The notes under the pieces were generated by a model. The model had not been told where the DNA came from. It was given only the letters and a program-made list of their open reading frames with translations, and searched no databases. From an uncultured delta proteobacterium (GTDB lineage Bacteria > Desulfobacterota > Binatia > UBA9968): a stretch of DNA of 64,000 nt. The stretch covers positions 96,001 to 160,000 of the forward strand of contig CAVUZH010000013.1 in NCBI GenBank assembly GCA_963745835.1, written 5' to 3'. The position numbers were made by a program, and so were the translations under genes. This document shows, one piece after another, positions 1 to 64,000 of this stretch. Each line of letters opens with the position of its first letter. Position 1 is the stretch's first letter.

Positions 1-544
1 TACGCAAGTAATCGCCAGACGCAACCGGGACTTGTTCGATAGCGAGCGCTTGCTCATTGATTCTCGGCTCGAACGATTTAGGACGCACCAGGAGAAGTTT
101 GGTTCCATCATTAGTCAACGTACTGGTATTTTGATAGCTAGCGCCGAGGGCGGGAATTGTGGCTTCCACGCTGCTGCCTTTCAGCTCAAAATCTCCGACA
201 TCACTGATGGCACCGCAGTCAAATCTGGCGCTCAAACTCGCGACTAAATCACGTCCGCTGTAACTCGACGCAAATAACATCACCGCTGGTTTATATGTGT
301 CAATCAGTCTGGCAACCGTTTCGACAGCAGGCAGCGTGAGGTAATCACCATAGATCGGATCAGCGCAACGATATATTTTGCTTGCTCCATACTTCGCAAG
401 TGTTTCGACAGCTTCTTCAGGAGCAGGGCCCAAGAGCACGGCCTCCGCTTTAGCAACGTCCGCTGCTTTGGCAAGCATTTCCAAGCTTGTCGCCGTGATT
501 CTATCGTCACTTACTTCCGCGTACACCCAAATAACGTCTGCCAC
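1..544 (-). CDS. etfA: Electron transfer flavoprotein subunit alpha (5' part; runs off the window)
   Basis: Not in the ORF track. Manual translation from GTG at 544 gives MADVIWVYAEVSDDRITATSLEMLAKA...FASSYSGRDLVASLSARFDCGAISDV, typical of the ETF-alpha N-domain. It starts immediately after the etfB stop. Confidence 0.9.
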   Translation of the reverse strand, partial: MADVIWVYAEVSDDRITATSLEMLAKAADVAKAEAVLLGPAPEEAVETLAKYGASKIYRCADPIYGDYLTLPAVETVARLIDTYKPAVMLFASSYSGRDLVASLSARFDCGAISDVGDFELKGSSVEATIPALGASYQNTSTLTNDGTKLLLVRPKSFEPRINEQALAIEQVPVASGDYLR

Positions 545-545
545 T

Positions 546-1325
546 TTAGATCACCTTGATTTCAGCAAGAAAGTCTGCGATCTGCTTGCCGCCTTCCCCT
601 TCATCGACGACGACTTTTCCAGCCTGGCGCTTCGGCGGTCGCCCAACAGTCAAAACTTTTTCTCGCGCACCCTTCTCTCCGACTTGATCAGGCGGCAACC
701 CTAAATCAGCCGCCGTGTAAACCTTTATCTCTTTCTTTTTGGCTGCCATAATCCCTTTGAGTTGCGGGTAGCGTGGTTCATTAATGCCGCTGCTAACCGC
801 TACAAGAGCCGGCAAACTGGATTCAACCAGATCATAACCGCTCTCACTTTGACGCTTGATGGCGATACGATCGTCGTCAATGAGAATTTCTTTCGCGAAT
901 GTCATCGGCGGAACTCCCAACAAATAGGCAATTTGACCGGGAACTATGCCAGAATAGCTATCGCTGCTTTCCGTGGCGCAGATAACCAAATCGAACGGTT
1001 GTTTTTTGACAGCCGCAGCAAGAATCTTTGCGGTACCGAGTGTATCCGAACCGGCAACCGCATCATCTAAGATGTGCACTGCCGAAGTCACACCCATGGC
1101 CAAGGCATTACGTATTCCAATGGTGGCATCACTAATGCCCATGGTCACCAGCGTTACTATACCGCCGTGTTTTTCGGTCAAACGAAGGGCTTCCTCAACT
1201 GCACTTGCCGCCGCAGGATCCAACTCGTGCGGCACACCCTTACGCACCATTCGTCTCGTGTTCGGATCAATTTCGATGCTTACCGAGCTGGCCGGAATGA
1301 CCTTACCACAGACAACAATGTTCAA
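546..1325 (-). CDS. etfB: Electron transfer flavoprotein subunit beta
   Basis: Motifs NIVVCGK, AVEEALRL, GSDTLGTAKILA, DSYSGIVP and INEPRYPQLKGIMAAKKK. Confidence 0.95.
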   Translation of the reverse strand: MNIVVCGKVIPASSVSIEIDPNTRRMVRKGVPHELDPAAASAVEEALRLTEKHGGIVTLVTMGISDATIGIRNALAMGVTSAVHILDDAVAGSDTLGTAKILAAAVKKQPFDLVICATESSDSYSGIVPGQIAYLLGVPPMTFAKEILIDDDRIAIKRQSESGYDLVESSLPALVAVSSGINEPRYPQLKGIMAAKKKEIKVYTAADLGLPPDQVGEKGAREKVLTVGRPPKRQAGKVVVDEGEGGKQIADFLAEIKVI

Positions 1326-1361
1326 TGTTCATGTTCTCCTAAACTATTTGAGCGATGATAG

Positions 1362-1397
1362 ACAAAGGCGCCTAACTGATGGATTAGGCGCCTTTGT
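1362..1397 (-). terminator. Stem-loop, possible intrinsic terminator between the di-iron protein operon and etfB
   Basis: Perfect 14-bp inverted repeat ACAAAGGCGCCTAA / TTAGGCGCCTTTGT with an 8-nt loop. The U-tail is weak. Confidence 0.55.
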
Positions 1398-1428
1398 AAC
1401 TTAAATCTGGGTACCCTCAGTTAGGAAG

Positions 1429-1620
1429 TTAAGACACCCACTCCTTCACATTACCCTCAAGGACGACATCCAAAATCTCTTTACAATCCGCGATTGCCTG
1501 ATCGACGATTTTCGGATCGTCTTTGAGATGGGGCATTGCCGTCCCGACCGCTTTTTGAAGGGCCTGGATAAACTCTTTAAATTGCTGATCTAGTGCCTCA
1601 GTATTTGGAGCTTGCTGCAT
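1429..1620 (-). CDS. Small hypothetical protein (63 aa, predicted helical)
   Basis: AGAGGG-type RBS upstream. Starts 13 nt after the stop of the di-iron protein gene on the same strand. Confidence 0.7.
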   Translation of the reverse strand: MQQAPNTEALDQQFKEFIQALQKAVGTAMPHLKDDPKIVDQAIADCKEILDVVLEGNVKEWVS

Positions 1621-1633
1621 ATTTCCCTCTAGC

Positions 1634-2356
1634 CTACGTGTAAAGACGTCCCTTATTAGGATCCGGGATGGTTAGATTCATCTTAGTAAGAAGACCGTCC
1701 ACCTCGTCCTTATATTGCTGACGGGCTACCGCATTCGGCCGCCTCTTCAACCCCCACTGCATGTAACGCTCAGATCGATAGGACTTGCTGTTACCAAACA
1801 TATCCAGTCCTTTGACGTACCAGTAGTCCACCGCTTTCTGAATTCGTTCTTTCGCTTCCCCGCCTTTGGCCGCGTACTCAGCAGTTTTATTTGTCCCGAA
1901 ATCTATGTGTCCCTCTTCTTCACGAATTACATCTGGATCCTCAACAATCCGCGCCAGCGGTAAATAGGTGCATCCGATAAACTCCTCAAGTTGAAAACGA
2001 CCAACTCGATCAATCAAAAATCCGAACACAGCATAATCTTCCCACGTATCAATGGAACCCCGAAACGCCTCGACATATCGCTCCTGGTTGGAACGGCTCA
2101 AAACGTACGATACGTCGAGCCCAATATCCCCCGCTAGCCGGGCCATCTTTCTGTAGTGATCCATCTCCTCAGCGGCCGTGCGCGCGACAATAAGCTGATC
2201 CAGTTTGGTTGGAGCTGACGGTAAAATATTCCTAACGTAAAGATTCGGGCCACCAATCTCACAGTCGGCCTGAATCGCAAGGACCCGTTTAAGTAAGTCC
2301 TGATACTCCGGATCTTGTTTCTCAAAATCTTCGAGATCAACCTTGTCTGTAAACAT
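1634..2356 (-). CDS. PaaA/BoxB-family ferritin-like di-iron protein (aryl-CoA epoxidase-like)
   Basis: Paired EExxH motifs (EEMDH, EEEGH), WEDYAVFGFLIDRVGRFQL and YWYVKGLDMFG. GGAGG RBS. Confidence 0.8.
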   Translation of the reverse strand: MFTDKVDLEDFEKQDPEYQDLLKRVLAIQADCEIGGPNLYVRNILPSAPTKLDQLIVARTAAEEMDHYRKMARLAGDIGLDVSYVLSRSNQERYVEAFRGSIDTWEDYAVFGFLIDRVGRFQLEEFIGCTYLPLARIVEDPDVIREEEGHIDFGTNKTAEYAAKGGEAKERIQKAVDYWYVKGLDMFGNSKSYRSERYMQWGLKRRPNAVARQQYKDEVDGLLTKMNLTIPDPNKGRLYT

Positions 2357-2506
2357 GCTACGGGGCCTCCTGTGACTCGCTAATTATGCGCAATTATTAT
2401 AAAAATCATTAACAAAACAGTCCGAACAAATCAATAAGCGGCGATGCTTCAGACGCAAAATCCGGCTGTTTCGACGTCTGGGAATCAGTCAGCAGGAGAA
2501 CGACTT

Positions 2507-3856
2507 ATGGTGTCCCATGAATCACTGGCGCTATTGACGGATCTCTACCAATTGACGATGGCGCAAGCTTATTTCAACGATCACAAAACGGAGCGAGCTA
2601 CTTTCAGTCTTTTTATCCGATCTTATCCGCTAAACAGAGGGTTTTTCATTTCTGCAGGCCTGCATGACGTTCTCAAATTTTTAGAGAACTTTGCACTGGA
2701 CGAGCCAGCCCTAAATTATCTCTCAATGCAGAATCTCTTTACGCATGACTTTTTGAAGTTCTTGGAGAAATTACGTTTCACCGGAGACGTTTGGGCGCTG
2801 CCGGAAGGCCAGTTGTTCTTCAAAGACGAACCCATTTTGGAAGTCACTGCCCCTATCATTGAAGCTCAGTTGGTCGAGACGTTTATCATCAACCAAATCA
2901 ACCTACAGTCGCTCATTGCCACGAAGGCGGCTAGGTGTGTTCATGCCGCAGGCAAGCGGGCCGTTGTGGATTTCGCTTTACGCCGAACCCATGGAATCGA
3001 TGCCGGGATGAAAGTCGCCCGATCGAGTTATCTTGCCGGCTTCGCCGGCACCAGCAATGTGTTGGCAGGCAAGAGATATGAAATACCGACCACGGGAACA
3101 ATGGCCCACTCTTTCGTCAGCAGCTTCGTAGATGAAATAGATGCCTTTCGGAGTTATGCGGCAAGCTTTCCCGAAACCGCAACTCTATTGATCGATACCT
3201 ACGACACAATTGCCGGCGCGCGCAAAGCGGCCGAAGTAGCCAAAGAGATGGCTGCCCGTGGTCAGCGCCTGAAAGGCGTCCGTATAGATAGCGGCGATCT
3301 TGCAGAGCTGGCAATCAAGGTGCGTAAAATTCTTGACGACGCTGGATTTCCGGACATTAAAATTATCGGAAGCGGCGGCTTAGATGAATACGATCTCACC
3401 GAGCTCTCCGGAGCGCAAATTCCTTTCGACAGCTACGGCGTGGGAACCAAGATGGGCACCTCGAGCGATGCGCCATGGTCAGATATGGCCTACAAACTTG
3501 TTGAATATGGCGACAAGCCGGTTTTAAAGAGAAGCCCCGGTAAGATTTCCTGGCCGGGCGCTAAACAACTATTTCGGCAAAGAAACGATCAAGGACAATT
3601 AGAACAGGACATCATTGGATTGCGCGATGAACGTATCGCCGGCACGGAAACGCTGCTGGGAAAAGTGATGGAAGGCGGCAAGATAGTTGGAACCCTCCCT
3701 ACATTAGCCCAGAGCCGAGCCGGTTTAGCTAAAGAGCTCGGGCATCTTTCCGATTTGACAAAGGCAATCCGCAACCCAGTTCTTTATCCGGTCGAGTTCA
3801 GTCCTGCACTCGTCCGGTTGCGTGAAGAGACTGAGCGAAAGCTAATTAAGCTTTAA
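2507..3856 (+). CDS. pncB: Nicotinate phosphoribosyltransferase
   Basis: Motifs LLTDLYQLTM, DFALRRTHG, GTMAHSF, LIDTYD, VRIDSGD and GVGT. Start moved to ATG 2507, which has an AGGAG RBS. Confidence 0.95.
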   Translation: MVSHESLALLTDLYQLTMAQAYFNDHKTERATFSLFIRSYPLNRGFFISAGLHDVLKFLENFALDEPALNYLSMQNLFTHDFLKFLEKLRFTGDVWALPEGQLFFKDEPILEVTAPIIEAQLVETFIINQINLQSLIATKAARCVHAAGKRAVVDFALRRTHGIDAGMKVARSSYLAGFAGTSNVLAGKRYEIPTTGTMAHSFVSSFVDEIDAFRSYAASFPETATLLIDTYDTIAGARKAAEVAKEMAARGQRLKGVRIDSGDLAELAIKVRKILDDAGFPDIKIIGSGGLDEYDLTELSGAQIPFDSYGVGTKMGTSSDAPWSDMAYKLVEYGDKPVLKRSPGKISWPGAKQLFRQRNDQGQLEQDIIGLRDERIAGTETLLGKVMEGGKIVGTLPTLAQSRAGLAKELGHLSDLTKAIRNPVLYPVEFSPALVRLREETERKLIKL

Positions 3857-4012
3857 CCGTGTCAGACCCTTTACTAGCTTCGGAAAAGTCAGATTTCGTC
3901 TGGAGACTCAGCTCCAATTAAACGATCGGAGGTGTAAATAGTTAATGGTTGTGTAGATGAAACGGGAGCGGTTAATTGAGCCGGTGGAAATTGTTAGAAG
4001 ATGTTTAACGAG

Positions 4013-5005
4013 TCAAAACTTTATCACCGCTGCGCCCCAGGCAAATCCCGCACCAAATCCATTGAGCAAAACGACATTGCCCTTCTGAATCCGGCCCTGA
4101 CGCTTGGCTTCATCCAGGGCTACTGGAATAGATGCTGCAGACGTATTCCCGTATTTTTCGAGATTGACCATGACTTTGTCCATCGAAATACCCAGCCTGT
4201 CGGCGAGTGCAACGATGATACGACGATTGGCCTGATGTGGAATCACCAGTGAGACTTCATCGATGCCGACACCCGCCTCTTCCAGTGCTTCGCGGCTGAT
4301 ATCTTCCATTGAACGCACCGCAATCTTAAATACCTCTTTCCCGTTCATAGTGATGGTATGCTCGTTTCTCTCTACAGTCTTGCAGTTGGCTGGTTTAAGA
4401 GAGCCTCCCGCCGGGACATAAAGAGTTTTCGCGTACGAGCCATCGGTGCGCAATTTGGTGCTTAAAATACCGTTGCCGTTCTCCGAGGCGCCGAGTACCA
4501 CGGCACCCGCCCCATCGCCAAACAGTATACAGGTTGTGCGATCCTGCCAATTCAGCAGCCGGCTTAGAGCATCAGAACCGACGACGAGAGCGTTACGGAT
4601 TTTACCGAGCCGGATAAAAGAATCCGCTACCGATAACGCGTTGAGAAATCCCGAGCAGGCAGCGCCGACATCGAAGGAGAAAACTCCTCTGGCCCCAAGC
4701 ATATCTTCAAGCACGCAAGCCGAACTTGGGAACGGATAATCCGCAGTGACCGTTCCCATAATGATCGCGTCCAAATCACCAGCGTCCAAACTCGCATCAT
4801 CGAGTGCTCTCGTTGCAGCATGGAACGCCATGTCCGCATTACCCTTACCCTCTTCAAGAATTCGGCGCTCTTTTATCCCAGTGCGGACCGTGATCCATTC
4901 GTCACTGGTCTCGACCATCTTCTCAAGGTCATGGTTTGTAATGACCTTGGACGGCAGTTCAGAACCCGTTCCGAGAATCACGCTGCGCCGCTGCCCTCCA
5001 CTCAT
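4013..5005 (-). CDS. fabH: Beta-ketoacyl-ACP synthase III
   Basis: Motifs [19 protein letters not shown] and YGNTSAAS. The ATG at 5005 overlaps the fabF stop (ATGA). Confidence 0.95.
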
Positions 5006-6255
5006 TCCGCCCTCCTCAATATGACACACGCATTCGTTCCACCGAAACCGAACGAGTTCGAGAGTACGACCTTGAGATCCGCCTTACGGGCTTCGTTGGG
5101 CACGTAATCCAGATCGCACTGTGGATCAGGATTATCATAGTTGATCGTCGGCGGAATCAGACCGTGATGCAGGGAGAGCGCTGAGAACACGCCTTCAACA
5201 GCGCCGGCCGCACCGAGTAAATGACCGGTCATAGATTTAGTGGAACTCACTGCTAGTTTGGCCGCCTGTTCGCCGAATACCTTTTTGATCGCCATTGTTT
5301 CGTTGGCATCGTTGTATTCTGTGGACGTCCCATGTGCGTTGATATAATCGACGTCGGTGGGCGCGAGCCCGGCATCTTTTAATGCCAGCCTCATACAGCG
5401 AGCCGCGCCTTCGCCCTCCGGTGCCGGCGCAGTCATGTGGTGCGCATCGCCGTTTGCCGCATAGCCAACCACTTCGGCGTAAATCTTCGCGCCTCGTTGG
5501 AGAGCTCTCTCTCTTTCTTCCAGAATGAGAACACCGGAGCCTTCGGCAATCACGAATCCGTCGCGATCTCGGTCAAAGGGACGGCTGGCGCGTTCTGGCT
5601 CATCATTGCGGGTCGAGAGCGCCTTCATGGCGGCGAAGCCGCCGACGGCCAGCGGAGTAATAGCCGACTCAGCACCCCCGGTAATCACCGCATCCTGTAA
5701 GCCGCGCCGGATCAAGTGATAAGCCTCGCCAATGGCATGTGTACCGGACGCGCATGCAGACGTGGGTGTTAAGTTGATTCCCTTGGCACCATGACGGATC
5801 GCGATCTGACCGGGAGCCAAGTTAGATATCACTTTCGGGATGAAAAAGGGAGATATTTTTCTCGGCCCGCCCTGCAATATCGCCTCCTTCGTGGTCTCGA
5901 TGGTATCAATGCCGCAAAGGCCAACACCAATGATAACACCCACCTGCTCAGCCAACTCAGTATCGATTTTTAAGCCGCTATCGGTCATCGCCATCACTGC
6001 CGCCGCGACCGCATACTGGATAAAAAGATCCATCTTCTTGATCTCTTTAGGCTCGATGAAATCTGTAGGAGAAAAGTCCGGCACTTCCCCGGCGATCTGT
6101 GAGGGATAAGCTTCAAGGTTGGAAAATCGGCTGATTCGTCTGATCCCGGAGCGCCCGGCGATCAAAGCATCCCAATTCTTTTCAACGCCAGTCCCCAACG
6201 GGGTAACCAAGCCGATGCCTGTTACGACAACCCTGCGTTGTTCAGGTGTATTCAC
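5002..6255 (-). CDS. fabF: Beta-ketoacyl-ACP synthase II
   Basis: Motifs [34 protein letters not shown] and NSFGFGGTN. Confidence 0.97.
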
Positions 6256-6334
6256 ATTCTTACCGACCCTTTAGAAAATTTAAACCTTAACTTGAACGCT
6301 AAAATAGATGACTCCAAGTGGAGGGTCAATACTT

Positions 6335-7360
6335 TCAGTGAAATTGATCGTGCGTCCGCAAAACTGCACGAATGAGAGGATCTATTTTCTCGCCGCCAAC
6401 ATCGGACGGAAACTTGTCGCCGCCAGATTGTTGGAGCCTTTCCAGAACACCGGCAACGGACGACCTAAGGGCGGTGAGATCATAGCCGCCTTCGAGCAAG
6501 AACGCTATTTTACCGCCGCAGTAAACTTCCGCTAGCTGCAGCATCGCTCGGGCCATCTGCGAGAATCCAGCTTCGGTCACATTCATTCCTGCCAATGGAT
6601 CCTGACGATGCGGATCAAATCCGGCCGATACTAAAATCCACTGCGGTCCGAAACGTTCGAGAGCCGGGATAACGACGTCTCTAAAGACTCGCAAGTACTC
6701 CGCATCGCCGCAGCCGGCCGGGAGCGGAACGTTGATCGTAAAACCGGCGCCCTCTTTCACTCCCACTTCTGCGACTCCCCCCGTGCCGGGGTAGAAAGGA
6801 TATTGATGGGCTGAGACAAACAGAACCGAGGGATCATTGTAGAACGCCTCTTGGGTGCCATTGCCGTGGTGCACATCCCAATCAACGATGGCAATACGCT
6901 TTGCCCCATGGGCAGTCTTCAGATACTGCGCACCAACAGCAATGGTATTAAAAAGGCAGAAGCCCATAGCTCTGTTTCTGAGCGCATGATGTCCCGGCGG
7001 CCGTATCATGGCAAAAGCGTTGGACGATTCGCCGGCAGCAACGGAGTCCAACACTTTCAGAAAACCTCCTGTCGCAAGCAAAGCGACAGCGAAAGAATCC
7101 TGACTAGTGATAGTGTCTCCATCCAAAGCATACTGGCTCAGGCCCGCGGTCGATTCCACCAACTGGACATATTTCGGATCGTGACAAAGCTCGATTTCCG
7201 ATCGCGAGGCAGCCCTGGCCGGCATCAGCTGAAAACGAGCGGGATCTAGGGTCTCGGCCAGGTCTAGCAAAACCCGCAACCGCTCGGGTCGCTCAGGATG
7301 ACCCCGACCTGGCATGTGCTTGAGAAACTCTCGATCTATCAAGATCGCGGAACGTTTCAT
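6335..7360 (-). CDS. Histone deacetylase-family Zn-dependent amidohydrolase
   Basis: Motifs HPERPER, RPPGHHA, DWDVHHGNGTQ, SAGFD and LEGGY. Confidence 0.93.
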   Translation of the reverse strand: MKRSAILIDREFLKHMPGRGHPERPERLRVLLDLAETLDPARFQLMPARAASRSEIELCHDPKYVQLVESTAGLSQYALDGDTITSQDSFAVALLATGGFLKVLDSVAAGESSNAFAMIRPPGHHALRNRAMGFCLFNTIAVGAQYLKTAHGAKRIAIVDWDVHHGNGTQEAFYNDPSVLFVSAHQYPFYPGTGGVAEVGVKEGAGFTINVPLPAGCGDAEYLRVFRDVVIPALERFGPQWILVSAGFDPHRQDPLAGMNVTEAGFSQMARAMLQLAEVYCGGKIAFLLEGGYDLTALRSSVAGVLERLQQSGGDKFPSDVGGEKIDPLIRAVLRTHDQFH

Positions 7361-7524
7361 TACATTAAACTAGCATTCGGTGCTCCCGGTCACAACGTTG
7401 TGAGCCGCGCCAAGCGACAGCAGTCGGGTGGAGTAATCCGCCGCTGGCAGGACTCGGTGTCGAGACATTTAGCTTGGTTGCCAACTGATAGAAAATCGCA
7501 TAGCTTGACGCTGGAGGACGTAGC

Positions 7525-7800
7525 ATGTTTGGTATTGGGATGCCGGAGCTATTGCTGATTTTAGCTTTGGCGCTGATCGTCTTAGGTCCCAAGAAACTGC
7601 CTGAGCTCGCCCGGGCGCTCGGCAAGGGCATGGCCGAGTTTCGAAGGGCTACTGATGATCTCAAAGACGAATTTCGTCAATTGGAAAATGAACCACCCGA
7701 ATCTCCGGTTAAGGCGACTCAAAAAGACGATTCGTTGCTAACCAAGCAAGCTGATGCCTCGGCCGCTTCCCCCGCGGCTGATAAACAACCACGTGAGTAA
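7525..7800 (+). CDS. Twin-arginine translocase TatA/TatB-family subunit
   Basis: [42 protein letters not shown]. Lies upstream of tatC. Confidence 0.93.
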
Positions 7801-8548
7801 CGAGCCCGTTAAAAGGCATTTGGACAACGTCCAGATGCCTTTTAGCTCTCATTTAGATGAACTCCGCACCAGACTGATTCGCTCCGTCCTTGCCGTCGCT
7901 ATCGCGTTCATCTTCTGCTTCTATTTCGCTGACCAGATCTTTTTTGCTCTGGCGGAACCACTCCGGCGGTTGCCAATACCGGATCTGACTCTGATCGGCA
8001 CGGCCGTGACCGAGGCCTTCTTCACGAAAATGAAGATTTCGTTCTTTGCCGCGCTGATCGTCGCGCTGCCGGTGCTGTTGTGGCAAGGGTGGCAATTCGT
8101 CGGACCGGGACTATACGAACATGAGAAGCGTTATACCCGCAGCTTTGTGCTTTTTGGCTCGTTTTTTTTTCTCGCAGGCGTGGCTTTTTGCTACGGCATC
8201 GTTCTCCAGAAGGGTCTCGCTTTCCTGTTAAAGCGCTATCAGGTGCTGCAGATCCAGCCGGCGATTCAAATCGGTGACTATCTTTCCATGGTTGCCAGGC
8301 TGGAATTGGCATTTGGAGTAATGTTTCAATTGCCGGTGCTCAGTTTCTTTCTGGCTCGTGTGGGTTTGGTGGATCATCGGCTATTGATTCACTATCTTGG
8401 CTACGCAGTCATCGGCATGGCCATCATCTCGGCCGTGCTAACCCCGCCTGATCTGATTTCGCAGATCTTGTTGATGGTACCTTTGAGCTTGCTGTACGGC
8501 GTGAGCATAGGTGTGGCATACGTCGCAAGGCCGAGAAAGACCCGGTAA
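7793..8548 (+). CDS. tatC: Twin-arginine translocase subunit TatC
   Basis: Motifs [25 protein letters not shown] and LTPPDLISQ. The start is uncertain (GTG 7793 or ATG 7835). Confidence 0.95.
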
Positions 8549-8612
8549 TCCGTACAGACCTAACCGCGTGGACGCCGTGCTGCGGCGAGTCGATTAATTT
8601 TTAAAATCAATT

Positions 8613-9164
8613 TTAGTTGTCGTCGTTTACGAAAGCGCAGGCAGCGAACACGGTGGTCCAAAGACCATCTTTATTACCGATGGCGGATTGCGTGATATTG
8701 GACGTACGAACGATTTTGCCGGACATTTTGAAGAGGTTTTCCCTCTCATCCCAAGCGGTGTCAGGATCGAACTCAATACCCAGCGTTGTCGCAAGCATGC
8801 TGGCGGCTAGATCTTCGGCATAATCGCCGGCTTTCTCTTCGGTTTCTCCGAATGAATGGTGCTCCGAAAGATAACCATGCTGCTCTTGGTCCGCTGGAAT
8901 AGCGACACCGACGGAGGCAGCAACCAAGCGGTTCGGTTCGTTTGTACTCTCACGGTCATAGACGCAGAAAACGATTTCGCCCGGGCGTAACAGTTTAACA
9001 CCCTCTTCTTTGGAAATGCGTTTGCAAAAAGGCGGATAGATGCTCGAGACCAGAACTAAGTTGCAGTAGGCTAGTCCTGCTGATCGCAACGCCAGCTCAA
9101 AAGACGCCAACTTCTCCTTATGGACGCCAACACCTTTTGTGAAAAAACATTTTTTCGGAATCAT
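8613..9164 (-). CDS. pdaD: Pyruvoyl-dependent arginine decarboxylase
   Basis: [20 protein letters not shown] (Ser-Ser self-cleavage site) and GYLSEH. Confidence 0.88.
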
Positions 9165-9234
9165 TGTCCGGTGTCTATAACATTAAAGAAATTTGCTGAC
9201 AACTTCGCATTTAGAATTTCTTCCGCTCAGGATA

Positions 9235-9738
9235 TTATTCAACGATGAGCAAAACTGCGCCCCCCTCGACGGTTTCGCCGGGAGTCACTTTAATCTCTTT
9301 CACCTCGCCATTGATGGGGCTGCGCACTTCGTTTTCCATTTTCATGGCTTCGACGATGACCAGTCCCTGCCCTTTTTCGACGGCATCGCCTTCGGCCACC
9401 AGCACAGCAATCACCTTACCGGGCATCGGCACTGAAACCTTCTGGCGCCCTTGGAATTCGATTCCCGATTGGGTCCCGCCGACACGGACCCGCCGCTCAT
9501 CCACCAAACTTACATGATAGTTGCGACCATCCACTAGTACTTGATATTCATCTTCCGTGTGATCCACTTCGATCTCAAACGATCGATTGTCGACGATCAA
9601 CGAATAATTGGTCCGCCCGGTTTTTTTCCCGTCGATCAAGAACTCGTTGCCATCGATCGAAACCTTGTAAACAGACTTGCCGACTTCATCGATATCGACC
9701 GTGTAGGTCTGTTCTCCCAGCTTTGCAATGAAAGCCAT
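9235..9738 (-). CDS. Biotin carboxyl carrier protein of an acyl-CoA carboxylase
   Basis: PMPGKV...EAMKMENE biotinylation motif. Confidence 0.93.
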   Translation of the reverse strand: MAFIAKLGEQTYTVDIDEVGKSVYKVSIDGNEFLIDGKKTGRTNYSLIVDNRSFEIEVDHTEDEYQVLVDGRNYHVSLVDERRVRVGGTQSGIEFQGRQKVSVPMPGKVIAVLVAEGDAVEKGQGLVIVEAMKMENEVRSPINGEVKEIKVTPGETVEGGAVLLIVE

Positions 9739-9748
9739 AATGGACTAG

Positions 9749-11290
9749 CTATAACCGGCGCCAACCCCGCGAGCTAAATGCGGGCTGTAGACGCAGCGCA
9801 TTGCGTTTGCCGCGCTCGCGCCATTTTGACGGTTCGGCAGCGCCTTTGGCTAGCAGCCCCAGCGTGCTTTCCTGTTCACGATGCTTGGCGGCGATGGCCG
9901 CCGACGCCAACGCAATTTCCTTATGCGGAAAGACCTCCTCCTTGCTGGTAGAATGATACTCCTGGTCGATAAATCCGGTATGGACTTTGCCCGACATGAA
10001 ATGAGGGTGACGCAGAATCCATTGATGGAACGATATGTTCGTCTTGATGCCGCGAATTTGATACTCCCGCAGCGCTCGACGCATGCGCAGAATTGCCTCG
10101 ACCCGGTTTTCACCCCAAGTAATCAGCTTTGCGATCATTGGATCATAATAGATAGGCACCTCGGCGCCTTCGTAAACGCCGCAGTCGTTCCTTAGGCCGA
10201 GTCCCTCGGGTAAGCGCAAACCTTCGATTTTTCCCGGGCAGGGCATAAAATCGTTTTCAGCGTCCTCCGCATAGATCCGGCATTCGATAGCATGACCCGT
10301 TTGGGTGATGTGACGCTGTCGCCAGGGAAGGTATCCGCCCGCCGCTATCTCGATCTGCGCCTTCACCAGATCGATGCCAACCACTCGTTCCGTCACCGCG
10401 TGCTCCACCTGTAACCGCGTGTTCATCTCAAGAAAATAGAAATTCTGCTCCTGATCCAGCAGGAACTCGAGGGTGCCGGCGCCAACGTATCGAACCGCCC
10501 GCGCGCCTTGGATGGCAATACGGCCGATGCGCCGCCTGGTGCGATCGTCCAGTCCCGGAGCGGGCGATTCTTCAATTACCTTTTGGTGGCGCCGCTGAAT
10601 AGAGCACTCGCGATCGAAGAGGTGCAGGACACGGCCGTAGTTATCGCCGAGGATTTGAATCTCGATGTGCCGCGGTTTCTCGATGTACTTCTCGACATAC
10701 AACCGCGGATCGCCGAAAGATGATGCCGCCTCCGATCCTACCGCACGATATGCCGATGAGACTTCGCGTCGAGAACGAACCAGACGCAAGCCCTTACCAC
10801 CGCCACCCGCCACCGCCTTCAACATACAGGGATAGCCGATGGCTTCTATGGTACTTAAGACTTGCGCTTCAGACGTCAGTATCCCGTCAGAGCCCGGAAC
10901 GACCGGCACTCCTGCCGCCTTCATGATCCCTCTGGCCTTCACTTTATCGCCCATTTGATCGATAACTTCAGGCGAGGGCCCGATAAAGACAATTCCCTCG
11001 GCCAGGCATCGCTTTGCAAACTGGCTATTTTCAGCCAAGAAGCCGTAGCCCGGATGGACTGCCTCAGCGTGGCTCCGTTTTGCCACCTCGATCATGCGCT
11101 CGATATTCAGATAGCTCTGTACCGAAGGCGCCGGACCAATGGCGTACGCATAGTCGGCATATTTGACGTGCAAGGACTCGCGATCGGCCTCTGAATAAAC
11201 CGCAACGGTTTCGATGTCGAGTTCCCGACAGGCTCGGGCGATACGAACCGCGATTTCACCACGATTGGCTATCAAAATACGTTTAAACAC
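9749..11290 (-). CDS. accC: Biotin carboxylase subunit of an acetyl/propionyl-CoA carboxylase
   Basis: Motifs ANRGEIA, HPGYGFLAEN, GGGGKG, ECSIQRRHQK and EMNTRLQVEH. Confidence 0.95.
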   Translation of the reverse strand: MFKRILIANRGEIAVRIARACRELDIETVAVYSEADRESLHVKYADYAYAIGPAPSVQSYLNIERMIEVAKRSHAEAVHPGYGFLAENSQFAKRCLAEGIVFIGPSPEVIDQMGDKVKARGIMKAAGVPVVPGSDGILTSEAQVLSTIEAIGYPCMLKAVAGGGGKGLRLVRSRREVSSAYRAVGSEAASSFGDPRLYVEKYIEKPRHIEIQILGDNYGRVLHLFDRECSIQRRHQKVIEESPAPGLDDRTRRRIGRIAIQGARAVRYVGAGTLEFLLDQEQNFYFLEMNTRLQVEHAVTERVVGIDLVKAQIEIAAGGYLPWRQRHITQTGHAIECRIYAEDAENDFMPCPGKIEGLRLPEGLGLRNDCGVYEGAEVPIYYDPMIAKLITWGENRVEAILRMRRALREYQIRGIKTNISFHQWILRHPHFMSGKVHTGFIDQEYHSTSKEEVFPHKEIALASAAIAAKHREQESTLGLLAKGAAEPSKWRERGKRNALRLQPAFSSRGWRRL

Positions 11291-11338
11291 GTGTGAATTG
11301 AATTATTCGCGGATACTCAGCCAAGTCAGCGTACCAGT

Positions 11339-12887
11339 TTATAGAGGAATATTTCCATGCTTTTTGGGCGGGTTGTAGTCTTGTTTATTTTTCAACATTT
11401 CAAGCGAGCGAATCAGCGTAGGCCGGGTGTCCTCGGGATAAATGACTGAATCGATGTAGCCGAACTCCGCAGCCTTAAACGGATTGGCGAAGGTGTTACG
11501 GTATTCTTGCGTCATTTGATCGCGCGCTTTGCCTGAGTCCTGCGCCTGTTGAAGCGCTTCACGAAAAACAATGTTGATGGCGCCTTCCGGACCCATGACC
11601 GCGATTTCAGCGGTCGGATAAGCTAAATTGATGTCGCCGCCGAGGTGCTTGCTCGACATGACGATGTAACCGCCGCCGTATGCTTTGCGCGTGACGATGG
11701 TAATCTTGGGGATGGTAGCTTCAGCATAGGCGTAGAGCAGTTTCGCGCCATGGCGGATGATGCCGTCAAATTCTTGCGAAGTGCCCGGCAAAAAGCCCGG
11801 CACGTCAACGAAAGTTATCACGGGGATATTGAAGCAGTCGCAAAATCGGATGAATCGCGCGCCCTTGACCGAAGCGTTGATGTCCAGACATCCGGCCAGT
11901 GCCGCAGGCTGATTGGCGACGATACCAACAGGACGGCCGCCTAGACGAGCAAACCCGATGAGCAGATTCGGCGCGAAATCTCGCTGCACTTCGTAAAAAT
12001 AACTCTCGTCGATTACGGCACCGATCAGATCTTTCATGTCATAAGGACGATTGGGATTGTCCGGAACCAAATCGCGCAGCTTTTTATCTCGCCGCAATGG
12101 ATCATCATTCGTCGGATGAAACGGAGGATCTTCTTGATTATTACTGGGCAGGAACGCGATCAGCTCACGGATCATCAACAAGCATTCTTTCTCTCCGTTC
12201 GCGGTAAAATGAGCCACGCCACTCTTGGCGCCGTGGGTCTCGGCGCCGCCCAATTCATCTTTAGTAACTTCTTCGTGAGTAACCGTTTTTATAACATCAG
12301 GCCCTGTGATGAACATGTAGCTGTTGGTTTTCACCATGTAGACGAAATCGGTAATCGCCGGAGAATAAACCGCTCCTCCGGCGCAAGGCCCCATGATGGC
12401 TGAGATCTGCGGGATCACGCCGGATGCCTTCACGTTGCGCAAAAAAATCTCCCCGTAACCCGCAAGGCTAAGCACGCCTTCCTGGATACGCGCGCCGCCC
12501 GAATCATTGATGCCGATAATCGGCGCGCCGTTTTTGACCGCCAGGTCCATTACCTTGCAGATTTTTTCCGCTACGACACCGCTGAGACTACCGCCGAATA
12601 CAGTGAAATCCTGTGAATAAACATAAACCAGCCGGCCATCGATGGCGCCATAGCCGGTAACGACAGCGTCGCCGAGAAATTTCTGTTCTTGCATTTGGAA
12701 ATCAGTGCAGCCGTGTGTACGCAACCGATCCAGTTCAACGAAGCTACTGGGATCGAGAAGAATGTCCAGCCGTTCACGCGCTAGAAGTTTTCCCTGTTCA
12801 TGCTGGCGACGGGCCCGTTGTTCTCCTCCGCCAGCCTCGGCCTTTTGATTTAACTCACGAAGTCTCTCGAATATTGTTGATGGTCAT
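11339..12887 (-). CDS. pccB: Acyl-CoA (propionyl-CoA-type) carboxylase carboxyltransferase subunit; apparent frameshift near 12875
   Basis: Motifs [30 protein letters not shown] and [10 protein letters not shown]. The frame stays open upstream of 12724 ([27 protein letters not shown]), but the ATG at 12887 is in another frame. Confidence 0.9.
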
Positions 12888-13073
12888 GTAAGAAACGTTC
12901 CTTAGCCGCGCAAAGTCAGCGGGTGGCGGGGTTCACGAGTTGGAGCATAATAGCAAAAGTGCCTAGTGTGTCAACAGAATTTGGCTCTAGAACGCTTGTC
13001 TTCATTGAAGTTACATCGTGAACTTGTTACCGTATGGTTCTTCCGAATAAGAATTCGCCTGACACTGGAGAAA

Positions 13074-14270
13074 ATGCTTCAAGTCAAATTCAACCGGTCC
13101 CACAATCAACTCGCTGCATCCTCGAATACTGCCAATCGATCATTGAAGGCAGATGATGCGTTGCTTCTTGTCGCCGCCAGTGAAGGCGACTCGAACATGC
13201 TCTATGCTGTGGGATTCTTTGTCCCGGATCCATTCATTTTTTTTCAGCACAAAAAAAAGAAGTACGTGGTGATGAGCGATCTCGAGCTTGATCGCGCAAA
13301 GCGACAGGCCACGGTGGACCAGGTGCTTTCGCTCTCTGATTATCAGAGAAAGCTGAGGAAGGCGGGCAGCCCTACGACAATGATCGGCATTCTCGAACTG
13401 CTGTTTCGCGAGCGCGGCATACGATCCCTGATGGTGCCGGCGAACTTTTCAGCGCTTTTGGCCGACCAGTTACGGAGCAAAGGCTTCAATTTGGAAGTTA
13501 TGCTAGATCCCTTTTTTCCTGAGCGTGAAATCAAACGCGCGCAGGAAGTGCGGCACATAACCGAGTCGCTGCGTGTGGCCAAATTGGGCCTCGATGCCGG
13601 CATCAGGATGCTCAAAAGGACCAAAGCCCGACGCGACGGGTACTTATATCTAAACGGCTCGAAGCTCACATCCGAAACACTGAAAACCGCCGTGAATACC
13701 ACGATTATGGCTCAAGGATGGCTGCCCAGCCACACGATCATTTCATCCGGTAATCAGTGTGTCGATCCTCATCATGAAGGAACCGGTCCGATCAAGGCGA
13801 ACACTTCGGTCATCTTCGATATCTTTCCCCGCTCGCAAAAGAACGGTTATTTTGGAGATCTCAGCCGGACGGTGGTGCGTGGACGAGCATCGGATAAGCT
13901 CAAGAAAATTTACGCGACTGTGCAGGCCGGACAAAAGATCGGCTTCGACCTGATTCGCGATGGACTCAATGGTAGAGAGATACATCAAAAGATTCTCGAT
14001 CTTTTTGCCCGTGAAGGTTTTCCCACCGGACAAATCAAAGGTCGCATGCAGGGATTCTTCCATGGCACGGGACACGGACTCGGTCTGGATATCCATGAGG
14101 CGCCTCGAATCGCGCCGGTCGATGCCACGCTCAAGAGCGGGCATGTGGTAACGGTAGAACCCGGACTTTATTACCTCGGTATTGGCGGCGTACGACTGGA
14201 AGATGTAGTGCTGGTCACCGACAAGGGCAATAAGAATCTCACCGACTGTCCTCAGTTTCTGGAAATCTAA
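13074..14270 (+). CDS. Xaa-Pro aminopeptidase (M24 family)
   Basis: Motifs PHH, DIFP, GYFGDLSRT, HGTGHGLGLDIHE, TVEPGLY and GVRLED. GGAG RBS before ATG 13074. Confidence 0.92.
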   Translation: MLQVKFNRSHNQLAASSNTANRSLKADDALLLVAASEGDSNMLYAVGFFVPDPFIFFQHKKKKYVVMSDLELDRAKRQATVDQVLSLSDYQRKLRKAGSPTTMIGILELLFRERGIRSLMVPANFSALLADQLRSKGFNLEVMLDPFFPEREIKRAQEVRHITESLRVAKLGLDAGIRMLKRTKARRDGYLYLNGSKLTSETLKTAVNTTIMAQGWLPSHTIISSGNQCVDPHHEGTGPIKANTSVIFDIFPRSQKNGYFGDLSRTVVRGRASDKLKKIYATVQAGQKIGFDLIRDGLNGREIHQKILDLFAREGFPTGQIKGRMQGFFHGTGHGLGLDIHEAPRIAPVDATLKSGHVVTVEPGLYYLGIGGVRLEDVVLVTDKGNKNLTDCPQFLEI

Positions 14271-14334
14271 ATCGATCTCTTACGCGGCCACCAGATTCTG
14301 CGCGAACTGCCCGATCTATAATCAGGATTGAATA

Positions 14335-15090
14335 ATGGAAGAAGCAAAGCAGATTGCCGAATGGCTTGACGCGCTGGACCGGCCCAACAAGCAGATGCTT
14401 CGCGCCGCGGTGGACGGTTTAATCGCGGCGTTGCCGGACTCACCTGAAACGGGCAAGAATTTAAAGGACCTGCTGCGCGATTCACAGCGAAGAAATCGCT
14501 GGCCTATCGCCTACATCCTCGCCCACTTGCCTCAACCACCTGCCGAATCATTGGAGATCCTGCTCGATGCTCTTGACGATTCTGACCCAGACGTGCGCTG
14601 GGCCGTTATCTTACTCTTGGCACGCTTGACGAAGCCACAAACGTCAGTAATGGAGCTTACAACATCCCTAATGGCCACCGGCACGGCGACGCAACGCCGC
14701 ATGGTCATCTATTATCTAAAAGAGTTGAAGCGTCAGAACGAAGCTGTTCGACAGGCGCTGTTATCCGCGCTCAACGATTCGGATCCCATGGTTAGAGTTG
14801 CGGCAGTGATCAGCTTGAAAGAACAGGATGTGGATTCGGACGGTAAAACAACTTTATTGGACTTGCTGATGCGCGATCCTGATGTTCGGGTACAGCATGC
14901 GGCGGCGATCACGCTCGCAAGCTTAGGGTCACCGTCCGAAGAATTTTTATCGGCTCTCGATCATGCCACGAAAAGTGCACAGGGGCCGTTGAAGAAGGCT
15001 GCCGTCGCCGCGCAGCGTATCCTCCAGGAAAAAAAAGAGGTCCGTCCCATTAGGCGACTGACGTCGCCGGTGGGACGGACCCCGAGTTAA
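14335..15090 (+). CDS. HEAT-repeat protein
   Basis: Repeated LDDSDPDVRWA / LNDSDPMVRVAA / LMRDPDVRVQHAA units. Confidence 0.85.
   Translation: MEEAKQIAEWLDALDRPNKQMLRAAVDGLIAALPDSPETGKNLKDLLRDSQRRNRWPIAYILAHLPQPPAESLEILLDALDDSDPDVRWAVILLLARLTKPQTSVMELTTSLMATGTATQRRMVIYYLKELKRQNEAVRQALLSALNDSDPMVRVAAVISLKEQDVDSDGKTTLLDLLMRDPDVRVQHAAAITLASLGSPSEEFLSALDHATKSAQGPLKKAAVAAQRILQEKKEVRPIRRLTSPVGRTPS
15029..15083 (-). terminator. Intrinsic terminator
   Basis: On the minus strand GGGGTCCGTCCCA pairs with TGGGACGGACCTC, enclosing a GGCGAC/GTCGCC hairpin, followed by T8 (15036-15029). Confidence 0.88.
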
Positions 15091-15156
15091 CTTCGGTAGA
15101 CTGAGGGGGATTGCTAGGCTTCAAGCTAGAATCCCCGTCAAAGATCCACTTGAAGC

Positions 15157-15201
15157 CTAAGTCTCAGTCACCTCGCAGACAAAACAATTATCATCAATCA
15201 T
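15157..15201 (-). CDS. Micro-ORF, 14 aa MIDDNCFVCEVTET
   Basis: ATG preceded by GAAAGGAGGTGGTCCAG-AC, ending in TAG at 15157-15159. Below the ORF-track length cutoff. Confidence 0.6.
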   Translation of the reverse strand: MIDDNCFVCEVTET

Positions 15202-15233
15202 GTCTGGACCACCTCCTTTCCCTGCTGATTTTT

Positions 15234-15262
15234 AGTTTAAGGAGCAAGGTGTCGGCTGTCAA
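15234..15262 (-). promoter_or_regulatory. Sigma70-type promoter
   Basis: TTGACA (15262-15257), 17-bp spacer, TAAACT (15239-15234). Confidence 0.8.
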
Positions 15263-15322
15263 CAGGGAAGTGTCGCACGCGGCCAATTTTCACACGCGGA
15301 TGAATCGCGAGGCGATAAAGAA

Positions 15323-16097
15323 CTATGCCGACTGCCAGCCGATGAAACTGATCTGGCGGCCGGTTTCTTTTTTTTCTCGTCGATATGAAAAAAATTCATC
15401 TTTGGCACAGCTAGTACACGGACCGACTCGAAAGATTTGGCTTTGAGGAATGCCGGCGCGATGCAGAATGGTTTCATTTAGATTACGTAAATGAAGGTAA
15501 CTCTTATTATCTCTGGTCTCAATTGAAGAAGTTGCGAGTTCAGCCCATTGTTCGATCAACGGCTGCGCTACATCACGACCGATCTCATAGCAACACGAGT
15601 CAATTGACGGGCCAAGGGCAACTTCCAGCTCCGAAGGCAACACACCATAATTTTCCAGAAAGAATTTGACTGTCTTTGCCGGCGATTCCTTTCAGGGTTC
15701 CACGCCAGCCGGCGTGAACGACCGCGACGATCTTCTGTTCCCGAGCCAGGAAAAGCATAGGCACGCAATCTGCTGTTAGGACCCCCAGAAAAGTATTCTG
15801 CTCGCGCGTCGCCATCCCGTCGGCCTCGCCGGCTTCTTTGAGGTGTGTGTCTTTGACCTCGATCAGGCAATCGCCATGAACCTGCCTCATAGTAACGATG
15901 CGGCCATCATGGATTCCAACGGCGAGCTTCATATCACAGACGTTCTGGCTGACGATCTTGGCATCGTCACCGACGCGATAGGAAACATTGAGCCCGGCAT
16001 AAGCTCCGACGCTTTTGCCACCCTGCCGCCCCATAAAGCCGTGCAGTAAACCTCTGTCGTTTTCCCACTGCGGGACTTTCAACCAGTTGATTTTCAT
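15323..16097 (-). CDS. pgeF: PgeF/YfiH (purine nucleoside phosphorylase, laccase-domain) protein; frameshift near 15670
   Basis: QVHG, ADG, LTADCVP and HAGWRG lie in ORF 15600-16133. GPSIDSCCYEIG, CTSC and FFSYRR lie in ORF 15323-15643. Confidence 0.9.
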
Positions 16098-16222
16098 ACC
16101 GGGTATTATGTTTGGATCGTCCGCGCGACGCAAGTCGATGAAGAAACCCCGGGCCAGTTATTCACTCTTGCATTGTGGCCCAATTTCGCCGAAATATACC
16201 CCGATAGCTTCGGCAGTGCTAC

Positions 16223-19200
16223 ATGACAAACGGACGATACATCGGCACGCTCAAACAAGCCGGCTTCTTCGCTTTTTTTTGTACCCAATTTCTCGGCGCC
16301 TTCAACGACAACTTTTATAAGATCGTCGTATCTCTGGTGGCGCTCAACGCCGCAAGCCCGCAAAGCGACAGCTTATATGTCGACCTGATCGCCTTCCTCT
16401 TTATCCTGCCTTCCGCGCTCTTCTCCGGCTATGCCGGCCATTTAGCGGATGTCTACAGCAAGCGCTCAATTCTTGTCGCGGTGAAGTGCTTCGAGATCGT
16501 GATCATGGGGATGGGGTTTGCGGCCTTTTTGTCGGGCTATGTCGAGCCTATGCTGGTCATCGTTTTTCTCATGGGCCTTCATTCAGCGTTCTTCAGCCCC
16601 GCGAAATACGCCATTCTGCCCGAGATGCTGCCCGAGACTGAACTCTCGCGCGGCAATGGCTTGTTGGAGATGAGCACCTTTATGGCGATCATCTTGGGAG
16701 TTTCTCTTGGCGGGGCGATTTACTCGATTTGGGAGGACCAGCTTCCCATGGTCGGTCTCATCATGATCGCCATCGCCGTACTCGGAACATTAGCCAGTTT
16801 GAAAATATCTCCGGTGCCCGCGTCGGGCTCGACAAAGAGTTTCAATCTCAATCCGTTCGGTGAAATCTGGCATGGCATAAAGCGGCTTTATCCCGATAGG
16901 CCGCTCCGCCTGACGGTGATTGGAATATCGTATTTTTGGTTCTTGGGAGCTTTGGTCCAGCTCGCTATGTTGTTTTTCGGTAAAGAATTGCTCGAGCTCG
17001 ATGAACTCCACATCAGCCTGTTAGGGACTTTCCTGGCCATTGGCATCGGCATCGGCAGTTTGGCGGCCGGAAAGCTATCCGGCGATAAGATCGAGCTCGG
17101 CCTCGTGCCTCTGGGTTCGATTTCGATGGGATTTTGTTTATTGCTTGTGTCGTATTCCGCATCATCCTATTTTTATACTTCGGCGTCTCTCGTTCTGCTG
17201 GGCTTTTCAGGCGGGCTCTTCGCGGTGCCGCTCAACGCGCTACTGCAACATCGAAGCGGTCGCGAGGAAAAAGGGCAACTGATCGCGACCAACAACTTTT
17301 TCAATACCATTGGCATTATTTTGGCTGCGGCCATTCACTGGGTGTTAAATAGCGGCCTTCAACTCTCGCCCGACTGGATCGTCTTTTTGATTGGAATACT
17401 CACCCTCATGGCCACGGCCATTGTCTTACTGGTTCTGCCCGACTATTTCGTGCGCCTCGTCGCCTGGTTATTGACGCACACGCTTTACCGAATACGGATT
17501 GCGGGCGAAGAAAATGCTCCCCTACGCAGTCCGGCGCTGTTGGTGTCAAATCATGTATCGTTTGCCGATGCCCTCCTGATCGGCGCGTGTCTGCCCGGTT
17601 TCGTTCGCTTCATGCTGCATCGCGATTACTATGAGAACCAATGGCTCAACTGGTTTTTCCGTTTGATGAAGGCGATTCCGATCCGGGCAACCCATCGCCG
17701 CGACGTCGTCAATTCTCTTAAGCAAGCTCGCCAGGAGCTCGAGGCCGGACACGTCGTTTGCATTTTTGCCGAAGGGGCAATCACCCGCACGGGCCACATT
17801 CTTCCATTCAAGCGCGGCTTCGAAAAAATTGTCGAGGGCACGGGCGCGCCGATTATCCCGGTTCACTTGGACCAAGTCTGGGGCAGTGTTTTTAGCTTTC
17901 ATGGCGGGCGATTTTTCTGGAAATGGCCCAAGCTCTTTCCCTATCCGGTCACAGTCTCCTTTGGAAAACCGCTGCCGGCCAATTCGACCGCAAACGAAGT
18001 CCGCCAGAACGTCCTGGAACTCGCCAGCGAAGCGGTGCGGTATCGCCGCCAACCGGCCGATTTGTTGCCCGCCAAATTCGTTCAGATGGCTAAACGTCGA
18101 TGGTTTTCCTTCTGTATGGCAGACACCACCGGCACCGAACTTACTTTCGGCAAGGCGTTGATCGGCAGCATGATGCTGTCCCGCTGGGTGGGCGAGCATT
18201 GCCAGGAAGACAGGATGGTAGGGGTCATGCTCCCGGCTTCGGTCGGTGGCGCGCTGGCGAACATCGCGATCATGTTGGCGGGGAAGGTGCCCGTAAACCT
18301 CAATTTCACTGCCGGGCAAGATGCAATGTTATCAGCCATCAAGCAATGCGGCATCAAAACAATTCTGACTTCGCGGCTATTTCTGACCAAGGCAAGCCTG
18401 GACGAGATGCCCGGAATGGTTTTTCTCGAGGAAGTTAGAAAGACATTCACTGCCGCGCTAAAAATAGTAACCGCCGCCAAAGCAGCGTTGTTGCCGGCGG
18501 GTTACTTGAACCGAAACGTGACGAATAATGCGGCGCCTGAAGATCTCGCTACAGTGATTTTTTCTAGTGGCAGCACCGGCGCCCCTAAGGGAGTGATGCT
18601 CTCCCATTCTAATATCCTCTCCAACGTTGAAGGTATCTGCCAGGTAATTCAGTTCACGAACAAAGACCGCATCATGGGGATATTGCCTTTGTTTCACTCA
18701 TTTGGTTTCACTGCGACAATTTGGCTGCCGCTCCTGGCAGGCTTTGGCGTGGTTTACCATCCAAACCCGATGGACGCCAAAACCATAGGAGAAACCGTGC
18801 AGAAGCATCAGGCTACCTTGCTGATCAGCACGCCAACTTTTTACGCGGGTTACCTGAAGCGCTGTAGTCCTGAGGAATTTTCCAGCCTGCGCTATGCTAT
18901 CGCCGGCGCAGAGAAGTTACGCGAACAGATCACCCGAGGTTACAAAGAAAAATATGGAATTGATCTGCTCGAAGGCTACGGCTGCACAGAACTCGCGCCG
19001 GTGGTCTCGGTTAATATTCCGGACGTAATCGACGGCGACGAAAAACAGATCGGTCACAAGCCGGGTAGCGTCGGACATCCCATTCCGGGGATTGCGGTTA
19101 AGGTCATCGATCCTGACACGGAGCTGCCCTTAGCCTGCGGGCAAGAAGGTTTGCTTCTCGTTAAAGGCCCCAATTGCATGCTCGGCTATCTCCACCAGCC

Positions 19201-19624
19201 TGAGCTCACGGCGCAAGTCTTCAGGGATGAATGGTACGTAACCGGTGATATAGCGACAATCGACGAGGATGGGTTCATACGAATCACGGATCGAATGACT
19301 CGGTTCAGCAAAATCGGCGGTGAAATGGTTCCGCATATGAGGATCGAAGAAATAATAAATCAGATTCTTGGTAGTGCCGCAGCTGTCGTCACAGCCCTAC
19401 CGGATGAGCAACGTGGTGAGAAGCTGATCGCCTTTTACACGCATAACGGCATTAGCAGAGACGAACTCTGGAATAGGCTTAACCAATCAGCACTACCGAA
19501 ACTTTGGATACCGAAAAGAGAGAATCTCTTCACTCTCGAATCCATGCCACTGCTCGGATCGGGGAAAATCGATTTGAGACAAATCAAATTGCTAGCTCAG
19601 CAACAAGCTGAGAAAGCCGAGTAA
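16223..19624 (+). CDS. aas: LplT-like MFS / acyltransferase / acyl-ACP synthetase fusion (Aas type)
   Basis: TQFLGAFNDN MFS N-terminus, NHVSFAD and FAEG acyltransferase motifs, and FSSGSTGAPKG / EGYGCTE AMP-binding motifs. Confidence 0.9.
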   Translation: MTNGRYIGTLKQAGFFAFFCTQFLGAFNDNFYKIVVSLVALNAASPQSDSLYVDLIAFLFILPSALFSGYAGHLADVYSKRSILVAVKCFEIVIMGMGFAAFLSGYVEPMLVIVFLMGLHSAFFSPAKYAILPEMLPETELSRGNGLLEMSTFMAIILGVSLGGAIYSIWEDQLPMVGLIMIAIAVLGTLASLKISPVPASGSTKSFNLNPFGEIWHGIKRLYPDRPLRLTVIGISYFWFLGALVQLAMLFFGKELLELDELHISLLGTFLAIGIGIGSLAAGKLSGDKIELGLVPLGSISMGFCLLLVSYSASSYFYTSASLVLLGFSGGLFAVPLNALLQHRSGREEKGQLIATNNFFNTIGIILAAAIHWVLNSGLQLSPDWIVFLIGILTLMATAIVLLVLPDYFVRLVAWLLTHTLYRIRIAGEENAPLRSPALLVSNHVSFADALLIGACLPGFVRFMLHRDYYENQWLNWFFRLMKAIPIRATHRRDVVNSLKQARQELEAGHVVCIFAEGAITRTGHILPFKRGFEKIVEGTGAPIIPVHLDQVWGSVFSFHGGRFFWKWPKLFPYPVTVSFGKPLPANSTANEVRQNVLELASEAVRYRRQPADLLPAKFVQMAKRRWFSFCMADTTGTELTFGKALIGSMMLSRWVGEHCQEDRMVGVMLPASVGGALANIAIMLAGKVPVNLNFTAGQDAMLSAIKQCGIKTILTSRLFLTKASLDEMPGMVFLEEVRKTFTAALKIVTAAKAALLPAGYLNRNVTNNAAPEDLATVIFSSGSTGAPKGVMLSHSNILSNVEGICQVIQFTNKDRIMGILPLFHSFGFTATIWLPLLAGFGVVYHPNPMDAKTIGETVQKHQATLLISTPTFYAGYLKRCSPEEFSSLRYAIAGAEKLREQITRGYKEKYGIDLLEGYGCTELAPVVSVNIPDVIDGDEKQIGHKPGSVGHPIPGIAVKVIDPDTELPLACGQEGLLLVKGPNCMLGYLHQPELTAQVFRDEWYVTGDIATIDEDGFIRITDRMTRFSKIGGEMVPHMRIEEIINQILGSAAAVVTALPDEQRGEKLIAFYTHNGISRDELWNRLNQSALPKLWIPKRENLFTLESMPLLGSGKIDLRQIKLLAQQQAEKAE

Positions 19625-19770
19625 AGCCCTCCTGCCCGCCAGTGATCATCGATTACAGCCAGGCACACAATTTAGATATTCCAAGATCTAGGAGTTCCCC
19701 TCCCGGATAAAAACCTAAGATTTGCAAGGGTTTCAAACGCATGCTAGAAATTGCCACACCGGAGGGATGA

Positions 19771-20751
19771 ATGGATTTTGGGAAATTCGCTGATAAGTCG
19801 CTTCAAGGAGAGCTCTTGGAACGGGATGAGATGAAAGCTGTGCTCAATGCAGCCGATGAACAGATTCCGGAGCTGGTCAGCGCAGCTTTTAGAGTCCGTC
19901 ATCATTACTTCGGGAAGCGGGTGCAGATCCACATGCTGCAAAATGCCAAAAGCGGTTTATGCCCGGAGGACTGCCACTACTGCTCTCAGTCGTCGGTTTC
20001 CGAGGCTGCCATCGAGCGCTATCCGTTTCTTTCCAAAGAACAGCTGGTGGAAAGCGCCAAGCGGGCCAAAGAAGCCGGCGCAGTGCGCTACTGTATTGTT
20101 AACAGCGGCCGGGGTCCCACCCATAAAGAGATCGAGCAGATCGCCGAAGCAGTTAAAGAAATTCGCGCAAAAGTCGGCATCAACATCTGCTGCTCATTGG
20201 GTTTGATGAGCGAGGATAAGATTCGCAGCCTTAAAGAGGCCGGCGTCGGCCGTATCAATCACAACCTCAATACCAGCCGCGAACACCATCCCGAAATTGT
20301 GACAACCCACACCTACGATGACCGCGTTGCGACTGTTGAAAACGTCAAGTCCGCAGGTGTCGGCACGTGCTCCGGCGGCATCATCGGCATGGGTGAAAGC
20401 GACGACGACATCATCAATCTTGCGATTACTCTCCGCGCCATGGATATCGAGTCAATCCCGGTAAACTTTTTGCATTCCATCCCCAAAACTCCTTTTGAAG
20501 CCAAGAGACAGCTGACTCCGCAAAAGTGTTTGAAGACGCTTTGCCTGTTCCGCTTCGTAAATCCAAGCAAAGAAATTCGTGTAGCCGGCGGAAGAGAGAT
20601 CAATCTACGCTCGCTTCAGCCGCTGAGTCTCTATCCAGCAAATTCGATCTTCGTCAATGGTTATCTAACGACTCCGGGTCAAGAAGCGTCCGATGCGCAT
20701 CGCATGATCGAAGATCTCGGCTTCGAGCTCGATCAACCCGCGCCAATTTAA
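19771..20751 (+). CDS. bioB: Biotin synthase
   Basis: Radical SAM motif CPEDCHYCSQS, plus NHNLNT, CSGGIIGMGE, IPVNFL and YLTT. Confidence 0.96.
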   Translation: MDFGKFADKSLQGELLERDEMKAVLNAADEQIPELVSAAFRVRHHYFGKRVQIHMLQNAKSGLCPEDCHYCSQSSVSEAAIERYPFLSKEQLVESAKRAKEAGAVRYCIVNSGRGPTHKEIEQIAEAVKEIRAKVGINICCSLGLMSEDKIRSLKEAGVGRINHNLNTSREHHPEIVTTHTYDDRVATVENVKSAGVGTCSGGIIGMGESDDDIINLAITLRAMDIESIPVNFLHSIPKTPFEAKRQLTPQKCLKTLCLFRFVNPSKEIRVAGGREINLRSLQPLSLYPANSIFVNGYLTTPGQEASDAHRMIEDLGFELDQPAPI

Positions 20752-20826
20752 GCATAGCGCATTGGTTCTCGATGCTGCCGATGAATTCCACGGTTGATTG
20801 CGCATAGCTCATCGAACCCGAGTTGG

Positions 20827-21564
20827 TTATTTGCCGGTGACCCTCGGCGCAATCGAGACGCCCTGAACACCCGTTTTCTCGAGCGCTTGGGCAACCAGCC
20901 CGGAAGCCTTTACATCCTCGATGAATTCACGAAGGTAGCTTATGCCGGCCTCACGCCCTTTTGGAATGCCGAGCGCCTGCTGAATCGCCATGAACCGGCC
21001 GTCGAGCACACGGGATCCGGGAAGCTTCGCCGTGTTCGCTACCAGATGTTGTCTCACACCGCCGAGCGCGTCAACCTTGCCTGCGAGGATTAAATCAAAC
21101 GCCGCCTCAGGGCTGGAGGCTCGCACCAGTTGAGCGTGTTTTAGATTCCGGCTCAAAAACAAGTCGTAGGCGCTCTTACTTGAGACACCAACCCGAACAT
21201 CCTCACGGTCAACATCTGCAATGGCGACAAGCGCCGAGCCCGGCGGCAGAAGGTAGGTACCTTCGATCTCTATGTAGGGGGCAGTGAAATTGATTTCCTG
21301 TTCACGTCCGGGGTCGACCGCCAGGAACGCGACATCCCAAGCAGCGGCTTGTAATCCTTCAACCATTTTTCCGGCCGATTCAAAGCCAACCAGCTCGACC
21401 GGCAGATTAGTCCGTCTGCCAAGTTCGCGTGCCAGATCAACAGCTACGCCACTCAGCTGCCCGCTGGTCCGATCTCTCGTCGCCAGCACCGGATTTCCAT
21501 AGTTGATGCCGACGCGCAGTTTCCCTGTCGGCGCGAGATCAAGATGAAGAGAGGATAAATTCAT
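20827..21564 (-). CDS. Polar amino-acid-type solute-binding protein (orphan)
   Basis: LAPTGKLRVGINYGNPVL, GVAVDLARELG and FTAPY. No clear signal peptide. Confidence 0.85.
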   Translation of the reverse strand: MNLSSLHLDLAPTGKLRVGINYGNPVLATRDRTSGQLSGVAVDLARELGRRTNLPVELVGFESAGKMVEGLQAAAWDVAFLAVDPGREQEINFTAPYIEIEGTYLLPPGSALVAIADVDREDVRVGVSSKSAYDLFLSRNLKHAQLVRASSPEAAFDLILAGKVDALGGVRQHLVANTAKLPGSRVLDGRFMAIQQALGIPKGREAGISYLREFIEDVKASGLVAQALEKTGVQGVSIAPRVTGK

Positions 21565-21897
21565 AGAATAGCCGCCTTTACCTTAGTGAATTTGCTGGAC
21601 GAAGTTACTGGTTACGGGAAACGCGGTCAAGCTCGATAGTGTCGTCTGATGAATGATCATGGAACAAAAGTTGAAAATGTCCGCTACTGAACTGCTCGTA
21701 GGATGCTCTCGATCGCGCGATTTGGTCGCGTTTGGCGTGATTCAATGAGCAAGAGCATTTTTACGTTGCGGTCGCAGCTTATGTTTAACGTCGAGCCTTC
21801 GCTGCTGATACTGAACTGAACTCGAAACATTGAGTTCGATCACCTCAACTTATATGCTGGTCGCGTGCGCCCGGACGGACAAATTTGAGGTAGTGAG

Positions 21898-22650
21898 ATG
21901 CAGCTGGAACAATTCTCCGCGCAGATACGAAGCCACCGCAATATTGTATTTTTCACTGGCGCGGGCATCAGCACCGAGTCCGGTGTGCCAGATTTTCGTA
22001 GCCCGGGGGGTGTCTGGACCAAATACCAACCGGTTTATTTTCAAGATTTCTTAGCCAGCGAAGCCGCGCGCATTCAGCATTGGCGGTTGAAGAAAGCGAC
22101 TTACGAGCTCTTCAAGACCGTCAGGCCGAACATTGGCCACCATGCGATCCGCGACTTCGAACAGCGCGGGCAGCTACTCGGCCTGATCACCCAAAATATC
22201 GACGGGCTGCACAAGCTCGCCGGAGTTACCGACGAAAAGCTTGTTGAACTCCATGGGACCGATCGCCTGGTCACCTGCCTCAAGTGCGGCAAGCGCTTTG
22301 CTCCCGCCGACGTTTATGAAAATTTGGCAGAAGTGTTCTCGGCGCCTACCTGCGACGCCTGCGGCGGCTTTCTTAAATCAGCGAATATTTCCTTCGGCCA
22401 ACAAATGCCCGCCGAACCCATGCGTCGAGCGCAAATCTGGACCGAGGCGGCGGATGTTTTCATCGTCGTCGGTTCCTCGCTCCAAGTCCAACCCGCCGCC
22501 TCTTTCCCTGTTATCGCCAAACGCAACGGCGCCTTGCTGGCGATCGTCAACCGCGATGAGACGCCTCTGGATGATATTGCCGACTACGTTTATCACGGCG
22601 GCATCGGCGAATGGTTCGGAAAACTGGGTCCGTTGTTAACCGACGCTTGA
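21898..22650 (+). CDS. cobB: Sirtuin NAD-dependent protein deacylase
   Basis: Motifs GAGISTESGVPDFR, TQNIDGLH, ELHG, two CxxC and GSSL. Confidence 0.93.
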   Translation: MQLEQFSAQIRSHRNIVFFTGAGISTESGVPDFRSPGGVWTKYQPVYFQDFLASEAARIQHWRLKKATYELFKTVRPNIGHHAIRDFEQRGQLLGLITQNIDGLHKLAGVTDEKLVELHGTDRLVTCLKCGKRFAPADVYENLAEVFSAPTCDACGGFLKSANISFGQQMPAEPMRRAQIWTEAADVFIVVGSSLQVQPAASFPVIAKRNGALLAIVNRDETPLDDIADYVYHGGIGEWFGKLGPLLTDA

Positions 22651-22673
22651 AGCCGATATATTCAGCTTTAGTT

Positions 22674-22874
22674 ATGCGAGCAATATTTGTCCTTACCCTC
22701 ATATTGACTGTGGCCGCTTGCGCAACCGAGCGAACCGTTCTGGTGAACAGTCAAGGCGACCTGCTTACCTGCGAAACCAGCGGTTCGGGATTCTTCGGCG
22801 CTATCTCGGTTCGCAATCAGCAGCAACAATGCATCTCCGATGCCGAGACGCGCGGCTATCGGGTAAAGAATTAG
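22674..22874 (+). CDS. Small hypothetical lipoprotein
   Basis: Hydrophobic signal with VAAC lipobox and two further Cys. Confidence 0.7.
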   Translation: MRAIFVLTLILTVAACATERTVLVNSQGDLLTCETSGSGFFGAISVRNQQQQCISDAETRGYRVKN

Positions 22875-23118
22875 CGATCTCGCATCCTTGTCGGCGCTGA
22901 CTCCGAATGCGTCCGAGAACAATATTCTTGCCGAACTCCGACAGCCTCTCCGCGCGCACCGCACTCGATCCCGCGGCGCGGTTGCTCGCCCCAGGAGTGC
23001 GATCCTAATTGTTGCTGCTCGCGCCAGCGTGAGATCGCATGAGAGAATTCGGAGGAAGATCGTATTAGGGTTTCCAATCAGAAACTTTGTCTCCAGTTCA
23101 AGACGCTGATGTGCGTTA

Positions 23119-23544
23119 TTGGAGGGCATTGCCGTGCAATCGGTGAGCACAATAGAAGGAGGTTGCCTATGCGGCGCGGTTCGGTATCGCGCGTCGGGTC
23201 AGGCCTTCGGGATAACTCATTGCCACTGCCGGACTTGCCGGCGCGCCAGTGGCGCTCCGTTCATGACATGGGCCGGATTCGATAGCGATAAATTCACCTT
23301 TACGCAAGGTCGACCCGCCTCGTATAGATCCTCGGCAAACGTCGTGCGAACGTTCTGCCGCCGCTGCGGTACTGCGCTAAGTTACCAGCGCCTAGATCTA
23401 CCGGCTTCCATCGATGTGACTCTGGGAAGTATGGACGATCCGGAGAAAATAACGCCGGAAGATCATACCTGGACGGAGAACCGGATCTCCTGGATTACAC
23501 TAGATCAGTTACCGGCATACCCACAGGAAAGAAAGACCGACTGA
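23119..23544 (+). CDS. GFA / CENP-V family protein
   Basis: GGCLCGAVRY, CHCRTCRR and FCRRCGT. Confidence 0.9.
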   Translation: MEGIAVQSVSTIEGGCLCGAVRYRASGQAFGITHCHCRTCRRASGAPFMTWAGFDSDKFTFTQGRPASYRSSANVVRTFCRRCGTALSYQRLDLPASIDVTLGSMDDPEKITPEDHTWTENRISWITLDQLPAYPQERKTD

Positions 23545-23866
23545 TGCGGCTGTCACCCTTCAGAGGCTGCGGTTCTTTCACATGATCGACGCAGGATAAG
23601 GAGGGCAAAATTATGGCCGGTGCAAAAGAATTCATGAAAGAATTCGTGAATGACGTCTTCTGAAATCACCGAACGCGAACAGCGCGGTTTTCCCAGCCCT
23701 GGAATCCGAAGTCTCAATTGATCGGGGTGCATTCGGTCGCGCCCTGGGCTAAAGCAAAGCGGTGTGAGCATCGGGTGCATACCAGCCGGGAAGGAATCGT
23801 TTGTGTGATGAAGCGTAACAGACCGCTTGAAATAGTTTGGATCTTGCGCTCCGTGGGCGTGGAGTT

Positions 23867-24336
23867 TTGAAATCAATCCTTCTTTGGCTCTTGGTTATCA
23901 ACCTGGGCATCGCGTTAGGCGCCGGGCTTTATGAGACGCGAGTCGTTATTCCCCAGTATGCCAACCTGCCCCCTAAAGATTGGCCGAATACCGGGCCTCT
24001 TGTTCTGGGCCTACGTGACGACTGTCCCGCTTACGCTTCTGGCGCTTGCAAACCTCATCGCTGCTTGGTTAGACAAAAGCGTAAGACGCAAATGGTGGTT
24101 GAGCGCGGTATTCATTGTCTTAATAGAGAGGCTTACAACTTTCTCCTATTTCATACCGGCTATGCTCAATCTCGCCGCTTCGGATTTGCCCCATGCGGAG
24201 ATCGCTGCGAGATTATCGCAATGGCTTTTTTTCAATCACGCGCGTCATCTCCTTACCCTCGGGCTGGTTGCTGGCGCTCAAAGCATTGTCGTTAGCAACG
24301 ACGACCAAGTGTAATGATCGCAAAAGCACCGGCTAG
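23867..24336 (+). CDS. DUF1772-like membrane protein; apparent frameshifts near 23995 and 24260
   Basis: Segments in successive frames: LLWLLVINLGIALGAGLYETRVVIP, then LLFWAYVTTVPLTLL...TFSYFIP...RHLLTL, then GWLLALKALS. Confidence 0.6.
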
Positions 24337-24357
24337 AAAAGTAAGAAAGGTGCAATC

Positions 24358-24930
24358 ATGAAACTGTACTACAATCCTAAGAGCCGAGCCGTGATCGCGA
24401 AATGGATGCTCGACGAGTGCGCCGCAAAATATGACATCGTGCCCATCGAGTTTGAAAAAGGCGAGCACAAAACACCGGAATTTCTCAGGATCAACCCGGC
24501 CGGAAAGTTGCCGGCCCTAGTCGATGGTGAGTCGAAGATCTTTGAGACTGCGGCGATCTGTCTTTATCTTGCCGACAAGTTTGCCGAAGCCAACCTTGCT
24601 CCCAGGATCGGCGCGCCGGAGCGCGGCCGGTATCTCTCGCTCATGGTTTATTCAACGGCTCAGCTCGAGCCCGCTTTGGGTGACGCAATGCTAGGCCAGA
24701 CCTCGCCGCAGCGCGGCTGGGCGGATTTCGAGAGCGTGCGCAATGTTATCGAAGGCGAACTCGGCGAGGGTCCCTACCTGTTCGGAGAGTGGTTTACCGC
24801 CGCTGACGTGATGATCGGCTCTATGTTCATGTGGAGGCGAATGCTGGGTGGCCAGCCCGATCGTCCCAGGCTTGAAGCCTATGTCGATCGCCTGATCGCG
24901 CGCCCCGTGGCTCCAAAGCTGGGCGGCTAA
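24358..24930 (+). CDS. Glutathione S-transferase family protein
   Basis: INPAGKLPAL, ETAAICLYLA and FTAADV. Confidence 0.92.
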   Translation: MKLYYNPKSRAVIAKWMLDECAAKYDIVPIEFEKGEHKTPEFLRINPAGKLPALVDGESKIFETAAICLYLADKFAEANLAPRIGAPERGRYLSLMVYSTAQLEPALGDAMLGQTSPQRGWADFESVRNVIEGELGEGPYLFGEWFTAADVMIGSMFMWRRMLGGQPDRPRLEAYVDRLIARPVAPKLGG

Positions 24931-25055
24931 CTCTCCAGCATCTCGAGAAGAAGCAGTGCTCGTGATTGTCTTGCCGCCACGACGAACATCCATATCCGTA
25001 GCCGACAGAATCGTTTCTGGGAGCCGTTAAGCCAAACAATTTTAGGAGGAGAACG

Positions 25056-25430
25056 ATGAGTAAAGTTAGTGTCCGATACATCGTCGACGATGTCGATGCG
25101 GCGATTCCCTTCTATACCGGCATGCTCGGCTTTAAACTCGACATGCATCCTGCGCCGGGTTTCGCGAGCCTGTCGCGAGGGGATTTGCAGTTGCTGCTTA
25201 ATCGACCCGGCGCGGGAGGAGCCGGCCAAGCCATGCCGGATAGCCAACGCCCAGCACCGGGTGGATGGAACCGAATCCAAATCGAAGTCGGCGATCTCGA
25301 AGCCACCGCCGAGAAACTGAAGAGTTCCGGAGCACGATTTCGGAACGAGATCGTGACCGGCAACGGAGGCAAGCAAATCCTCGTGGAGGATCCGTCGGGA
25401 AATCCGATCGAGCTGTTTCAGCCCTTCTGA
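25056..25430 (+). CDS. VOC/glyoxalase family protein
   Basis: VRYIVDDVDAAIPFY and EDPSGNPIELFQP. AGGAGG RBS. Confidence 0.9.
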   Translation: MSKVSVRYIVDDVDAAIPFYTGMLGFKLDMHPAPGFASLSRGDLQLLLNRPGAGGAGQAMPDSQRPAPGGWNRIQIEVGDLEATAEKLKSSGARFRNEIVTGNGGKQILVEDPSGNPIELFQPF

Positions 25431-25528
25431 CTTCGGTTAACGCGAGTCTGGACGCGTGACGGTTGTAAAGAGGGTGTCGTTTAATAATTTAACCGGCATT
25501 AATTTTCGATAGATAAGGAGATACGAAC

Positions 25529-25906
25529 ATGGCCATCCTCCTGGATCACACCATTGTCCCGGCAAAAGACAAGCTCGCGTCTGCCACGTTCTTCGCGGAA
25601 ATTCTCGGATTGAAGGTGAAGCCGGGCGAAGGATACTTTGCGCAAGTTCAAGTCAACGACAGTCTAACCTTTGACTTTGCCGATGAGACGGAACCTCAGA
25701 GCCATCACTATGCCTTCCACATCAGCGACGCGGAATTTGAGGCGATTTACCAACGGGTGAAGGCCAAAGGACTGCCGTACGGCAGCGGGCCGTACAACCA
25801 CACCGATGGCAAGATCTACACTCGTCGCGGCGGCCGCGGCTTTTACTTCGAAGACCCGAACGGCCACCTGCTCGAAGTGATGACGGTGCGCGAGACGGGC
25901 AGTTGA
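25529..25906 (+). CDS. VOC/glyoxalase family protein
   Basis: LDHTIV, HYAFH and YFEDPNGHLLE. Confidence 0.9.
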   Translation: MAILLDHTIVPAKDKLASATFFAEILGLKVKPGEGYFAQVQVNDSLTFDFADETEPQSHHYAFHISDAEFEAIYQRVKAKGLPYGSGPYNHTDGKIYTRRGGRGFYFEDPNGHLLEVMTVRETGS

Positions 25907-25948
25907 GTTTGATTATTCTTGGCCGAACAGCGGCTGAGTGAAGAGAAT

Positions 25949-26356
25949 ATGGCGACCATCCACAAAGAAATCGCAATCGATCGGAGTAAAGAAATCGTTT
26001 GGGACGCTATTCGAGATGTTGGTGCGATCCACAAACGCTTGGTCCCTGGCTTCGTAGTAGACTGTGAACTAGAAGGTGAGTGGCGAACCGTAACGTTTGC
26101 AAACGGCATGGTCGTACGGGAACTCATCGTCGCTGTCGATGAAAAAAACTGCCGCCACGCTTGGTCGGCTCGCGGCGCGCCTCTCACTCATCATAACGCA
26201 TCCGTACAGGTATTCCCGGACAGCGACGAAAAGTGTCGTGTCGTCTGGATAGCGGATTTGATGCCCGATGAGGTGGCCGAAGCTATCGCGGAAATGATTG
26301 AACAAGGATTAAGTAGAATGAAACAAACGCTCGAGGCCGCTCCAACCGCTAGCTGA
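25949..26356 (+). CDS. SRPBCC (polyketide cyclase/dehydrase-like) protein
   Basis: MATIHKEIAI, VWDAIRDVGAIHKRLVPGFV and HHNAS. Confidence 0.85.
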   Translation: MATIHKEIAIDRSKEIVWDAIRDVGAIHKRLVPGFVVDCELEGEWRTVTFANGMVVRELIVAVDEKNCRHAWSARGAPLTHHNASVQVFPDSDEKCRVVWIADLMPDEVAEAIAEMIEQGLSRMKQTLEAAPTAS

Positions 26357-26443
26357 CTCCAGCGGAAAAAGCGCCGCAACTCGTCAGAGGACTCTCGCCA
26401 GGGCTCTTGTCGTTGGAAAGGGCAAGGCCGTGAGATCATCCAT

Positions 26444-26477
26444 TTAGCTGTTCGGGCGAATTAGCTGTTCGGGCGAA
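26444..26477. repeat. Exact 17-bp tandem duplication
   Basis: TTAGCTGTTCGGGCGAA occurs twice in tandem in the convergent intergenic region. Confidence 0.9.
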
Positions 26478-26549
26478 TCGCCATGTCGGCCTAAACATCG
26501 GTAACGCAGATAATTTGAGTTTACCGTAAAAATTCGCCGGCGGCTCGAT

Positions 26550-26927
26550 CTAACTAACCGCGGATCCCGATACGTCGACCATGACGTTGAATCCGCCATA
26601 GACCATGCGCTTAACATCGAAAGGCATAGACTTCGGATCCATCGAACCTGCCAAACGCCGATCTTTCATGACTTTTGCGTTAACCCGGTCGCGATCGGTT
26701 CGCGATTTGAATACAATCCAGGCAAACACTACCGTCTCGCCACGCTTGAGCTTTATTGTTCGCGGAAACGATACCAGCCCGTTCACGTTGAGGTCGTCAC
26801 CGGCGCATTCCCGATACTCGAGCGCGCCATGCTCGCGCCAGATCTTTCCAGCCTTTTGGGCCATGCGCCGGTATGCCTGGAGATTTTTCTTGGGCACCGG
26901 CAATAGAAAACCATCAACATAGCGCAT
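26550..26927 (-). CDS. DUF1428 family protein
   Basis: YVDGFLLPVP, EHGALEYREC and MPFDVKRMVYGGF. Confidence 0.9.
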   Translation of the reverse strand: MRYVDGFLLPVPKKNLQAYRRMAQKAGKIWREHGALEYRECAGDDLNVNGLVSFPRTIKLKRGETVVFAWIVFKSRTDRDRVNAKVMKDRRLAGSMDPKSMPFDVKRMVYGGFNVMVDVSGSAVS

Positions 26928-26959
26928 TCATCGATCCTCCATTGTGATCGAATAGTTCT

Positions 26960-27805
26960 TTAAGCCAGATCAGCCATAGGAGTCATGCTTTCTGCCTTGC
27001 GACAGCGCTCCAGGAGACGAGCGTCTCCGAGCTGCTGCACGCAAGCGGCGAATCCGTCAGTTGGTCCACGCCAGCGGAGCTCGTCGATATTGCGGAACAG
27101 GCACGCGTCCGTCCTGAGCGTCGCCAGCTTCTTGAACAGTAGCGCCATCTCGCGATTATTTCCCAGTACGCTAGATGGAAAATTTTCTATCATGCCGTGC
27201 CGATTGAGCAGCCGTGCAGCCGAGATCGGCCCAATCCCCGCAATGCCCGGAAATCCATCCGCGCTATCGCCGACAAGAGCGAGCAAGTCGGGGATCAAAA
27301 CCGGATCCACCCCGAACTTCTCGCGAACTCCGTCGGCATTGCGCATTTTTTGTGTGCGACGCTCCACCTGCACTATCCGGTCCCCGCGGACGCACTGCGC
27401 CAGGTCTTTGTCGGGCGTCCAAATGCAAATTTTTTCCACGCCTGCGTTTCCGGCGGCGATCTGCGCAGCCGAGGCAAGCGCATCGTCAGCCTCCAATTCA
27501 ATCATCGGCCAGACAGCCACGCCCATTGCGGCCAGTGCTTCTTCGAGCGGATGGAACTGAGCAAGGAGAGCGCGCTCGATACCATCGCCGGTCTTGTATC
27601 CAGGCCAGAGACGATTTCGAAACGACTCGATCACGTGATCGGTCGCCACTCCCACGTGCGTCGCTCCACTCTCAATCATCTGCAGTACTGTATTGAGGAC
27701 GCCAATGACGCCCCCGAAAGGTCGGTCCTCGCCCTTGTTGAAACGGCGCAAGCCGTAGAAGTGGCGGAACAGCTCGTAGGTACCGTCTATGAGATGGATG
27801 ATCAT
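26960..27805 (-). CDS. Stand-alone 5'-3' exonuclease / flap endonuclease
   Basis: HLIDGTYELFR, EADD, DKDLAQ and the H3TH motif LVGDSADGFPGIAGIG. Confidence 0.9.
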   Translation of the reverse strand: MIIHLIDGTYELFRHFYGLRRFNKGEDRPFGGVIGVLNTVLQMIESGATHVGVATDHVIESFRNRLWPGYKTGDGIERALLAQFHPLEEALAAMGVAVWPMIELEADDALASAAQIAAGNAGVEKICIWTPDKDLAQCVRGDRIVQVERRTQKMRNADGVREKFGVDPVLIPDLLALVGDSADGFPGIAGIGPISAARLLNRHGMIENFPSSVLGNNREMALLFKKLATLRTDACLFRNIDELRWRGPTDGFAACVQQLGDARLLERCRKAESMTPMADLA

Positions 27806-27963
27806 GGTTGAGGTGAAGTGGCATCCTAAACTGGGCGCGTAACTACAATTGTAAAGCGTGATGCTTTTTTTGCCTTACCCTTCAGCCCGCTAAAATTCAC
27901 CCTCGAGCTGTATGCCGAGCAACGCATCGGAATTGCATACGAACATACTCTTCGGATGCATGC

Positions 27964-28260
27964 TCACTCGCCGCGATCTTCACTCGGAAGTTGACCGCCA
28001 AATCTTCGGACAGCACGCGTCCTTGCTTTAGCAGCCTGTTCCTGCCGAGTCTTCGGGGCTGTTGTCGATTCTAATGAAGCCAGAAGGTGCTTTGAGATCA
28101 TCGCGACCTCATCGACGGCCGAAAAAAATACGGTCTCGTTTGCTTTCGAGGGCTTGTTGTAGCCGCTGATTTTCCGTACAAACTGCAGCGATGCTGCCCG
28201 GATTTCCGAGTCGGTAACCGGCGGCTCAAAATTGAATAGCGTTTTGATGTTTCTACACAT
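27964..28260 (-). CDS. DUF2277 family protein
   Basis: MCRNIKTLFNFEPP...EIRAASLQFVRKISG. Confidence 0.88.
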   Translation of the reverse strand: MCRNIKTLFNFEPPVTDSEIRAASLQFVRKISGYNKPSKANETVFFSAVDEVAMISKHLLASLESTTAPKTRQEQAAKARTRAVRRFGGQLPSEDRGE

Positions 28261-28446
28261 GGCGTTTGACCTCGAAACGTGCGCTCGTCCAAAACTTCGG
28301 CGCGCGTTCAATCGCAAATCGGCTCTGCCATTAGATAAGGAAGCATTGTCATGCGGTGAAAAGTCCTCGTCGAAAAGCGGATCTCGATTTCGCGGTTTTG
28401 ATCTTCTGCGCCGGATATTTTCCTTGGCGTTCTGCTCTGCTCGAAT

Positions 28447-28860
28447 CTAGGTGCGCTTTGCGCTTGGCTGAAGCCGCGACGGCTGAGCCGATCCGGGATA
28501 CGGCGTCAGACGCCAGCGCCCGTAGGCGACAAAAGCGCATAAAAGACCCACAACGAGCGGCATCAGCGCCATGGCAATATCGCCAGCGAAGATTGTGAAG
28601 ATCACGGCTCCGATCATGATGATCACCAGCCCGGCAGCTGCCAAAGGTGTCAGACCCGGGCGAATTCCCGTTAACCAGGGAACAATCAGGCCGATCGCAC
28701 CTAGCACCTCGATGACGCCGGTGAGACGCAAGAACCAGCCTGGCAGCGCTAGCGGCATTTGCTTCAGCATCTCCTCGATCGGAGTGATCAGCTTCACGCC
28801 ACCGGCGAACAGAAATAGGGCGGCAAGCAACACTTGAAGGATCCACAGTGCAACGTTCAT
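28447..28860 (-). CDS. DoxX-like membrane protein
   Basis: ALWILQVLLAALFLFAGGVKL, EVLGAIGL and LTPLAAAGL. Confidence 0.9.
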   Translation of the reverse strand: MNVALWILQVLLAALFLFAGGVKLITPIEEMLKQMPLALPGWFLRLTGVIEVLGAIGLIVPWLTGIRPGLTPLAAAGLVIIMIGAVIFTIFAGDIAMALMPLVVGLLCAFVAYGRWRLTPYPGSAQPSRLQPSAKRT

Positions 28861-28967
28861 GATTGATCTCCTTCGTCCTCGATTGTAACCCCCTTACATG
28901 GAACGCTCTGGCAACCGGGAGCTTCGGTCGGGCATTCCTCATGCGGAAGTCGAGCCATGCGGGACGG

Positions 28968-29372
28968 TTACTCGGCGATCTCGTCATAACCGCGCCCGAC
29001 AAACTGCACAAAACAAAAACCATGGCCGAACGGATCAGCCATAAGCGCGAGCTTGCCCCACCCGAATACCTGGATGGGCTTTTCTAGCACCGCTCCGGCT
29101 AAGACAGCTCGCTCTACCGCCGGCTCGATTTCATCGACGACAAAATCGAGATGCACCGGCGTCCAATGCCGCTGATAGGTTCGGGCCACCGAAGTTGTCT
29201 CCGCGGGCGCGGTTGCTGATCTCTCCAGGAGATATATTGGAGACGAACAGCCAAGCATCTCCAATCCGACGGCGCCGAGGCGGCGGCCGGCTCTCAGTCC
29301 GAATACAGAACTGTAAAAGCGCGCCGCCTTATCAAGATCATCAACGTCCAAATTCACCAGGAGATCGCTCAC
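28968..29372 (-). CDS. VOC/glyoxalase family protein
   Basis: LVNLDVDDL, HWTPVHLDF and DPFGHGFC. Start taken at GTG 29372. Confidence 0.85.
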   Translation of the reverse strand: MSDLLVNLDVDDLDKAARFYSSVFGLRAGRRLGAVGLEMLGCSSPIYLLERSATAPAETTSVARTYQRHWTPVHLDFVVDEIEPAVERAVLAGAVLEKPIQVFGWGKLALMADPFGHGFCFVQFVGRGYDEIAE

Positions 29373-29400
29373 GCCGTCGCCTATATGCCGCTGGACGCAT

Positions 29401-29748
29401 TCACAACGACCGCCCGTCGAAGTTCTGAACCGGAACGCTTGCCAGGTCAATCCCTTCGATGCACCGAAGATTTATGGCGGCAATCTTGTTTCCGTTGGGA
29501 TCGATGCCTTCACCGTATGGATGGATGCCGCATGTCTGACAAAAGCGGTGTTTGATCACCTGCTTGTTGAACGTGTAGGTTCCGATGTCCTTTTCCGGCG
29601 TGAGCACAGTCAACTGTTCGCGGGGCACAAACCACAAGAGCGATCCCTTGCGCGAACAGATCGAACAATTGCATGCCATCGCCGCTTTAATTTCGCCTTC
29701 AGCTTCAAATGCAATCTTACCGCAGTGACAGCTGCCCTTATACTTCAC
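29401..29748 (-). CDS. GFA / CENP-V family protein
   Basis: GSCHCG, CNCSIC and FCQTCGIH. Confidence 0.92.
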   Translation of the reverse strand: MKYKGSCHCGKIAFEAEGEIKAAMACNCSICSRKGSLLWFVPREQLTVLTPEKDIGTYTFNKQVIKHRFCQTCGIHPYGEGIDPNGNKIAAINLRCIEGIDLASVPVQNFDGRSL

Positions 29749-29790
29749 ATGAGCTCTCCTTATTCGGCTTTTGACGTCATTGTTATCCTT

Positions 29791-30393
29791 TTATTGAAAA
29801 TAAGCTTCGGCAGCATCTCTCTGCCAGCGACTCAATGGTTTAACGTTATCCCGCTCTTGTTCGATGCCGACTTCGACAACTGATTTCATTTGCGCTAAAC
29901 CCTGCTCGAATTGAGCGCCAATCATTTTGTCCATGTTCATGAACAGATGGATAGCCTTGGCCATGAAATTGTTTTTGCCCGTCATGCTCCATGTCACCGC
30001 TGTTTGATCGCCCTCGGGTCTAAATGTGAATTCCGCAACGTTGGTGGCTGCAAACGGTCTGAAAAACTCGAGGTTGATCCGGATCAGATCGTTCGGACGG
30101 CTCTCAATGATCGTCATGCGTCCTTCTCCTACCTCTTTGTTACCAGTCCAGGTGTAGACAGCGCCAGTCCCGGCGGGGGCGCCCTGGTATGTTTGCTTCA
30201 TCGTTGGATCCAATTTCCCCCATGGGTTCCATGCTTCCCACTTATGGAAATCATTGACATGGGCAAATACCGCCGGCGCCGGCGCACGCATCTTGATCGT
30301 CCGCGCAACACGAAATTCCGAAGATTGCAAAGCCACGATGCCGGCAAAAACGACGACAACAATTGGCATAACCATGAGAATTTTAGTCACCAT
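29791..30393 (-). CDS. SRPBCC family protein with N-terminal membrane anchor
   Basis: VNDFHKWEAWNPW, GEGRMTI and VTWSMTG. Confidence 0.88.
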   Translation of the reverse strand: MVTKILMVMPIVVVVFAGIVALQSSEFRVARTIKMRAPAPAVFAHVNDFHKWEAWNPWGKLDPTMKQTYQGAPAGTGAVYTWTGNKEVGEGRMTIIESRPNDLIRINLEFFRPFAATNVAEFTFRPEGDQTAVTWSMTGKNNFMAKAIHLFMNMDKMIGAQFEQGLAQMKSVVEVGIEQERDNVKPLSRWQRDAAEAYFQ

Positions 30394-30456
30394 AAGATTC
30401 CCTTACCGGCGGCGCCCAGCGCAACACCTGGATGAACGATGTTACGTCCTCAGTTC

Positions 30457-30879
30457 CTAGTTGATTGCCCTTAGCGGTTCTTTTACCTCGGTTGGCTCCA
30501 TGTAGACCAGCTCCCATATGTGACCATCCAGATCCTGAAATCCGTGAGCATACATAAAACCATGGTCTTGGGGTTCATTGTAGGTTGAGCCTCCGTCGGC
30601 GACCGCCTTCGCAACCATTTGATCGACTTTTGCCCGGCTCTCCAGAGATAAGCACACCAGCACTTCTGTATATTTACCAGCGTCGCAAATCTGTTTGGGC
30701 GTAAAGGTCTGAAACTTTTCTTCAGTTAACAGCATGACGAATATGTCCTCATTCACCACCATGCATGTGGCAGTCTCATCGGTATATTGTTTGTCAAAAC
30801 TGAAGCCAAGTTTGGTGAAAAACTCCACGGACCTGTCTAGGTTCTTAACCGGTAGATTCACAAATATTTTAATCGGCAT
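30457..30879 (-). CDS. VOC/glyoxalase family protein
   Basis: IFVNLPVKNL and FQDLDGHIWE. AGGAG RBS before ATG 30879. Confidence 0.9.
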   Translation of the reverse strand: MPIKIFVNLPVKNLDRSVEFFTKLGFSFDKQYTDETATCMVVNEDIFVMLLTEEKFQTFTPKQICDAGKYTEVLVCLSLESRAKVDQMVAKAVADGGSTYNEPQDHGFMYAHGFQDLDGHIWELVYMEPTEVKEPLRAIN

Positions 30880-31012
30880 GTTTTCTCCTTCTGAAGGTTG
30901 TACAGGATCGAGAGTCATCAACGGCGTCAAGCCGATGCTGCCGGCTGAAAACGGAGCCCAGCCGCGGGCCGCATCCGCTAACAATCGAACAATCAGCCCA
31001 CTCAAACCTCAG

Positions 31013-31309
31013 CTAGCCACCGGCAATGGCACCCACGATCATAAAAGGCTGCGCTCCGGTGGCGATCGCCTCCGGCAGCGGCGTATCCGGCGACTCGTGA
31101 GACAGGTCCTCCCCGCAGGCGAAGAATCTAACGAAGGCACGGCGCTTGCCGTTGGCGTGGTCTCGAATAGTTCCACGCAACATTGGATAACGCGCTTCGA
31201 GCGCATCGAGAATTGAGCGCTGCGTGATCTGACCCGCGATTTCGAGGGACACTTCGCCGTCAACGTGGGCGAGCTTGCGCAGATGTGCTGGCAATACAAC
31301 TCGTATCAT
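31013..31309 (-). CDS. MoaD/ThiS-family ubiquitin-like protein
   Basis: [18 protein letters not shown] and a C-terminal AIAGG. Confidence 0.9.
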
Positions 31310-31346
31310 GACTTATTACTCTCCTATAATAAGAACTCCGTTTCCC

Positions 31347-31473
31347 GCGAGCGCTCAAAATGCCCCTTCCAGCAAGGCCGCAGCCAAGGAAAGCGCCGGA
31401 AGCGTAGTCTCTGAGCTACGTTGAGGACGCTTTCGAGGCGAGAACGCCGCTGGAGGTCATTTTCAGTGCTCGC
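31347..31473. mobile_element. MITE/REP-like palindromic element
   Basis: Terminal inverted repeats GCGAGCGCTCAAAATG / CATTTTCAGTGCTCGC (14/16) with an internal CGTAG..CTACG hairpin. Same layout as 38333-38488. Confidence 0.7.
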
Positions 31474-31474
31474 T

Positions 31475-32662
31475 TCATGGCAGTGTCTGCACTTCCACGG
31501 AGAGTACCGGCGGCAGATCTCGGACGATAGGGGCCCAGCTGTCACCCGCGTCGACCGATGCGTATACCTGTCCGCCGGTGGTACCGAAGTAAACGCCGCA
31601 CGAGTCGAGCGAATCGACCGCCATCGCATCGCGCAACACGTTGACGTAGCAATCACTTTGCGGCAGACCTTTGGTGAGCGGTTCCCACTCATTACCGCCT
31701 GTGCGGCTGCGGTACACGCGCAGTTTGCCGTCAGGGGGGAAATGCTCCGAATCGCTCTTGATCGGCACAACGTAGATGGTATCCGGCTCGTGCGCATGCA
31801 CGTCAATCGGGAAACCGAAGTCGGTTGGTAAGTTGCCGCTAATCTCACGCCATGACTCACCGGCATCATCGCTGCGCATCACGTCCCAGTGTTTCTGCAT
31901 GAATAACACCCCGGGCCGGGACGGATTCATTGCGATGCGGTGAACACAGTGGCCCACCTCCGCCGTCGGCTCAGGAATGTAGAGCGAATGGAGGCCGCGA
32001 TTGATCGGCTTCCAGCTTTTGCCCGCGTCATCGGTCCGAAACGCGCCCGCCGCCGAGATGGCGATGTACATCCGATTCGGATCGTTCGAATCTAAAAGGA
32101 TCGTGTGCAGGCACATCCCACCGGCGCCGGGCTGCCAGGAGGAGCCTGAGCCGTGGCCGCGCAATCCGGCAAGCTCGTGCCACGACTGACCGCCATTGAC
32201 GGAGCGGAATAAGGCGGCGTCTTCAACACCCGCATATATGACGTCCCGATCGGTTAGCGACGGCTCGAGATGCCAGACGCGCTTGAACTCCCAAGGTCGC
32301 GCTGTGCCGTCGTACCATTGGTGTGTGGTGAGCGGTTTGCCGCTGTCAGGCGATGAGTCATAAACGAAGTTGTTGCTCTCGCCCTTGGGCGTGCCGTCCG
32401 GAGTGGTGGTCGGTTCGCCGGGCGGTGTTCCAGGTTGATGCCAGGTCTTGCCGCCGTCATCTGAGCGTTGAATGATCTGCCCGAACCAACTGCTGCATTG
32501 CGATGCAAACAGCCGGTCCGGATCAGCCGGAGATCCCTTGACATGGTAGATCTCCCAGCCCGCAAAATGTGGACCGCTAATGTCCCATCGTTCGCGCTTC
32601 GCGTCCGCCGTCAGGACGAACGCCCCTTTCCGTGTACCAACCAGCACTCGTACTTTGCTCAT
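31475..32662 (-). CDS. BNR/Asp-box beta-propeller protein (sialidase-like annotation, function unknown)
   Basis: Repeated Asp boxes [36 protein letters not shown] and [10 protein letters not shown]-terminal LVGTRKGAF. Confidence 0.88.
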
Positions 32663-33215
32663 TCCCTTACTCCTTTCTGAATTTCGCGCCTTTGCACGGA
32701 ATTTCCACGACCAGCGCGTTTACGCGTGATTCTTACAATGACTTGCCTTGTTTCATTAATATGACGAATGAGCGCGTGCTCACAGGACAGCCGTTCTGAT
32801 TTTTTTGGGTCTTCTATCAAATTTTGCAGGATTAAAAGAAAAATTAAAGGCACACGCAGGTGTTTTCCCACCGGATCAGGCGACTCGATGCATGGAGCAA
32901 ACGCTTGGACTTCGGTCGTTTAACACTCCTTCTGGCGCGATGCAGCGCGTCTAGCATGGCTATTGAAAAGCTCATAGGCATCGTTGCGCCTAATTACCTG
33001 GAACATGTTCGTGTTCCTTCGGAATTCTCGATCACGTTTTCACGGCCATGATCACGAGGATTGCGCCTTGTGTTTGAAGTCGTTCTGAGCTGCCTGTAAT
33101 CAGAGATTCAGCAACTGCTAAAGCGGCGCTCCCCCCGCAGTGAAGGGGCCGCCGAAATCTCTCTGTTCACTGCCTTATTGTTCGGTGCCGTTTATCAGTT
33201 AAACTAACAATAAAG

Positions 33216-35375
33216 ATGATTGTACCGGATGAAAATGAACTGCTGATAAACCGTGATCTATCGTGGCTCGAATTCAATCGCCGGGTATTGGAAGAAGCCA
33301 AAGATCCGCAGGTTCCGCTGCTCGAAAAACTTAAGTTTTTAGCGATCTTCAGTTCGAATCTCGATGAATTTTTCATGGTCCGCGTGGCAGGCCTTAGGCG
33401 CGAGGTCCAAAATGAAGAACCGAACCCGGATTCCGATACCGCCAATCCGGCGGCGGTATTGGCGGCAATCTCGGAAAAAGTCCATGAGCTAACTGAAGCT
33501 CAGCACGCCTGTTTCCTAGATAATATCCTGCCGCAGCTAACGACCGAAGGTATTCATCTCGTGCGTCCCGAAGAAGTGAACGGAGCGCAGCGTCAGTTTT
33601 TGGAGGAGTTCTTTCATAAGACGCTTTACCCTATTGTTACTCCCTTGGCTGTTGATCCGGGTCATCCGTTTCCATATCTCCCCAATCGGTCACTTTCTTT
33701 AGTGGTAGCGCTGCGGGCTAAAACGGTTTCCCCATTGCCTCATTCGGAAGTGTCGATTGTCCATATTCCCGGTCACGTAGTTCCGCGATTTATTCAACTG
33801 CCGGCAACCGAAGGACGGTACGCGTTTATTCTGCTCGAGCATGTGCTGCGCCGTTATCTGCCGCGTCTCTATCACGGTTTCGAAATTCTCTCCACACACG
33901 CGGTTCGCGTCACGCGCGATGCCGACTTCGGCGTCGTGCGAAAGCGTAACGAAGACCTGATGATGACTATCGAACAAGGCGTGCGAGAACGCAGGATGGG
34001 CGATGCCGTGAGACTGCAGTACGACCCGGATTTACCGAAGGAGCTATTAAGCCAGCTGGTCGAGGAACTCGAGCTGAGTGGCGCCGATCTATATCCCGGC
34101 AGAGGTTTCACCGCGTTTACCGACTTGTTTCAACTTTATCAAAGCGCGAACGTTCCCCGCCTGAAGGATCGCGTTCAGGTACCGGTATCGTTTTCCTGCT
34201 TTGGGCGAGATCATGATCTCTGGAATGCGATTCGAAGCGGAGACGTCATGATCTTTCATCCCTACCAGCCGTTCGATGCTGTAACTCATTTTGTTGAAGA
34301 AGCGGCAAAGGATCCCAAAGTCCTGGCCATCAAAATGACGCTTTATCGGGTAAGCGCCGATTCGCCCATCGCTCAAGCGCTTGCGCGGGCCGCCGAAGCC
34401 GGCAAGGAAGTATCCGTGCTCGTGGAACTGCAAGCGCGCTTTGATGAAGAAGCCAATATCGTTTGGGCGCGCGCCTTAGAAGAAGTCGGCGCTCACGTGG
34501 TCTACGGCTTGATAGGCTACAAGACCCACTGCAAACTCTGTTTGGTGGTACGCCAGGAATCCGACGGCATCCGGCGCTACTGCCACCTGTCCACGGGCAA
34601 TTACAATGTCCGTACCGGCGGCATCTATAGTGATCTTAGCTTATTTACCTGTCGAGAAGATTTTGGCGAGGATCTCACGGAGGTCTTTAACCTTCTCACC
34701 GGCTACACCCGTCCTCAAAGATTTCATCATGTGTTGATGGCGCCGATGAAACTGCGCGAGCGCTTCATTCGCATGATTGAACATGAGACCGAGCAGGCGC
34801 GTGCCGAACGTCCCGCGCGCATCGTTGCAAAAGTAAATAGCCTTATCGACCCTGCTGTTATAGAAAAGCTCTACCAAGCCAGTCAAGCGGGTGTGCAGAT
34901 CGACCTTATCGTCCGCGGAATGTGCAGCCTGCGGCCCGGCATCGCTGGGAGCTCCGAGCGCATTCGTGTGATTTCTATCGTCGATCGTTATCTCGAGCAC
35001 GCGCGAATTTTTTATTTCCAGAACGGCGACCCTCATTCTTTTTGGCTTGCGTCAGCGGACTGGATGCCGCGCAATTTTGACCGCCGTATAGAGATCGCTT
35101 TCCCGGTCATCGAGCCGCGACTGCAAACCAAGCTGAAGGAGATTTTGGAACTGCAACTGGCCGACAACGTTAAAAGCTGGTTGATGCAGCCTGATGGGAG
35201 TTACAGCCGAATCAAAAATAACGACAAACCCGCTTTTCGATTTCAAGAGCGGTTCTACGAGATGCTGCAAGCCGAGGAGCGATCATCGTCCGCGAGCGGC
35301 ATTGGCGGATCGAATTGGCACAACTGTCAAGCAGACGACCTTTCCTATGCGTTCGCGACAGCGGATTCTGATTAA
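33216..35375 (+). CDS. ppk1: Polyphosphate kinase 1
   Basis: Motifs NRDLSWLEFN, NLDEFFMVRVAG, HPFP, ARFDEEAN, KTHCK, TGNYN and SADWMPRN. Confidence 0.96.
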   Translation: MIVPDENELLINRDLSWLEFNRRVLEEAKDPQVPLLEKLKFLAIFSSNLDEFFMVRVAGLRREVQNEEPNPDSDTANPAAVLAAISEKVHELTEAQHACFLDNILPQLTTEGIHLVRPEEVNGAQRQFLEEFFHKTLYPIVTPLAVDPGHPFPYLPNRSLSLVVALRAKTVSPLPHSEVSIVHIPGHVVPRFIQLPATEGRYAFILLEHVLRRYLPRLYHGFEILSTHAVRVTRDADFGVVRKRNEDLMMTIEQGVRERRMGDAVRLQYDPDLPKELLSQLVEELELSGADLYPGRGFTAFTDLFQLYQSANVPRLKDRVQVPVSFSCFGRDHDLWNAIRSGDVMIFHPYQPFDAVTHFVEEAAKDPKVLAIKMTLYRVSADSPIAQALARAAEAGKEVSVLVELQARFDEEANIVWARALEEVGAHVVYGLIGYKTHCKLCLVVRQESDGIRRYCHLSTGNYNVRTGGIYSDLSLFTCREDFGEDLTEVFNLLTGYTRPQRFHHVLMAPMKLRERFIRMIEHETEQARAERPARIVAKVNSLIDPAVIEKLYQASQAGVQIDLIVRGMCSLRPGIAGSSERIRVISIVDRYLEHARIFYFQNGDPHSFWLASADWMPRNFDRRIEIAFPVIEPRLQTKLKEILELQLADNVKSWLMQPDGSYSRIKNNDKPAFRFQERFYEMLQAEERSSSASGIGGSNWHNCQADDLSYAFATADSD

Positions 35376-35386
35376 GGAGCCAGCCC

Positions 35387-36334
35387 ATCAAGATCACACT
35401 GATACATAACCCTGCAGCCGGCAAAGGAAAACAACCTTCGCGGGACGAGCTGCTTAAACTCCTACGCGCGGCTGGACACAAAGTAGAGTATCAATCGTCG
35501 AAGGAAAAAAAGTGGCATAAAATTCTAAAAAACCCAGGAGACGTGGTCGCGATTGCGGGAGGCGATGGCACGGTCAGCAAAGTCGCGAGACGGTTGATCG
35601 GCAACCCGACACCGTTGGCGATCTTGCCCTTGGGTACCGCTAATAACGTCGCCTGCACGCTCGGCATATCGGGCCGGACCTTGAAGGATCTTATCTCCGG
35701 ATGGAAATCCGCGCGCTGCGTGCATTTTGATGCGGGTGTGGCTAAAGGTCCTTGGGGTTCGAAACATTTCATCGAGGGATTTGGGTTGGGGTTGTTTGCC
35801 GAGACGATGTTTCAGATCGACGCCTCAAACGAAAAACAACTGGCGCACGCAGACGATCCCGAGGAAGAGATAAATTCCGTTCTCAAGATACTGAAAGGAC
35901 GACTCCGAGATTTCAGAGCCAACGAGTTGAATGTTCGACTTGACGGCGAAGAACTCTCCGGTCGATACGTGCTTTTGGAAGCGTTGAATGTCAGATTTAT
36001 CGGTCCGAACCTCAATTTCGCGCCGGAGGCGGATACCAAAGACGGGCTTCTGGACGTTATTACGGTTCCCCACGGCGAACGAGCTGAGCTGAGCCGATAC
36101 CTGTCTGGGCGAATCGATGGCACACAGTCTTTGCTCAAGTTGCCCCGTCGTCGAGGCTCTCATCTGCAGATTGAGTGGGAGAGCTCTCCGGTTCACATTG
36201 ACGACATGCGCTGGCCTGAAGATCATAAGGATGTGACGGTTAAATCGCACGCTATTACGATCAAAGTCGATGCCGGCGCACTGGTGTTTTTGATACCGCC
36301 GGTTAAGAGAGGCCGACCTAAGGACCTCGTATGA
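35387..36334 (+). CDS. Diacylglycerol kinase family protein (apparent ATC start)
   Basis: GGDGT and PLGTANN. The frame is open back to xKITLIHNPAAG at 35387, with AAGGAG 7 nt upstream. Confidence 0.85.
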   Translation: MKITLIHNPAAGKGKQPSRDELLKLLRAAGHKVEYQSSKEKKWHKILKNPGDVVAIAGGDGTVSKVARRLIGNPTPLAILPLGTANNVACTLGISGRTLKDLISGWKSARCVHFDAGVAKGPWGSKHFIEGFGLGLFAETMFQIDASNEKQLAHADDPEEEINSVLKILKGRLRDFRANELNVRLDGEELSGRYVLLEALNVRFIGPNLNFAPEADTKDGLLDVITVPHGERAELSRYLSGRIDGTQSLLKLPRRRGSHLQIEWESSPVHIDDMRWPEDHKDVTVKSHAITIKVDAGALVFLIPPVKRGRPKDLV

Positions 36335-36606
36335 ACGCGCGGGCTCCTCAAATTTCCACGCCCAATTATTGAACTAGAACCAGGCCACGCACGGCTCGCC
36401 GGGTGTGTGGTTTGGTTTGCCCGTGAAGTTCTTCTAGCCCGGCTTCCGTCGTTCAAAACAAGCGGCAAGCCCTCCGAGCGAAGACCAATAAGCCAAGTCC
36501 TTGCTGCGCTCGGACTCTCAAATTTCAGATCTCAGATTTCACCTTTGTCATTTGCGATTTGAGATGCCGCAGAGCGGCCCGCTCCTCCGGGCTCATCCCA
36601 CGATTA

Positions 36607-37572
36607 CTATATAGGTGGCCATACTCTGCTGCGGAATTCGGGCTTAATCGAGAGTATGCGACTCAATGCCTTGCTCGGCGGGCGATAGCTTTCTCCGAGC
36701 AGTTTTAGAAACGCTCTCATAGCGCCGTGAATGTATTTATCGCTTCTAAAAACCAGGCAGGAGTAAGCTTGAAGCTTTTCGCCCATGACGTGCAGACTCT
36801 TTAGGCTGCCTCGCCGGATTTCCTCGCTAACGAATCTTTGCGGTAGCAGAGAGATACCCAATCCCAGCTCAGCAAGCTTTTTGTGCAGTTCCAGTCCGAG
36901 AACCTCTACTTCTACTTTGATCGATTGACCGCGTTCTTTGAGCCGTCTCTCAACATAGCCGCGGTAGACGCATCCATGATGATTCAAAATCCATGGCGCC
37001 TCTTTGAGGTCGTCCCAAGTAAGTCTTTCTTTCTTGGTTAACGGGTTGTTGGCCGCTACAACAAACGCGAGATCCGTTGTTGCAAGCGGCACGAACGAAA
37101 GCCGCGGGAATCCATCGAGTTTCGGCGCAACCAGAATGAGCAAACCCAAATCCAGAGCATGAGATAAAACCCGCTGGGTGATCTCCGCCGACCAGGCCGA
37201 TTCGATTAGAAGATTAATTTTGGGGTAAGCCGCTCTATAGGCTTCAATCAGTTGCGGCAACTCGTAAGTAGCGATGCTATGTGCAGCGCCGATCGAAAGT
37301 CTTCCCTGACGAAGATCCCGCAGATCTGAAATCTCTTCTTTGGCGACGGTGACAATGCGCCTTAATTGTTCCACATGCTTGAGCAAAGCTGTTCCGGCCA
37401 ATGTGAGTTGCGCGGTTCGACCGCGTTCGAACAATCGCTGCTCGAGTTCCGTCTCCAGAGCTTGAATCTGTTTGCTGACAGCCGGCTGGGTTAGTGACAA
37501 CAGTTCCGCTGCGCGCCGAAAACTGTGGGTGGTCGCCACGGTTTGGAATGTGTGAAGCTGGTCCAGAGTCAT
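36607..37572 (-). CDS. LysR family transcriptional regulator
   Basis: HTH SFRRAAELLSLTQPAVSKQIQALE followed by a substrate-binding domain. Confidence 0.95.
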   Translation of the reverse strand: MTLDQLHTFQTVATTHSFRRAAELLSLTQPAVSKQIQALETELEQRLFERGRTAQLTLAGTALLKHVEQLRRIVTVAKEEISDLRDLRQGRLSIGAAHSIATYELPQLIEAYRAAYPKINLLIESAWSAEITQRVLSHALDLGLLILVAPKLDGFPRLSFVPLATTDLAFVVAANNPLTKKERLTWDDLKEAPWILNHHGCVYRGYVERRLKERGQSIKVEVEVLGLELHKKLAELGLGISLLPQRFVSEEIRRGSLKSLHVMGEKLQAYSCLVFRSDKYIHGAMRAFLKLLGESYRPPSKALSRILSIKPEFRSRVWPPI

Positions 37573-37585
37573 GGGAAGTATTCCT

Positions 37586-37626
37586 ATAAGTTATCAACCC
37601 GATAAGAAAATACCATTTGTGATTAT
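37586..37626. promoter_or_regulatory. Possible LysR operator in the divergent promoter region
   Basis: AT-rich, two ATAAG copies and a T-N11-A box at 37603-37615. Confidence 0.3.
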
Positions 37627-37680
37627 AGAAACTACCACCCCATAATCGGTGCAAACAAGGATAAAATTCGAGAGGCCGAT

Positions 37681-38232
37681 ATGTTCAAATTCGAAACAAG
37701 CACTGCCAAACGCCTATCTCCAATCCTGTTGTCACGGGAAAGTCTTCGTCCACTGCGGTGGCGCACAGTGGGTTATTGGCTAGTGATACTGTTGTTTTTC
37801 ATGCTGATCATTGCCGCATGGTTGCGACCGGAGTTCAACCGCCCGAAGGTTGCCGATTGGAAGTCTATCCTCGCTCGCGCCGACCACGCTTGGGAAGCAG
37901 GCGATCTACAGCGCGCGAGACACCTCTACCTAAAAGTCGAAAGAATCGCATCTTGGAGCCGTGATTGGCAGGGCACAGTCGCTGCGGCGTGTCGGTTTAA
38001 GCAGCTCGATGGGGTGCCGGCCCGCTACTGGAAGGCTCACACATTACTGATACGGGCAGGGATTTTTGCGCAAGAGAAACAATCCCGTCAAGCTATGGCG
38101 ACGATTGCCGAGGCGTTTAATATGCTGGGGCAGCCCCAAACAGCCTCCTTGATTCTAGCTCATATCGGCGCCGATTGGCGCAGTGAGAGCTCGGAGCCGC
38201 TTGGATTTCTGTTACAAGCTTGCTCGGCGTGA
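37681..38232 (+). CDS. Hypothetical membrane-anchored helical protein
   Basis: One transmembrane segment (YWLVILLFFMLIIAAW), GAGG RBS, divergent from the LysR gene. Confidence 0.65.
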   Translation: MFKFETSTAKRLSPILLSRESLRPLRWRTVGYWLVILLFFMLIIAAWLRPEFNRPKVADWKSILARADHAWEAGDLQRARHLYLKVERIASWSRDWQGTVAAACRFKQLDGVPARYWKAHTLLIRAGIFAQEKQSRQAMATIAEAFNMLGQPQTASLILAHIGADWRSESSEPLGFLLQACSA

Positions 38233-38332
38233 CGCAGATTACAGCCAGTACTCAGGCGGCCCAAGGGCGAAGAATCATGGTTTTTGCTCGATGAGCCCTG
38301 CGTCCAGTGACACGAAGATAAACAGTTGGGAG

Positions 38333-38488
38333 CTAGCAGAGTGCTGAAAAAAGCCTCTTGCAGGCTGCTCAAAAAGATCCAGAGGCGAGGCGGCGCGAAA
38401 ATCGACGAGCGAAGGCGTACTTACAGTACGTCGCAGCGAGGCGATCGAGCGGCAACGAAGCATATGGTTTTTTTCAGCAGCCTGCTAG
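38333..38488. mobile_element. MITE with CTAG ends
   Basis: CTAGCAGAGTGCTGAAAAAA versus TTTTTTCAGCAGCCTGCTAG (18/20 inverted match). A nested second left end GCAGGCTGCTCAAAAAG lies near 38359, and there is an internal CGTACT..AGTACG hairpin. Confidence 0.78.
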
Positions 38489-38682
38489 GGCACAATTTCG
38501 TCGGAACTCTGGCAATTCTTGCTTCTTTCCAGCTCCGCGCATTCGGCGCAGAGCCGTTCCGATGGCGGATTCACAGCGCTGCTGATCTCGTCGAAATCCT
38601 TGGCCGGCCAGTCTTTACAGTTCATACAGAAATGCCAGAATGCGCTGCCTCGTTCTTTGCGGTAAGTGGCTTGCGTCGGCAT
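38485..38682 (-). CDS. Small Cys/His-rich protein (putative metal-binding)
   Basis: WHFCMNCKDWP...LCAEC...NC. GGAGG RBS upstream. Confidence 0.7.
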   Translation of the reverse strand: MPTQATYRKERGSAFWHFCMNCKDWPAKDFDEISSAVNPPSERLCAECAELERSKNCQSSDEIVP

Positions 38683-38825
38683 ACGAACATTTTACCTCCG
38701 GCAAGAAAAATTGTGATTTACGAGTCCTCTATTTTAGTCGTAAATAAACTTGACCGGCTTCAAAATCGAGCTTATGAAAGTGCAGCAGAGACGCTGGTAG
38801 GTGGAAATTGATGGAGGCAGCGAAC

Positions 38826-39308
38826 ATGTTTAGAGTATCATGGCTGGCAGCGGCGATCATGATTAACTTCTTCATGCACGCAAGCGCCGGGGCGCAGACG
38901 CTTGAAGTCAAGCGTTATAATTATGCGGAATGGACCAAGGGGCGTTTCACTGAAGTGGTAACCGTCACCGGCCCGGGAAAAATGATCTTCCTCGCCGGAG
39001 TCGGCGCCGAAGACGAGGACAAGCCCCAGGGTTCGATCCGCCACCTTGGCAACCCCTACCTGCAGTGCAAATACGCCTACGATAAAATGAAGCGCCACTT
39101 GGCCAAGCACGGCGGCACCCTCGCCGATGTCGTAAAGCAGGTCGTGTATGTCACCGACATCAGATATCAGGCTGATGTCGGCAAATGCCGGCGCGAAGAG
39201 TACGGCGAAAAAGGTCCGATTCCCGCCAACACGTTTCTTGTCATCTCCGGACTTGCCATTCAGGGAATGCTACTAGAGATCGACATTACCGCAGTGGTGC
39301 CGCAGTAA
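38826..39308 (+). CDS. RidA/YjgF-family protein with signal peptide
   Basis: MIFLAGVG, GGTLADVVK, YVTD and LLEIDITAV. Signal peptide ending ASAGA-Q. Confidence 0.85.
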   Translation: MFRVSWLAAAIMINFFMHASAGAQTLEVKRYNYAEWTKGRFTEVVTVTGPGKMIFLAGVGAEDEDKPQGSIRHLGNPYLQCKYAYDKMKRHLAKHGGTLADVVKQVVYVTDIRYQADVGKCRREEYGEKGPIPANTFLVISGLAIQGMLLEIDITAVVPQ

Positions 39309-39511
39309 AAGGCGACAGATTCTTAGCCGATCTAGGCACAACGATTCTGCCCATCCTGCGAATCCTACGGTTGGTATCAGCCTTACGACATTTCGTGCGA
39401 CAGCGATCGAACAAACCACTGTGAGTCTTTGGTATCTACAGCAGGCCTAAAGATAGAAGTCTGATATGCATTCGCGGGATCAAACTGATGAAAAATTAAA
39501 TGTAATTACAT

Positions 39512-39571
39512 GGATAACGCCGCGGTTCAGCCGCGCGAGGTACGAGCGTCGGCTGGAACCGCCAGTTATGC
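39512..39571 (-). mobile_element. Integron attC site
   Basis: Minus strand GCATAAC-tggcggttccagccg...cggctgaaccgcggc-GTTATCC, a 60-bp imperfect palindrome just after the GFA gene stop. Confidence 0.8.
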
Positions 39572-39589
39572 AGCATGCGGACGCCCCCC

Positions 39590-40018
39590 TTATTCTGGAG
39601 CCGCTGAATACTCCGCGAATACCTCGGCTCCGGTCAGGTTCTTCGTTTGGTTTGCGAACGAATAGAACGACGGCTTTTCATCGATAAAAATCTGTTGATC
39701 AAAGACCCATTGTTCTCCGTCATCGAGTAGACCAACAGGAACCGCGTAGTGCCCTTCTTTCTTTAGGCGGTAGAAAAGATGGCTTCCACACTTACTACAG
39801 AAGCCACGCTCGGCCCAGTCGGAAGAACTGAAGACAGATATGCTGTCATTGCGATCAAAATGAACGTCGCTACCGCACTCAATGAAGAGCAAAGGCCCAC
39901 CTGTCCATTTCCTGCACATACTGCAATGGCAGGCACCCACACTCTTGCTGGTCGTCTTTATTGAAATACGGACTGCCCCGCAAAGACAGCTTCCATCTCG
40001 TTTGGTTTCGCCTGCCAT
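39590..40018 (-). CDS. GFA / CENP-V family protein (gene cassette)
   Basis: GSCLCGAV, CHCSMCRKW and FCSKCGS. GAGGAGG RBS. Confidence 0.92.
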   Translation of the reverse strand: MAGETKRDGSCLCGAVRISIKTTSKSVGACHCSMCRKWTGGPLLFIECGSDVHFDRNDSISVFSSSDWAERGFCSKCGSHLFYRLKKEGHYAVPVGLLDDGEQWVFDQQIFIDEKPSFYSFANQTKNLTGAEVFAEYSAAPE

Positions 40019-40035
40019 ATCGTCCTCCTCAAATT

Positions 40036-40223
40036 GCATAACTATTAAGTAAGCCGCCGTAGGAGGCGACAAAGGCCGATCGGCCTATCTCGGAACACAG
40101 CTCGGATTTCGAATTACAAACGGCTCGCAATCTCGTCCACTTGAACCAACTCATCAAGAAACATTTTGACCGCCAAACACCGCGCGGCATGGCGGCCTAT
40201 CTACTGGCTCGCAGCCTATTTCG
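40036..40223 (-). repeat. attI-like leader element, copy 1
   Basis: Ends in the core site GTTATGC at the cassette start. Homologous to 63800-63989. Confidence 0.6.
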
Positions 40224-40344
40224 TGCGCTAGATTAGAGTCAAGCTCTGTAATCAACGTGAGATTGAATTTGATCGATTGATCCGTCAGTTCGATTCAGCT
40301 CGCCTTTAATGTAAAAGAAGATGACGGGATAGGTTGCAGAGGTG

Positions 40345-40773
40345 CTATTGGATCCGGAATACTGGATGTCGTGACGCTTCGGCAACAAAATCCGGCAGAT
40401 TCGACTTCGGTGTTACGTCAAAGAACGGCCGTACCACAGGCACTTGAGTCAGATACTTCTTTAGCACCGGGGCGGCGTCCTCCGCCGAGAGTTCTAGAAT
40501 TCTTACGTTCTCAAATCTCCGACCCCGTGTTAAGGTTATCTGCTCGGCTGCACGAGCGTTTCGCACCCAGCCCACCTCACCATACGGGGCCACTAGCCAG
40601 CGTTCGCCGGCCCGTTCCACCAGTGTCACGGGCGTTGAGTAGGCGTGACCGCTCTTTCTGCCTCGCACGGTCAGAAGATAGGTATGCGGAGGACTTACGC
40701 CAAGGCGCAGCAAGACACCAATCATCCAATTGATTAGTCGGCGCCACAATCCTAACCGATATGCTCGAGCCAT
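40345..40773 (-). CDS. Deazaflavin (F420)-dependent nitroreductase/Ddn-like family protein
   Basis: LLTVRGRKSG, WVRNARA and HPVFRI. Confidence 0.85.
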   Translation of the reverse strand: MARAYRLGLWRRLINWMIGVLLRLGVSPPHTYLLTVRGRKSGHAYSTPVTLVERAGERWLVAPYGEVGWVRNARAAEQITLTRGRRFENVRILELSAEDAAPVLKKYLTQVPVVRPFFDVTPKSNLPDFVAEASRHPVFRIQ

Positions 40774-40855
40774 TGTGATCTTGTGTTTGCAGGAACCCGA
40801 AAACCTCAACCTCTTGCATCAAGAATTTGTGAAAGGAGAAATCAGTTCAACATAG

Positions 40856-40918
40856 GGTTAACGCTCCGGTTGAGTCGCGCGAGTTTTACGGCCGTTGGAC
40901 TTCAACCGGTTGTTGGGC
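40856..40918 (-). mobile_element. Integron attC site
   Basis: Minus strand GCCCAAC-aaccggTTGAAGTC...GACTCAAccggagc-GTTAACC, 63 bp. Confidence 0.72.
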
Positions 40919-40980
40919 AACCGTGTCGATAACTCAAACTGGCTTATTGCGTTCCTTTTTTCTCTTCCGGACGAGTTTGT

Positions 40981-42090
40981 TCACAGAGCACCAGCCGTCG
41001 CTGTCGCTCTAGCGATCTCCTCTGCACTGTACCTGTAGGCGCGGAATACTCGATTGTGTTGCGCGTTTGACGGTCCGCCAAAATAGGGATTCACATATTC
41101 CCAAACCACTTCTCCATTTGACGTAACCTCAAAGAGTCGACCGAAATCGCCTTCGCAGATCAGTGTGTTGCCGTTGGCTAACCGCTGCGCATTGGAAATC
41201 CTCGGACTGAAAAAATCGCTTTCTCGTTTTTCCCTATATTCCCAGACGATTTGCTTGGTTGCGGGCTCGACCTCAATGACCCGCGAAAAAGGCATCGCAT
41301 GATCTAGCCGATGAGGCCCGTTGTCGAAGATGAGCAGGTTGCCACTGGGCAGCGGCGTGGGCGCATGTTGGCCGCATAGCGGCGGCGCGCCGAGTTTCCA
41401 GATAATCTTCCCGGTTTTTCGGTCGATAATGATGATGGTGGAGATCGTTCGAAAGCTCACGACGATGTCGCCATTAGGCAGCTCGGCCACGCCGTTGCCA
41501 TGCGCCCATTCTTCTCGCCGTTCTTGAACTGCCGTAATGCAATCAATCTCGGGATCGAGATGTTCCCAAGTGCGCCATTCCCAAACCACATCGCCTTGGG
41601 TCGTCATCTCGACCAAATAATCCGCGTACATCCCACCCTGGTGCTCCGTCCCGGGCATGCCCCCTCTAACTTTTGCGACCAGATGCTGCGGAAGGCGATC
41701 CAAGCAGAGCAGCAGAACGTTGCCGTTGCGCAATCGTATGCCATCGTGATGATGATCCGGATGACGTACTTCCCAGAGAACGCGTCCGTTCCAATCTGCT
41801 TCGAGCACGGCGCCGCCCTTCCACGGTTGCCCGCTGATGAAGCGTTCTGAATCCTCCGCGGTCTTTCCATTGTAGAAGAGCGTGCCTCTCTCAGTCAGAT
41901 AACCGTAATTACCTGGAGGATAAGGCATCTGCCAACTATGAATTGCCTTCCCATCGAGATCGATGAGGTAGACATTGCCCCCGCCGCTCATCGGCGCGAA
42001 CAAAGTCAAGCCCGGAAAGGCTCGGTCGTGATCTACCGCGCGCAAACCAGTACCAGCGCGCTTAAGCTTGTTCTGTTCCACGACCGGCAT
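40981..42090 (-). CDS. Aryl-sulfate sulfotransferase (ASST)-like beta-propeller
   Basis: HHD, WAHGN, GQH, LIFDNG and SNAQRLANGNTLICEG. Confidence 0.88.
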   Translation of the reverse strand: MPVVEQNKLKRAGTGLRAVDHDRAFPGLTLFAPMSGGGNVYLIDLDGKAIHSWQMPYPPGNYGYLTERGTLFYNGKTAEDSERFISGQPWKGGAVLEADWNGRVLWEVRHPDHHHDGIRLRNGNVLLLCLDRLPQHLVAKVRGGMPGTEHQGGMYADYLVEMTTQGDVVWEWRTWEHLDPEIDCITAVQERREEWAHGNGVAELPNGDIVVSFRTISTIIIIDRKTGKIIWKLGAPPLCGQHAPTPLPSGNLLIFDNGPHRLDHAMPFSRVIEVEPATKQIVWEYREKRESDFFSPRISNAQRLANGNTLICEGDFGRLFEVTSNGEVVWEYVNPYFGGPSNAQHNRVFRAYRYSAEEIARATATAGAL

Positions 42091-42265
42091 AAGTCCTTCC
42101 CTCCATCATTTGTCGATCCGATTACGTTGTGCTTCTGCGAATTAAACGTCTGCTGGTTTGCCAAACGCAAAACTCCAACGGTTTCCTTGGACGACCTCGG
42201 TAAGTTTTGCTTGCCGATTGCAGTTTCGGATATCGTCTTTCCTTCCAAGACCTCCAGCAATGATT

Positions 42266-42811
42266 CTACGATAACAGGCGCTTGCCGCCGGGCACCGGCG
42301 CGTCAAAGGCATTCAAGGTCATGGCTACCATGGTGTAGAACCCGGCTGCGGCAATTAGCTCGATTAGCAGGTCCAAGCCAAGCGCCGCGAGAGCGCGGTC
42401 ATAGGTTGGCTGGCTCAAGGTGCGCGTCTCATTCAGCTCGGTAATTGTTTCATAGACTACGCGTTCATCTTCGCGGGCGAACTCCGGCGTCGACCGCGTG
42501 CGGATCGCATCCACAACCTCCTCCGTGAGCCCAGCCTTCAATCCATTCTTTTCGTGCACGAACCACTCGTACTGCGCCGACCAGTGGCGCGCGACGACTA
42601 GCACCATCAGTTCAAAGAGCCGCTTGTCGAGCTTGCCGGATAGCCTGAATGCGTTGCCGAACTGATTGGCCCGGTCCGCGAGTTCAGGATTTCTGAGCCA
42701 TATGGCGAACGGACCGCGCACGACACCGCCGCGAGCGCCGCCGATTTCCTGGTAGACACGCCTTTGTTCCGCCGTCATTTCTTCTGAGGCTACATCAGGT
42801 ACACGCGCCAT
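42266..42811 (-). CDS. Carboxymuconolactone decarboxylase (AhpD-like) family protein
   Basis: RGPFAIWLRNPEL and ELMVLVVARHWSAQYEWFVH. Confidence 0.88.
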   Translation of the reverse strand: MARVPDVASEEMTAEQRRVYQEIGGARGGVVRGPFAIWLRNPELADRANQFGNAFRLSGKLDKRLFELMVLVVARHWSAQYEWFVHEKNGLKAGLTEEVVDAIRTRSTPEFAREDERVVYETITELNETRTLSQPTYDRALAALGLDLLIELIAAAGFYTMVAMTLNAFDAPVPGGKRLLS

Positions 42812-43148
42812 CGAATCTCCTTATCTCGTACTCCGTCCATATTCATCCGTTAAATAACCAGAGTCGTTTCTAACATGCCGTGCGGCTATGATGAAGATCG
42901 ATAACCGGAGAATCGCCGAGCTCCTGTTGATTCACATGTCTCTTACTGAAAGGCTGCGAGACATGCTCCGACACGATTAGCTCATCAAGCTAGCATGGTT
43001 GAGGCAATGACAAAAAGATGGGCATGCACATCGATCTTCATAGTAAGGCCCTCCAATAAACAAAAAGACTAGCAGTTTGATTTCCAGCCGGCACAACTGA
43101 AAAGCGATCAAAGAGGAGATTGGTATGAAGCAGCGGCGAGTATCTACT

Positions 43149-44726
43149 TTAAAAAGTTAACCAGGCCAGTTCTGAAAGCATTCGCTGCAACTCACGGAAA
43201 TCGACCGGCTTGACTAGGTGAGCGTCAAATCCCGCCGCTAATGCGCGTTGCTTGTCTTCCTCCTGGCCATAGCCGCTTGTGCTGATTAAATGAATTTCCG
43301 ACAACTCGGAGCATTGGCGTAGCCGTCGAGCGACTTCGTAGCCGTCAATTCCTGGCAAGCCAAGATCACAGAGCACCACTTCCGGCCGAAACTGCTGGAC
43401 AATAGCAATGCCTTGGATGCCATTGTGGGCAATTTCAGTTTGATGCCCAAGTTCATTCAGTAGCATTTGGGTGCTCCGGGCCGCTATGACATTGTCTTCG
43501 ATAATGACCATTCTGAAAGGACGAATTTTAGGTAAATACCCATGCTCCCGAGAAACCGGTGAGATGCTCGGAGCATCGAGCGGTAGCCGCAATGTAAACG
43601 TTGAGCCCTTACCAACGCCCTCACTTTCGGCCTTCACTTCCCCACCGTGCAGCTCAACTAATCCTTTTACTAGCGCAAGGCCGAGACCGAGTCCCCCTCG
43701 GTTACGGTCAACGGCCCGGTCGGCTTGAATGAACGTCTCGAATATCCGGGGCAGCGTGCCGGCATCTATTCCGATGCCGGTATCCCGTACGGTCAAGATG
43801 GCGCTCTTACCATCCGAAGTTGCACTAAGGCCTACCGTCACCTTGCCCCCGCTCTCCGTAAACTTGGTCGCGTTGTGCAGCAGATTGCCGATGACCTGTT
43901 CGATCCGCGTTCGATCGCCGGTAAAAAACAATGGCTGATCCGGAAGTCTGATTTCCAGCAACAATCCACTAGCTTTGAAACTCTCGTGGTAAGCAGTCAC
44001 AGTCTCTGAAATGATGCCCGAGAGCTCGCAGCGCTTCTTCTCCAGGTGAATCTTGCCCGTCGTTATACGGGTTACATCGAGCAAGTCATCAATCAAACGC
44101 CGCATATGCTGCACCTGCCCGTCGATCATGTCACGCAATTCGAGCGATGCGTCAGTCACGTCTCTGCAGCGCATAAGCTCAAGCGCAGTTGTGATGATTC
44201 CCAATGGATTTCTAAGTTCATGGCCTAGCATCGCCAGGAATTCGTCTTTATGCCGGTTAGCTTCCCGCACCGCTGTTTCTGCTTTCTTGCGCTCCGTTAT
44301 GTCGAGGTTGATTCCGCTGAAACGCATCGGCTGCCCTGTCGGGTTTCGTGAAAGTGTGCCGACACCCATCACCCACCTTTCGCCGCGTGCCGGATGCATA
44401 ATGCGAAACTCTATTCGATATTCGGATTCCGAGTTGAAAAACTCACGTCCATAATCATCGACTCGCTTACGGTCCTCTGGATGCACCAAATGGTTTAACC
44501 ATAAATCATAAGTGAGCCGAACATCCGGGGCGAGTCCATACAGCTCCCGATACTCCGGTGACACATAGACCACGTCCGAGGCCACATCCCAGTCCCAAAC
44601 TCCGGCACCCGCTGCGCGTTGGGCGAGCGATAGGCTCTCATTCGTCCGCCTTAACGCTTCCTCGACATTCGCGGACATGGTTTCAAAAGTTAATTTACAA
44701 TCTGAAGTATTTCCGCTCGTACTCAT
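43149..44726 (-). CDS. Hybrid sensor kinase (PAS-HisKA-HATPase-REC)
   Basis: PAS motif GVWDWD...VHPEDR, H-box LGHELRNPL, N/G boxes and receiver motif LCDLGLPGIDG...KPV. Confidence 0.93.
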   Translation of the reverse strand: MSTSGNTSDCKLTFETMSANVEEALRRTNESLSLAQRAAGAGVWDWDVASDVVYVSPEYRELYGLAPDVRLTYDLWLNHLVHPEDRKRVDDYGREFFNSESEYRIEFRIMHPARGERWVMGVGTLSRNPTGQPMRFSGINLDITERKKAETAVREANRHKDEFLAMLGHELRNPLGIITTALELMRCRDVTDASLELRDMIDGQVQHMRRLIDDLLDVTRITTGKIHLEKKRCELSGIISETVTAYHESFKASGLLLEIRLPDQPLFFTGDRTRIEQVIGNLLHNATKFTESGGKVTVGLSATSDGKSAILTVRDTGIGIDAGTLPRIFETFIQADRAVDRNRGGLGLGLALVKGLVELHGGEVKAESEGVGKGSTFTLRLPLDAPSISPVSREHGYLPKIRPFRMVIIEDNVIAARSTQMLLNELGHQTEIAHNGIQGIAIVQQFRPEVVLCDLGLPGIDGYEVARRLRQCSELSEIHLISTSGYGQEEDKQRALAAGFDAHLVKPVDFRELQRMLSELAWLTF

Positions 44727-45150
44727 GTTTGCGCCCCACGAAGAGAATCAACAGGCATGTTCATTTGTTGGATTCAATATAAAATGCGCCTCTGCAATAT
44801 CAAAGAAGGGCGATGGATTTTTCGGGGCTTAATCATGACGTGATTCATCGCCAAGTTCTCCGAGTCAATCGCAGCTAACGCTTCTAAAGCAGAGCAATTG
44901 TTCTTGGAGCAATGCAAAGGACAAGCATTCTCTCCCACGTCTCGTTCGAGAGCCAGATTAATCAACCCTGTCGTTGGTGAATGAACTAGGGTCTGGTATC
45001 TGTTAGTCGGACGAACTGGCGATCTTACCAAAATTGTTACAGGGGAAACTCAATTCCAACGAACCTATTCAAGATCACCATCGTGATTGGCCGGGAAAAG
45101 GATTGAACAGTGAACAGACCTCTGAAACAGAGTCTGGAGAGCGACTAAGA

Positions 45151-45939
45151 TTAATTTGATAATGCCACTTCATCACCGACGCGAATCTGGCCACCGGCGC
45201 CAGTTGGCAGCATCGCCACGGCGAAGGTTGGGTTCTCCTGGCCTAACTTCTGGGTCAAGGTCGTGAGAATTGGTAGATCCCGTTGGCCTGTTGTGGGATT
45301 CGCATGAGTGGCGAGGCACCTGGTTTTCGGTTTGACGACGTCAAAGTCGACGGCGCCGATGCGGACCTTTCGACCTATCCAGCTTTGCTCCTCCCAGGCT
45401 GTCAGCCCATCAATCGCAATGTTCGAGCGAAAGCGTAGCTCGCTAACCTCGTCCCCAACCGCAGCTTGTACTGCTTCAAGACTTGCCCGTCCGTGCAATG
45501 TGACCCGACCTGCCGGTTCGTCGTGGTATCGCGGTGAATGGCCGTCGCCGATCACGCGTAAAGGTAAACGCTCCGGGTGATCTGTGAGAGGATTCACGTC
45601 GAGTTCGATCACGTAGGCGGCCAACACTGCGGCGAGGCGCTGCCTGCCTTGCGAATTCAACTCTTCATCGAACAAGACCGAAGTTCCCAAGCTGACGTGC
45701 AACCGAAATGATTCTTGGTCAAACCTGACGTTGAGACGGGCTAAACCCGGCGTATTTATCAGCGCCACCATACCGGATTTTCTGCTCCAGGCATCATCGG
45801 CCGCTTCCGTATCGGCAAACCTTACACCGAGGACTCGATCGCCGGCGATTCTCCCTTCATCGAGTACCGTCAGAGTATCGCACGCTTCAGGCGTGAAACC
45901 CTTTACCGGATAGCGGTACAGCGCGACAACATGCGGCAT
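45151..45939 (-). CDS. MOSC domain protein
   Basis: LYRYPVKG, GDR, RFRSNI and RCLAT. Confidence 0.88.
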   Translation of the reverse strand: MPHVVALYRYPVKGFTPEACDTLTVLDEGRIAGDRVLGVRFADTEAADDAWSRKSGMVALINTPGLARLNVRFDQESFRLHVSLGTSVLFDEELNSQGRQRLAAVLAAYVIELDVNPLTDHPERLPLRVIGDGHSPRYHDEPAGRVTLHGRASLEAVQAAVGDEVSELRFRSNIAIDGLTAWEEQSWIGRKVRIGAVDFDVVKPKTRCLATHANPTTGQRDLPILTTLTQKLGQENPTFAVAMLPTGAGGQIRVGDEVALSN

Positions 45940-46080
45940 CGGCAACTCCTTTTCTGAACTTCGTTCATGACACCTCACAAGCTATTGACGCAGTTATGTC
46001 CTCTGCCCACTCGCCTGTTGACGTAATACGCTGACACTCACAGTCGGATGGCTCAATCGCCGAGCAAATTATGCAATCCC

Positions 46081-46512
46081 TCACCCGATTTCGGCGACTA
46101 ATTGCTCAACCCTACATCGCACTTCTCGATAAACCTCGTCGGCAGATTCATCAGTCATGCCAACCGGGTCCTGAATATCCCAGAACAGGACTTTGTTACA
46201 TTCTTGCAAGTAACTTGGCCATCTCTCCTTCTCCGCGATGACGACGACTAGATCCGCTGTGGTAATCATTTCAGGGATCAGTTGTTGTTTTTCTTTCTCG
46301 CCGATGTCTCTACCTAACTCTCTTCTGACGTAGCGGAGTGAACTCTGGTTCGGATTGTCTTTGAGTTTTTTACTGGCTAGCTTCATTGCTGCGAGCCTTT
46401 CATTGACCGCGATTCCCGCGCTCTCGCAATCGTGCTTCGATAGTTTTTCGAAGTATGCATGAGCTACCTGACTTCGCCCGACATTGGCATAACAGATAAA
46501 TAGCACTTTCAT
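46081..46512 (-). CDS. Low-molecular-weight phosphatase / ArsC-like protein
   Basis: VLFICYANVGRSQ (CX5R), SAG and WDIQDP. Confidence 0.88.
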   Translation of the reverse strand: MKVLFICYANVGRSQVAHAYFEKLSKHDCESAGIAVNERLAAMKLASKKLKDNPNQSSLRYVRRELGRDIGEKEKQQLIPEMITTADLVVVIAEKERWPSYLQECNKVLFWDIQDPVGMTDESADEVYREVRCRVEQLVAEIG

Positions 46513-46684
46513 AGTTTTTGCTGATTCTCGGAACGTTCGGGACAGTACTCGTGTATCGGTTCCCCCGGCTTCTATTATTGCGCCGCTTGTTCAGCGCTCC
46601 ACCTACCAGCGCTATCTTTGAGAGCCGATTTTGTAGCTCGCTGAGTATTTGTCATATTCGCTGCTAGTTTTTATCGGCGGGAGT

Positions 46685-47467
46685 TTAAGGCACCACGCCC
46701 CGCACGGCCCACGCTTTGGCCTTGAGCGAAAATGGCCCGTCGGAACCATTACCCAAGACCTTCTGTCGCAGCTTTTTTCTCAACGCCTCATGACCATCTG
46801 CCGATAGACGCTTCATGTACACACCCGAAGGACTGTCGCCATCCAAACAACGTTGCCAGAGTTCATCAAATGAAGAAAACTGGCACGCCATCGACAAGTC
46901 TGTAATCTCGATTTCGGTCAAACCAGCGCTATTCCAGAGCTGTGAAAGTGCTTCGGGAGAACCGTACGATTTCCGCCTCTCAGAGGGCCGTTTCGCTGTC
47001 GGATCGGTCGCTTCGGCGGCATCCCAAAAGCAGCCGTAAAGCTCATTATCGTGGCTACGGTCCCACATGGCGGTTGCGACGACACCCAGTGTTTTGGTAA
47101 CGCGGCGCATTTCTTTCGTGGCCTTCGGGGCATCCGGAATGTGATCAACCGCGAGCAGAGCCACGCATACGTCGAAAGTGTGGTCTGGGTAACGCAAATC
47201 TTGCGCGTCGGCGACTTCAAAGATTACCCGAGGATCGGCAACTTGCATTCGCGCATATTCAATGAACCCCTGAGAAGGATCTATGCCGACGATCTTTGAC
47301 GCTCCCGTGACTTTCGCCAAAGTCGCTGAAAGCGATCCCGTCCCACAGCCAGCATCGAGCACCTTCTCACCATCCCGAACACCGACAAAGTCCACAAATA
47401 AGGGCGCTAACTGGCGGCTCCATCGCCCCATCCTCTCTTCGTAAGCTTCAGCGACTTCAAACATCAT
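46685..47467 (-). CDS. Class I SAM-dependent methyltransferase
   Basis: YEERMGRWS, VLDAGCGTG and GIDPS. Confidence 0.9.
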   Translation of the reverse strand: MMFEVAEAYEERMGRWSRQLAPLFVDFVGVRDGEKVLDAGCGTGSLSATLAKVTGASKIVGIDPSQGFIEYARMQVADPRVIFEVADAQDLRYPDHTFDVCVALLAVDHIPDAPKATKEMRRVTKTLGVVATAMWDRSHDNELYGCFWDAAEATDPTAKRPSERRKSYGSPEALSQLWNSAGLTEIEITDLSMACQFSSFDELWQRCLDGDSPSGVYMKRLSADGHEALRKKLRQKVLGNGSDGPFSLKAKAWAVRGVVP

Positions 47468-47561
47468 GTCCTCCGGTTGGCGGTTGCAGATTAATCATCA
47501 TCAAGTTCGTCGACTGTTCGACCAGAAGATCGACGTCCGAGTAACACATAAAGACGAGCAG

Positions 47562-48028
47562 CTAACGCGCCTTCACCGCGCGTTTTCCATGGCTATCCTG
47601 CGGTACGCCGCGGGCCAACGACATGTGCGAATGAACGCCAAGCCAGCGGCCGTCCGGCTGCCTCGCCAGAACTATTGTGGCCCGGCCCGGACGGTCGAAG
47701 GCTGTTCCATCTTCATGGAAACCCGTGCTCGTCCAGGGCGCGATCGCGACTGCCATCGCGCCGTCCGGCGCGGCCATGACCATGGTGTTTGCCAAGTCGA
47801 AGCGGAACTCCGCCGTGCGCGGCCAGACATTGTCCCATTGCCGTTCCGTCCAGGCCGATAGACTCTTCACCAGTTCCTGATACGTGCCGAAGATGACAAT
47901 GTCGGGGTGCCAGAACGGTCGCGCCGCCGCGTAGTCGACCTCCCGCACGCAAACGGCGAAATGATCGAGCCATTCTCGCGCACCGCGGCGGAAATCTCGG
48001 AATTAGCCTCTGGTAAGGGCAAGTTCAT
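47562..48028 (-). CDS. SnoaL/NTF2-like protein; apparent frameshift near 47975
   Basis: EWLDHFAVCVREVDY...GRATIVL...WLGVHSHMSL. The ATG at 48028 is in another frame. Confidence 0.75.
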
Positions 48029-48157
48029 CTTGCACCTCTCGTCATCTGGCTGGTCATTAGCGAAACTTCTCCGGGTTACCTCCGAAGCGACTCAAAGGCC
48101 GATAAAAGCAACCAGAGAATAGCGCTATACCGAACTGAATAATTCTGTGACGAAGTC

Positions 48158-49123
48158 TCACTTGATCACCTTATCAGCACGGGCAAGGACAGTCGGCGGA
48201 ATCGTGAGGCCGATCTGCTTTGCGGTTTTCAGATTGATGACCAGCTCGAACTTTGTCGGTTGCTCGATGGGAAGGTCTGCTGGCTTGGTGCCCTTAAGAA
48301 TTTTGTCTACGTAATGTGCGACGCGGCGATACATAAAAATGTAATCTGCTCCGTAGGACATAAGTCCACCAGCTTCCACGAACTCCCTATCTGCGTACAG
48401 GGTTGGAAGGCGGTTCTTTACTGCAAGCTCTACGATCCGTTCGTGGTGATTAGCGGTAAGAGGGTTCCTTAGTAGGAGCACTGCTTGAGCGCGTCCCTTG
48501 CTTACGGCTTCAAACGCGGGTTCAATTTCCTTCGCGCTCTGTACCTCAAGGTATTGAAGCTGGAGTCCCAACGCCGCTGCCGCGAGTTCCGACTCTTTTA
48601 ACCCTTGTGCGTTGGCCGGAGCGGTCGAATTTCCGAAGAAAGCCACGCGGGAGAGTTTGGGGATAACCTCCTTCAGAAGCTCCAGCCTCTTCCCACTTAA
48701 CTCAGGGGAAAGAGTGGCCAGTCCGGTGATGTGTCCACCAGGCTTCGCAAGGCTGCTGACCAGCCCTAATGCTACAGGGTCGCCAACATTGGAGATGACG
48801 ATGGGAAGTGTTTTGGTAGCATTTTTAGCGTGCGGAACTGCTGGGCCAACTGCCCAGATGACGTCTACATTGAGACGCACTAACTCCTCCGCGAGTTTGG
48901 GCAAGCGGTCAACTTTTCCTTCGGCGTAGCGGTACTCGATGACGATATTCTTGCCTTCTAAGTAACCAAGATCGCGCAGTGCCTGCTGAAATGCCTCTAC
49001 CGAAGGATTCGGCGACGAATCGCCTCGCAGAACGCCTACCAGAGAAACCTTCGCTGATTGCTGCGCGTCAGCAAAATCGATATTCACCACGATAAAGCCG
49101 ATCAGCAAAAGAACAGTCTTCAT
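48158..49123 (-). CDS. ABC-type substrate-binding protein (ABC_sub_bind type, orphan)
   Basis: LRDLGYLEGKN, GGLMSYG, YVDKILKGTKPADLPIEQPTKFELVINLKTA. Signal peptide. Confidence 0.93.
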   Translation of the reverse strand: MKTVLLLIGFIVVNIDFADAQQSAKVSLVGVLRGDSSPNPSVEAFQQALRDLGYLEGKNIVIEYRYAEGKVDRLPKLAEELVRLNVDVIWAVGPAVPHAKNATKTLPIVISNVGDPVALGLVSSLAKPGGHITGLATLSPELSGKRLELLKEVIPKLSRVAFFGNSTAPANAQGLKESELAAAALGLQLQYLEVQSAKEIEPAFEAVSKGRAQAVLLLRNPLTANHHERIVELAVKNRLPTLYADREFVEAGGLMSYGADYIFMYRRVAHYVDKILKGTKPADLPIEQPTKFELVINLKTAKQIGLTIPPTVLARADKVIK

Positions 49124-49412
49124 GCGCCGATTCTTACCGCTGTTCGATGGGCTTTGTCCAGAAAGTTCTACCGGTGAGACCATTAGGGTCGATTACTTTT
49201 AACGTTCGTGAAGGGATCTTTTCAAAAAGCGCGTAGCGGCGTTACCTGAAGCGCCAAAACATTTGCCATGCTGATATCCTTTTTACCTAGTTTAAACTCT
49301 CTCGCGCTTCCGTGAGAATCGAAGGATCTGCCACTTCATTCAAGGCGGCGCAAAACTTCTACACCTGACGCTTGCACGGTTGATGCGCCATCGTCACAGC
49401 TCGTTCAGTGCG

Positions 49413-49808
49413 CTACGACGCGAGTAGTTCCATAATCCTGGACCTCAAAGCTTCGGATCGATCTTCGATGTCTCTGACAGCCAGGTCCGGTAGCTGCATA
49501 GAAAGCAACAACAAGACCGCACAACGAGCGTAGATAGCCTTTGACTTCACTGCCGCATGGGAGAGATGTTCGTCAATCCAACACCGACCACTGATGAAGC
49601 CGAAACACAACGCTTGCTCTTCAGTCTCGAAGCTCTGATTGAGGTTCTTCATTTCATGATAATAAAAGTTGTTCTGGTCACCATCGATGAAAACGTCCTG
49701 AACAACACTAGCGTAAGGCATCCAGCCTTCAAGCTCATCATCGTAGTATGGTCGAGAGAACAAAGTATGTTTTCTGTACATTGAGGCAGTCATGCGCGGA
49801 ACTCCCAT
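49413..49808 (-). CDS. Hypothetical protein
   Basis: 131-aa ORF with a protein-like N-terminal part (WMPYASV...FETEEQALCFG...WIDEH). The tail may be spurious. Confidence 0.45.
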   Translation of the reverse strand: MGVPRMTASMYRKHTLFSRPYYDDELEGWMPYASVVQDVFIDGDQNNFYYHEMKNLNQSFETEEQALCFGFISGRCWIDEHLSHAAVKSKAIYARCAVLLLLSMQLPDLAVRDIEDRSEALRSRIMELLAS

Positions 49809-50306
49809 GTTGAGGCTCTGGCTGGCCGATTAGAATAATGGTCCATAGGCTTTGTTCCCTCCACACACCACCCTGCGCCTACTCAATGATTGATTGCTGT
49901 CTAAGATTAGACACTTTCTAACGGCCTCCTTCTGTTTGCATCTGGGGGATCAAAAAGCACCGATGGGCTTCCGAGGTGGAAGTGAGCTGCTGGTTTAATC
50001 TGCTGCACTGCGCTCAGCAGTGTGTCTTCCGGACACTTGATTTCCACTCTCGGCAAAACTTCATAACAGACGCAGGATGATCTCGCACAAATCTGTTCTC
50101 GCGCTTAAACGGCCAGCCAGAACCGGTAGCTTGAAATAGGAGTCCTCGATGGCCAGTCTGCTCTACAAATCACCATATTGTCATTCTACAGCTCCTCAAT
50201 TCACAAACCGATGGGGCTGGTCGGTTGTCGCCTGATGGGTTGAGGATGATCGCCAGAAGTTGCGTCCGATCAAGAATTGGTTTCAGCAAGTTGAGTTGAT
50301 CAGCAG

Positions 50307-50972
50307 CTACTCAGGGTCGGACGCTCGCCAACCCTCACCGTAGCGAAGCTCGGTGAAAGCCAGTGGCTCAGCGCGACCTGGCTGCCGGAGCAGATGCCAG
50401 AGGTGGTCGTATTCAGTGCGCGGGTAGCAGCTATTATCAGTGCAGGGTACGCACATGCTGCCTGGAGTGCAGGACTGGCCATGCGACGCAACCGGGATGC
50501 CCAGTCGATTCAGAATTGCAAAAATATTTTCGCTGTTCAGCGCCGCAAGCGCGACGCTCCCGGGCGGAAGGTTAAGCAAGGCTGCTGAGATCGGCTCTAT
50601 CGGGGCTCGCCGTGAGGTTTGCTCTGTGACCGGTTGCGCGTCGAGGGTTGAGCCGGGCACCGGCAACTGGATCACCGCGAGGCCCTGCGCTGACGCAATG
50701 GCTTCGACCATCTGGCGAGCACGAGTGGTGTGGCTCGCGAAGATGTGCGTGAACTTTACGCCGCGTACCGTCTGAACCAATAACTCCGCTCTCTGGCGCC
50801 CTGCTGCGGTCAGCGGCAACGCCGGCAGCGAACCATCCGTCTCGGAGTGCCGAACAATGAAAATGGAAACAGGCTGCGCTTGAGCGTGCGGCTGATCTGG
50901 CGGCAAGAATTGCGCGGCGATAATGAGAAATGCGGTGACCAGAATATTGCGACCAATTTTGCGAATGCGCAT
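50307..50972 (-). CDS. Exported histidine-phosphatase-superfamily protein
   Basis: Signal peptide, IFIVRHSET, LTAAGRQRA and FASHTTRARQ. GGAGG RBS before ATG 50972. Confidence 0.8.
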   Translation of the reverse strand: MRIRKIGRNILVTAFLIIAAQFLPPDQPHAQAQPVSIFIVRHSETDGSLPALPLTAAGRQRAELLVQTVRGVKFTHIFASHTTRARQMVEAIASAQGLAVIQLPVPGSTLDAQPVTEQTSRRAPIEPISAALLNLPPGSVALAALNSENIFAILNRLGIPVASHGQSCTPGSMCVPCTDNSCYPRTEYDHLWHLLRQPGRAEPLAFTELRYGEGWRASDPE

Positions 50973-51003
50973 ATAGTACCTCCACTGTGTTGATGACTGC
51001 GTC

Positions 51004-51057
51004 GCGAAACGTTTCGGGTGAGCGGTGTCCGCGCGCCATCTAACCCGGTGGTTTGGC
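51004..51057 (-). mobile_element. Degenerate attC-like site
   Basis: Minus strand GCCAAAC-caccGGGTTAG...CTCACCCgaaac-GTTTCGC, 54 bp, directly upstream of the phosphatase RBS. Confidence 0.5.
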
Positions 51058-51539
51058 GTCCCGTTCAGTTCCGTCGTTATTTTCGGCCGATCTCGGGCTC
51101 CCACTAAACAGCTCGGCCTCGACCGATCCACGACGGGGAGCCAACGCAAATCCGAAGCGCCGAAAGTTTTGATGCGGATGAAGTTCTCAAGCAGCGCCTA
51201 AGAATGTTCACCATATAAGGCTCGGTAGCGAATGCTGTCTACTAATGGACAACTAGAAAGATTATCGTGGAAATCGATCTACTTACGTGCCGTGCATGCG
51301 GGCTTTACTGGAGCGCCCGACCGCTGATTTAAGACGATTGCCCTGATGGATAATTCAATGCGATCTCGTGGCTAAAATAAAGCTAGAAACAATTTTATAC
51401 CTATGTTTACTGGAACAGTGCGGCACCAATCACGGAGATGACCCAACGATTGCGCCTCGTACGTGTCCAGCAGGTAAAAAGTCGCACCCAGTCACAGCAA
51501 TGCTGCCCCGCGGAATCTGCGCGCTCATATTCCCCGAAC

Positions 51540-54500
51540 CTACAACGCCGCGGTTATCGGCAGCGAAAAAGTAAAACTCGATCCCTTGCCAACCTCGCTC
51601 GTCAGCCAGATTTTGCCGCCGTGCAGCTCGACAAACTTCTTCGCCAAAGTTAATCCGAGTCCGGTCCCTTCGCTCTTGTGCTCGTAATCGGAGCCTACCT
51701 GGCGAAACTCCTCGAAGATCCTGGGCTGGTCCTCAGGCGCGATCCCGATGCCTGTGTCAGTTACCGAGATCTCCACAGCACCGTTACTTTGTATCGCGTT
51801 AATTTCGATCCGGCCTCCCTCCGGGGTGAACTTCACCGCGTTAGACAGCAGATTAAGAAGGATCTGCTTGATCTTTCGCTCGTCGCCGATGAAATCCCCG
51901 AGGCGCTCGTCAATCGCGACATCAACCGTGATGCCATGCCGTGTGGCGCGCTCGCGGACAAAGGTGCGCGCATTGTCTATGGCTAAAGGAAGATCGAATG
52001 TAGCCAGCTCCAGTTCCATGCGGCCGGCCTCGACCTTGGCGAGATCGAGTATCTCATTGATGAGAGATAAAAGATGGCGGCCGGAGGAAAGGATGTCTTC
52101 GGTGTACTCGGCCTGTTTTTCGTTTAATTCACCGAACAGTCTTTCGCCCAATACTTCGGAGAAGCCGATGATGGCATTGAGCGGCGTGCGTAGCTCGTGC
52201 GACATGTTGGCGAGGAATTCGGATTTGTGCCGGTTCGCCGCTTCGATCTGCCGGCTCTTGTCTTCGATCTCGCGGAATAGCCGGGCGTTTTGAATCGCCA
52301 ACACCGACTGCGTCGCAAAGGTTTTCAGAAGCTCGATGACTTCGGGGCGAAACTCGCCGGTCGATTTGCGCCGTACCACCAACCCGCCGATGATGCGGTC
52401 TTCACGCAGCAAGGGAACGGCCAGGCTGGCACGGAAACCGAATCGCTCGAGCAACTGCCGCATGCGCGGCGCGTAAGCGCGCTCTTCTAAGATATTGGGA
52501 ACTTGCACGGGTTCACGGCTCGCCGCGGCCCGTCCGACCACTCCGTCTCCTAACCGTGGTGGATGGGCGCGCAGCGCAGTGATGAGTTCCTCTTCCATAT
52601 GATCGGTGGCGCGCAGGAGAAACTCTTCCGAGGGCTCGTCGTATTCGTAAATCGCCCCGCCGTCGGTGCCGCTTAACTGAACCGCATGGGAAACGATTCT
52701 CGTCAGCACGGTTTCGAGATCTAGAGTCGAGCTTACCGCTTGACCGACTTCGCCGAGCGCTTTCAATTCGCCTACCGAGCGAGTCAATTCGTTGGTGCGT
52801 TCATCTAATTCTTTGAACAGTCGGACATTCTCGATGGCGATGACGGCTTGAGCAGCAAAAGTTTCGAGCAATTTGATTTGTTTGTCTGAGAAGGGTCGAA
52901 CCTCCATTCGCCTAATATTGATTGCGCCAATGGGAGTTCCCTCTCTGAGCATCGGCGCGCTAAGAAATGTCCGGACTCCCCGGCGTACGCCCTCGCTGTC
53001 AGGGAATTCCGTTTTAACTTCCTGGAGATCATGAATATGTAAGGTCTCCCGAGTAGAAATCGCTCGGCCCGTAGGGTTTCCCGGTATGGTGAGCCTAAAC
53101 TCCGGGGCTGGGAGAGTTCCAAACGATGCTGCTAATCGTGTTCCGTCACCCTCAATCAGACGAATCTGTGCATCAGTTGCTTCGCAGAGTCGGGCGGCAT
53201 TTACTGCCACGGTATCTAACACCGGCTGAATATCGGTCGGCGAACTGGCGATGACACTGAGGATCTCGCTCGTGGCAGTTTGCTGTTCCAGAGATTCCTT
53301 TAATTCGGTGAACAGCCGGACGTTCTCGATGGCGATGACCGCTTGATCGGCGAAAGTTTTGAGAAGAGCGATTTGCTTATCGGAGAACGGGCGGACTTCG
53401 GTTCGGCGAATCAAAATAGCTCCGATTGCAACCTCTTCGCGAAGCAATGGTGCAGCCAGGAGAGTACGAATACCGAGTGGTTTAGAGAAAGCATAGCCTT
53501 CGGGAAACTCGGCCTGAGCCTCAGGCGTCAACACGTCAGCTAGGTGTATAACCTCGCGGTCAATCATAGCTCTGCCTGGAGGTAGACCCCGGATGAGAGG
53601 TCTAGCTGAACCGCTTTGAGCAATAGGCATCGTTCCATGAGAGGCCACATGCCGATAGCCGCTGCCGTCAATACGGTAAATAATGGCATCGGTTGCATCA
53701 CAAACTCGCGCGGCATTTTCTGCAACCACATCAAGACAGGCTGAATATCCGTCGGCGAGCTGGCGATCACGCCCAAGATCTCGCTGTCGCAGTTTGCTGT
53801 TCCAGGATTCTTAGTTCGTGAACAGCCGGACGTTTTCGATGGCGATCACCGCTTGGTCGGCGAAGGTTTTAAGAAGAGCGATTTGCTTATCTGTGAACGG
53901 ACGAACTTCGGTTCGCCGGATCAAAATAACTCCGATTGCAACCTCTTCGCGAAGCAGTGGTGCAGCCAGGAGAGTATGAATACCGAGTGGTTTAGAGAAA
54001 GCATAGCCTTCGGGAAATTCGATCTGAGCCTCAGGCGCCAACACATCAGCTACGTGTATAACTTCGCGGTCAATCATAGCTCTGCCTGGAGGTAGACCCC
54101 GGATGAGAGGTCTAGCTGAACCGCTTTGGGCAATAGGCATCGGTTCCATAAGAGGCCACAGGCCGATAGTCACTATCGTCCATACGGTAAATAATGGCAT
54201 CGGTTGCATCACAAACTCGCGCGGCATTTTGTGCAACCACATCGAGCACGGGTTGAATATCGGTCGGTGAGCTGGCGATCACGCCGAGGATCTCGCTGGT
54301 CGCCGTCTGCTGTTCTAACGATTCTTTGAGTTCTTGAAACAACCGCACGTTCTCGATGGCGATGACCGCTTGGTCGGCGAAGGTTTCGAGAAGCTTGATC
54401 TGTGCCGGAGTGAAGGGGCGCACCTCAGTGCGGCGTGCGAACAATCCTCCAACGACTTTTCCATGCTGACGGAGGGGAGCGCCTAAGAACGTGCGCCATC

Positions 54501-57500
54501 CGCTGAGAGAAGGGACAGGTGGAAGATCGTTTTGAGCACGGACATCGGGCACGTGGAGCACGCCATGCTCGCCCATCCAGCGAATCCATGGTTCGTCATC
54601 ATGAATCTCGATGTGTACGACGGGTATGGACCCAATATGAGCTCGCGGAATCATGGTGTTTCCGTCCCTGCAGGCGCAGCAGCACGTCATCGATCCCACA
54701 AACCCGCGCCGCGCTTTCGACAATGGCGTCGAGGACCGGCTGCACGTCTGTCGGCGAGCGGCTGATGATGCCGAGCACCTCGGCGGTTGCGGTCTGATGC
54801 TCCAGGGCTTCGTGCAACTCTGCGTTGCGCTCCTGGAGTTCTTTGAACAGCCGCACGTTCTCAATAGCGATCACTGCCTGGTCGGCAAAAGTCTTGAGAA
54901 GCGCGATCTGTTTGTCTGTAAAGGCACCAGGGTACGATCGGTTTACCCCGATGGCTCCGATGGGCCGTCCTTCGCGGAGCAGCGGCGCGGCTAAGAGAGC
55001 TTTGACCTCTCCGGCATTCTCCGCGTGCAGTCGGAAATCAGGATCTTGTCGTACGTCGGGTATGTGGATCACCGTGGAATCCAGAACTGCACGTTCCATT
55101 GCGGATTCTCTGGTTGGATGGTGCGGGAATCTTCGCCGCATGGCATCGTGCGCTTCCGCCGAGACATTATGCTGGGCAGCTAAGTGGACCATCTCGCCAT
55201 CGAAGCGGACCACGCTGCATCCTGACCCCTCGCACAATCGAGCAGCGTTCTTGACGATAGTGTCGAATACTGGCTGAACATCCGTTGGCGAACTGCTGAT
55301 AACAGAAAGAATCTCACTCGTGGCGGTCTGTTGCTCCAACGATTCGGTGAGATCGCGGTTCCGAATTTCGAGTTCCTTGAACAAGCGGACGTTCTCGATA
55401 GCGATGACCGCTTGGTCGGCAAAGGTTTTGAGGAGCGCAATCTGCTTCTCGAGTAAAGGACGGACTTCGGTGCGGCGGATCATGATCGCTCCGATGGCGA
55501 TACCTTCGCGCAGTAACGGAGTAGCTAAGCATCGTGCGAATCGCCATACTGTGCGACGATACTCCAAGCTCGGAAATTCCTTCTACACGCTCAGCATCAT
55601 GTCTGCATGATGGACAATTTGCCGGTCCACAACCGCACGGCCGACTAACGGACATCCGATCTTAACGGTCGCGTCCCGCCGATGGCAAGATCGGCCACGG
55701 AATATGAACCATAGCTGCAGCTTCAAGACGGATCATTCGCCTTCGACACGGTCAGATTGTCGCATCGTTTGCGTCACACAGACGCGCGCCGCATTCTCGG
55801 CGACCGTATCCAGCACAGGCTGAATATCGGTCGGCGAGCTAGCTATGACGCCCAGGATCTCGCTGGTCGCTGTCTGCTGCTCCAATGCTTCTTTCAGTTC
55901 TCGGAATAATCGCGCGTTCTCGATCGCTATCACGGCCTGGTCGGCGAAGGTTTCGAGGAGCTTGATCTGCGCCGGGGTGAAGGGGCGGACCTCGGTGCGA
56001 CGTGCGAACAGTCCTCCAATCAGTTCGCTTTGCTGACGAAGGGGAACGACCAGGAAGGTCCGCCAGCCGCCGGTAACCGCCATCCGTGAATCGGTCTGGT
56101 CACTGGCGTCGGGAATGTGCAGCGTGCCATGCTCGCGCATCCAGCCAAACTGTGGCTCATCGATACTGATTTCGACGCGGTTGATAACTAAGGGACCAAA
56201 ATGAGCCCGACAAACCATGGCGTTGCCGTCTTGGAGTCGCAACACCACATCATCGATCCCGCAAACCCGCGCGGCGCTCTCGACGATCGCGTCGAGCACC
56301 GGCTGCACGTCCGTGGGCGAGCGGCTGATGATGCTGAGCACCTCGGCGGTGGCCGTCTGATGCTCCAGGGCTTCGCGCAATTCGGAGTTGCGCTCTTCTA
56401 GTTCCTTGAACAGGCGCACGTTCTCGATGGCGATGACCGCCTGGTCGGCGAAGGTTTTGAGGAGAGCGATCTGTTTTTCCGAAAAAGGACGTACTTCGGT
56501 TCGGCGAATATGAATTGCCCCGATCGCAAGTCCTTCGCGCAGTAATGGAGTAGTTAAGATAGTTCGGATCTTGCCGGTGTGAAAACTATCTGAAAATTCC
56601 GCTCTAAACTCCGGCACCAAAACGTCGTGGATGTGCACGGTTTCTTTGTCGATCATCGCTCGGCCGCTCGGAATCGAGCGAATCAGTGGCCGACGCTTCT
56701 CGGAATCGGCCACTGGAGTTGAACCATGCGCCGCGACAAGCCAAAATTCATCGCCGTCAGTACGCCAGATCGCCGCATCGCCCGCATCGCAGAGTCGCGC
56801 GGCGGTCTTGGCGACGATGTCGAGGACAGGCTGAAGGTCCGTCGGCGAGCTGGCGATGACGCCAAGAATCTCATTGGTGGCGGTCTGTTGTTCCAATGAC
56901 TCCTTGAGCTCGTTGAATAATCGTACGTTCTCAAGCGCGATAACAGCCTGATCGGCGAAGGTTTCAACAAGTTTGATTTGATTGTCGGTGAATGGCCGCA
57001 CTTCGTTGTAATGAGAAGTGACGATCACCCCGAGCAGCGTGTCTTCTTTGAGCAACGGCACGGCTAAAGTGCTGAGCCGGTTCTCCCTGCGATACGCATC
57101 GGTCTGGTAAGCATCGAAGCCAGCCGCGGCGACAACATCAGGCACGTGAATGGTTCGTCGCTCCAGAGCCGCGCGTCGGCTTGCAGTCTCTGTTCCGGGC
57201 CGGACCGAGTAGTTTTCCATACGCGCCATATTCTCAGGATCGAGATTGTGTCCCACGGCGAATCGCAGAAATTCGCCATCGAACCGGAATAACGCGGCGT
57301 TCTGTGTGCCGCACAGACGTGTAGCGTTGGCGAGGATCGTCTCGAAGACCGGCTGCAAGTCGGCCGGCGAACTGCTGATCGCGCCCAGAATCTCACTGGT
57401 CGCAGTTTGTTGCTCCAGCGCTTCGCTCAGATCGCGGTTGCGATCCTGCAATTCTTTGAACAGACGAACGTTTTCGATGGCGATGACCGCCTGGTCGGCG

Positions 57501-59908
57501 AAAGTTTTGAGAAGCGCGATTTGCTTGTCTGAGAATGGACGAACCTCAAGACGACGGAAATGAATAACTCCCGAGCGCGACGCCTTCGCGTATCAACGGG
57601 ACGGCAAGAAACGTTCGCGCGACAATCTGACGGCGAGTTTCAAGCATCTCTGGATATTCCGACTCAATCAGCTGATCCACATCCTCATGATGGATAATTG
57701 CCTGATCCATCACGGCTCGCCCTGGCGGTGATTGCCGGTTGATAGGGCGTTCTACCGCTACGTGGGGTATTGATCCGTAATGAGCTGCCAAGCGCAGCAC
57801 GTTTCCATCCACCAACCGCAACACGCCGTCTTTCGCGCCGCACACTCGCGTGGCACGCTCGGTGATGGTTTCTAAGGAGTAACGGCTTGCTGCATGGGTT
57901 CCGCGTGTTGAAATTCGTTTTCAATATCCGCGGCGAGCTCATGGATATGGATCGTTTGCCGATCGAGAATTGCTCGACCGGCGGGCCGTCCACGAGCGAT
58001 CGACATTCCACCCCGGCGAACTGATGGGCATGTAACCATAGACAGCCGCTACTCGAAGAAGGTTACCGTCAGACGATGGATGACGGCCTCTCTGGAATCA
58101 CACAGCTTCGCGGCGTTTTCAGCGACCACGTCCAAGCACCGGCTGGATGTCCGTCGGCGAGCTAGCGATGACGCCCAGGATCTCGACTGGTCGCTGTCTG
58201 CTGCTCCAATGCCTCTGTGAGTTCTTTGAACAGCCGCACGTTCTCGATCGCGATCACGGCCTGATCGGCAAAGGTCTCGAAAAGCTTGATCTGCGCCGGG
58301 GTGAAGGGACGAACTTCGGTGCGACGGGCGATCAGCAATCCAATGAATTCGCTTTGTAGTCGAAGCGGTGCGGCTAAGAAGCAGCGAAAGCCGCTGGCGA
58401 CACCAAACACTGAAAAGTCATCCTGCGCGGCGCGGGTGTCTGGAATGTGGAGCGTGCCATGCTCGCGTATCCAGCGAAAATGTGGGGTGCGGTCAATATT
58501 TAGCTCAACACGGCCACTGGCTATGGATACCGGACCAACATGAGCCCGCGCAACTACAACGTCACCCTCACGCAGTCGCAGCACCACGTCATCGATACCG
58601 CAAACCTTCGCGGCGCTCTCGACGATGGCGTCGAGCACCGGCTGCACGTCCGTCGGCGAGCGGCTGATGATGCCGAGCACCTCGGCGGTTGCGGTCTGAT
58701 GCTCCAGGGCCTCGCGCAATTCCCTGTTGCGCTCGCCGAGTTCCTTGAATAAGCGCACGTTCTCGATGGCGATAACTGCTTGATCGGCGAAGGTTTTAAG
58801 AAGAGCGATCTGTTTGTCCGTGAAGGGGCGAACTTCCGTGCGACGGATTACGACATTTCCAATCGCATCGCCCTCTCGCAGCAATGGCGTAGCCAGGATC
58901 GTGCGCACGCCGGTACGTTCGTAAAGTGTTCTGGCTCCCGGAAATTCAGTATCAAACCCTGCACTAATATCGTGGATGTGAATCGTCTGCCGATCGATAA
59001 TGGCTCGCCCGCCCACATGGCCTCGGTTGAAAACACTCGCTTCGTCGGGCGTAGCCATTGAGCCATAAGAAGCCACTCGACGAAGAAGATCACCCTCAAC
59101 CCGATTGATCTGGGCATCCGTTGCACCGCACAGCCGAGCGGCATTCTCCGCCACCACATCAACACTGGCTGGATATCCGTCGGCGAGCTGGCGATAACCT
59201 GGAGAATTTCGCTCGTGGCAGTCTGCTGCTCGAGATTCCGCATTCCGAGTTGGAGATTCACTCGATTTTTTTGCTGCGAGTTCTTCAAACAGCCGAGCAT
59301 TCTCAATCGCGATCACCGCCTGGTCCGCGAAGGTTTCCAGTAACTTGATCTGCCGCTCTGTAAAAGGTCGAGCCTCGATGCGGCGGAGCAGTATCGCTCC
59401 AATCGGAACACCCCGTCTAAGCAATGGCGTTGAGAGTACAGTCCTATTGCCGTGGCGCTGCGCAAGTTCCCGTGCCCGTGGATACTCCGATACTGGTGTA
59501 TTCAAGATGTCGTGAACGTGAATCGTTTGTCTGTCCAGCATCGATCGGCCCGCGACACTGCCCCGGTCGAGCGGCACACGTTCCTGGCGGGGAGTGACAG
59601 AAATCGGACCATAAGAAGCCACGGCCCGATGTCCCTCATCATCAAGACTCAAAATTTGCGCATCGATAGAATTGCACAACCGCGCTGCGCGCTCGGCAAT
59701 CGCGTCAAGCAAATGCTGAAGATCGCCTGTCGCCGTGGCGATCATCCGCAGGATGTCATTGGTGGCGTTCTCCCGCTGTAACGATTCCGCGAGTTCTCGC
59801 CGCACCTCGGCAATCGTTTGCGCTTTCTTAGATACTCGGCGCTTTCACTGCCGCACGGCGGGGTTTTACTTTATTGCTCTGAGAACCTTTTTTAATGTTC
59901 TTTGGCAT
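51540..59908 (-). CDS. Giant cytoplasmic poly-GAF histidine kinase (about 15 GAF domains plus HisKA/HATPase), split by many frameshifts
   Basis: Successive overlapping ORFs repeat [20 protein letters not shown]...RPF...[20 protein letters not shown]. The C-terminus has [20 protein letters not shown] and GTGLGL. The start is uncertain (ATG 59908, or GTG 59805). Confidence 0.85.
53307..54300 (-). repeat. Near-identical tandem GAF-coding repeat (two units of about 0.5 kb)
   Basis: Long identical runs, e.g. cgcggtcaatcatagctctgcctggaggtagaccccggatgagaggtctagctgaaccgcttt near 53555 and near 54065. Confidence 0.88.
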
Positions 59909-60198
59909 AAGCAAAAGAGCGAAACTGAGATATCGATCGGGGAGAAAAAGTGCGTGGAGAGGATCGGGGTGCGCCGCGGAAAACAGCTCCCCAGCGGCTC
60001 AGCTAAGTCTTACTTCAGGTGGGCTGGTGGCGTCAATCAAGAAATCACCTCTGCGAGCATGGCGCACCGTCAGTTTGAGATCTGCGGTTTTTGCATCTTT
60101 GCGCCAGGATTTCGCATGGATCTTTGTTACCGCCAGACGCGCCTCACTCCGGTATGCTGTGGTATTGGTCCGTTGGAGAACTCATGCCTTTGAGGCTG

Positions 60199-61182
60199 TC
60201 ATTTAATTATCTGATCCGCCCGTGCAAGCAGGTTCGGCGGAATGGTGACGCCAATCTGTTGGGCAGTCTTGAGATTGATCGACAGATCGAATTTGGTCGG
60301 TTGCACCAGAGTTAAATCTTCCGGCTTGGCGCCTTTGAAAATCTGATCGACATATTCTGCGGCGCGCCGCGACAACTCCGCCAGGTTCGCCCCATAGCTC
60401 AGCAGTCCACCGGCTTCGACAAAAGCGCTTCGATCGTAGATCGCCGGCAGCCGGTGCTTGAGGGCTAGTTGGGCAATCCTCTCGAGATTACTGCTGAACA
60501 TGGCATCGGTGATGACCAAGAGAGCGCTTGCGCCTCCCTTGGAGGCTCTTCCGATGGCGCTGTCTAGCTCGCTGCTGTTACCGGCGCTCACCGATTGAAA
60601 AGTCAGCCCCGAAGAACGCGCTCCGAGTTCAGCATCCTTGAGGCTCCGGCGATGACCCGGATTATTTGGGTTTACCAAGGCATTGATTTGAGAAGCTTTG
60701 GGAAGAATTTGCTTGATCAGTTTCAATCGATCGTCAAAAAAGTCGGCGGACAATCGCGCCACCCCCGTGACGTTGCCGCCCGGATACATGAAACTTTTGA
60801 TGAGTCCCGTCTCCACCAGATCGCCGGCGCCGGCGACAACTATAGGAATGGTGCTCGTGGCTTTCTTGGCGGTGAGCGCAACCCGGGTGCCGCCAACCAC
60901 GATTACATCGACTTTGTCTTCGATCAGCTCGCGCGCGAGTTGTGGCAAGCGCTCGATCTTTCCTTCAGCGTATTTGTATTCGATGACGAGGTTTTGCCCC
61001 TCGACATAGCCGCGGCTCCTTAATCCCTGGCGCAGAGCTTCATCACGGTCCTCATTCATCGATGGTGAGCTTGAAGCCAAGACACCGACTTTCCAGATCT
61101 TCCCCGGCTGTTGTGCCTCTGCGAGTTGGAGCCAACCCAGAGCTAAGTTCAGGAATAGAAACAGCAAGATATTTTTCTTCAT
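60199..61182 (-). CDS. ABC-type substrate-binding protein (ABC_sub_bind type, orphan)
   Basis: GYVEGQNLVIEY, GGLLSYG and QPTKFDLSINLKTA. Signal peptide from ATG 61182. Paralog of 48158-49123. Confidence 0.92.
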   Translation of the reverse strand: MKKNILLFLFLNLALGWLQLAEAQQPGKIWKVGVLASSSPSMNEDRDEALRQGLRSRGYVEGQNLVIEYKYAEGKIERLPQLARELIEDKVDVIVVGGTRVALTAKKATSTIPIVVAGAGDLVETGLIKSFMYPGGNVTGVARLSADFFDDRLKLIKQILPKASQINALVNPNNPGHRRSLKDAELGARSSGLTFQSVSAGNSSELDSAIGRASKGGASALLVITDAMFSSNLERIAQLALKHRLPAIYDRSAFVEAGGLLSYGANLAELSRRAAEYVDQIFKGAKPEDLTLVQPTKFDLSINLKTAQQIGVTIPPNLLARADQIIK

Positions 61183-61303
61183 GTTCTTCTGGCTCTCGCC
61201 TCCATCACGTGCCTTTGCCTTCGTCATTTTGTTATTTCGCCGCAGGCTGCCTAACAAGAATATCGCCGTACATGCTTCGCCGGATTTCTGCATCTTCTCA
61301 CTC

Positions 61304-62338
61304 CTACTTCGACTCCAGAATCTGTTTAACTCGCTTGACGATCGAGGGCTCGATTTCATACAAGCCCTGCACCATCTTCTCTATGCCGGGTCCATCGATT
61401 GAGTCGATCTCGAGCTTCGCCTTTTCTGCCTCAGCCTTAAGCTGAGGATCCTTGAGAGTATCGATAAAGGCTTTCTGCAGTATTCGCACGCGCTCTTCGG
61501 GGACTTGTGGCGGAAGCGAATAGAGCCTTTGTTTGCCGTAAAGCTCGCTAGCGATCTGAAGGAGCTTTTTGCTTTCGTCGGTTTTGGCGTAATCGACAGC
61601 GAGAGGGACACCCTTCAGCTCGGGATGAGATTCAAGCATCGTCTGCAGCACAACGTGAACCTCTCTTGCCTTCAGCGCGTTGGCCCAAGTCACCTTCGCC
61701 GATTGCCATCCAAAGGCGCAGGTCCCATCGACTTCACCTGTTTCCGCGGCAATTCTGATATCGGCGGTACCCTTGTACCCCTCGATCAGCTGCAGGGGAA
61801 AACCTGTGGCGGCGGCGAGGAGCTTGGTATCATCGGTTCCGCTTGTGCCGGGGCCGATGGCCCCCAGCTTGACCGGTGTTTTAGCCTTGCGCCAATCCTC
61901 CGCCGTTTTTATTCCGCTGCGTTCGGTCGTGATGCATATGAGGGAATCCGCCGTCGGCATGCCGAGCCAGCCAAACTTGCGCCCGTCAAATTGCACCGCG
62001 GGGTTACCCATCAAGTGCTGCAGAATGAGAGGACCGGACCAATGCCCGATGACTGTTCCATCGCGAGGAGCGCTGTTGAAGACGAAATTGGCCGCAATCA
62101 GCATGGCTGCTCCAGGCATGTTTTGAACGACTGTGGAGGGTTTGCCGGGAACGTATTGAGAGAAGTAGCGCGCTATTAGCCGGGTGTAAGTATCATAACC
62201 TCCACCGGCGGATCCACCGACGATGAACTGAATTGCTTTGCCCTTGTAGAACTCCTCGACCGAGGCAGCAATCGCCGACGTGACCAGCGATCCCGAGATA
62301 AAGATAGCAAGCAAAAGTCCACAGAGTGCTTTGGTCAT
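61304..62338 (-). CDS. Bug/TctC-family tripartite tricarboxylate transporter solute-binding protein (orphan)
   Basis: IVGGSAGGGYDTYTR, VQNMPGA and GYKGTADIRIAAETGEVDG. Confidence 0.92.
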   Translation of the reverse strand: MTKALCGLLLAIFISGSLVTSAIAASVEEFYKGKAIQFIVGGSAGGGYDTYTRLIARYFSQYVPGKPSTVVQNMPGAAMLIAANFVFNSAPRDGTVIGHWSGPLILQHLMGNPAVQFDGRKFGWLGMPTADSLICITTERSGIKTAEDWRKAKTPVKLGAIGPGTSGTDDTKLLAAATGFPLQLIEGYKGTADIRIAAETGEVDGTCAFGWQSAKVTWANALKAREVHVVLQTMLESHPELKGVPLAVDYAKTDESKKLLQIASELYGKQRLYSLPPQVPEERVRILQKAFIDTLKDPQLKAEAEKAKLEIDSIDGPGIEKMVQGLYEIEPSIVKRVKQILESK

Positions 62339-62685
62339 GACCTACCTCCGGGTGATTTGTCTATTCTGGCCGGAGGCTAAGTTGCCCGCGGGGCTCATGT
62401 CAAGCGGTTTGAGAGAAGCTAATCAAAGAGACGCCATATGACACCGAAGCAATTAGATTTGAATTGATCGACGCTTCAACTAAATTCAAGAGGTCTGATG
62501 ATAGGATCAGATGGTCGGTTCTAACTTTGAATGCCCCCACCACTTTTGTTAACGTCCGCAAATTTCCGCGGCGAATGCGCTGCCTTAAAAACGTTAATGG
62601 AACTGTAGCTAAATAGTACTGCCTATTGGCAGCCTGCAGATGCAGCGAAATATGAAAACTTTCGACAAGACTACGGTCGGGGGAT

Positions 62686-62934
62686 TTACAGATTGGGATC
62701 AAAATCGATGACGATCTCAGAAGATGCTTCGGGGTAAAGTTTCTTCGCCCATGCGAGCAGATCTTCTGCGCTTCTACGCTCGCATTGAATGTTTACCACC
62801 GTATAGTCGCCTTCCGCATTGCTTACGTCTGTAATTACCCCGGCTTTCAAAAGTTGATACTCGTTGCTGACGCTTTTGCAACGGCTCAGAAGGCCATTGT
62901 AAAGCTCTATTGGGATTGTGACCAGAACGCTCAT
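62686..62934 (-). CDS. Small hypothetical protein (82 aa)
   Basis: Compact ORF with globular composition, on the same strand as its neighbours. Confidence 0.6.
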   Translation of the reverse strand: MSVLVTIPIELYNGLLSRCKSVSNEYQLLKAGVITDVSNAEGDYTVVNIQCERRSAEDLLAWAKKLYPEASSEIVIDFDPNL

Positions 62935-63004
62935 ATTTCACGACTTCCAGTTAGTCGACTGACCAAGCCGCGCCAGCTGTTACAGGTGCTAAAAAGTTAC
63001 TTCT

Positions 63005-63025
63005 CAAGCCGGTTGTTGGACGGCA
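63005..63025 (-). mobile_element. Truncated attC (left half only)
   Basis: TGCC-GTCCAAC-aaccggcttg follows the TIR gene stop and resembles the left arm of attC 40856-40918. No matching right arm was seen. Confidence 0.55.
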
Positions 63026-63778
63026 TCAAACTTTAGCCTTCAACTTTGCTGCCCATTGTCGTCCGAGATCCGTTAGCGCAACTATATCTGCAATGTCATA
63101 CACCCCATCTGATTTGAGCTCTCCAATATTCCGGCCACTGTGCTTTCGAATCAGTCCTATCGAACGGAGATGTCGCAGTTCTGAACGGACAATACCACCG
63201 CCTTTGTAGCCCCTCGTCTTGCCATCTGCGATATTTAGGAGGTGCTTCTGCTCTGGTTCTGGGATCAAGACTGATAGCACTAAACCTATGTCTTGCGGGT
63301 TCGGCACCGCCGCGTCATGTAACACTGCGTGCTTACGAATTGTAGTACGAATATCGTGACACGCTGGGCCCAACGCGGCTTGAAGTCGATCGGGTCGAGA
63401 AGGCGGCTGGAACCTCGCGGTCGTAATGCCAAGCAAGTCAGTGGGCAGGTGGAAGTCCGCCGAATCTTTCGGCATCAATATGAAACTACGGTCTCGACCA
63501 AGACGTCCGATGAAAAGACCAAGTTCAAAAACAACATTGTCCCTGGCCGTCACCATTTCCATGCCACGTATTTTGATCAGGTCATCGGGACCGAAAATGA
63601 ACAAGCCGAATTCTGTGTCTTCGAGCGCCTCCAGTAACGATTCAAGATAGGACTTGGTCAGCTCAAAGATACCTTGCGTCCATACAATGACTTCCGCCAC
63701 GTCCTCAAGGTTTTTCTGAGCTGCGTATGCCACGTCGAGACTCTCAGACGAAGATCCAACAAAAAGGGCTGGTTTCAT
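63026..63778 (-). CDS. Cap12/Pycsar-type TIR-like domain protein with a short C-terminal domain
   Basis: FVGSSSE, W...F, FIFGPDD, RDNVVFELGLFIGRLGRDR and LPTDLLGIT. Confidence 0.88.
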   Translation of the reverse strand: MKPALFVGSSSESLDVAYAAQKNLEDVAEVIVWTQGIFELTKSYLESLLEALEDTEFGLFIFGPDDLIKIRGMEMVTARDNVVFELGLFIGRLGRDRSFILMPKDSADFHLPTDLLGITTARFQPPSRPDRLQAALGPACHDIRTTIRKHAVLHDAAVPNPQDIGLVLSVLIPEPEQKHLLNIADGKTRGYKGGGIVRSELRHLRSIGLIRKHSGRNIGELKSDGVYDIADIVALTDLGRQWAAKLKAKV

Positions 63779-63799
63779 CGACAGTACCTTTCTGCTGCC

Positions 63800-63989
63800 G
63801 TCTAACTATTAGGTGAGCCGACGTAGGCAGCGAGAATTAGCGGTCAGCCTATCTCCGCGACGGCTCGGACAAAAATGGTCCAAATCATTCGCAATATCCA
63901 TCAGGTAACCGAGCTTTGTCAACGTAAGTCTCCGCGAAAAGCCGACCGGCACGGCGACATATCTACTTAACAATCGGCGGCTTATTTCG
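63800..63989 (-). repeat. attI-like leader element, copy 2
   Basis: Ends in the consensus core site GTTAGAC at the cassette start. Homologous to 40036-40223. Confidence 0.6.
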
Positions 63990-64000
63990 GCCAGACCATC

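What the first reader, a model, noticed from the sequence alone, without database searches (positions are those of the whole stretch)
15029..15262. Stand-alone ~200-nt transcript with a 17-nt complement of the 16S rRNA 3' end ahead of a 14-codon ORF
Seen on the minus strand: promoter TTGACA-17-TAAACT; a few nt after the inferred start, GAAAGGAGGTGGTCCAG (15220-15204); 2 nt later an ATG; a 14-aa ORF; a structured 3' region; a GC-rich terminator with T8. Known: a common bacterial 16S 3' end reads CUGGAUCACCUCCUUUC, so this tract could pair over up to 17 nt with one G-U wobble. That is far longer than a normal Shine-Dalgarno duplex and would reach the base of helix 45. No minus-strand gene follows the terminator (next are convergent genes), so this is not a leader attenuator. 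Inference: a dedicated ribosome-binding RNA or micro-mRNA, such as a 30S trap, hibernation or quality-control RNA, or a 16S 3'-end maturation factor. I do not recognise it as tmRNA, 6S, SRP, RNase P or a known riboswitch.
Basis: partly seen in the sequence, partly recalled or inferred. Interest (0 to 1): 0.88.

Follow-up and report, generated by a model that had tools for sequence, protein, structure and literature searches.

The report
Ribosome-tethered micro-mRNA with giant Shine-Dalgarno
This is a real, conserved, stand-alone small gene whose ~200-base RNA can pair with the whole free tail of the ribosome's 16S RNA and then encodes a 14-residue peptide; the type was described in 2016 in other bacteria, and its function is still unknown.

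Summary
On the minus strand there is a promoter, a 17-nt complement of this genome's own 16S 3' tail with one G-U, an ATG 2 nt later, a 14-codon ORF, a strongly folded 3' part and a terminator with eight U. No gene follows on that strand.

It is not chance. The 13-mer core occurs exactly twice in the 7.3-Mb genome: here and in the 16S gene itself. One copy is present in 57 of 61 genomes of the order, whose public relatives are labelled Candidatus Binatia.

It is not a new kind:
- It works like the rre small mRNAs of alpha-proteobacteria (rreB: 165 nt, 17-nt SD, 14 aa). Those bind 30S subunits, are weakly translated, and have no known function.
- It is a below-threshold relative of Rfam Ms_IGR-5, an "Actinobacteria sRNA" (23.7 bits against a cut-off of 45, full-length match). 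A graded series of intermediates from other phyla links the two.

- The same RNA occurs in at least seven phylum-level groups.
- Its reading frame is conserved: 106 of 110 candidate start codons lie in frame. The peptide ends C-E-V-[A/T]-x-x and the stop is almost always UAG.
- The last sense codons form one strand of a covarying helix that closes the 3' domain.

The readings as a 30S trap, a hibernation factor or a 16S-maturation factor are not supported.

The parts
15257..15262 (-). -35 hexamer TTGACA
   Evidence: In 45 of 45 relatives with enough 5' flank there is a TTGAC-type hexamer, a 17-18 nt spacer and a TAnnnT hexamer, 14-16 nt ahead of AAGGAGG.
15234..15239 (-). -10 hexamer TAAACT
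15221..15227 (-). Inferred 5' leader CAGCAGG; the transcription start near 15227/15226 is inferred, not mapped. GCAG (15225-15222) may pair with CUGC (15178-15175) as a tentative helix P0.
   Evidence: The distance from the -10 hexamer places the start here (inference). AGCAG is invariant in alignment A1. RNAalifold pairs columns 7-10 with 54-57. In other phyla the leader base tracks the third base of the Cys codon: CAC/TGT 32, CGC/TGC 4, CAC/TGC 3, CGC/TGT 1.
15204..15220 (-). 17-nt complement of the 16S rRNA 3' tail (an extended Shine-Dalgarno), with one G-U
   Evidence: Unique in the genome apart from the 16S gene itself. GAAAGGAGGTGGT is kept in all 50 relatives read.
15157..15201 (-). Small ORF: ATG, 14 codons (MIDDNCFVCEVTET), stop TAG
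   Evidence: Frame conservation. Codon 2 varies only at its third base (ATA 10, ATT 8, always Ile).
15163..15172 (-). Helix P1, 5' strand (GGUGACUGAG). It lies inside the last five sense codons and holds a second SD-like word, GAGGUG.
   Evidence: 99% of cells paired in A1. Distal pair across 139 distinct elements: AU 33, CG 63, UG 15, UA 3, GC 2, so 116 of 139 paired against 66 in shuffles. GAGGUGA against the 16S tail gives -13.5 kcal/mol.
15095..15105 (-). Helix P1, 3' strand (CUCAGUCUACC)
15148..15157 (-). Helix P2, 5' strand; it begins at the G of the stop codon
   Evidence: 96.5% paired, 3 pairs with changes on both sides, for example AU 17 / GC 15 at columns 82 and 111.
15117..15126 (-). 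Helix P2, 3' strand
15130..15136 (-). Helix P3, 5' strand (GGGGAUU). It can pair instead with GGAUC at 15147-15143.
   Evidence: P3 is 89.5% paired with 2 pairs changed on both sides. The rival helix is also supported: UA 20, UG 6, CG 5 at columns 89 and 102.
15106..15112 (-). Helix P3, 3' strand. It is also the cross-phylum junction motif AAUYCC just ahead of the P1 3' strand.
   Evidence: A motif of the form [AAUYCC-like word] N1-8 CAG N1-5 (ACC or UCC) was found in 148 of 159 elements.
15029..15083 (-). Intrinsic terminator: 13-bp stem with an inner hairpin, then U8 (15036-15029)
   Evidence: A T-run of at least 4 lies at the matching place in 45 of 45 relatives. One contig of an RNA library ends at 15030 (weak).

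Best explanation
It is an rre-type small mRNA and the Binatia branch of the RNA family that Rfam calls Ms_IGR-5.

Proposed working, step by step:
- A ~200-nt transcript is made from its own sigma-70-type promoter and ends at its own terminator.
- About 6 nt from the inferred 5' end lies a 17-18-nt tract that can pair with the entire single-stranded 3' tail of 16S rRNA. This tethers a 30S subunit far more tightly than a normal Shine-Dalgarno. That binding is shown for rreB and inferred here.
- The start codon follows within 0-6 nt of the tract. Initiation is therefore possible, but release of the tract should be slow and translation weak. This too is shown for rreB and inferred here.
- The ribosome reads an 11-16-codon frame. 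Its last five sense codons are one strand of helix P1, and its stop codon sits at the foot of helix P2.
- Each round of translation must therefore unfold the 3' domain. As in rreB, where removing the start codon lengthened the half-life about fourfold, translation probably sets the RNA's lifetime.

The products are a short acidic Cys-containing peptide (...C-E-V-[A/T]-x-x) and a ribosome-dependent RNA level. Which of the two carries the physiological function is unknown.
For: Anatomy in the window.

Conservation:
- One copy in 57 of 61 genomes of the order, and in 37 of 37 of the high-quality ones. These counts include two unpublished genomes.
- Promoter and T-run in 45 of 45 relatives with enough flank.

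Coding:
- 156 of 159 distinct elements have ATG, GTG or TTG in frame 7-13 nt after GGAGG, with ORFs of 11-16 codons.
- The stop is TAG in 150 of the 155 such elements that have a stop.
- Of 110 start codons lying 5-13 nt after GGAGG in 109 distinct stretches, 106 are in frame.
- ORF length varies only by whole codons.
- Ile codon 2 varies only at its third base.

Structure: P1, P2 and P3 covary.

Family:
- RF02471 full-length match at 23.7 bits, E = 7.6e-4.
- Graded scores: Mycobacterium 175.8, Actinocorallia 109.1, Streptomyces 63.7, Eisenbacteria 54.9, Ignavibacteriales 47.5, a second family of the window's order 40.3, Zixibacteria 37.7, an unclassified bacterial MAG (L070) 36.0, Blastocatellia 33.8, Leptospira 24.7.

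Known analogues:
- rreB and rreR (PMC5711450; abstract, Results and Discussion read).
- The Rfam CC2171 consensus starts GAAAGGAGGUGAUCCAGUG.

Ribosome association of homologues: Ms_IGR-5 homologues show ribosome footprints in two mycobacteria (PMC4974804, passage read).

Expression of homologues:
- Streptomyces lividans and S. avermitilis (PMC8079986 and PMC8780764, passages read).
- CC2171 by Northern blot in Methylorubrum (bioRxiv 10.1101/2022.01.24.477521, passages read).

The stretch itself is present in contigs of 4 of 4 soil or rhizosphere RNA libraries laid.
Against: - Nothing about 30S binding, translation or decay was measured for this RNA or for any member outside alpha-proteobacteria. 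Those steps are carried over from rreB, whose peptide and 3' fold are not alike.
- The Rfam score is below the family's cut-off.
- The C-E-V codons are also invariant at synonymous sites (GAG, GUG and RCU never vary). That part of the "peptide conservation" could therefore be RNA constraint alone.
- C-E-V was also built into the pattern that fetched the distant members.
- Synonymous against non-synonymous single-base codon differences are only mildly skewed (159 to 311).
- 3 of 159 elements lack a canonical in-frame start.
- The RNA-library contigs cannot prove transcription, strand or ends.
- The exact pattern is rare in even samples: 2 of 301 genomes of the window's phylum and 2 of 151 of an actinobacterial carrier's phylum. 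The spread is therefore patchy, or the pattern is too strict.
Confidence: 0.8

Rival explanations
1. It is chiefly a base-pairing regulatory sRNA. The C-rich junction AAUCCCCCUC and the 3' domain would act on other mRNAs, for instance on their Shine-Dalgarno regions. The ORF and giant SD would only gate or stabilise it, so this would be a dual-function RNA.
For: Homologues are filed as sRNAs in Rfam. The AAUYCC...CAG..ACC junction is the most widely kept motif after the SD, found in 148 of 159 elements. Nucleotide conservation in the ORF's 3' half goes beyond what the peptide needs. A 5'-proximal SD that stabilises an RNA is known (STAB-SD of Bacillus thuringiensis cryIIIA; recalled, not looked up).
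Against: No target was sought or found. The C-run is paired in helix P3 in the covariation-supported fold. Frame, start codon and stop position are conserved, which a pure riboregulator does not need.
Confidence: 0.2
2. It is a stoichiometric 30S trap, a hibernation or quality-control RNA, or a 16S 3'-end maturation factor.
For: The duplex spans the whole free tail at -31.6 kcal/mol. rreB sits on 30S subunits (PMC5711450).
Against: A 20-fold overproduction of the 30S-binding form of rreB did not change growth, and those authors judged ribosomes far more abundant than the RNA (PMC5711450, Results and Discussion). There is one gene copy per genome. A trap would not need a conserved reading frame. 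No ribosome-biogenesis gene was seen among the neighbours that were checked.
Confidence: 0.07
3. It is a leader peptide or attenuator for a downstream gene.
For: A short ORF followed by alternative helices (a:b against b:c) and a terminator looks like an attenuator.
Against: No gene follows on that strand in the window. In the loci inspected from the window's order a convergent gene follows instead. Neighbours differ between phyla. The alpha-proteobacterial rre genes likewise lack conserved context outside one family (PMC5711450).
Confidence: 0.03
4. It is a chance resemblance or a degraded fragment of an rRNA operon.
For: None beyond the shared 17 nt.
Against: The resemblance is to the complement of the 16S end, not to a copy of it. 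It has its own promoter, ORF, fold and terminator, all conserved. The reversed control pattern gives no exact match of this kind.
Confidence: 0.01

Closest known systems
rre small mRNAs of alpha-proteobacteria (rreB of Bradyrhizobium japonicum, rreR of Rhodobacterales; Hahn et al., RNA Biol 2016, PMC5711450)
   Same: - A stand-alone transcript of about 165-200 nt with its own promoter and terminator.
- A 16-17-nt complement of the 16S 3' tail that includes the SD.
- A small ORF of 14-18 codons starting at or just after the tract. The window's ORF has 14 codons, like rreB.
- In five relatives (L036, L038, L039, L040, L167) a GUG start begins at the last base of the tract, as in rre genes.
- Conserved within a clade, with genomic context not conserved between clades.
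   Different: - The phylum differs: the authors reported analogues only in four alpha-proteobacterial orders.
- There is one G-U in the middle of the tract, which their BLASTN search for 16-17 perfect matches would miss.
- In most members ATG or TTG lies 2-6 nt beyond the tract.
- The peptide motif differs (C-E-V-[A/T]). The paper states that RreB and RreR themselves share no similarity.
- Whether the two groups share ancestry was not settled here.
Rfam RF02471 Ms_IGR-5 ("Actinobacteria sRNA", from a Mycobacterium smegmatis Hfq pull-down study; the original paper PMC3527728 is not held and was not read)
   Same: - Full-length alignment to the model.
- Same order of parts: ACAC/GCAG leader, AAGGAGGUGGUC, short ORF ending UGY-GAG-GUG-RCU, P1, AAUYCC junction, strong terminal hairpin.
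- Scores fall off gradually through other phyla.
   Different: - 23.7 bits against a gathering score of 45.
- The middle domain has a different length and shape.
- Rfam's consensus structure pairs the SD with the ORF end and does not draw P1.
- None of the three papers found that mention the family calls it an mRNA or notes the 16S complement.
Rfam RF01867 CC2171 (Caulobacter sRNA, function unknown)
   Same: The consensus begins with the perfect 17-mer GAAAGGAGGUGAUCCAG followed by UG. A closing helix joins the early ORF to the region before the terminator. It is probably the Caulobacterales rre gene; this is my inference, as no paper read links the two names.
   Different: 16.1 bits against a cut-off of 75. 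There is no C-E-V motif and no AAUYCC junction in the consensus.
STAB-SD 5' stabiliser of Bacillus thuringiensis cryIIIA mRNA (recalled, not looked up)
   Same: A Shine-Dalgarno-like GAAAGGAGG near the 5' end that binds 30S without serving a normal gene start.
   Different: That element sits in a long 5' UTR of a large gene and is not followed by a conserved micro-ORF. For rreB, translation shortened the half-life rather than lengthening it.

Membership tests
rre-type small mRNA (Hahn et al. 2016) | Stand-alone small transcript with its own promoter and terminator | tested here: met
   45 of 45 relatives keep the promoter and T-run. No downstream gene on that strand. The transcript itself was not mapped; RNA-library contigs give only a hint.
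rre-type small mRNA (Hahn et al. 2016) | At least 16 nt complementary to the 3' end of the organism's own 16S rRNA, spanning the SD | tested here: met
   17 of 17 positions pair, one as G-U. As perfect Watson-Crick pairs the longest run is only 11 nt. Across the order the conserved part is about 15 nt.
rre-type small mRNA (Hahn et al. 2016) | Conserved small ORF starting at or next to the tract | tested here: met
rre-type small mRNA (Hahn et al. 2016) | Predominant association with 30S subunits, weak translation, start-codon-dependent decay | not testable with these tools
   Known only for rreB (PMC5711450). Ribosome footprints are reported for Ms_IGR-5 homologues (PMC4974804).
Rfam RF02471 Ms_IGR-5 | Score at or above the curated gathering score (45 bits) | tested here: not met
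   No match at gathering level. 23.7 bits, E = 7.6e-4 on 203 nt, model positions 1-184 of 184. Non-actinobacterial relatives do pass: Eisenbacteria 54.9 and Ignavibacteriales 47.5.
Rfam RF02471 Ms_IGR-5 | Shared order of sequence blocks and helices | tested here: met
Rfam RF01867 CC2171 | Score at or above the gathering score (75 bits) | tested here: not met
   16.1 bits. Only the 5' tract and the terminator align well.
Leader peptide / transcription attenuator | A regulated gene downstream on the same strand | tested here: not met
tmRNA, 6S, SRP, RNase P, riboswitches | Match to the Rfam model | tested here: not met

The most novel reading that the evidence does not exclude
Ms_IGR-5, this Binatia RNA and the alpha-proteobacterial rre and CC2171 RNAs would be one ancient, pan-bacterial class of ribosome-gated RNA switches.

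In this reading:
- The giant SD loads a single 30S subunit.
- The nascent ...C-E-V-[A/T]-x-x peptide, the in-ORF SD-like GAGGUG (6 nt ahead of the last sense codon) and the near-universal UAG stop hold the ribosome at termination. UAG is read by RF1 alone (established knowledge).
- That pause keeps P1 and P2 open and flips the a:b / b:c alternative helices.
- The RNA thereby reports on the state of the 16S tail or of RF1-dependent termination, through the exposed C-rich 3' domain or through its own decay.
Probability: 0.1. Interest if true: 0.85.

Novelty: new member of a known kind. Interest (0 to 1): 0.55.

Why it matters
The function of rre genes has been open since 2016, and they were thought to be confined to alpha-proteobacteria.

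This window shows three things:
- The same design exists in an uncultured soil lineage.
- Through a chain of intermediates, it is the RNA annotated as sRNA Ms_IGR-5. That RNA is carried by easily manipulated laboratory actinobacteria such as Mycobacterium smegmatis and Streptomyces.
- It has features that can be mutated one by one: the G-U in the tract, the C-E-V-[A/T] end, the UAG stop, helix P1 and a pair of rival helices.

This turns an orphan observation into a question that can be tested across phyla. It also flags that at least two Rfam "sRNA" families are probably tiny mRNAs.

Tried and rejected
- Rfam at gathering level over the whole window gave nothing.
- The simple terminator scan missed the real terminator.
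- In the single-sequence fold the SD pairs with the U-tail. The partner is not conserved in relatives, so I do not count it.
- A hairpin CAGAC/GUCUG around the start of the ORF holds only where codon 7 is GUC. Most relatives have GAC. Dropped.
- P2 and P3 as a simultaneous classical pseudoknot: the 3-nt linker looks too short to cross a 10-bp stem. This is my own geometric reasoning, not computed. I report them as probably exclusive, or only partly co-existing.
- Exact-pattern counts in even phylum samples are too strict to measure prevalence: 2 of 301 and 2 of 151. They show "not found in those searched", not absence.
- Peptide words searched in papers gave no hit for three of the four words. 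The fourth gave only unrelated listings, of which 10 of 147 were shown.
- The library search for rreB and rreR from 2016 on listed no follow-up study among the 30 of 1,030 papers shown. The term Ms_IGR-5 occurs in 3 papers and CC2171 in 12. I read passages of four of the latter; none gives a function.
- Supplementary files were not opened. Those of PMC5711450 (extended alignments) and PMC4974804 (Ribo-seq tables) may bear on the peptide comparison.
- Sequencing runs: 24 rows hold part of a 501-nt stretch, 18 of them RNA libraries. Only four were laid.
- Contigs of two studies stop at 15220 and 15219 next to letters that I recognise from memory as an Illumina adapter. One contig ends at 15030 in the U-run. 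These are weak hints of RNA ends only.
- Synteny as a clue to function: pgeF and a HEAT-repeat gene flank the element in the window and, by eye, in two relatives of its order (L034, L041). Other phyla show other neighbours (by eye, not checked with Pfam). No lead came of it.
Full report
WHAT IS THERE

On the minus strand of the window lie, in order:
- TTGACA (15262-15257), 17 nt, TAAACT (15239-15234). This is the only sigma-70-like site in 14000-16500.
- A short leader, CAGCAGG.
- GAAAGGAGGTGGTCCAG (15220-15204).
- AC, then ATG (15201-15199).
- Fourteen codons, MIDDNCFVCEVTET, and TAG (15159-15157).
- About 60 nt of paired RNA.
- A 13-bp terminator stem and eight T (15036-15029).

The 206-nt RNA folds far better than its shuffles: -93.8 kcal/mol, z = -6.3, and 0 of 200 shuffles fold as well.

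The genome's own 16S gene ends CTGGATCACCTCCTTTCT. All 17 bases of the tract therefore pair with it, one as G-U. With the preceding G the tract gives 18 pairs. The predicted duplex energy is -31.6 kcal/mol, against -8.7 for GGAGG alone.

The flanking genes:
- Upstream on the same strand is a pgeF/YfiH-like gene.
- Downstream are a convergent HEAT-repeat gene and an M24 peptidase, both on the plus strand.
- Nothing follows the terminator on the minus strand.

NOT CHANCE, AND CONSERVED

The 13-base core AAGGAGGTGRTCC occurs exactly twice in the 7.28-Mb assembly: here and as the reverse complement of the 16S gene. With one mismatch there are 23 sites, against 21 for the reversed control pattern.

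A similarity search of 61 genomes of the same order found the element in 57, nearly always once. It was found in 37 of 37 genomes of good quality (two unpublished genomes are inside these counts). Public records of these genomes are labelled Candidatus Binatia, or by older names such as "Deltaproteobacteria bacterium".

All 45 relatives with enough flank keep a TTGAC-type -35 hexamer, a 17-18-nt spacer and a TAnnnT -10 hexamer, 14-16 nt ahead of AAGGAGG. All 45 also keep a T-run at the expected 3' end.

The best-conserved part is the tract plus the ORF. The invariant complement is GAAAGGAGGTGGT. The last three bases (CAG) are lost in one family of the order.

THE ORF IS A REAL READING FRAME

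A pattern built from the two most conserved blocks was scanned over one genome per species. Together with the relatives this gave 159 distinct elements. C-E-V is fixed by that pattern, so it proves nothing for these rows. The following features are not fixed by the pattern:
- 156 of 159 elements have ATG, GTG or TTG in frame 7-13 nt after GGAGG.
- The ORF is 11-16 codons long.
- The stop is TAG in 150 of the 155 such elements that have a stop, TAA in 4 and TGA in 1.
- Counting every start codon 5-13 nt after GGAGG in any frame, over 109 distinct stretches, 106 fall in frame 0, 1 in frame 1 and 3 in frame 2.
- Length differences are whole codons.
- Codon 2 is ATA (10) or ATT (8), always Ile. 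The Cys codon alternates between TGT and TGC.

Against a purely peptide-level reading:
- GAG, GUG and RCU never vary at synonymous sites.
- The synonymous to non-synonymous ratio is only mildly skewed, 159 to 311.
- That half of the ORF is evidently also constrained as RNA.
- Two of the three exceptions have ATT at the start position, and one has no start in frame.

FOLD

On 32 sequences of the window's family (alignment A1):
- Helix P1 joins GGUGRCUGAG, inside the last five sense codons, to CUCAGYC(C)ACC just ahead of the terminator. 99% of cells are paired.
- Across 139 distinct elements of all phyla the pair next to CUG/CAG is AU 33, CG 63, UG 15, UA 3 and GC 2. That is 116 of 139 paired, against 66 in shuffles. 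The next pair is paired in 98 of 139, against 64. These rows are related, so this is support, not a probability.
- Helix P2 starts at the G of the stop codon. It is 96.5% paired with three pairs changed on both sides, for example AU 17 / GC 15.
- The strand GGGGAUUC can pair downstream with GAAUCCCC (P3: 89.5% paired, two pairs changed on both sides).
- The same strand can instead pair upstream with GGAUC (UA 20, UG 6, CG 5 at one pair).
- P2 and P3 cross each other, separated by a 3-nt linker. I therefore read them as alternatives, or as only partly co-existing. This is inference. In a second family of the order P2 and P3 are simple neighbouring hairpins (by eye).
- RNAalifold adds a 4-bp helix, P0, between the leader GCAG and CUGC at the Cys codon.
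- In other phyla the leader base tracks the third base of the Cys codon: 36 Watson-Crick pairs, 1 wobble and 3 mismatches among 40 distinct combinations. This helix is tentative.

A ribosome that reaches the stop codon must therefore have opened P0, P1 and the foot of P2.

WHAT IT IS RELATED TO

Rfam at its curated thresholds finds nothing. At E-value level the best match is RF02471 Ms_IGR-5, "Actinobacteria sRNA": model positions 1-184 of 184, 23.7 bits, E = 7.6e-4 on the 203-nt stretch, against a cut-off of 45. The family consensus itself reads GGAAGGAgGugGuCc ... UGUGAGGUGgCug ... AAUuCCccGcAGuCACC.

Elements fetched by pattern score along a gradient:

| Source | Bits |
|---|---|
| Mycobacterium | 175.8 |
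| Actinocorallia | 109.1 |
| Streptomyces | 63.7 |
| Eisenbacteria | 54.9 |
| Ignavibacteriales | 47.5 |
| A second family of the window's order | 40.3 |
| Zixibacteria | 37.7 |
| Unclassified bacterial MAG (L070) | 36.0 |
| Blastocatellia | 33.8 |
| Leptospira | 24.7 |

All share the leader, the tract, the ORF end, P1 and the junction word AAUYCC ahead of CAG..ACC. Three actinobacterial carriers have the same 16S tail, GGATCACCTCCTTTCT. Their GGGAAGGAGGTGGTCC pairs with it along its whole length if G-U pairs are counted; I checked this by eye.

The second match is RF01867 CC2171, at 16.1 bits against a cut-off of 75. Its consensus opens with the perfect 17-mer followed by UG. The same model also hits the reverse complement of the window genome's 16S end.

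WHAT IS KNOWN

A search for papers on extended Shine-Dalgarno sequences found Hahn et al. 2016 (PMC5711450; abstract, Results and Discussion read). Their findings:
- rreB of Bradyrhizobium japonicum is a 165-nt mRNA with a 17-nt perfect complement of the 16S end and a 14-codon ORF.
- It is found mostly in the ribosome pellet and on 30S subunits. That localisation needs the 5' extension of the SD.
- It is translated only weakly, because of both the tract and the GUG start.
- A 20-fold overproduction had no effect on growth.
- The synthetic peptide is unstructured.
- Context is not conserved between clades.
- The function "remains elusive".

The library lists no later study of rreB or rreR among the rows shown.

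For Ms_IGR-5 I found three papers:
- It is expressed in Streptomyces lividans and S. avermitilis.
- It carries ribosome footprints in Mycobacterium abscessus and M. smegmatis.

CC2171 is expressed in Caulobacter and Methylorubrum, with no known condition or function.

None of the passages read connects Ms_IGR-5 or CC2171 with rre genes, with the 16S complement or with a peptide. The original Ms_IGR-5 paper is not held and supplements were closed, so I cannot say it has never been noted.

A 2026 study of Staphylococcus aureus shows by cryo-EM that bases just 3' of GGAGG can extend the SD helix, and that G-U can replace A-U there (PMC13009471, section 9 read). That makes the start-proximal half of the tract plausible as real pairing.

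HOW IT MOST LIKELY WORKS

- Shown here: the anatomy, its conservation, the reading frame and the helices.
- Carried over from rreB, hence inferred: the tract tethers a 30S subunit; initiation 0-6 nt beyond the tract is possible but inefficient; translation shortens the RNA's life.
- Added here as inference: the ORF's 3' end is the 5' strand of P1 and the stop codon lies in P2. Translation and folding of the 3' domain therefore exclude each other. A second SD-like word, GAGGUG(G/A), gives -13.5 kcal/mol with the tail. It sits 6 nt ahead of the last sense codon, where it could hold a terminating ribosome.
- Unknown: what the cell gains, whether the peptide, the RNA or both.

A stoichiometric 30S trap is unlikely for the reasons given by Hahn et al. 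An attenuator is excluded by the absence of a downstream gene.

EXPRESSION OF THE WINDOW'S OWN COPY

Twenty-four public runs hold part of a 501-nt stretch around the element. Eighteen of them are soil or rhizosphere RNA libraries. Four runs from four studies were laid, and all carry contigs over the element:
- One 272-nt contig spans 15030-15300, with one end in the U-run.
- Two contigs from two studies stop at 15220 and 15219 next to adapter-like letters, that is, at the first base of the tract.

Contigs cannot prove transcription, strand or ends, and DNA can be present in such libraries. I count this as a hint only.

DISTRIBUTION

The pattern scan named these groups:
- Binatia.
- Many Actinomycetota: Mycobacteriaceae, Nocardia, Saccharopolyspora, Streptosporangiaceae, Actinomadura, Actinocorallia, Nakamurella, Frankiales, Propionibacteriales, Streptomyces.
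- Ignavibacteriales.
- Zixibacteria.
- Blastocatellia.
- Eisenbacteria.
- Leptospira weilii.

One row is labelled Gammaproteobacteria (L088). Its sequence is of the mycobacterial type, so I do not count it.

In even samples the exact pattern is rare: 2 of 301 genomes of the window's phylum, both from its own family, and 2 of 151 of an actinobacterial carrier's phylum. The spread is therefore patchy, or most relatives have drifted beyond the pattern.

VERDICT

It is not a new kind. It is a new and distant member of the rre / Ms_IGR-5 type of ribosome-bound micro-mRNA.

Its value lies in three things: the link between two literatures, the spread across phyla, and a set of conserved features that can be tested one by one. 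The function remains unknown.

Noticed in passing
window 15323-16133 (-): The pgeF/YfiH-like gene (Pfam Cu-oxidase_4) just upstream is split over two reading frames. 15600-16133 covers profile positions 2-128 and 15323-15643 covers 140-237. This is a frameshift or an assembly error.
   Followed up: partly
window 14335-15090 (+): The convergent HEAT-repeat ORF runs about 60 nt into the element's terminator on the opposite strand. The two genes therefore share their 3' ends.
   Followed up: no
L034, L041, L044 and the window: The element stays next to pgeF and the HEAT-repeat gene in the window and, by eye, in relatives L034 and L041. The orientation of pgeF differs: upstream on the same strand in the window, L034 and L041, convergent downstream in L044 (by eye).
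   Followed up: partly
G000:C1:32439-32487 (locus L174): The Rfam CC2171 model hits the reverse complement of the genome's own 16S 3' end as well as it hits the element (16.0 and 16.1 bits). Its 5' part is thus essentially an anti-16S-tail word.
   Followed up: yes
L080 (Ignavibacteriales), L166 (Zixibacteria), L143 (Eisenbacteria): Two elements have ATT where the others have ATG, GTG or TTG, which may be a non-canonical start. One has no start codon in frame and a shorter ORF end.
   Followed up: no
window 15219-15220: RNA-library contigs from two studies end here, directly followed by adapter-like letters. This is 6-7 nt downstream of the start expected from the -10 hexamer, and may be a processed 5' end at the first base of the tract.
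   Followed up: no
L111 (Actinocorallia), L123 (Sinosporangium): In these two actinobacterial loci the element lies between a divergent ORF that looks like a Fur-family regulator and a convergent ORF that looks like a DUF1794/nitrobindin protein. This was judged by eye from translations and not checked with Pfam.
   Followed up: no
L088: A MAG contig labelled Gammaproteobacteria carries an element of the mycobacterial type (MVDLWTCEVAAS). This is probably a binning or labelling error.
   Followed up: no

What the first reader, a model, noticed from the sequence alone, without database searches (positions are those of the whole stretch)
15095..15172. Two mutually exclusive helices at the micro-ORF stop codon (translation-coupled RNA switch)
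Seen on the minus strand: helix A is TAGGCTTCAAG (15159-15149, starting with the stop codon) paired with CTTGAAGCCTA (15125-15115), 11 bp perfect. It is enclosed by GGTGACTGAG (last codons, 15172-15163) paired with CTCAGTC-T-ACC (15105-15095). The alternative helix B is GGGGATTCTAG (15136-15126) paired with CTAG-C-AATCCCC (15117-15106), which loops out the 3' arm of A. The GGGGATT/AATCCCC pairing could instead form a pseudoknot on A. Inference: a ribosome on the ORF would melt A and favour B, so the fold could report ribosome occupancy, stall termination or promote readthrough.
Basis: partly seen in the sequence, partly recalled or inferred. Interest (0 to 1): 0.7.

Follow-up and report, generated by a model that had tools for sequence, protein, structure and literature searches.

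The report
Two-state fold in a ribosome-binding mini-mRNA
The two competing hairpins are real and conserved, and they lie in a roughly 200-base stand-alone mini-mRNA with a very long ribosome-binding site, a known but functionally unexplained RNA class that may change shape when a ribosome reads it.

Summary
All three helices are at the stated coordinates. They belong to a stand-alone minus-strand transcript of about 200 nt. Its parts are a sigma-70 promoter, a 17-nt Shine-Dalgarno region pairing with the genome's own 16S 3' tail, a 14-codon ORF ending in UAG, a structured domain and an intrinsic terminator.

The element occurs in 57 of 61 genomes of the order. It is a sub-threshold relative of Rfam Ms_IGR-5 and resembles the alpha-proteobacterial rreB small mRNAs, whose function is unknown.

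Helix A has strong covariation. The outer helix recurs across phyla. Helix B is conserved, with few compensatory changes. All three families of the order can adopt two mutually exclusive folds: one buries the stop codon, the other pairs a conserved AAUYCC motif. A modelled ribosome at the stop codon makes B the predicted fold.

The conserved "CEV" codons are explained by RNA pairing. So translation, not the peptide, probably matters.

The structural premise is supported. A functional read-through product is unlikely, stalled termination was not tested, and the switch's output is unknown. It is a new variant of a known kind.

The parts
15234..15262 (-). Sigma-70-type promoter: TTGACA 15262-15257, 17-nt spacer, TAAACT 15239-15234. 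The expected transcription start is about 15227-15225.
   Evidence: One search gives 10 of 12 matches. One such site is no more than the 0.9 expected in shuffles, so the scan alone proves nothing. The same TTGACA-17-TAAACT lies at the same distance in the homologues printed.
15222..15225 (-). 5' arm of helix P0 (GCAG). It pairs with CUGC 15178-15175, which includes the Cys codon UGC 15177-15175.
   Evidence: It is part of the RNAalifold consensus of 44 sequences from the order. Across phyla the leader base and the Cys wobble base covary: A-U 76, G-C 58, G.U 9, U.U 1 and no A-C, over 144 of 148 distinct members.
15204..15221 (-). Extended Shine-Dalgarno region GGGAAAGGAGGUGGUCCAG. Positions 15220-15204 pair with the genome's own 16S 3' tail over 17 nt, 16 Watson-Crick pairs plus one G.U at 15209.
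   Evidence: The 16S 3' end was read in L177 and confirmed as SSU rRNA at 1540 bits. The pairing was read by hand.
15157..15201 (-). Micro-ORF of 14 codons plus UAG (MIDDNCFVCEVTET). An internal SD-like GAGGUG lies at 15174-15169, 6 nt upstream of the codon that occupies the P site when UAG is in the A site.
   Evidence: for the sequence. for conservation of frame, stop position and stop identity (TAG in 166 of 172). The spacing was read directly from the sequence.
15163..15172 (-). Outer helix P1, 5' arm (GGUGACUGAG, the last codons of the ORF).
   Evidence: 10 pairs, 98.6% paired, 2 pairs with double changes. In minimum-energy folds P1 forms in 32 of 35 f1/f2 cores, 12 of 12 f3 cores and 69 of 89 actinobacterial cores.
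15095..15105 (-). Outer helix P1, 3' arm (CUCAGUC-U-ACC). It resembles an anti-SD sequence and could also pair with the GGUGG of the true SD.
   Evidence: family consensus CAG-N-CACC; it pairs with the SD in the ribosome-constrained fold of L001.
15114..15160 (-). Helix A hairpin. The lower stem is 15159-15149 with 15125-15115. The upper stem is 15147-15140 with 15136-15129. It starts at the stop codon.
   Evidence: for the minimum-energy fold; 16 pairs, 5 with compensatory changes, 95.6% paired.
15106..15136 (-). Alternative helix B: GGGGAUUCUAG 15136-15126 with CUAG-C-AAUCCCC 15117-15106. The 3' arm carries the AAUYCC motif that is conserved across phyla.
   Evidence: This segment folded alone gives -15.3 kcal/mol.
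15029..15083 (-). Intrinsic terminator: a 13-pair stem (15083-15071 with 15049-15037) followed by eight U at 15036-15029.
   Evidence: It is seen in the fold and by reading. The simple scan missed it because its loop is long. The next gene is convergent (HEAT_2, 14335-15090 on the plus strand).
15217..15218 (-). Apparent 5' end of the abundant RNA species, at the first bases of the extended SD and about 9 nt downstream of the expected start.
   Evidence: In two soil metatranscriptome runs from two studies the high-depth contig stops at 15217 or 15218 and continues into AGATCGGAAGAGCAC. I recognise this as Illumina adapter from memory. By the tool's own caution this is a weak hint.

Best explanation
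The finding is the 3' structured domain of a stand-alone mini-mRNA of about 200 nt. This RNA is of the rreB / Ms_IGR-5 kind.

A strong promoter drives an RNA whose first bases pair with the whole single-stranded 3' tail of 16S rRNA, so it captures 30S subunits tightly. A 14-codon ORF follows.

In the free RNA three helices are closed. P0 joins the leader to the Cys codon. P1 joins an SD-like GAGGUG... in the last codons to an anti-SD-like ...CACC. Helix A starts at the UAG. In this state the conserved AAUYCC motif is single-stranded.

A ribosome that translates to the stop codon must open P0, P1 and A. That frees GGGGAUU, which then pairs with AAUCCCC to form helix B and hides the motif. The domain is therefore a two-state element set by ribosome passage. 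The ORF acts as a track for the ribosome, not as a gene for a functional peptide.

What is shown: the anatomy, the conservation, covariation of P0, P1 and A, compatibility of B, and predicted bistability. What is inferred: that ribosomes actually reach the stop, that B forms in vivo, and what the output is. My best guess for the output is translation-dependent turnover, as reported for rreB, or gated access to AAUYCC for an unknown partner.
For: Anatomy and own 16S pairing.

Distribution: one match per genome in 57 of 61 genomes of the order, and 37 of 37 among high-quality genomes.

Covariation:
- Helix A and P1.
- P0: standard pairs in 143 of 144, with both A-U (76) and G-C (58) classes common.
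- Helix B: 95.6% paired, with an A-U to U-A double change in L025.
- Read, family f2 has UUGGG(G/A)UU / AAUUCCAA where family f1 has GGGGAUU / AAUCCCC. The outermost G-C pairs are replaced by U-A.

Two states in every family of the order:
- f1 averages -38.4 kcal/mol for P1+A and -30.7 for P1+B.
- All 12 distinct f3 cores have a stop-codon helix state at -25.6 to -29.4 and an AAUUCC-paired state at -24.6 to -26.1, and the two overlap physically.

A ribosome footprint at the stop yields B in 5 of 5 f1/f2 sequences tested.

The AAUYCC arm pairs with the interior better than its own shuffles do in 21 of 33 f1/f2 cores and 12 of 12 f3 cores.

Frame and stop position are conserved.

The element is present in RNA libraries. 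Six soil metatranscriptome runs from six studies hold it. In 3 of the 4 runs laid, contig depth is 4-8 times higher on the transcript side of 15217-15231. None of the four shows any difference from the window between 15075 and 15228, while both flanks differ.

Analogy: rreB binds 30S, is weakly translated, and is stabilised when its start codon is removed (PMC5711450, abstract and sections 13, 18 and 19 read).
Against: - There is no direct evidence of translation or of RNA structure in this organism.
- In the window's family A beats B by about 8 kcal/mol on average (range -5.5 to +15.8), so B is essentially unpopulated in free RNA.
- Covariation for B inside the family is thin: two double changes, each in one sequence. 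One sequence (L097) has an uncompensated mismatch in B.
- In actinobacterial relatives the motif has no consistent partner. Only 5 of 67 beat shuffles and the mean z is 0.0. The switch may therefore be a lineage add-on, not the core function.
- In the free-RNA ensemble the real motif is less paired than shuffled versions. This fits an exposed motif but says nothing in favour of B.
- rreB's extended SD suppresses translation, so few ribosomes may ever reach the stop codon.
- One of the four RNA runs laid shows a single even-depth contig across the whole region, and the high-depth contigs run on past the terminator. The transcript ends are therefore not resolved.
- Which segment of family f3 corresponds to which in f1 is ambiguous.
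Confidence: 0.45

Rival explanations
1. There is one static structure. P0, P1 and A form a single compact fold that stabilises the RNA or blocks the bound ribosome. The AAUYCC motif is conserved for another reason. Its complementarity to GGGGAUU is a by-product, because GGGGAUU must pair with the similar GAAUC of upper helix A.
For: - A is the minimum-energy fold and is much more stable than B in the window's family.
- Most B pairs are invariant, which says nothing about pairing.
- AAUYCC is conserved in Actinomycetota without a consistent partner and is unpaired in Rfam's consensus for Ms_IGR-5.
- The motif is kept less paired than shuffled versions in free RNA.
- rreB is translated only weakly (PMC5711450).
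Against: - L025 changed both sides of a B pair, A-U to U-A, while the same base then mismatches its partner in upper A in register.
- Family f2 swapped the outer B pairs from G-C to U-A.
- Family f3 keeps an AAUUCC-paired hairpin of nearly the same energy as its stop-codon helix, with a different partner sequence.
Confidence: 0.25
2. It is a trans-acting or dual-function small RNA. AAUYCC, or the anti-SD-like CAG..CACC next to it, is a seed that pairs with other RNAs. The ORF is secondary or serves only to gate the seed.
For: - The motif has invariant sequence across at least five phyla.
- It is single-stranded in the ground state.
- The relatives are catalogued as sRNAs (Ms_IGR-5, CC2171).
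- The gene stands alone and its neighbourhood is not conserved.
Against: - No target was sought or found.
- A 6-nt seed is short.
- The 17-nt SD, the conserved start, the frame and the stop position would be unexplained by a pure base-pairing RNA.
Confidence: 0.12
3. It is a nascent-peptide sensor at the stop codon, working like TnaC or SpeFL (recalled from memory). The C-terminal CEVxxx peptide stalls release at the RF1-specific UAG. The stalled ribosome holds A open.
For: - Residues sit at a fixed distance from the stop, while the N-terminal part varies in length from 11 to 19 aa.
- UAG is the stop in 166 of 172 members.
Against: - Each conserved codon is accounted for at the RNA level. The Cys wobble base covaries with the leader. 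GAG GUG is invariant even at wobble positions and forms the SD-like arm of P1. The next codon varies (Ala, Thr, Pro, Ser) together with its P1 partner.
- The last two residues differ between phyla.
- No downstream gene exists to be regulated.
Confidence: 0.07
4. It is a recoding or attenuation signal. The helix or pseudoknot at the stop drives read-through or frameshifting, or the alternative helices control the terminator and a downstream gene.
For: - A stable helix abuts a UAG.
- An SD-like motif lies upstream of the stop.
Against: - The frame after the stop is not conserved.
- Helices A and B do not overlap the terminator at 15083-15029.
- The next gene is convergent.
- In family f3 the RNA gene lies inverted between the same two neighbouring genes, so it is its own transcription unit.
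Confidence: 0.03

Closest known systems
rreB / rreR small mRNAs of alpha-proteobacteria (Hahn et al., RNA Biol 2016/17, PMC5711450; abstract and sections 13, 18 and 19 read)
   Same: - A stand-alone RNA of about 165-200 nt with a sigma-70-like promoter and a terminator.
- An SD extended to 16-17 nt that covers the whole single-stranded 16S 3' tail.
- A 14-18 codon sORF directly behind it.
- Conserved within lineages, with a variable gene neighbourhood and unknown function.
- Some relatives in the order, and the Terriglobales copies, share the arrangement in which GUG follows ...UCCA directly.
- rreB lies next to tRNA-Gly, as do 4 of 4 Terriglobales copies.
   Different: - rre genes were reported only in alpha-proteobacteria. 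This one comes from a lineage whose relatives are titled Candidatus Binatia.
- The complementarity here has one internal G.U.
- The start is ATG, 2 nt beyond the duplex.
- RreB and RreR peptide sequences appear only in figures and supplements that I could not see, so the peptides were not compared.
- In the sections I read, the paper describes no two-state 3' domain, no P0/P1 and no CEV codons.
Rfam RF02471 Ms_IGR-5 (Actinobacteria sRNA)
   Same: - Full-length alignment to the model, positions 1-184, with the same order of parts: extended SD, mini-ORF ending ...CEVxxx-UAG, stem starting at the stop, AAUYCC, CAG..CACC, then terminator.
- 12 of 12 actinobacterial loci found with my motif score above the family threshold. 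So do one Dehalococcoidia locus and one Ignavibacteriales locus.
   Different: - The window scores 23.7 bits against a gathering score of 45, and two other loci from the order are also below threshold.
- Rfam's consensus does not draw P1 and treats the RNA as non-coding.
- The inner domain of this lineage, with helices A and B, is not shared. B-type pairing beats shuffles in only 5 of 67 Actinomycetota.
Rfam RF01867 CC2171 (Caulobacter sRNA)
   Same: - The same 5' GAAAGGAGGUGAUCCAG followed by a start codon.
- A multi-stem domain closed by a helix that reaches into the ORF.
- A terminator.
- Expressed, function unknown (bioRxiv 10.1101/2022.01.24.477521, passages read).
   Different: - The score is 16.1 bits against a threshold of 75.
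- The ORF and the inner structure are different.
Ribosome-dependent attenuators (trp leader type; recalled)
   Same: A short ORF whose translating ribosome decides which of two overlapping helices forms.
   Different: Neither helix here is the terminator, and there is no downstream gene.

Membership tests
rre small mRNAs (rreB/rreR) | At least 16 nt complementary to the 3' end of the organism's own 16S rRNA, directly upstream of a sORF | tested here: inconclusive
   There are 17 consecutive pairs (15220-15204) with the 16S tail read in L177. Sixteen are Watson-Crick and one is G.U, so the complementarity is extended but not perfect. The longest perfect run is 11.
rre small mRNAs (rreB/rreR) | A sORF of about 14-18 codons starting at or next to the end of the complementary region | tested here: met
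   The ORF has 14 codons and its ATG lies 2 nt after the duplex. The frame is conserved in 169 of 172 relatives.
rre small mRNAs (rreB/rreR) | Its own promoter and terminator, giving a small independent transcript | tested here: met
   Promoter consensus, terminator, a convergent downstream gene, and inversion of the RNA gene between the same neighbours in family f3. RNA-library contigs add weak support.
rre small mRNAs (rreB/rreR) | Strong 30S binding, weak translation, and turnover that depends on the start codon | not testable with these tools
   These are bench properties reported for rreB only (PMC5711450).
rre small mRNAs (rreB/rreR) | Sequence relatedness to RreB or RreR | not tested
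   The peptide and RNA sequences are in figures and supplements that are not held.
Rfam RF02471 Ms_IGR-5 | Covariance-model score at or above the gathering threshold of 45 bits | tested here: not met
   The score is 23.7 bits, with E 0.009 on 2.5 kb and E 0.0064 on the whole genome. It is the only match in the genome.
Rfam RF02471 Ms_IGR-5 | Shared order of conserved blocks: extended SD, UGY-GAGGUG-NCUG, stop 6 codons later, AAUYCC, CAG..CACC | tested here: met
   Read directly. The stop position is identical in all 171 members read to their stop; the 172nd is cut off before it.
Rfam RF01867 CC2171 | Covariance-model score at or above 75 bits | tested here: not met
   16.1 bits, E 1.7.
Ribosome-dependent transcription attenuator | One of the alternative helices is the terminator, and a regulated gene lies downstream | tested here: not met
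   A and B (15160-15106) do not overlap the terminator (15083-15029). The next gene is convergent.
Stop-codon read-through or frameshift stimulator | A conserved extended reading frame beyond the stop | tested here: not met
   Among 30 sequences of the family the next in-frame stop comes after 1, 3, 6, 11 or 14 codons, or not within the 20-21 codons read.
H-type pseudoknot (A and B formed together) | Loops long enough to cross the stems | not testable with these tools
   The linker between A's 3' arm and B's 3' arm is 2-4 nt, against an 11-bp stem. I infer that the full pseudoknot cannot form. No pseudoknot-aware folding tool was available.

The most novel reading that the evidence does not exclude
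This is one lineage's version of an ancient ribosome-engaging riboregulator. Related copies occur in Actinomycetota, the Binatia lineage, Terriglobales, Ignavibacteriales, Dehalococcoidia and Leptospira.

In this reading the 'ORF' encodes nothing useful. Its conserved CEV codons are really RNA helices: P0, and an SD / anti-SD mimic in P1. The RNA loads onto 30S subunits through a full-length anti-SD duplex. Ribosome passage flips the 3' domain between a state that exposes AAUYCC and a state that hides it. The RNA would thereby report free-ribosome or translation capacity to an unidentified partner.
Probability: 0.2. Interest if true: 0.85.

Novelty: new variant of a known kind. Interest (0 to 1): 0.62.

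Why it matters
Small mRNAs with a full-length anti-SD match (rreB, Ms_IGR-5, CC2171) have been catalogued for more than a decade without a known function. They have been treated as separate, lineage-specific RNAs.

Three things emerge here.
- The actinobacterial family and this RNA share one architecture that recurs in several phyla.
- The apparently conserved peptide is explained by RNA pairing.
- In this order the 3' domain has two conserved, mutually exclusive folds, and the choice between them should depend on a ribosome at the stop codon.

That gives the class a concrete, testable mechanism: translation-gated exposure of a conserved motif, or translation-gated decay. It also points to an experiment in tractable relatives such as Mycobacterium smegmatis or Streptomyces. 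If the mechanism is wrong, the element remains a well-defined structured small mRNA of unknown role.

Tried and rejected
Tools and methods that failed or were uninformative:
- In one search the ViennaRNA '>' constraint did not force pairing, so every ddG was 0. The result is discarded.
- One search replaced it with ensemble pairing probability of the motif. This did not test B. It only showed that the real motif is less paired than shuffled versions in free RNA: at or below the 10th percentile of own shuffles in 1 of 31 f1/f2, 0 of 12 f3 and 0 of 60 Actinomycetota.
- The cross-family MAFFT alignment of the B region misplaced the 5' arm in family f3 and shifted some 3' arms. I did not use it for counts, and cross-family B comparisons are by direct reading.
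- The reciprocal covariance-model search matched 95 of 100 loci. It is circular, because those loci were selected with a motif contained in the model.

Searches that led nowhere:
- BLAST of the RNA against 251 genomes of the phylum found only 21-28 nt pieces outside the order.
- A relaxed motif over 151 genomes of the class gave true hits only in the window's order (f1 7 of 8, f2 2 of 2, f3 8 of 8). Hits elsewhere look like chance matches in coding sequence.
- Gene neighbourhood is not conserved across 10 loci from several phyla.
- tRNA linkage is not general. None of the 5 loci from the order that were scanned has a tRNA. In all, 53 of the 59 loci scanned have none; the six that do are Terriglobales L159, three Kitasatospora loci and an Aeromicrobium locus with tRNA-Arg, plus the three Terriglobales loci.

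RNA runs: the contigs cannot show strand or level, and the 3' end is unresolved.

Readings considered and dropped:
- RiPP precursor or metal-binding CxxC peptide. The first Cys is not invariant (for example MITKSSDCEVAET), and the conserved codons are RNA-constrained.
- Type I toxin. The peptide is acidic, not hydrophobic.
- arfA-like non-stop mRNA. The peptide is far too short (recalled).
- tmRNA, tRNA or any other Rfam family. One search found nothing else.
Full report
**1. The observation**

On the minus strand the three helices lie exactly where the finding puts them.
- Helix A is 15159-15149 with 15125-15115, 11 perfect pairs whose first three bases are the stop codon.
- The outer helix, here called P1, is 15172-15163 with 15105-15095.
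- Helix B is 15136-15126 with 15117-15106.

The micro-ORF runs from ATG 15201-15199 to TAG 15159-15157 and encodes MIDDNCFVCEVTET.

The 206-nt stretch folds at -86.7 kcal/mol, against -61.0 +/- 4.6 for 200 dinucleotide shuffles (z -5.6). None of the shuffles folds as well. The minimum-energy structure contains P1 and A.

**2. What surrounds it**

A consensus-like promoter lies upstream: TTGACA, 17 nt, TAAACT, at 15262-15234. One such site is what shuffles give, so the scan alone is no evidence. The same boxes at the same distance recur in the homologues.

A 13-pair stem with eight U follows at 15083-15029.

The next gene downstream is a convergent HEAT_2 protein at 14335-15090 on the plus strand. 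Upstream on the same strand is a Cu-oxidase_4 (YfiH/PgeF-type) gene. The element is therefore a stand-alone transcript of about 200 nt.

Its 5' part, GGGAAAGGAGGUGGUCCAG, pairs with the genome's own 16S 3' tail ...GCGGCUGGAUCACCUCCUUUCU. The tail was read in L177, which scores 1540 bits as SSU rRNA. The pairing covers 17 consecutive positions (15220-15204) and includes one G.U.

**3. Relatives**

BLAST of the RNA finds a match in 57 of 61 genomes of the order, and in 37 of 37 of the high-quality ones. It is a single match per genome, except for one genome where it is split over two contig ends.

- Most are Actinomycetota.
- Others are titled Candidatus Binatia or Deltaproteobacteria MAGs and carry the window's type.
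- The rest are Terriglobales, Ignavibacteriales, Dehalococcoidia and Leptospira weilii.
- At least three (L059, L064, L066) are chance hits.

Rfam gives the window only sub-threshold matches: Ms_IGR-5 at 23.7 bits against 45, and CC2171 at 16.1 against 75.

Ms_IGR-5 does reach its threshold on 12 of 12 actinobacterial loci tested. It also does so on the Dehalococcoidia and Ignavibacteriales loci. It does not on two Terriglobales loci, L087, Leptospira, or two other loci of the order.

Within the class, a relaxed motif finds true copies only in the window's order. BLAST over 251 genomes of the phylum finds nothing more.

**4. Literature**

A full-text search led to Hahn et al. (PMC5711450). I read the abstract and sections 13, 18 and 19. 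They describe rreB as follows.
- It is a 165-nt small mRNA of Bradyrhizobiaceae with a 17-nt SD fully complementary to the 16S 3' end, a 14-codon sORF, its own promoter and a terminator.
- It binds 30S strongly and is weakly translated.
- It is stabilised when the start codon is removed.
- Analogues are reported only in alpha-proteobacteria, and the function is called elusive.

A search for rreB plus Shine-Dalgarno returns only that paper.

Ms_IGR-5 appears in three held papers. I read passages of two, and both only list it. The third I saw only in the listing.

CC2171 is expressed in Methylorubrum, and its function is not identified (bioRxiv 10.1101/2022.01.24.477521, passages).

None of the text I read links these families to each other or describes the two-state domain. 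Supplements were closed, so RreB and RreR sequences could not be compared.

**5. Is the ORF real, and does the peptide matter?**

I examined 172 members selected by the motif, which fixes neither the start nor the stop.
- 169 have an in-frame ATG, GTG or TTG 4-14 nt after GGAGG.
- ORF lengths are 11, 12, 13, 14, 16 or 19 codons.
- In every member read to its stop, the stop lies exactly six codons after the Cys codon; one member is cut off before it.
- The stop is TAG in 166, TAA in 4 and TGA in 1; the remaining member is the truncated one.

This supports translation, or at least ribosome loading in frame.

The conserved Cys-Glu-Val, however, is explained at the RNA level.
- The Cys wobble base covaries with a leader base: A-U 76, G-C 58, G.U 9, U.U 1 and no A-C, over 144 of 148 distinct members. 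This defines a helix P0 (GCAG 15225-15222 with CUGC 15178-15175), which is also in the RNAalifold consensus.
- GAG GUG is invariant even at wobble positions and forms the SD-like 5' arm of P1.
- The next codon varies (Ala, Thr, Pro, Ser) together with its partner in P1.
- The last two residues differ between phyla.

I conclude that the act of translation, not the peptide, is what selection sees. That conclusion is an inference.

**6. Covariation of the helices**

I used 30 distinct sequences of the window's family (alignment A1).

P1 plus A gives 96.8% paired cells. Seven pairs carry changes on both sides, in 28 cells, a count reached by 0 of 500 shuffles. Slid controls pair 24-54%. Helix A alone has 16 pairs, 5 of them with compensatory changes. 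For example, one pair is A-U in 17 sequences and G-C in 13.

B's 7-pair core is 95.6% paired. Three pairs are invariant, two vary on one side, and two carry a double change in one sequence each. One of these is informative: L025 turns an A-U pair of B into U-A, while the same base then mismatches its in-register partner in upper A. A counter-example is L097, which has an uncompensated mismatch in B.

Between families (read):
- f1 has GGGGAUU / AAUCCCC.
- f2 has UUGGG(G/A)UU / AAUUCCAA, so the outer G-C pairs have become U-A.
- f3 has GGAAUUGA / UCAAUUCC.

**7. Two states in every family**

In family f1 the state P1+A averages -38.4 kcal/mol and P1+B averages -30.7. The B segment alone averages -17.8. 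In the window itself the values are -32.8 and -26.4 with the pairs enforced, and the minimum-energy fold is -35.0.

With a ribosome footprint (-15 to +14 around the stop) kept single-stranded, B becomes the predicted fold in 5 of 5 f1/f2 sequences tested. In the window the freed 3' arm of P1 then pairs with the GGUGG of the true SD.

I first read family f3 as having only nested hairpins. Folding showed otherwise. In all 12 distinct f3 cores:
- The minimum-energy structure is P1 plus a long helix that pairs the last codons and the stop with a segment covering the end of GGAAUUGA, its loop and the start of UCAAUUCC. This leaves AAUUCC free. Its energy is -25.6 to -29.4 kcal/mol.
- The alternative, in which AAUUCC is paired, lies only 0-3.5 kcal/mol higher, at -24.6 to -26.1.

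So the logic is kept across the order with different sequences: a stop-codon helix competes with an AAUYCC helix.

The motif's arm pairs with the interior better than its own shuffles do in 21 of 33 f1/f2 cores and 12 of 12 f3 cores. In Actinomycetota this is true of only 5 of 67. A subset of mycobacterial sequences has an obvious partner just after the 5' arm of A.

A full A+B pseudoknot would need a 2-4 nt linker to span an 11-bp stem. I consider that impossible, but this is an inference.

**8. Expression**

The stretch is held by 14 DNA runs of soil and rhizosphere samples (8 studies) and by 6 soil metatranscriptome runs (6 studies). The RNA runs hold about 0.6 of the sampled words, against 0.88-0.96 in the DNA runs.

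I laid four of the six RNA runs.
- In three, contig depth is 26-60 on the transcript side and 3-7 upstream. The break falls at 15217-15231.
- In two runs from different studies the high-depth contig ends at 15217 or 15218 and continues as AGATCGGAAGAGCAC. I recognise this as Illumina adapter from memory. It points to an RNA 5' end at the first bases of the extended SD, about 9 nt downstream of the expected start and 3' of the P0 arm.
- The fourth run has one even-depth contig across everything.
- All high-depth contigs run on past the terminator.
- No run shows any difference from the window between 15075 and 15228, while 22 differences are listed for 14884-15074 and 8 for 15229-15413.

Contigs cannot show strand, level or true ends, so this is a hint only.

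**9. How it most likely works**

Shown:
- a tightly conserved mini-mRNA with a full-length anti-SD match;
- helices P0, P1 and A supported by covariation;
- an SD-like GAGGUG placed 6 nt before the P-site codon of a terminating ribosome;
- a conserved AAUYCC motif that is free in the ground state;
- a conserved alternative fold in this order that pairs the motif.

Inferred:
- A ribosome that runs to the UAG opens P0, P1 and A.
- B then forms and hides AAUYCC.
- After release the RNA either refolds or is degraded.

By analogy with rreB, whose start codon destabilises the transcript, the output may be translation-dependent turnover. Alternatively it may be gated access of an unknown partner to AAUYCC. 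I put this at 0.45.

The main rival, at 0.25, is a single static fold in which B is a by-product. Smaller rivals are a trans-acting seed, a nascent-peptide stop sensor, and recoding or attenuation. A functional read-through product is disfavoured by the unconserved downstream frame, and attenuation by the lack of any downstream gene.

**10. Verdict**

- The element is a divergent member of a known but unexplained class (rreB-like, Ms_IGR-5-like). Its two-state 3' domain is not described in the papers I could read, so I rate it a new variant of a known kind.

Noticed in passing
window 15323-16133 (minus strand): The upstream Cu-oxidase_4 (YfiH/PgeF-type) gene is split into two overlapping ORFs, 15600-16133 and 15323-15643. 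They match profile positions 2-128 and 140-237. This points to a frameshift or an assembly error near 15600-15643.
   Followed up: partly
window 15095-15230 compared with L103:2190-2420: In family f3 the RNA gene lies between the same two genes, the HEAT-repeat gene and the Cu-oxidase_4-type gene. Those two genes are convergent in both genomes. The RNA gene is on the opposite strand relative to them, so the small gene has been inverted in place.
   Followed up: partly
L068, L080, L117, L159 (Terriglobales): In 4 of 4 Terriglobales loci the RNA is followed on the same strand by tRNA-Gly(GCC), and a tmRNA gene lies about 1-3.5 kb away. The rreB paper places rreB next to tRNA-Gly in Bradyrhizobium. 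Three Kitasatospora loci have tRNA-Met nearby. 53 of the 59 loci scanned have no tRNA.
   Followed up: partly
window 15217-15218: RNA-library contigs from two studies end here and run into adapter letters. The abundant RNA species may therefore begin at the extended SD and lack the 5' arm of helix P0. A 5' end trimmed back to a bound 30S subunit is one possible reading.
   Followed up: no
window 15052-15062 (terminator loop): The terminator's inner hairpin contains GUCAGUCGCC, a near-copy of the 3' arm of the outer helix. RNAduplex preferred it as partner of GGUGACUG. Its significance is unknown.
   Followed up: no
window 15209 and relatives: In the loci printed, most copies (the order's own, most Actinomycetota and the Terriglobales) have GGUGGUCC where a perfect anti-SD match would be GGUGAUCC. 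This gives a conserved internal G.U in the SD / anti-SD duplex. The printed Streptomyces, Kitasatospora and Dehalococcoidia copies have the perfect A.
   Followed up: no
L133 (Dehalococcoidia), L087 (unclassified 'bacterium' MAG with an Ignavibacteriales-like copy): In L133 the AAUCC motif sits in a local 8-bp hairpin next to the outer helix, and the stop is UAA. In L087 a UUGGGG in the 3' strand of upper helix A could pair with AAAUCCCAA, in the same order of arms as in the window. That pairing does not beat shuffles.
   Followed up: partly
control genomes: The Ms_IGR-5 model gives sub-threshold matches in Caulobacter vibrioides and Thermus thermophilus among 14 named control genomes. Thermus may therefore carry an analogue too. 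I did not inspect the matches.
   Followed up: no
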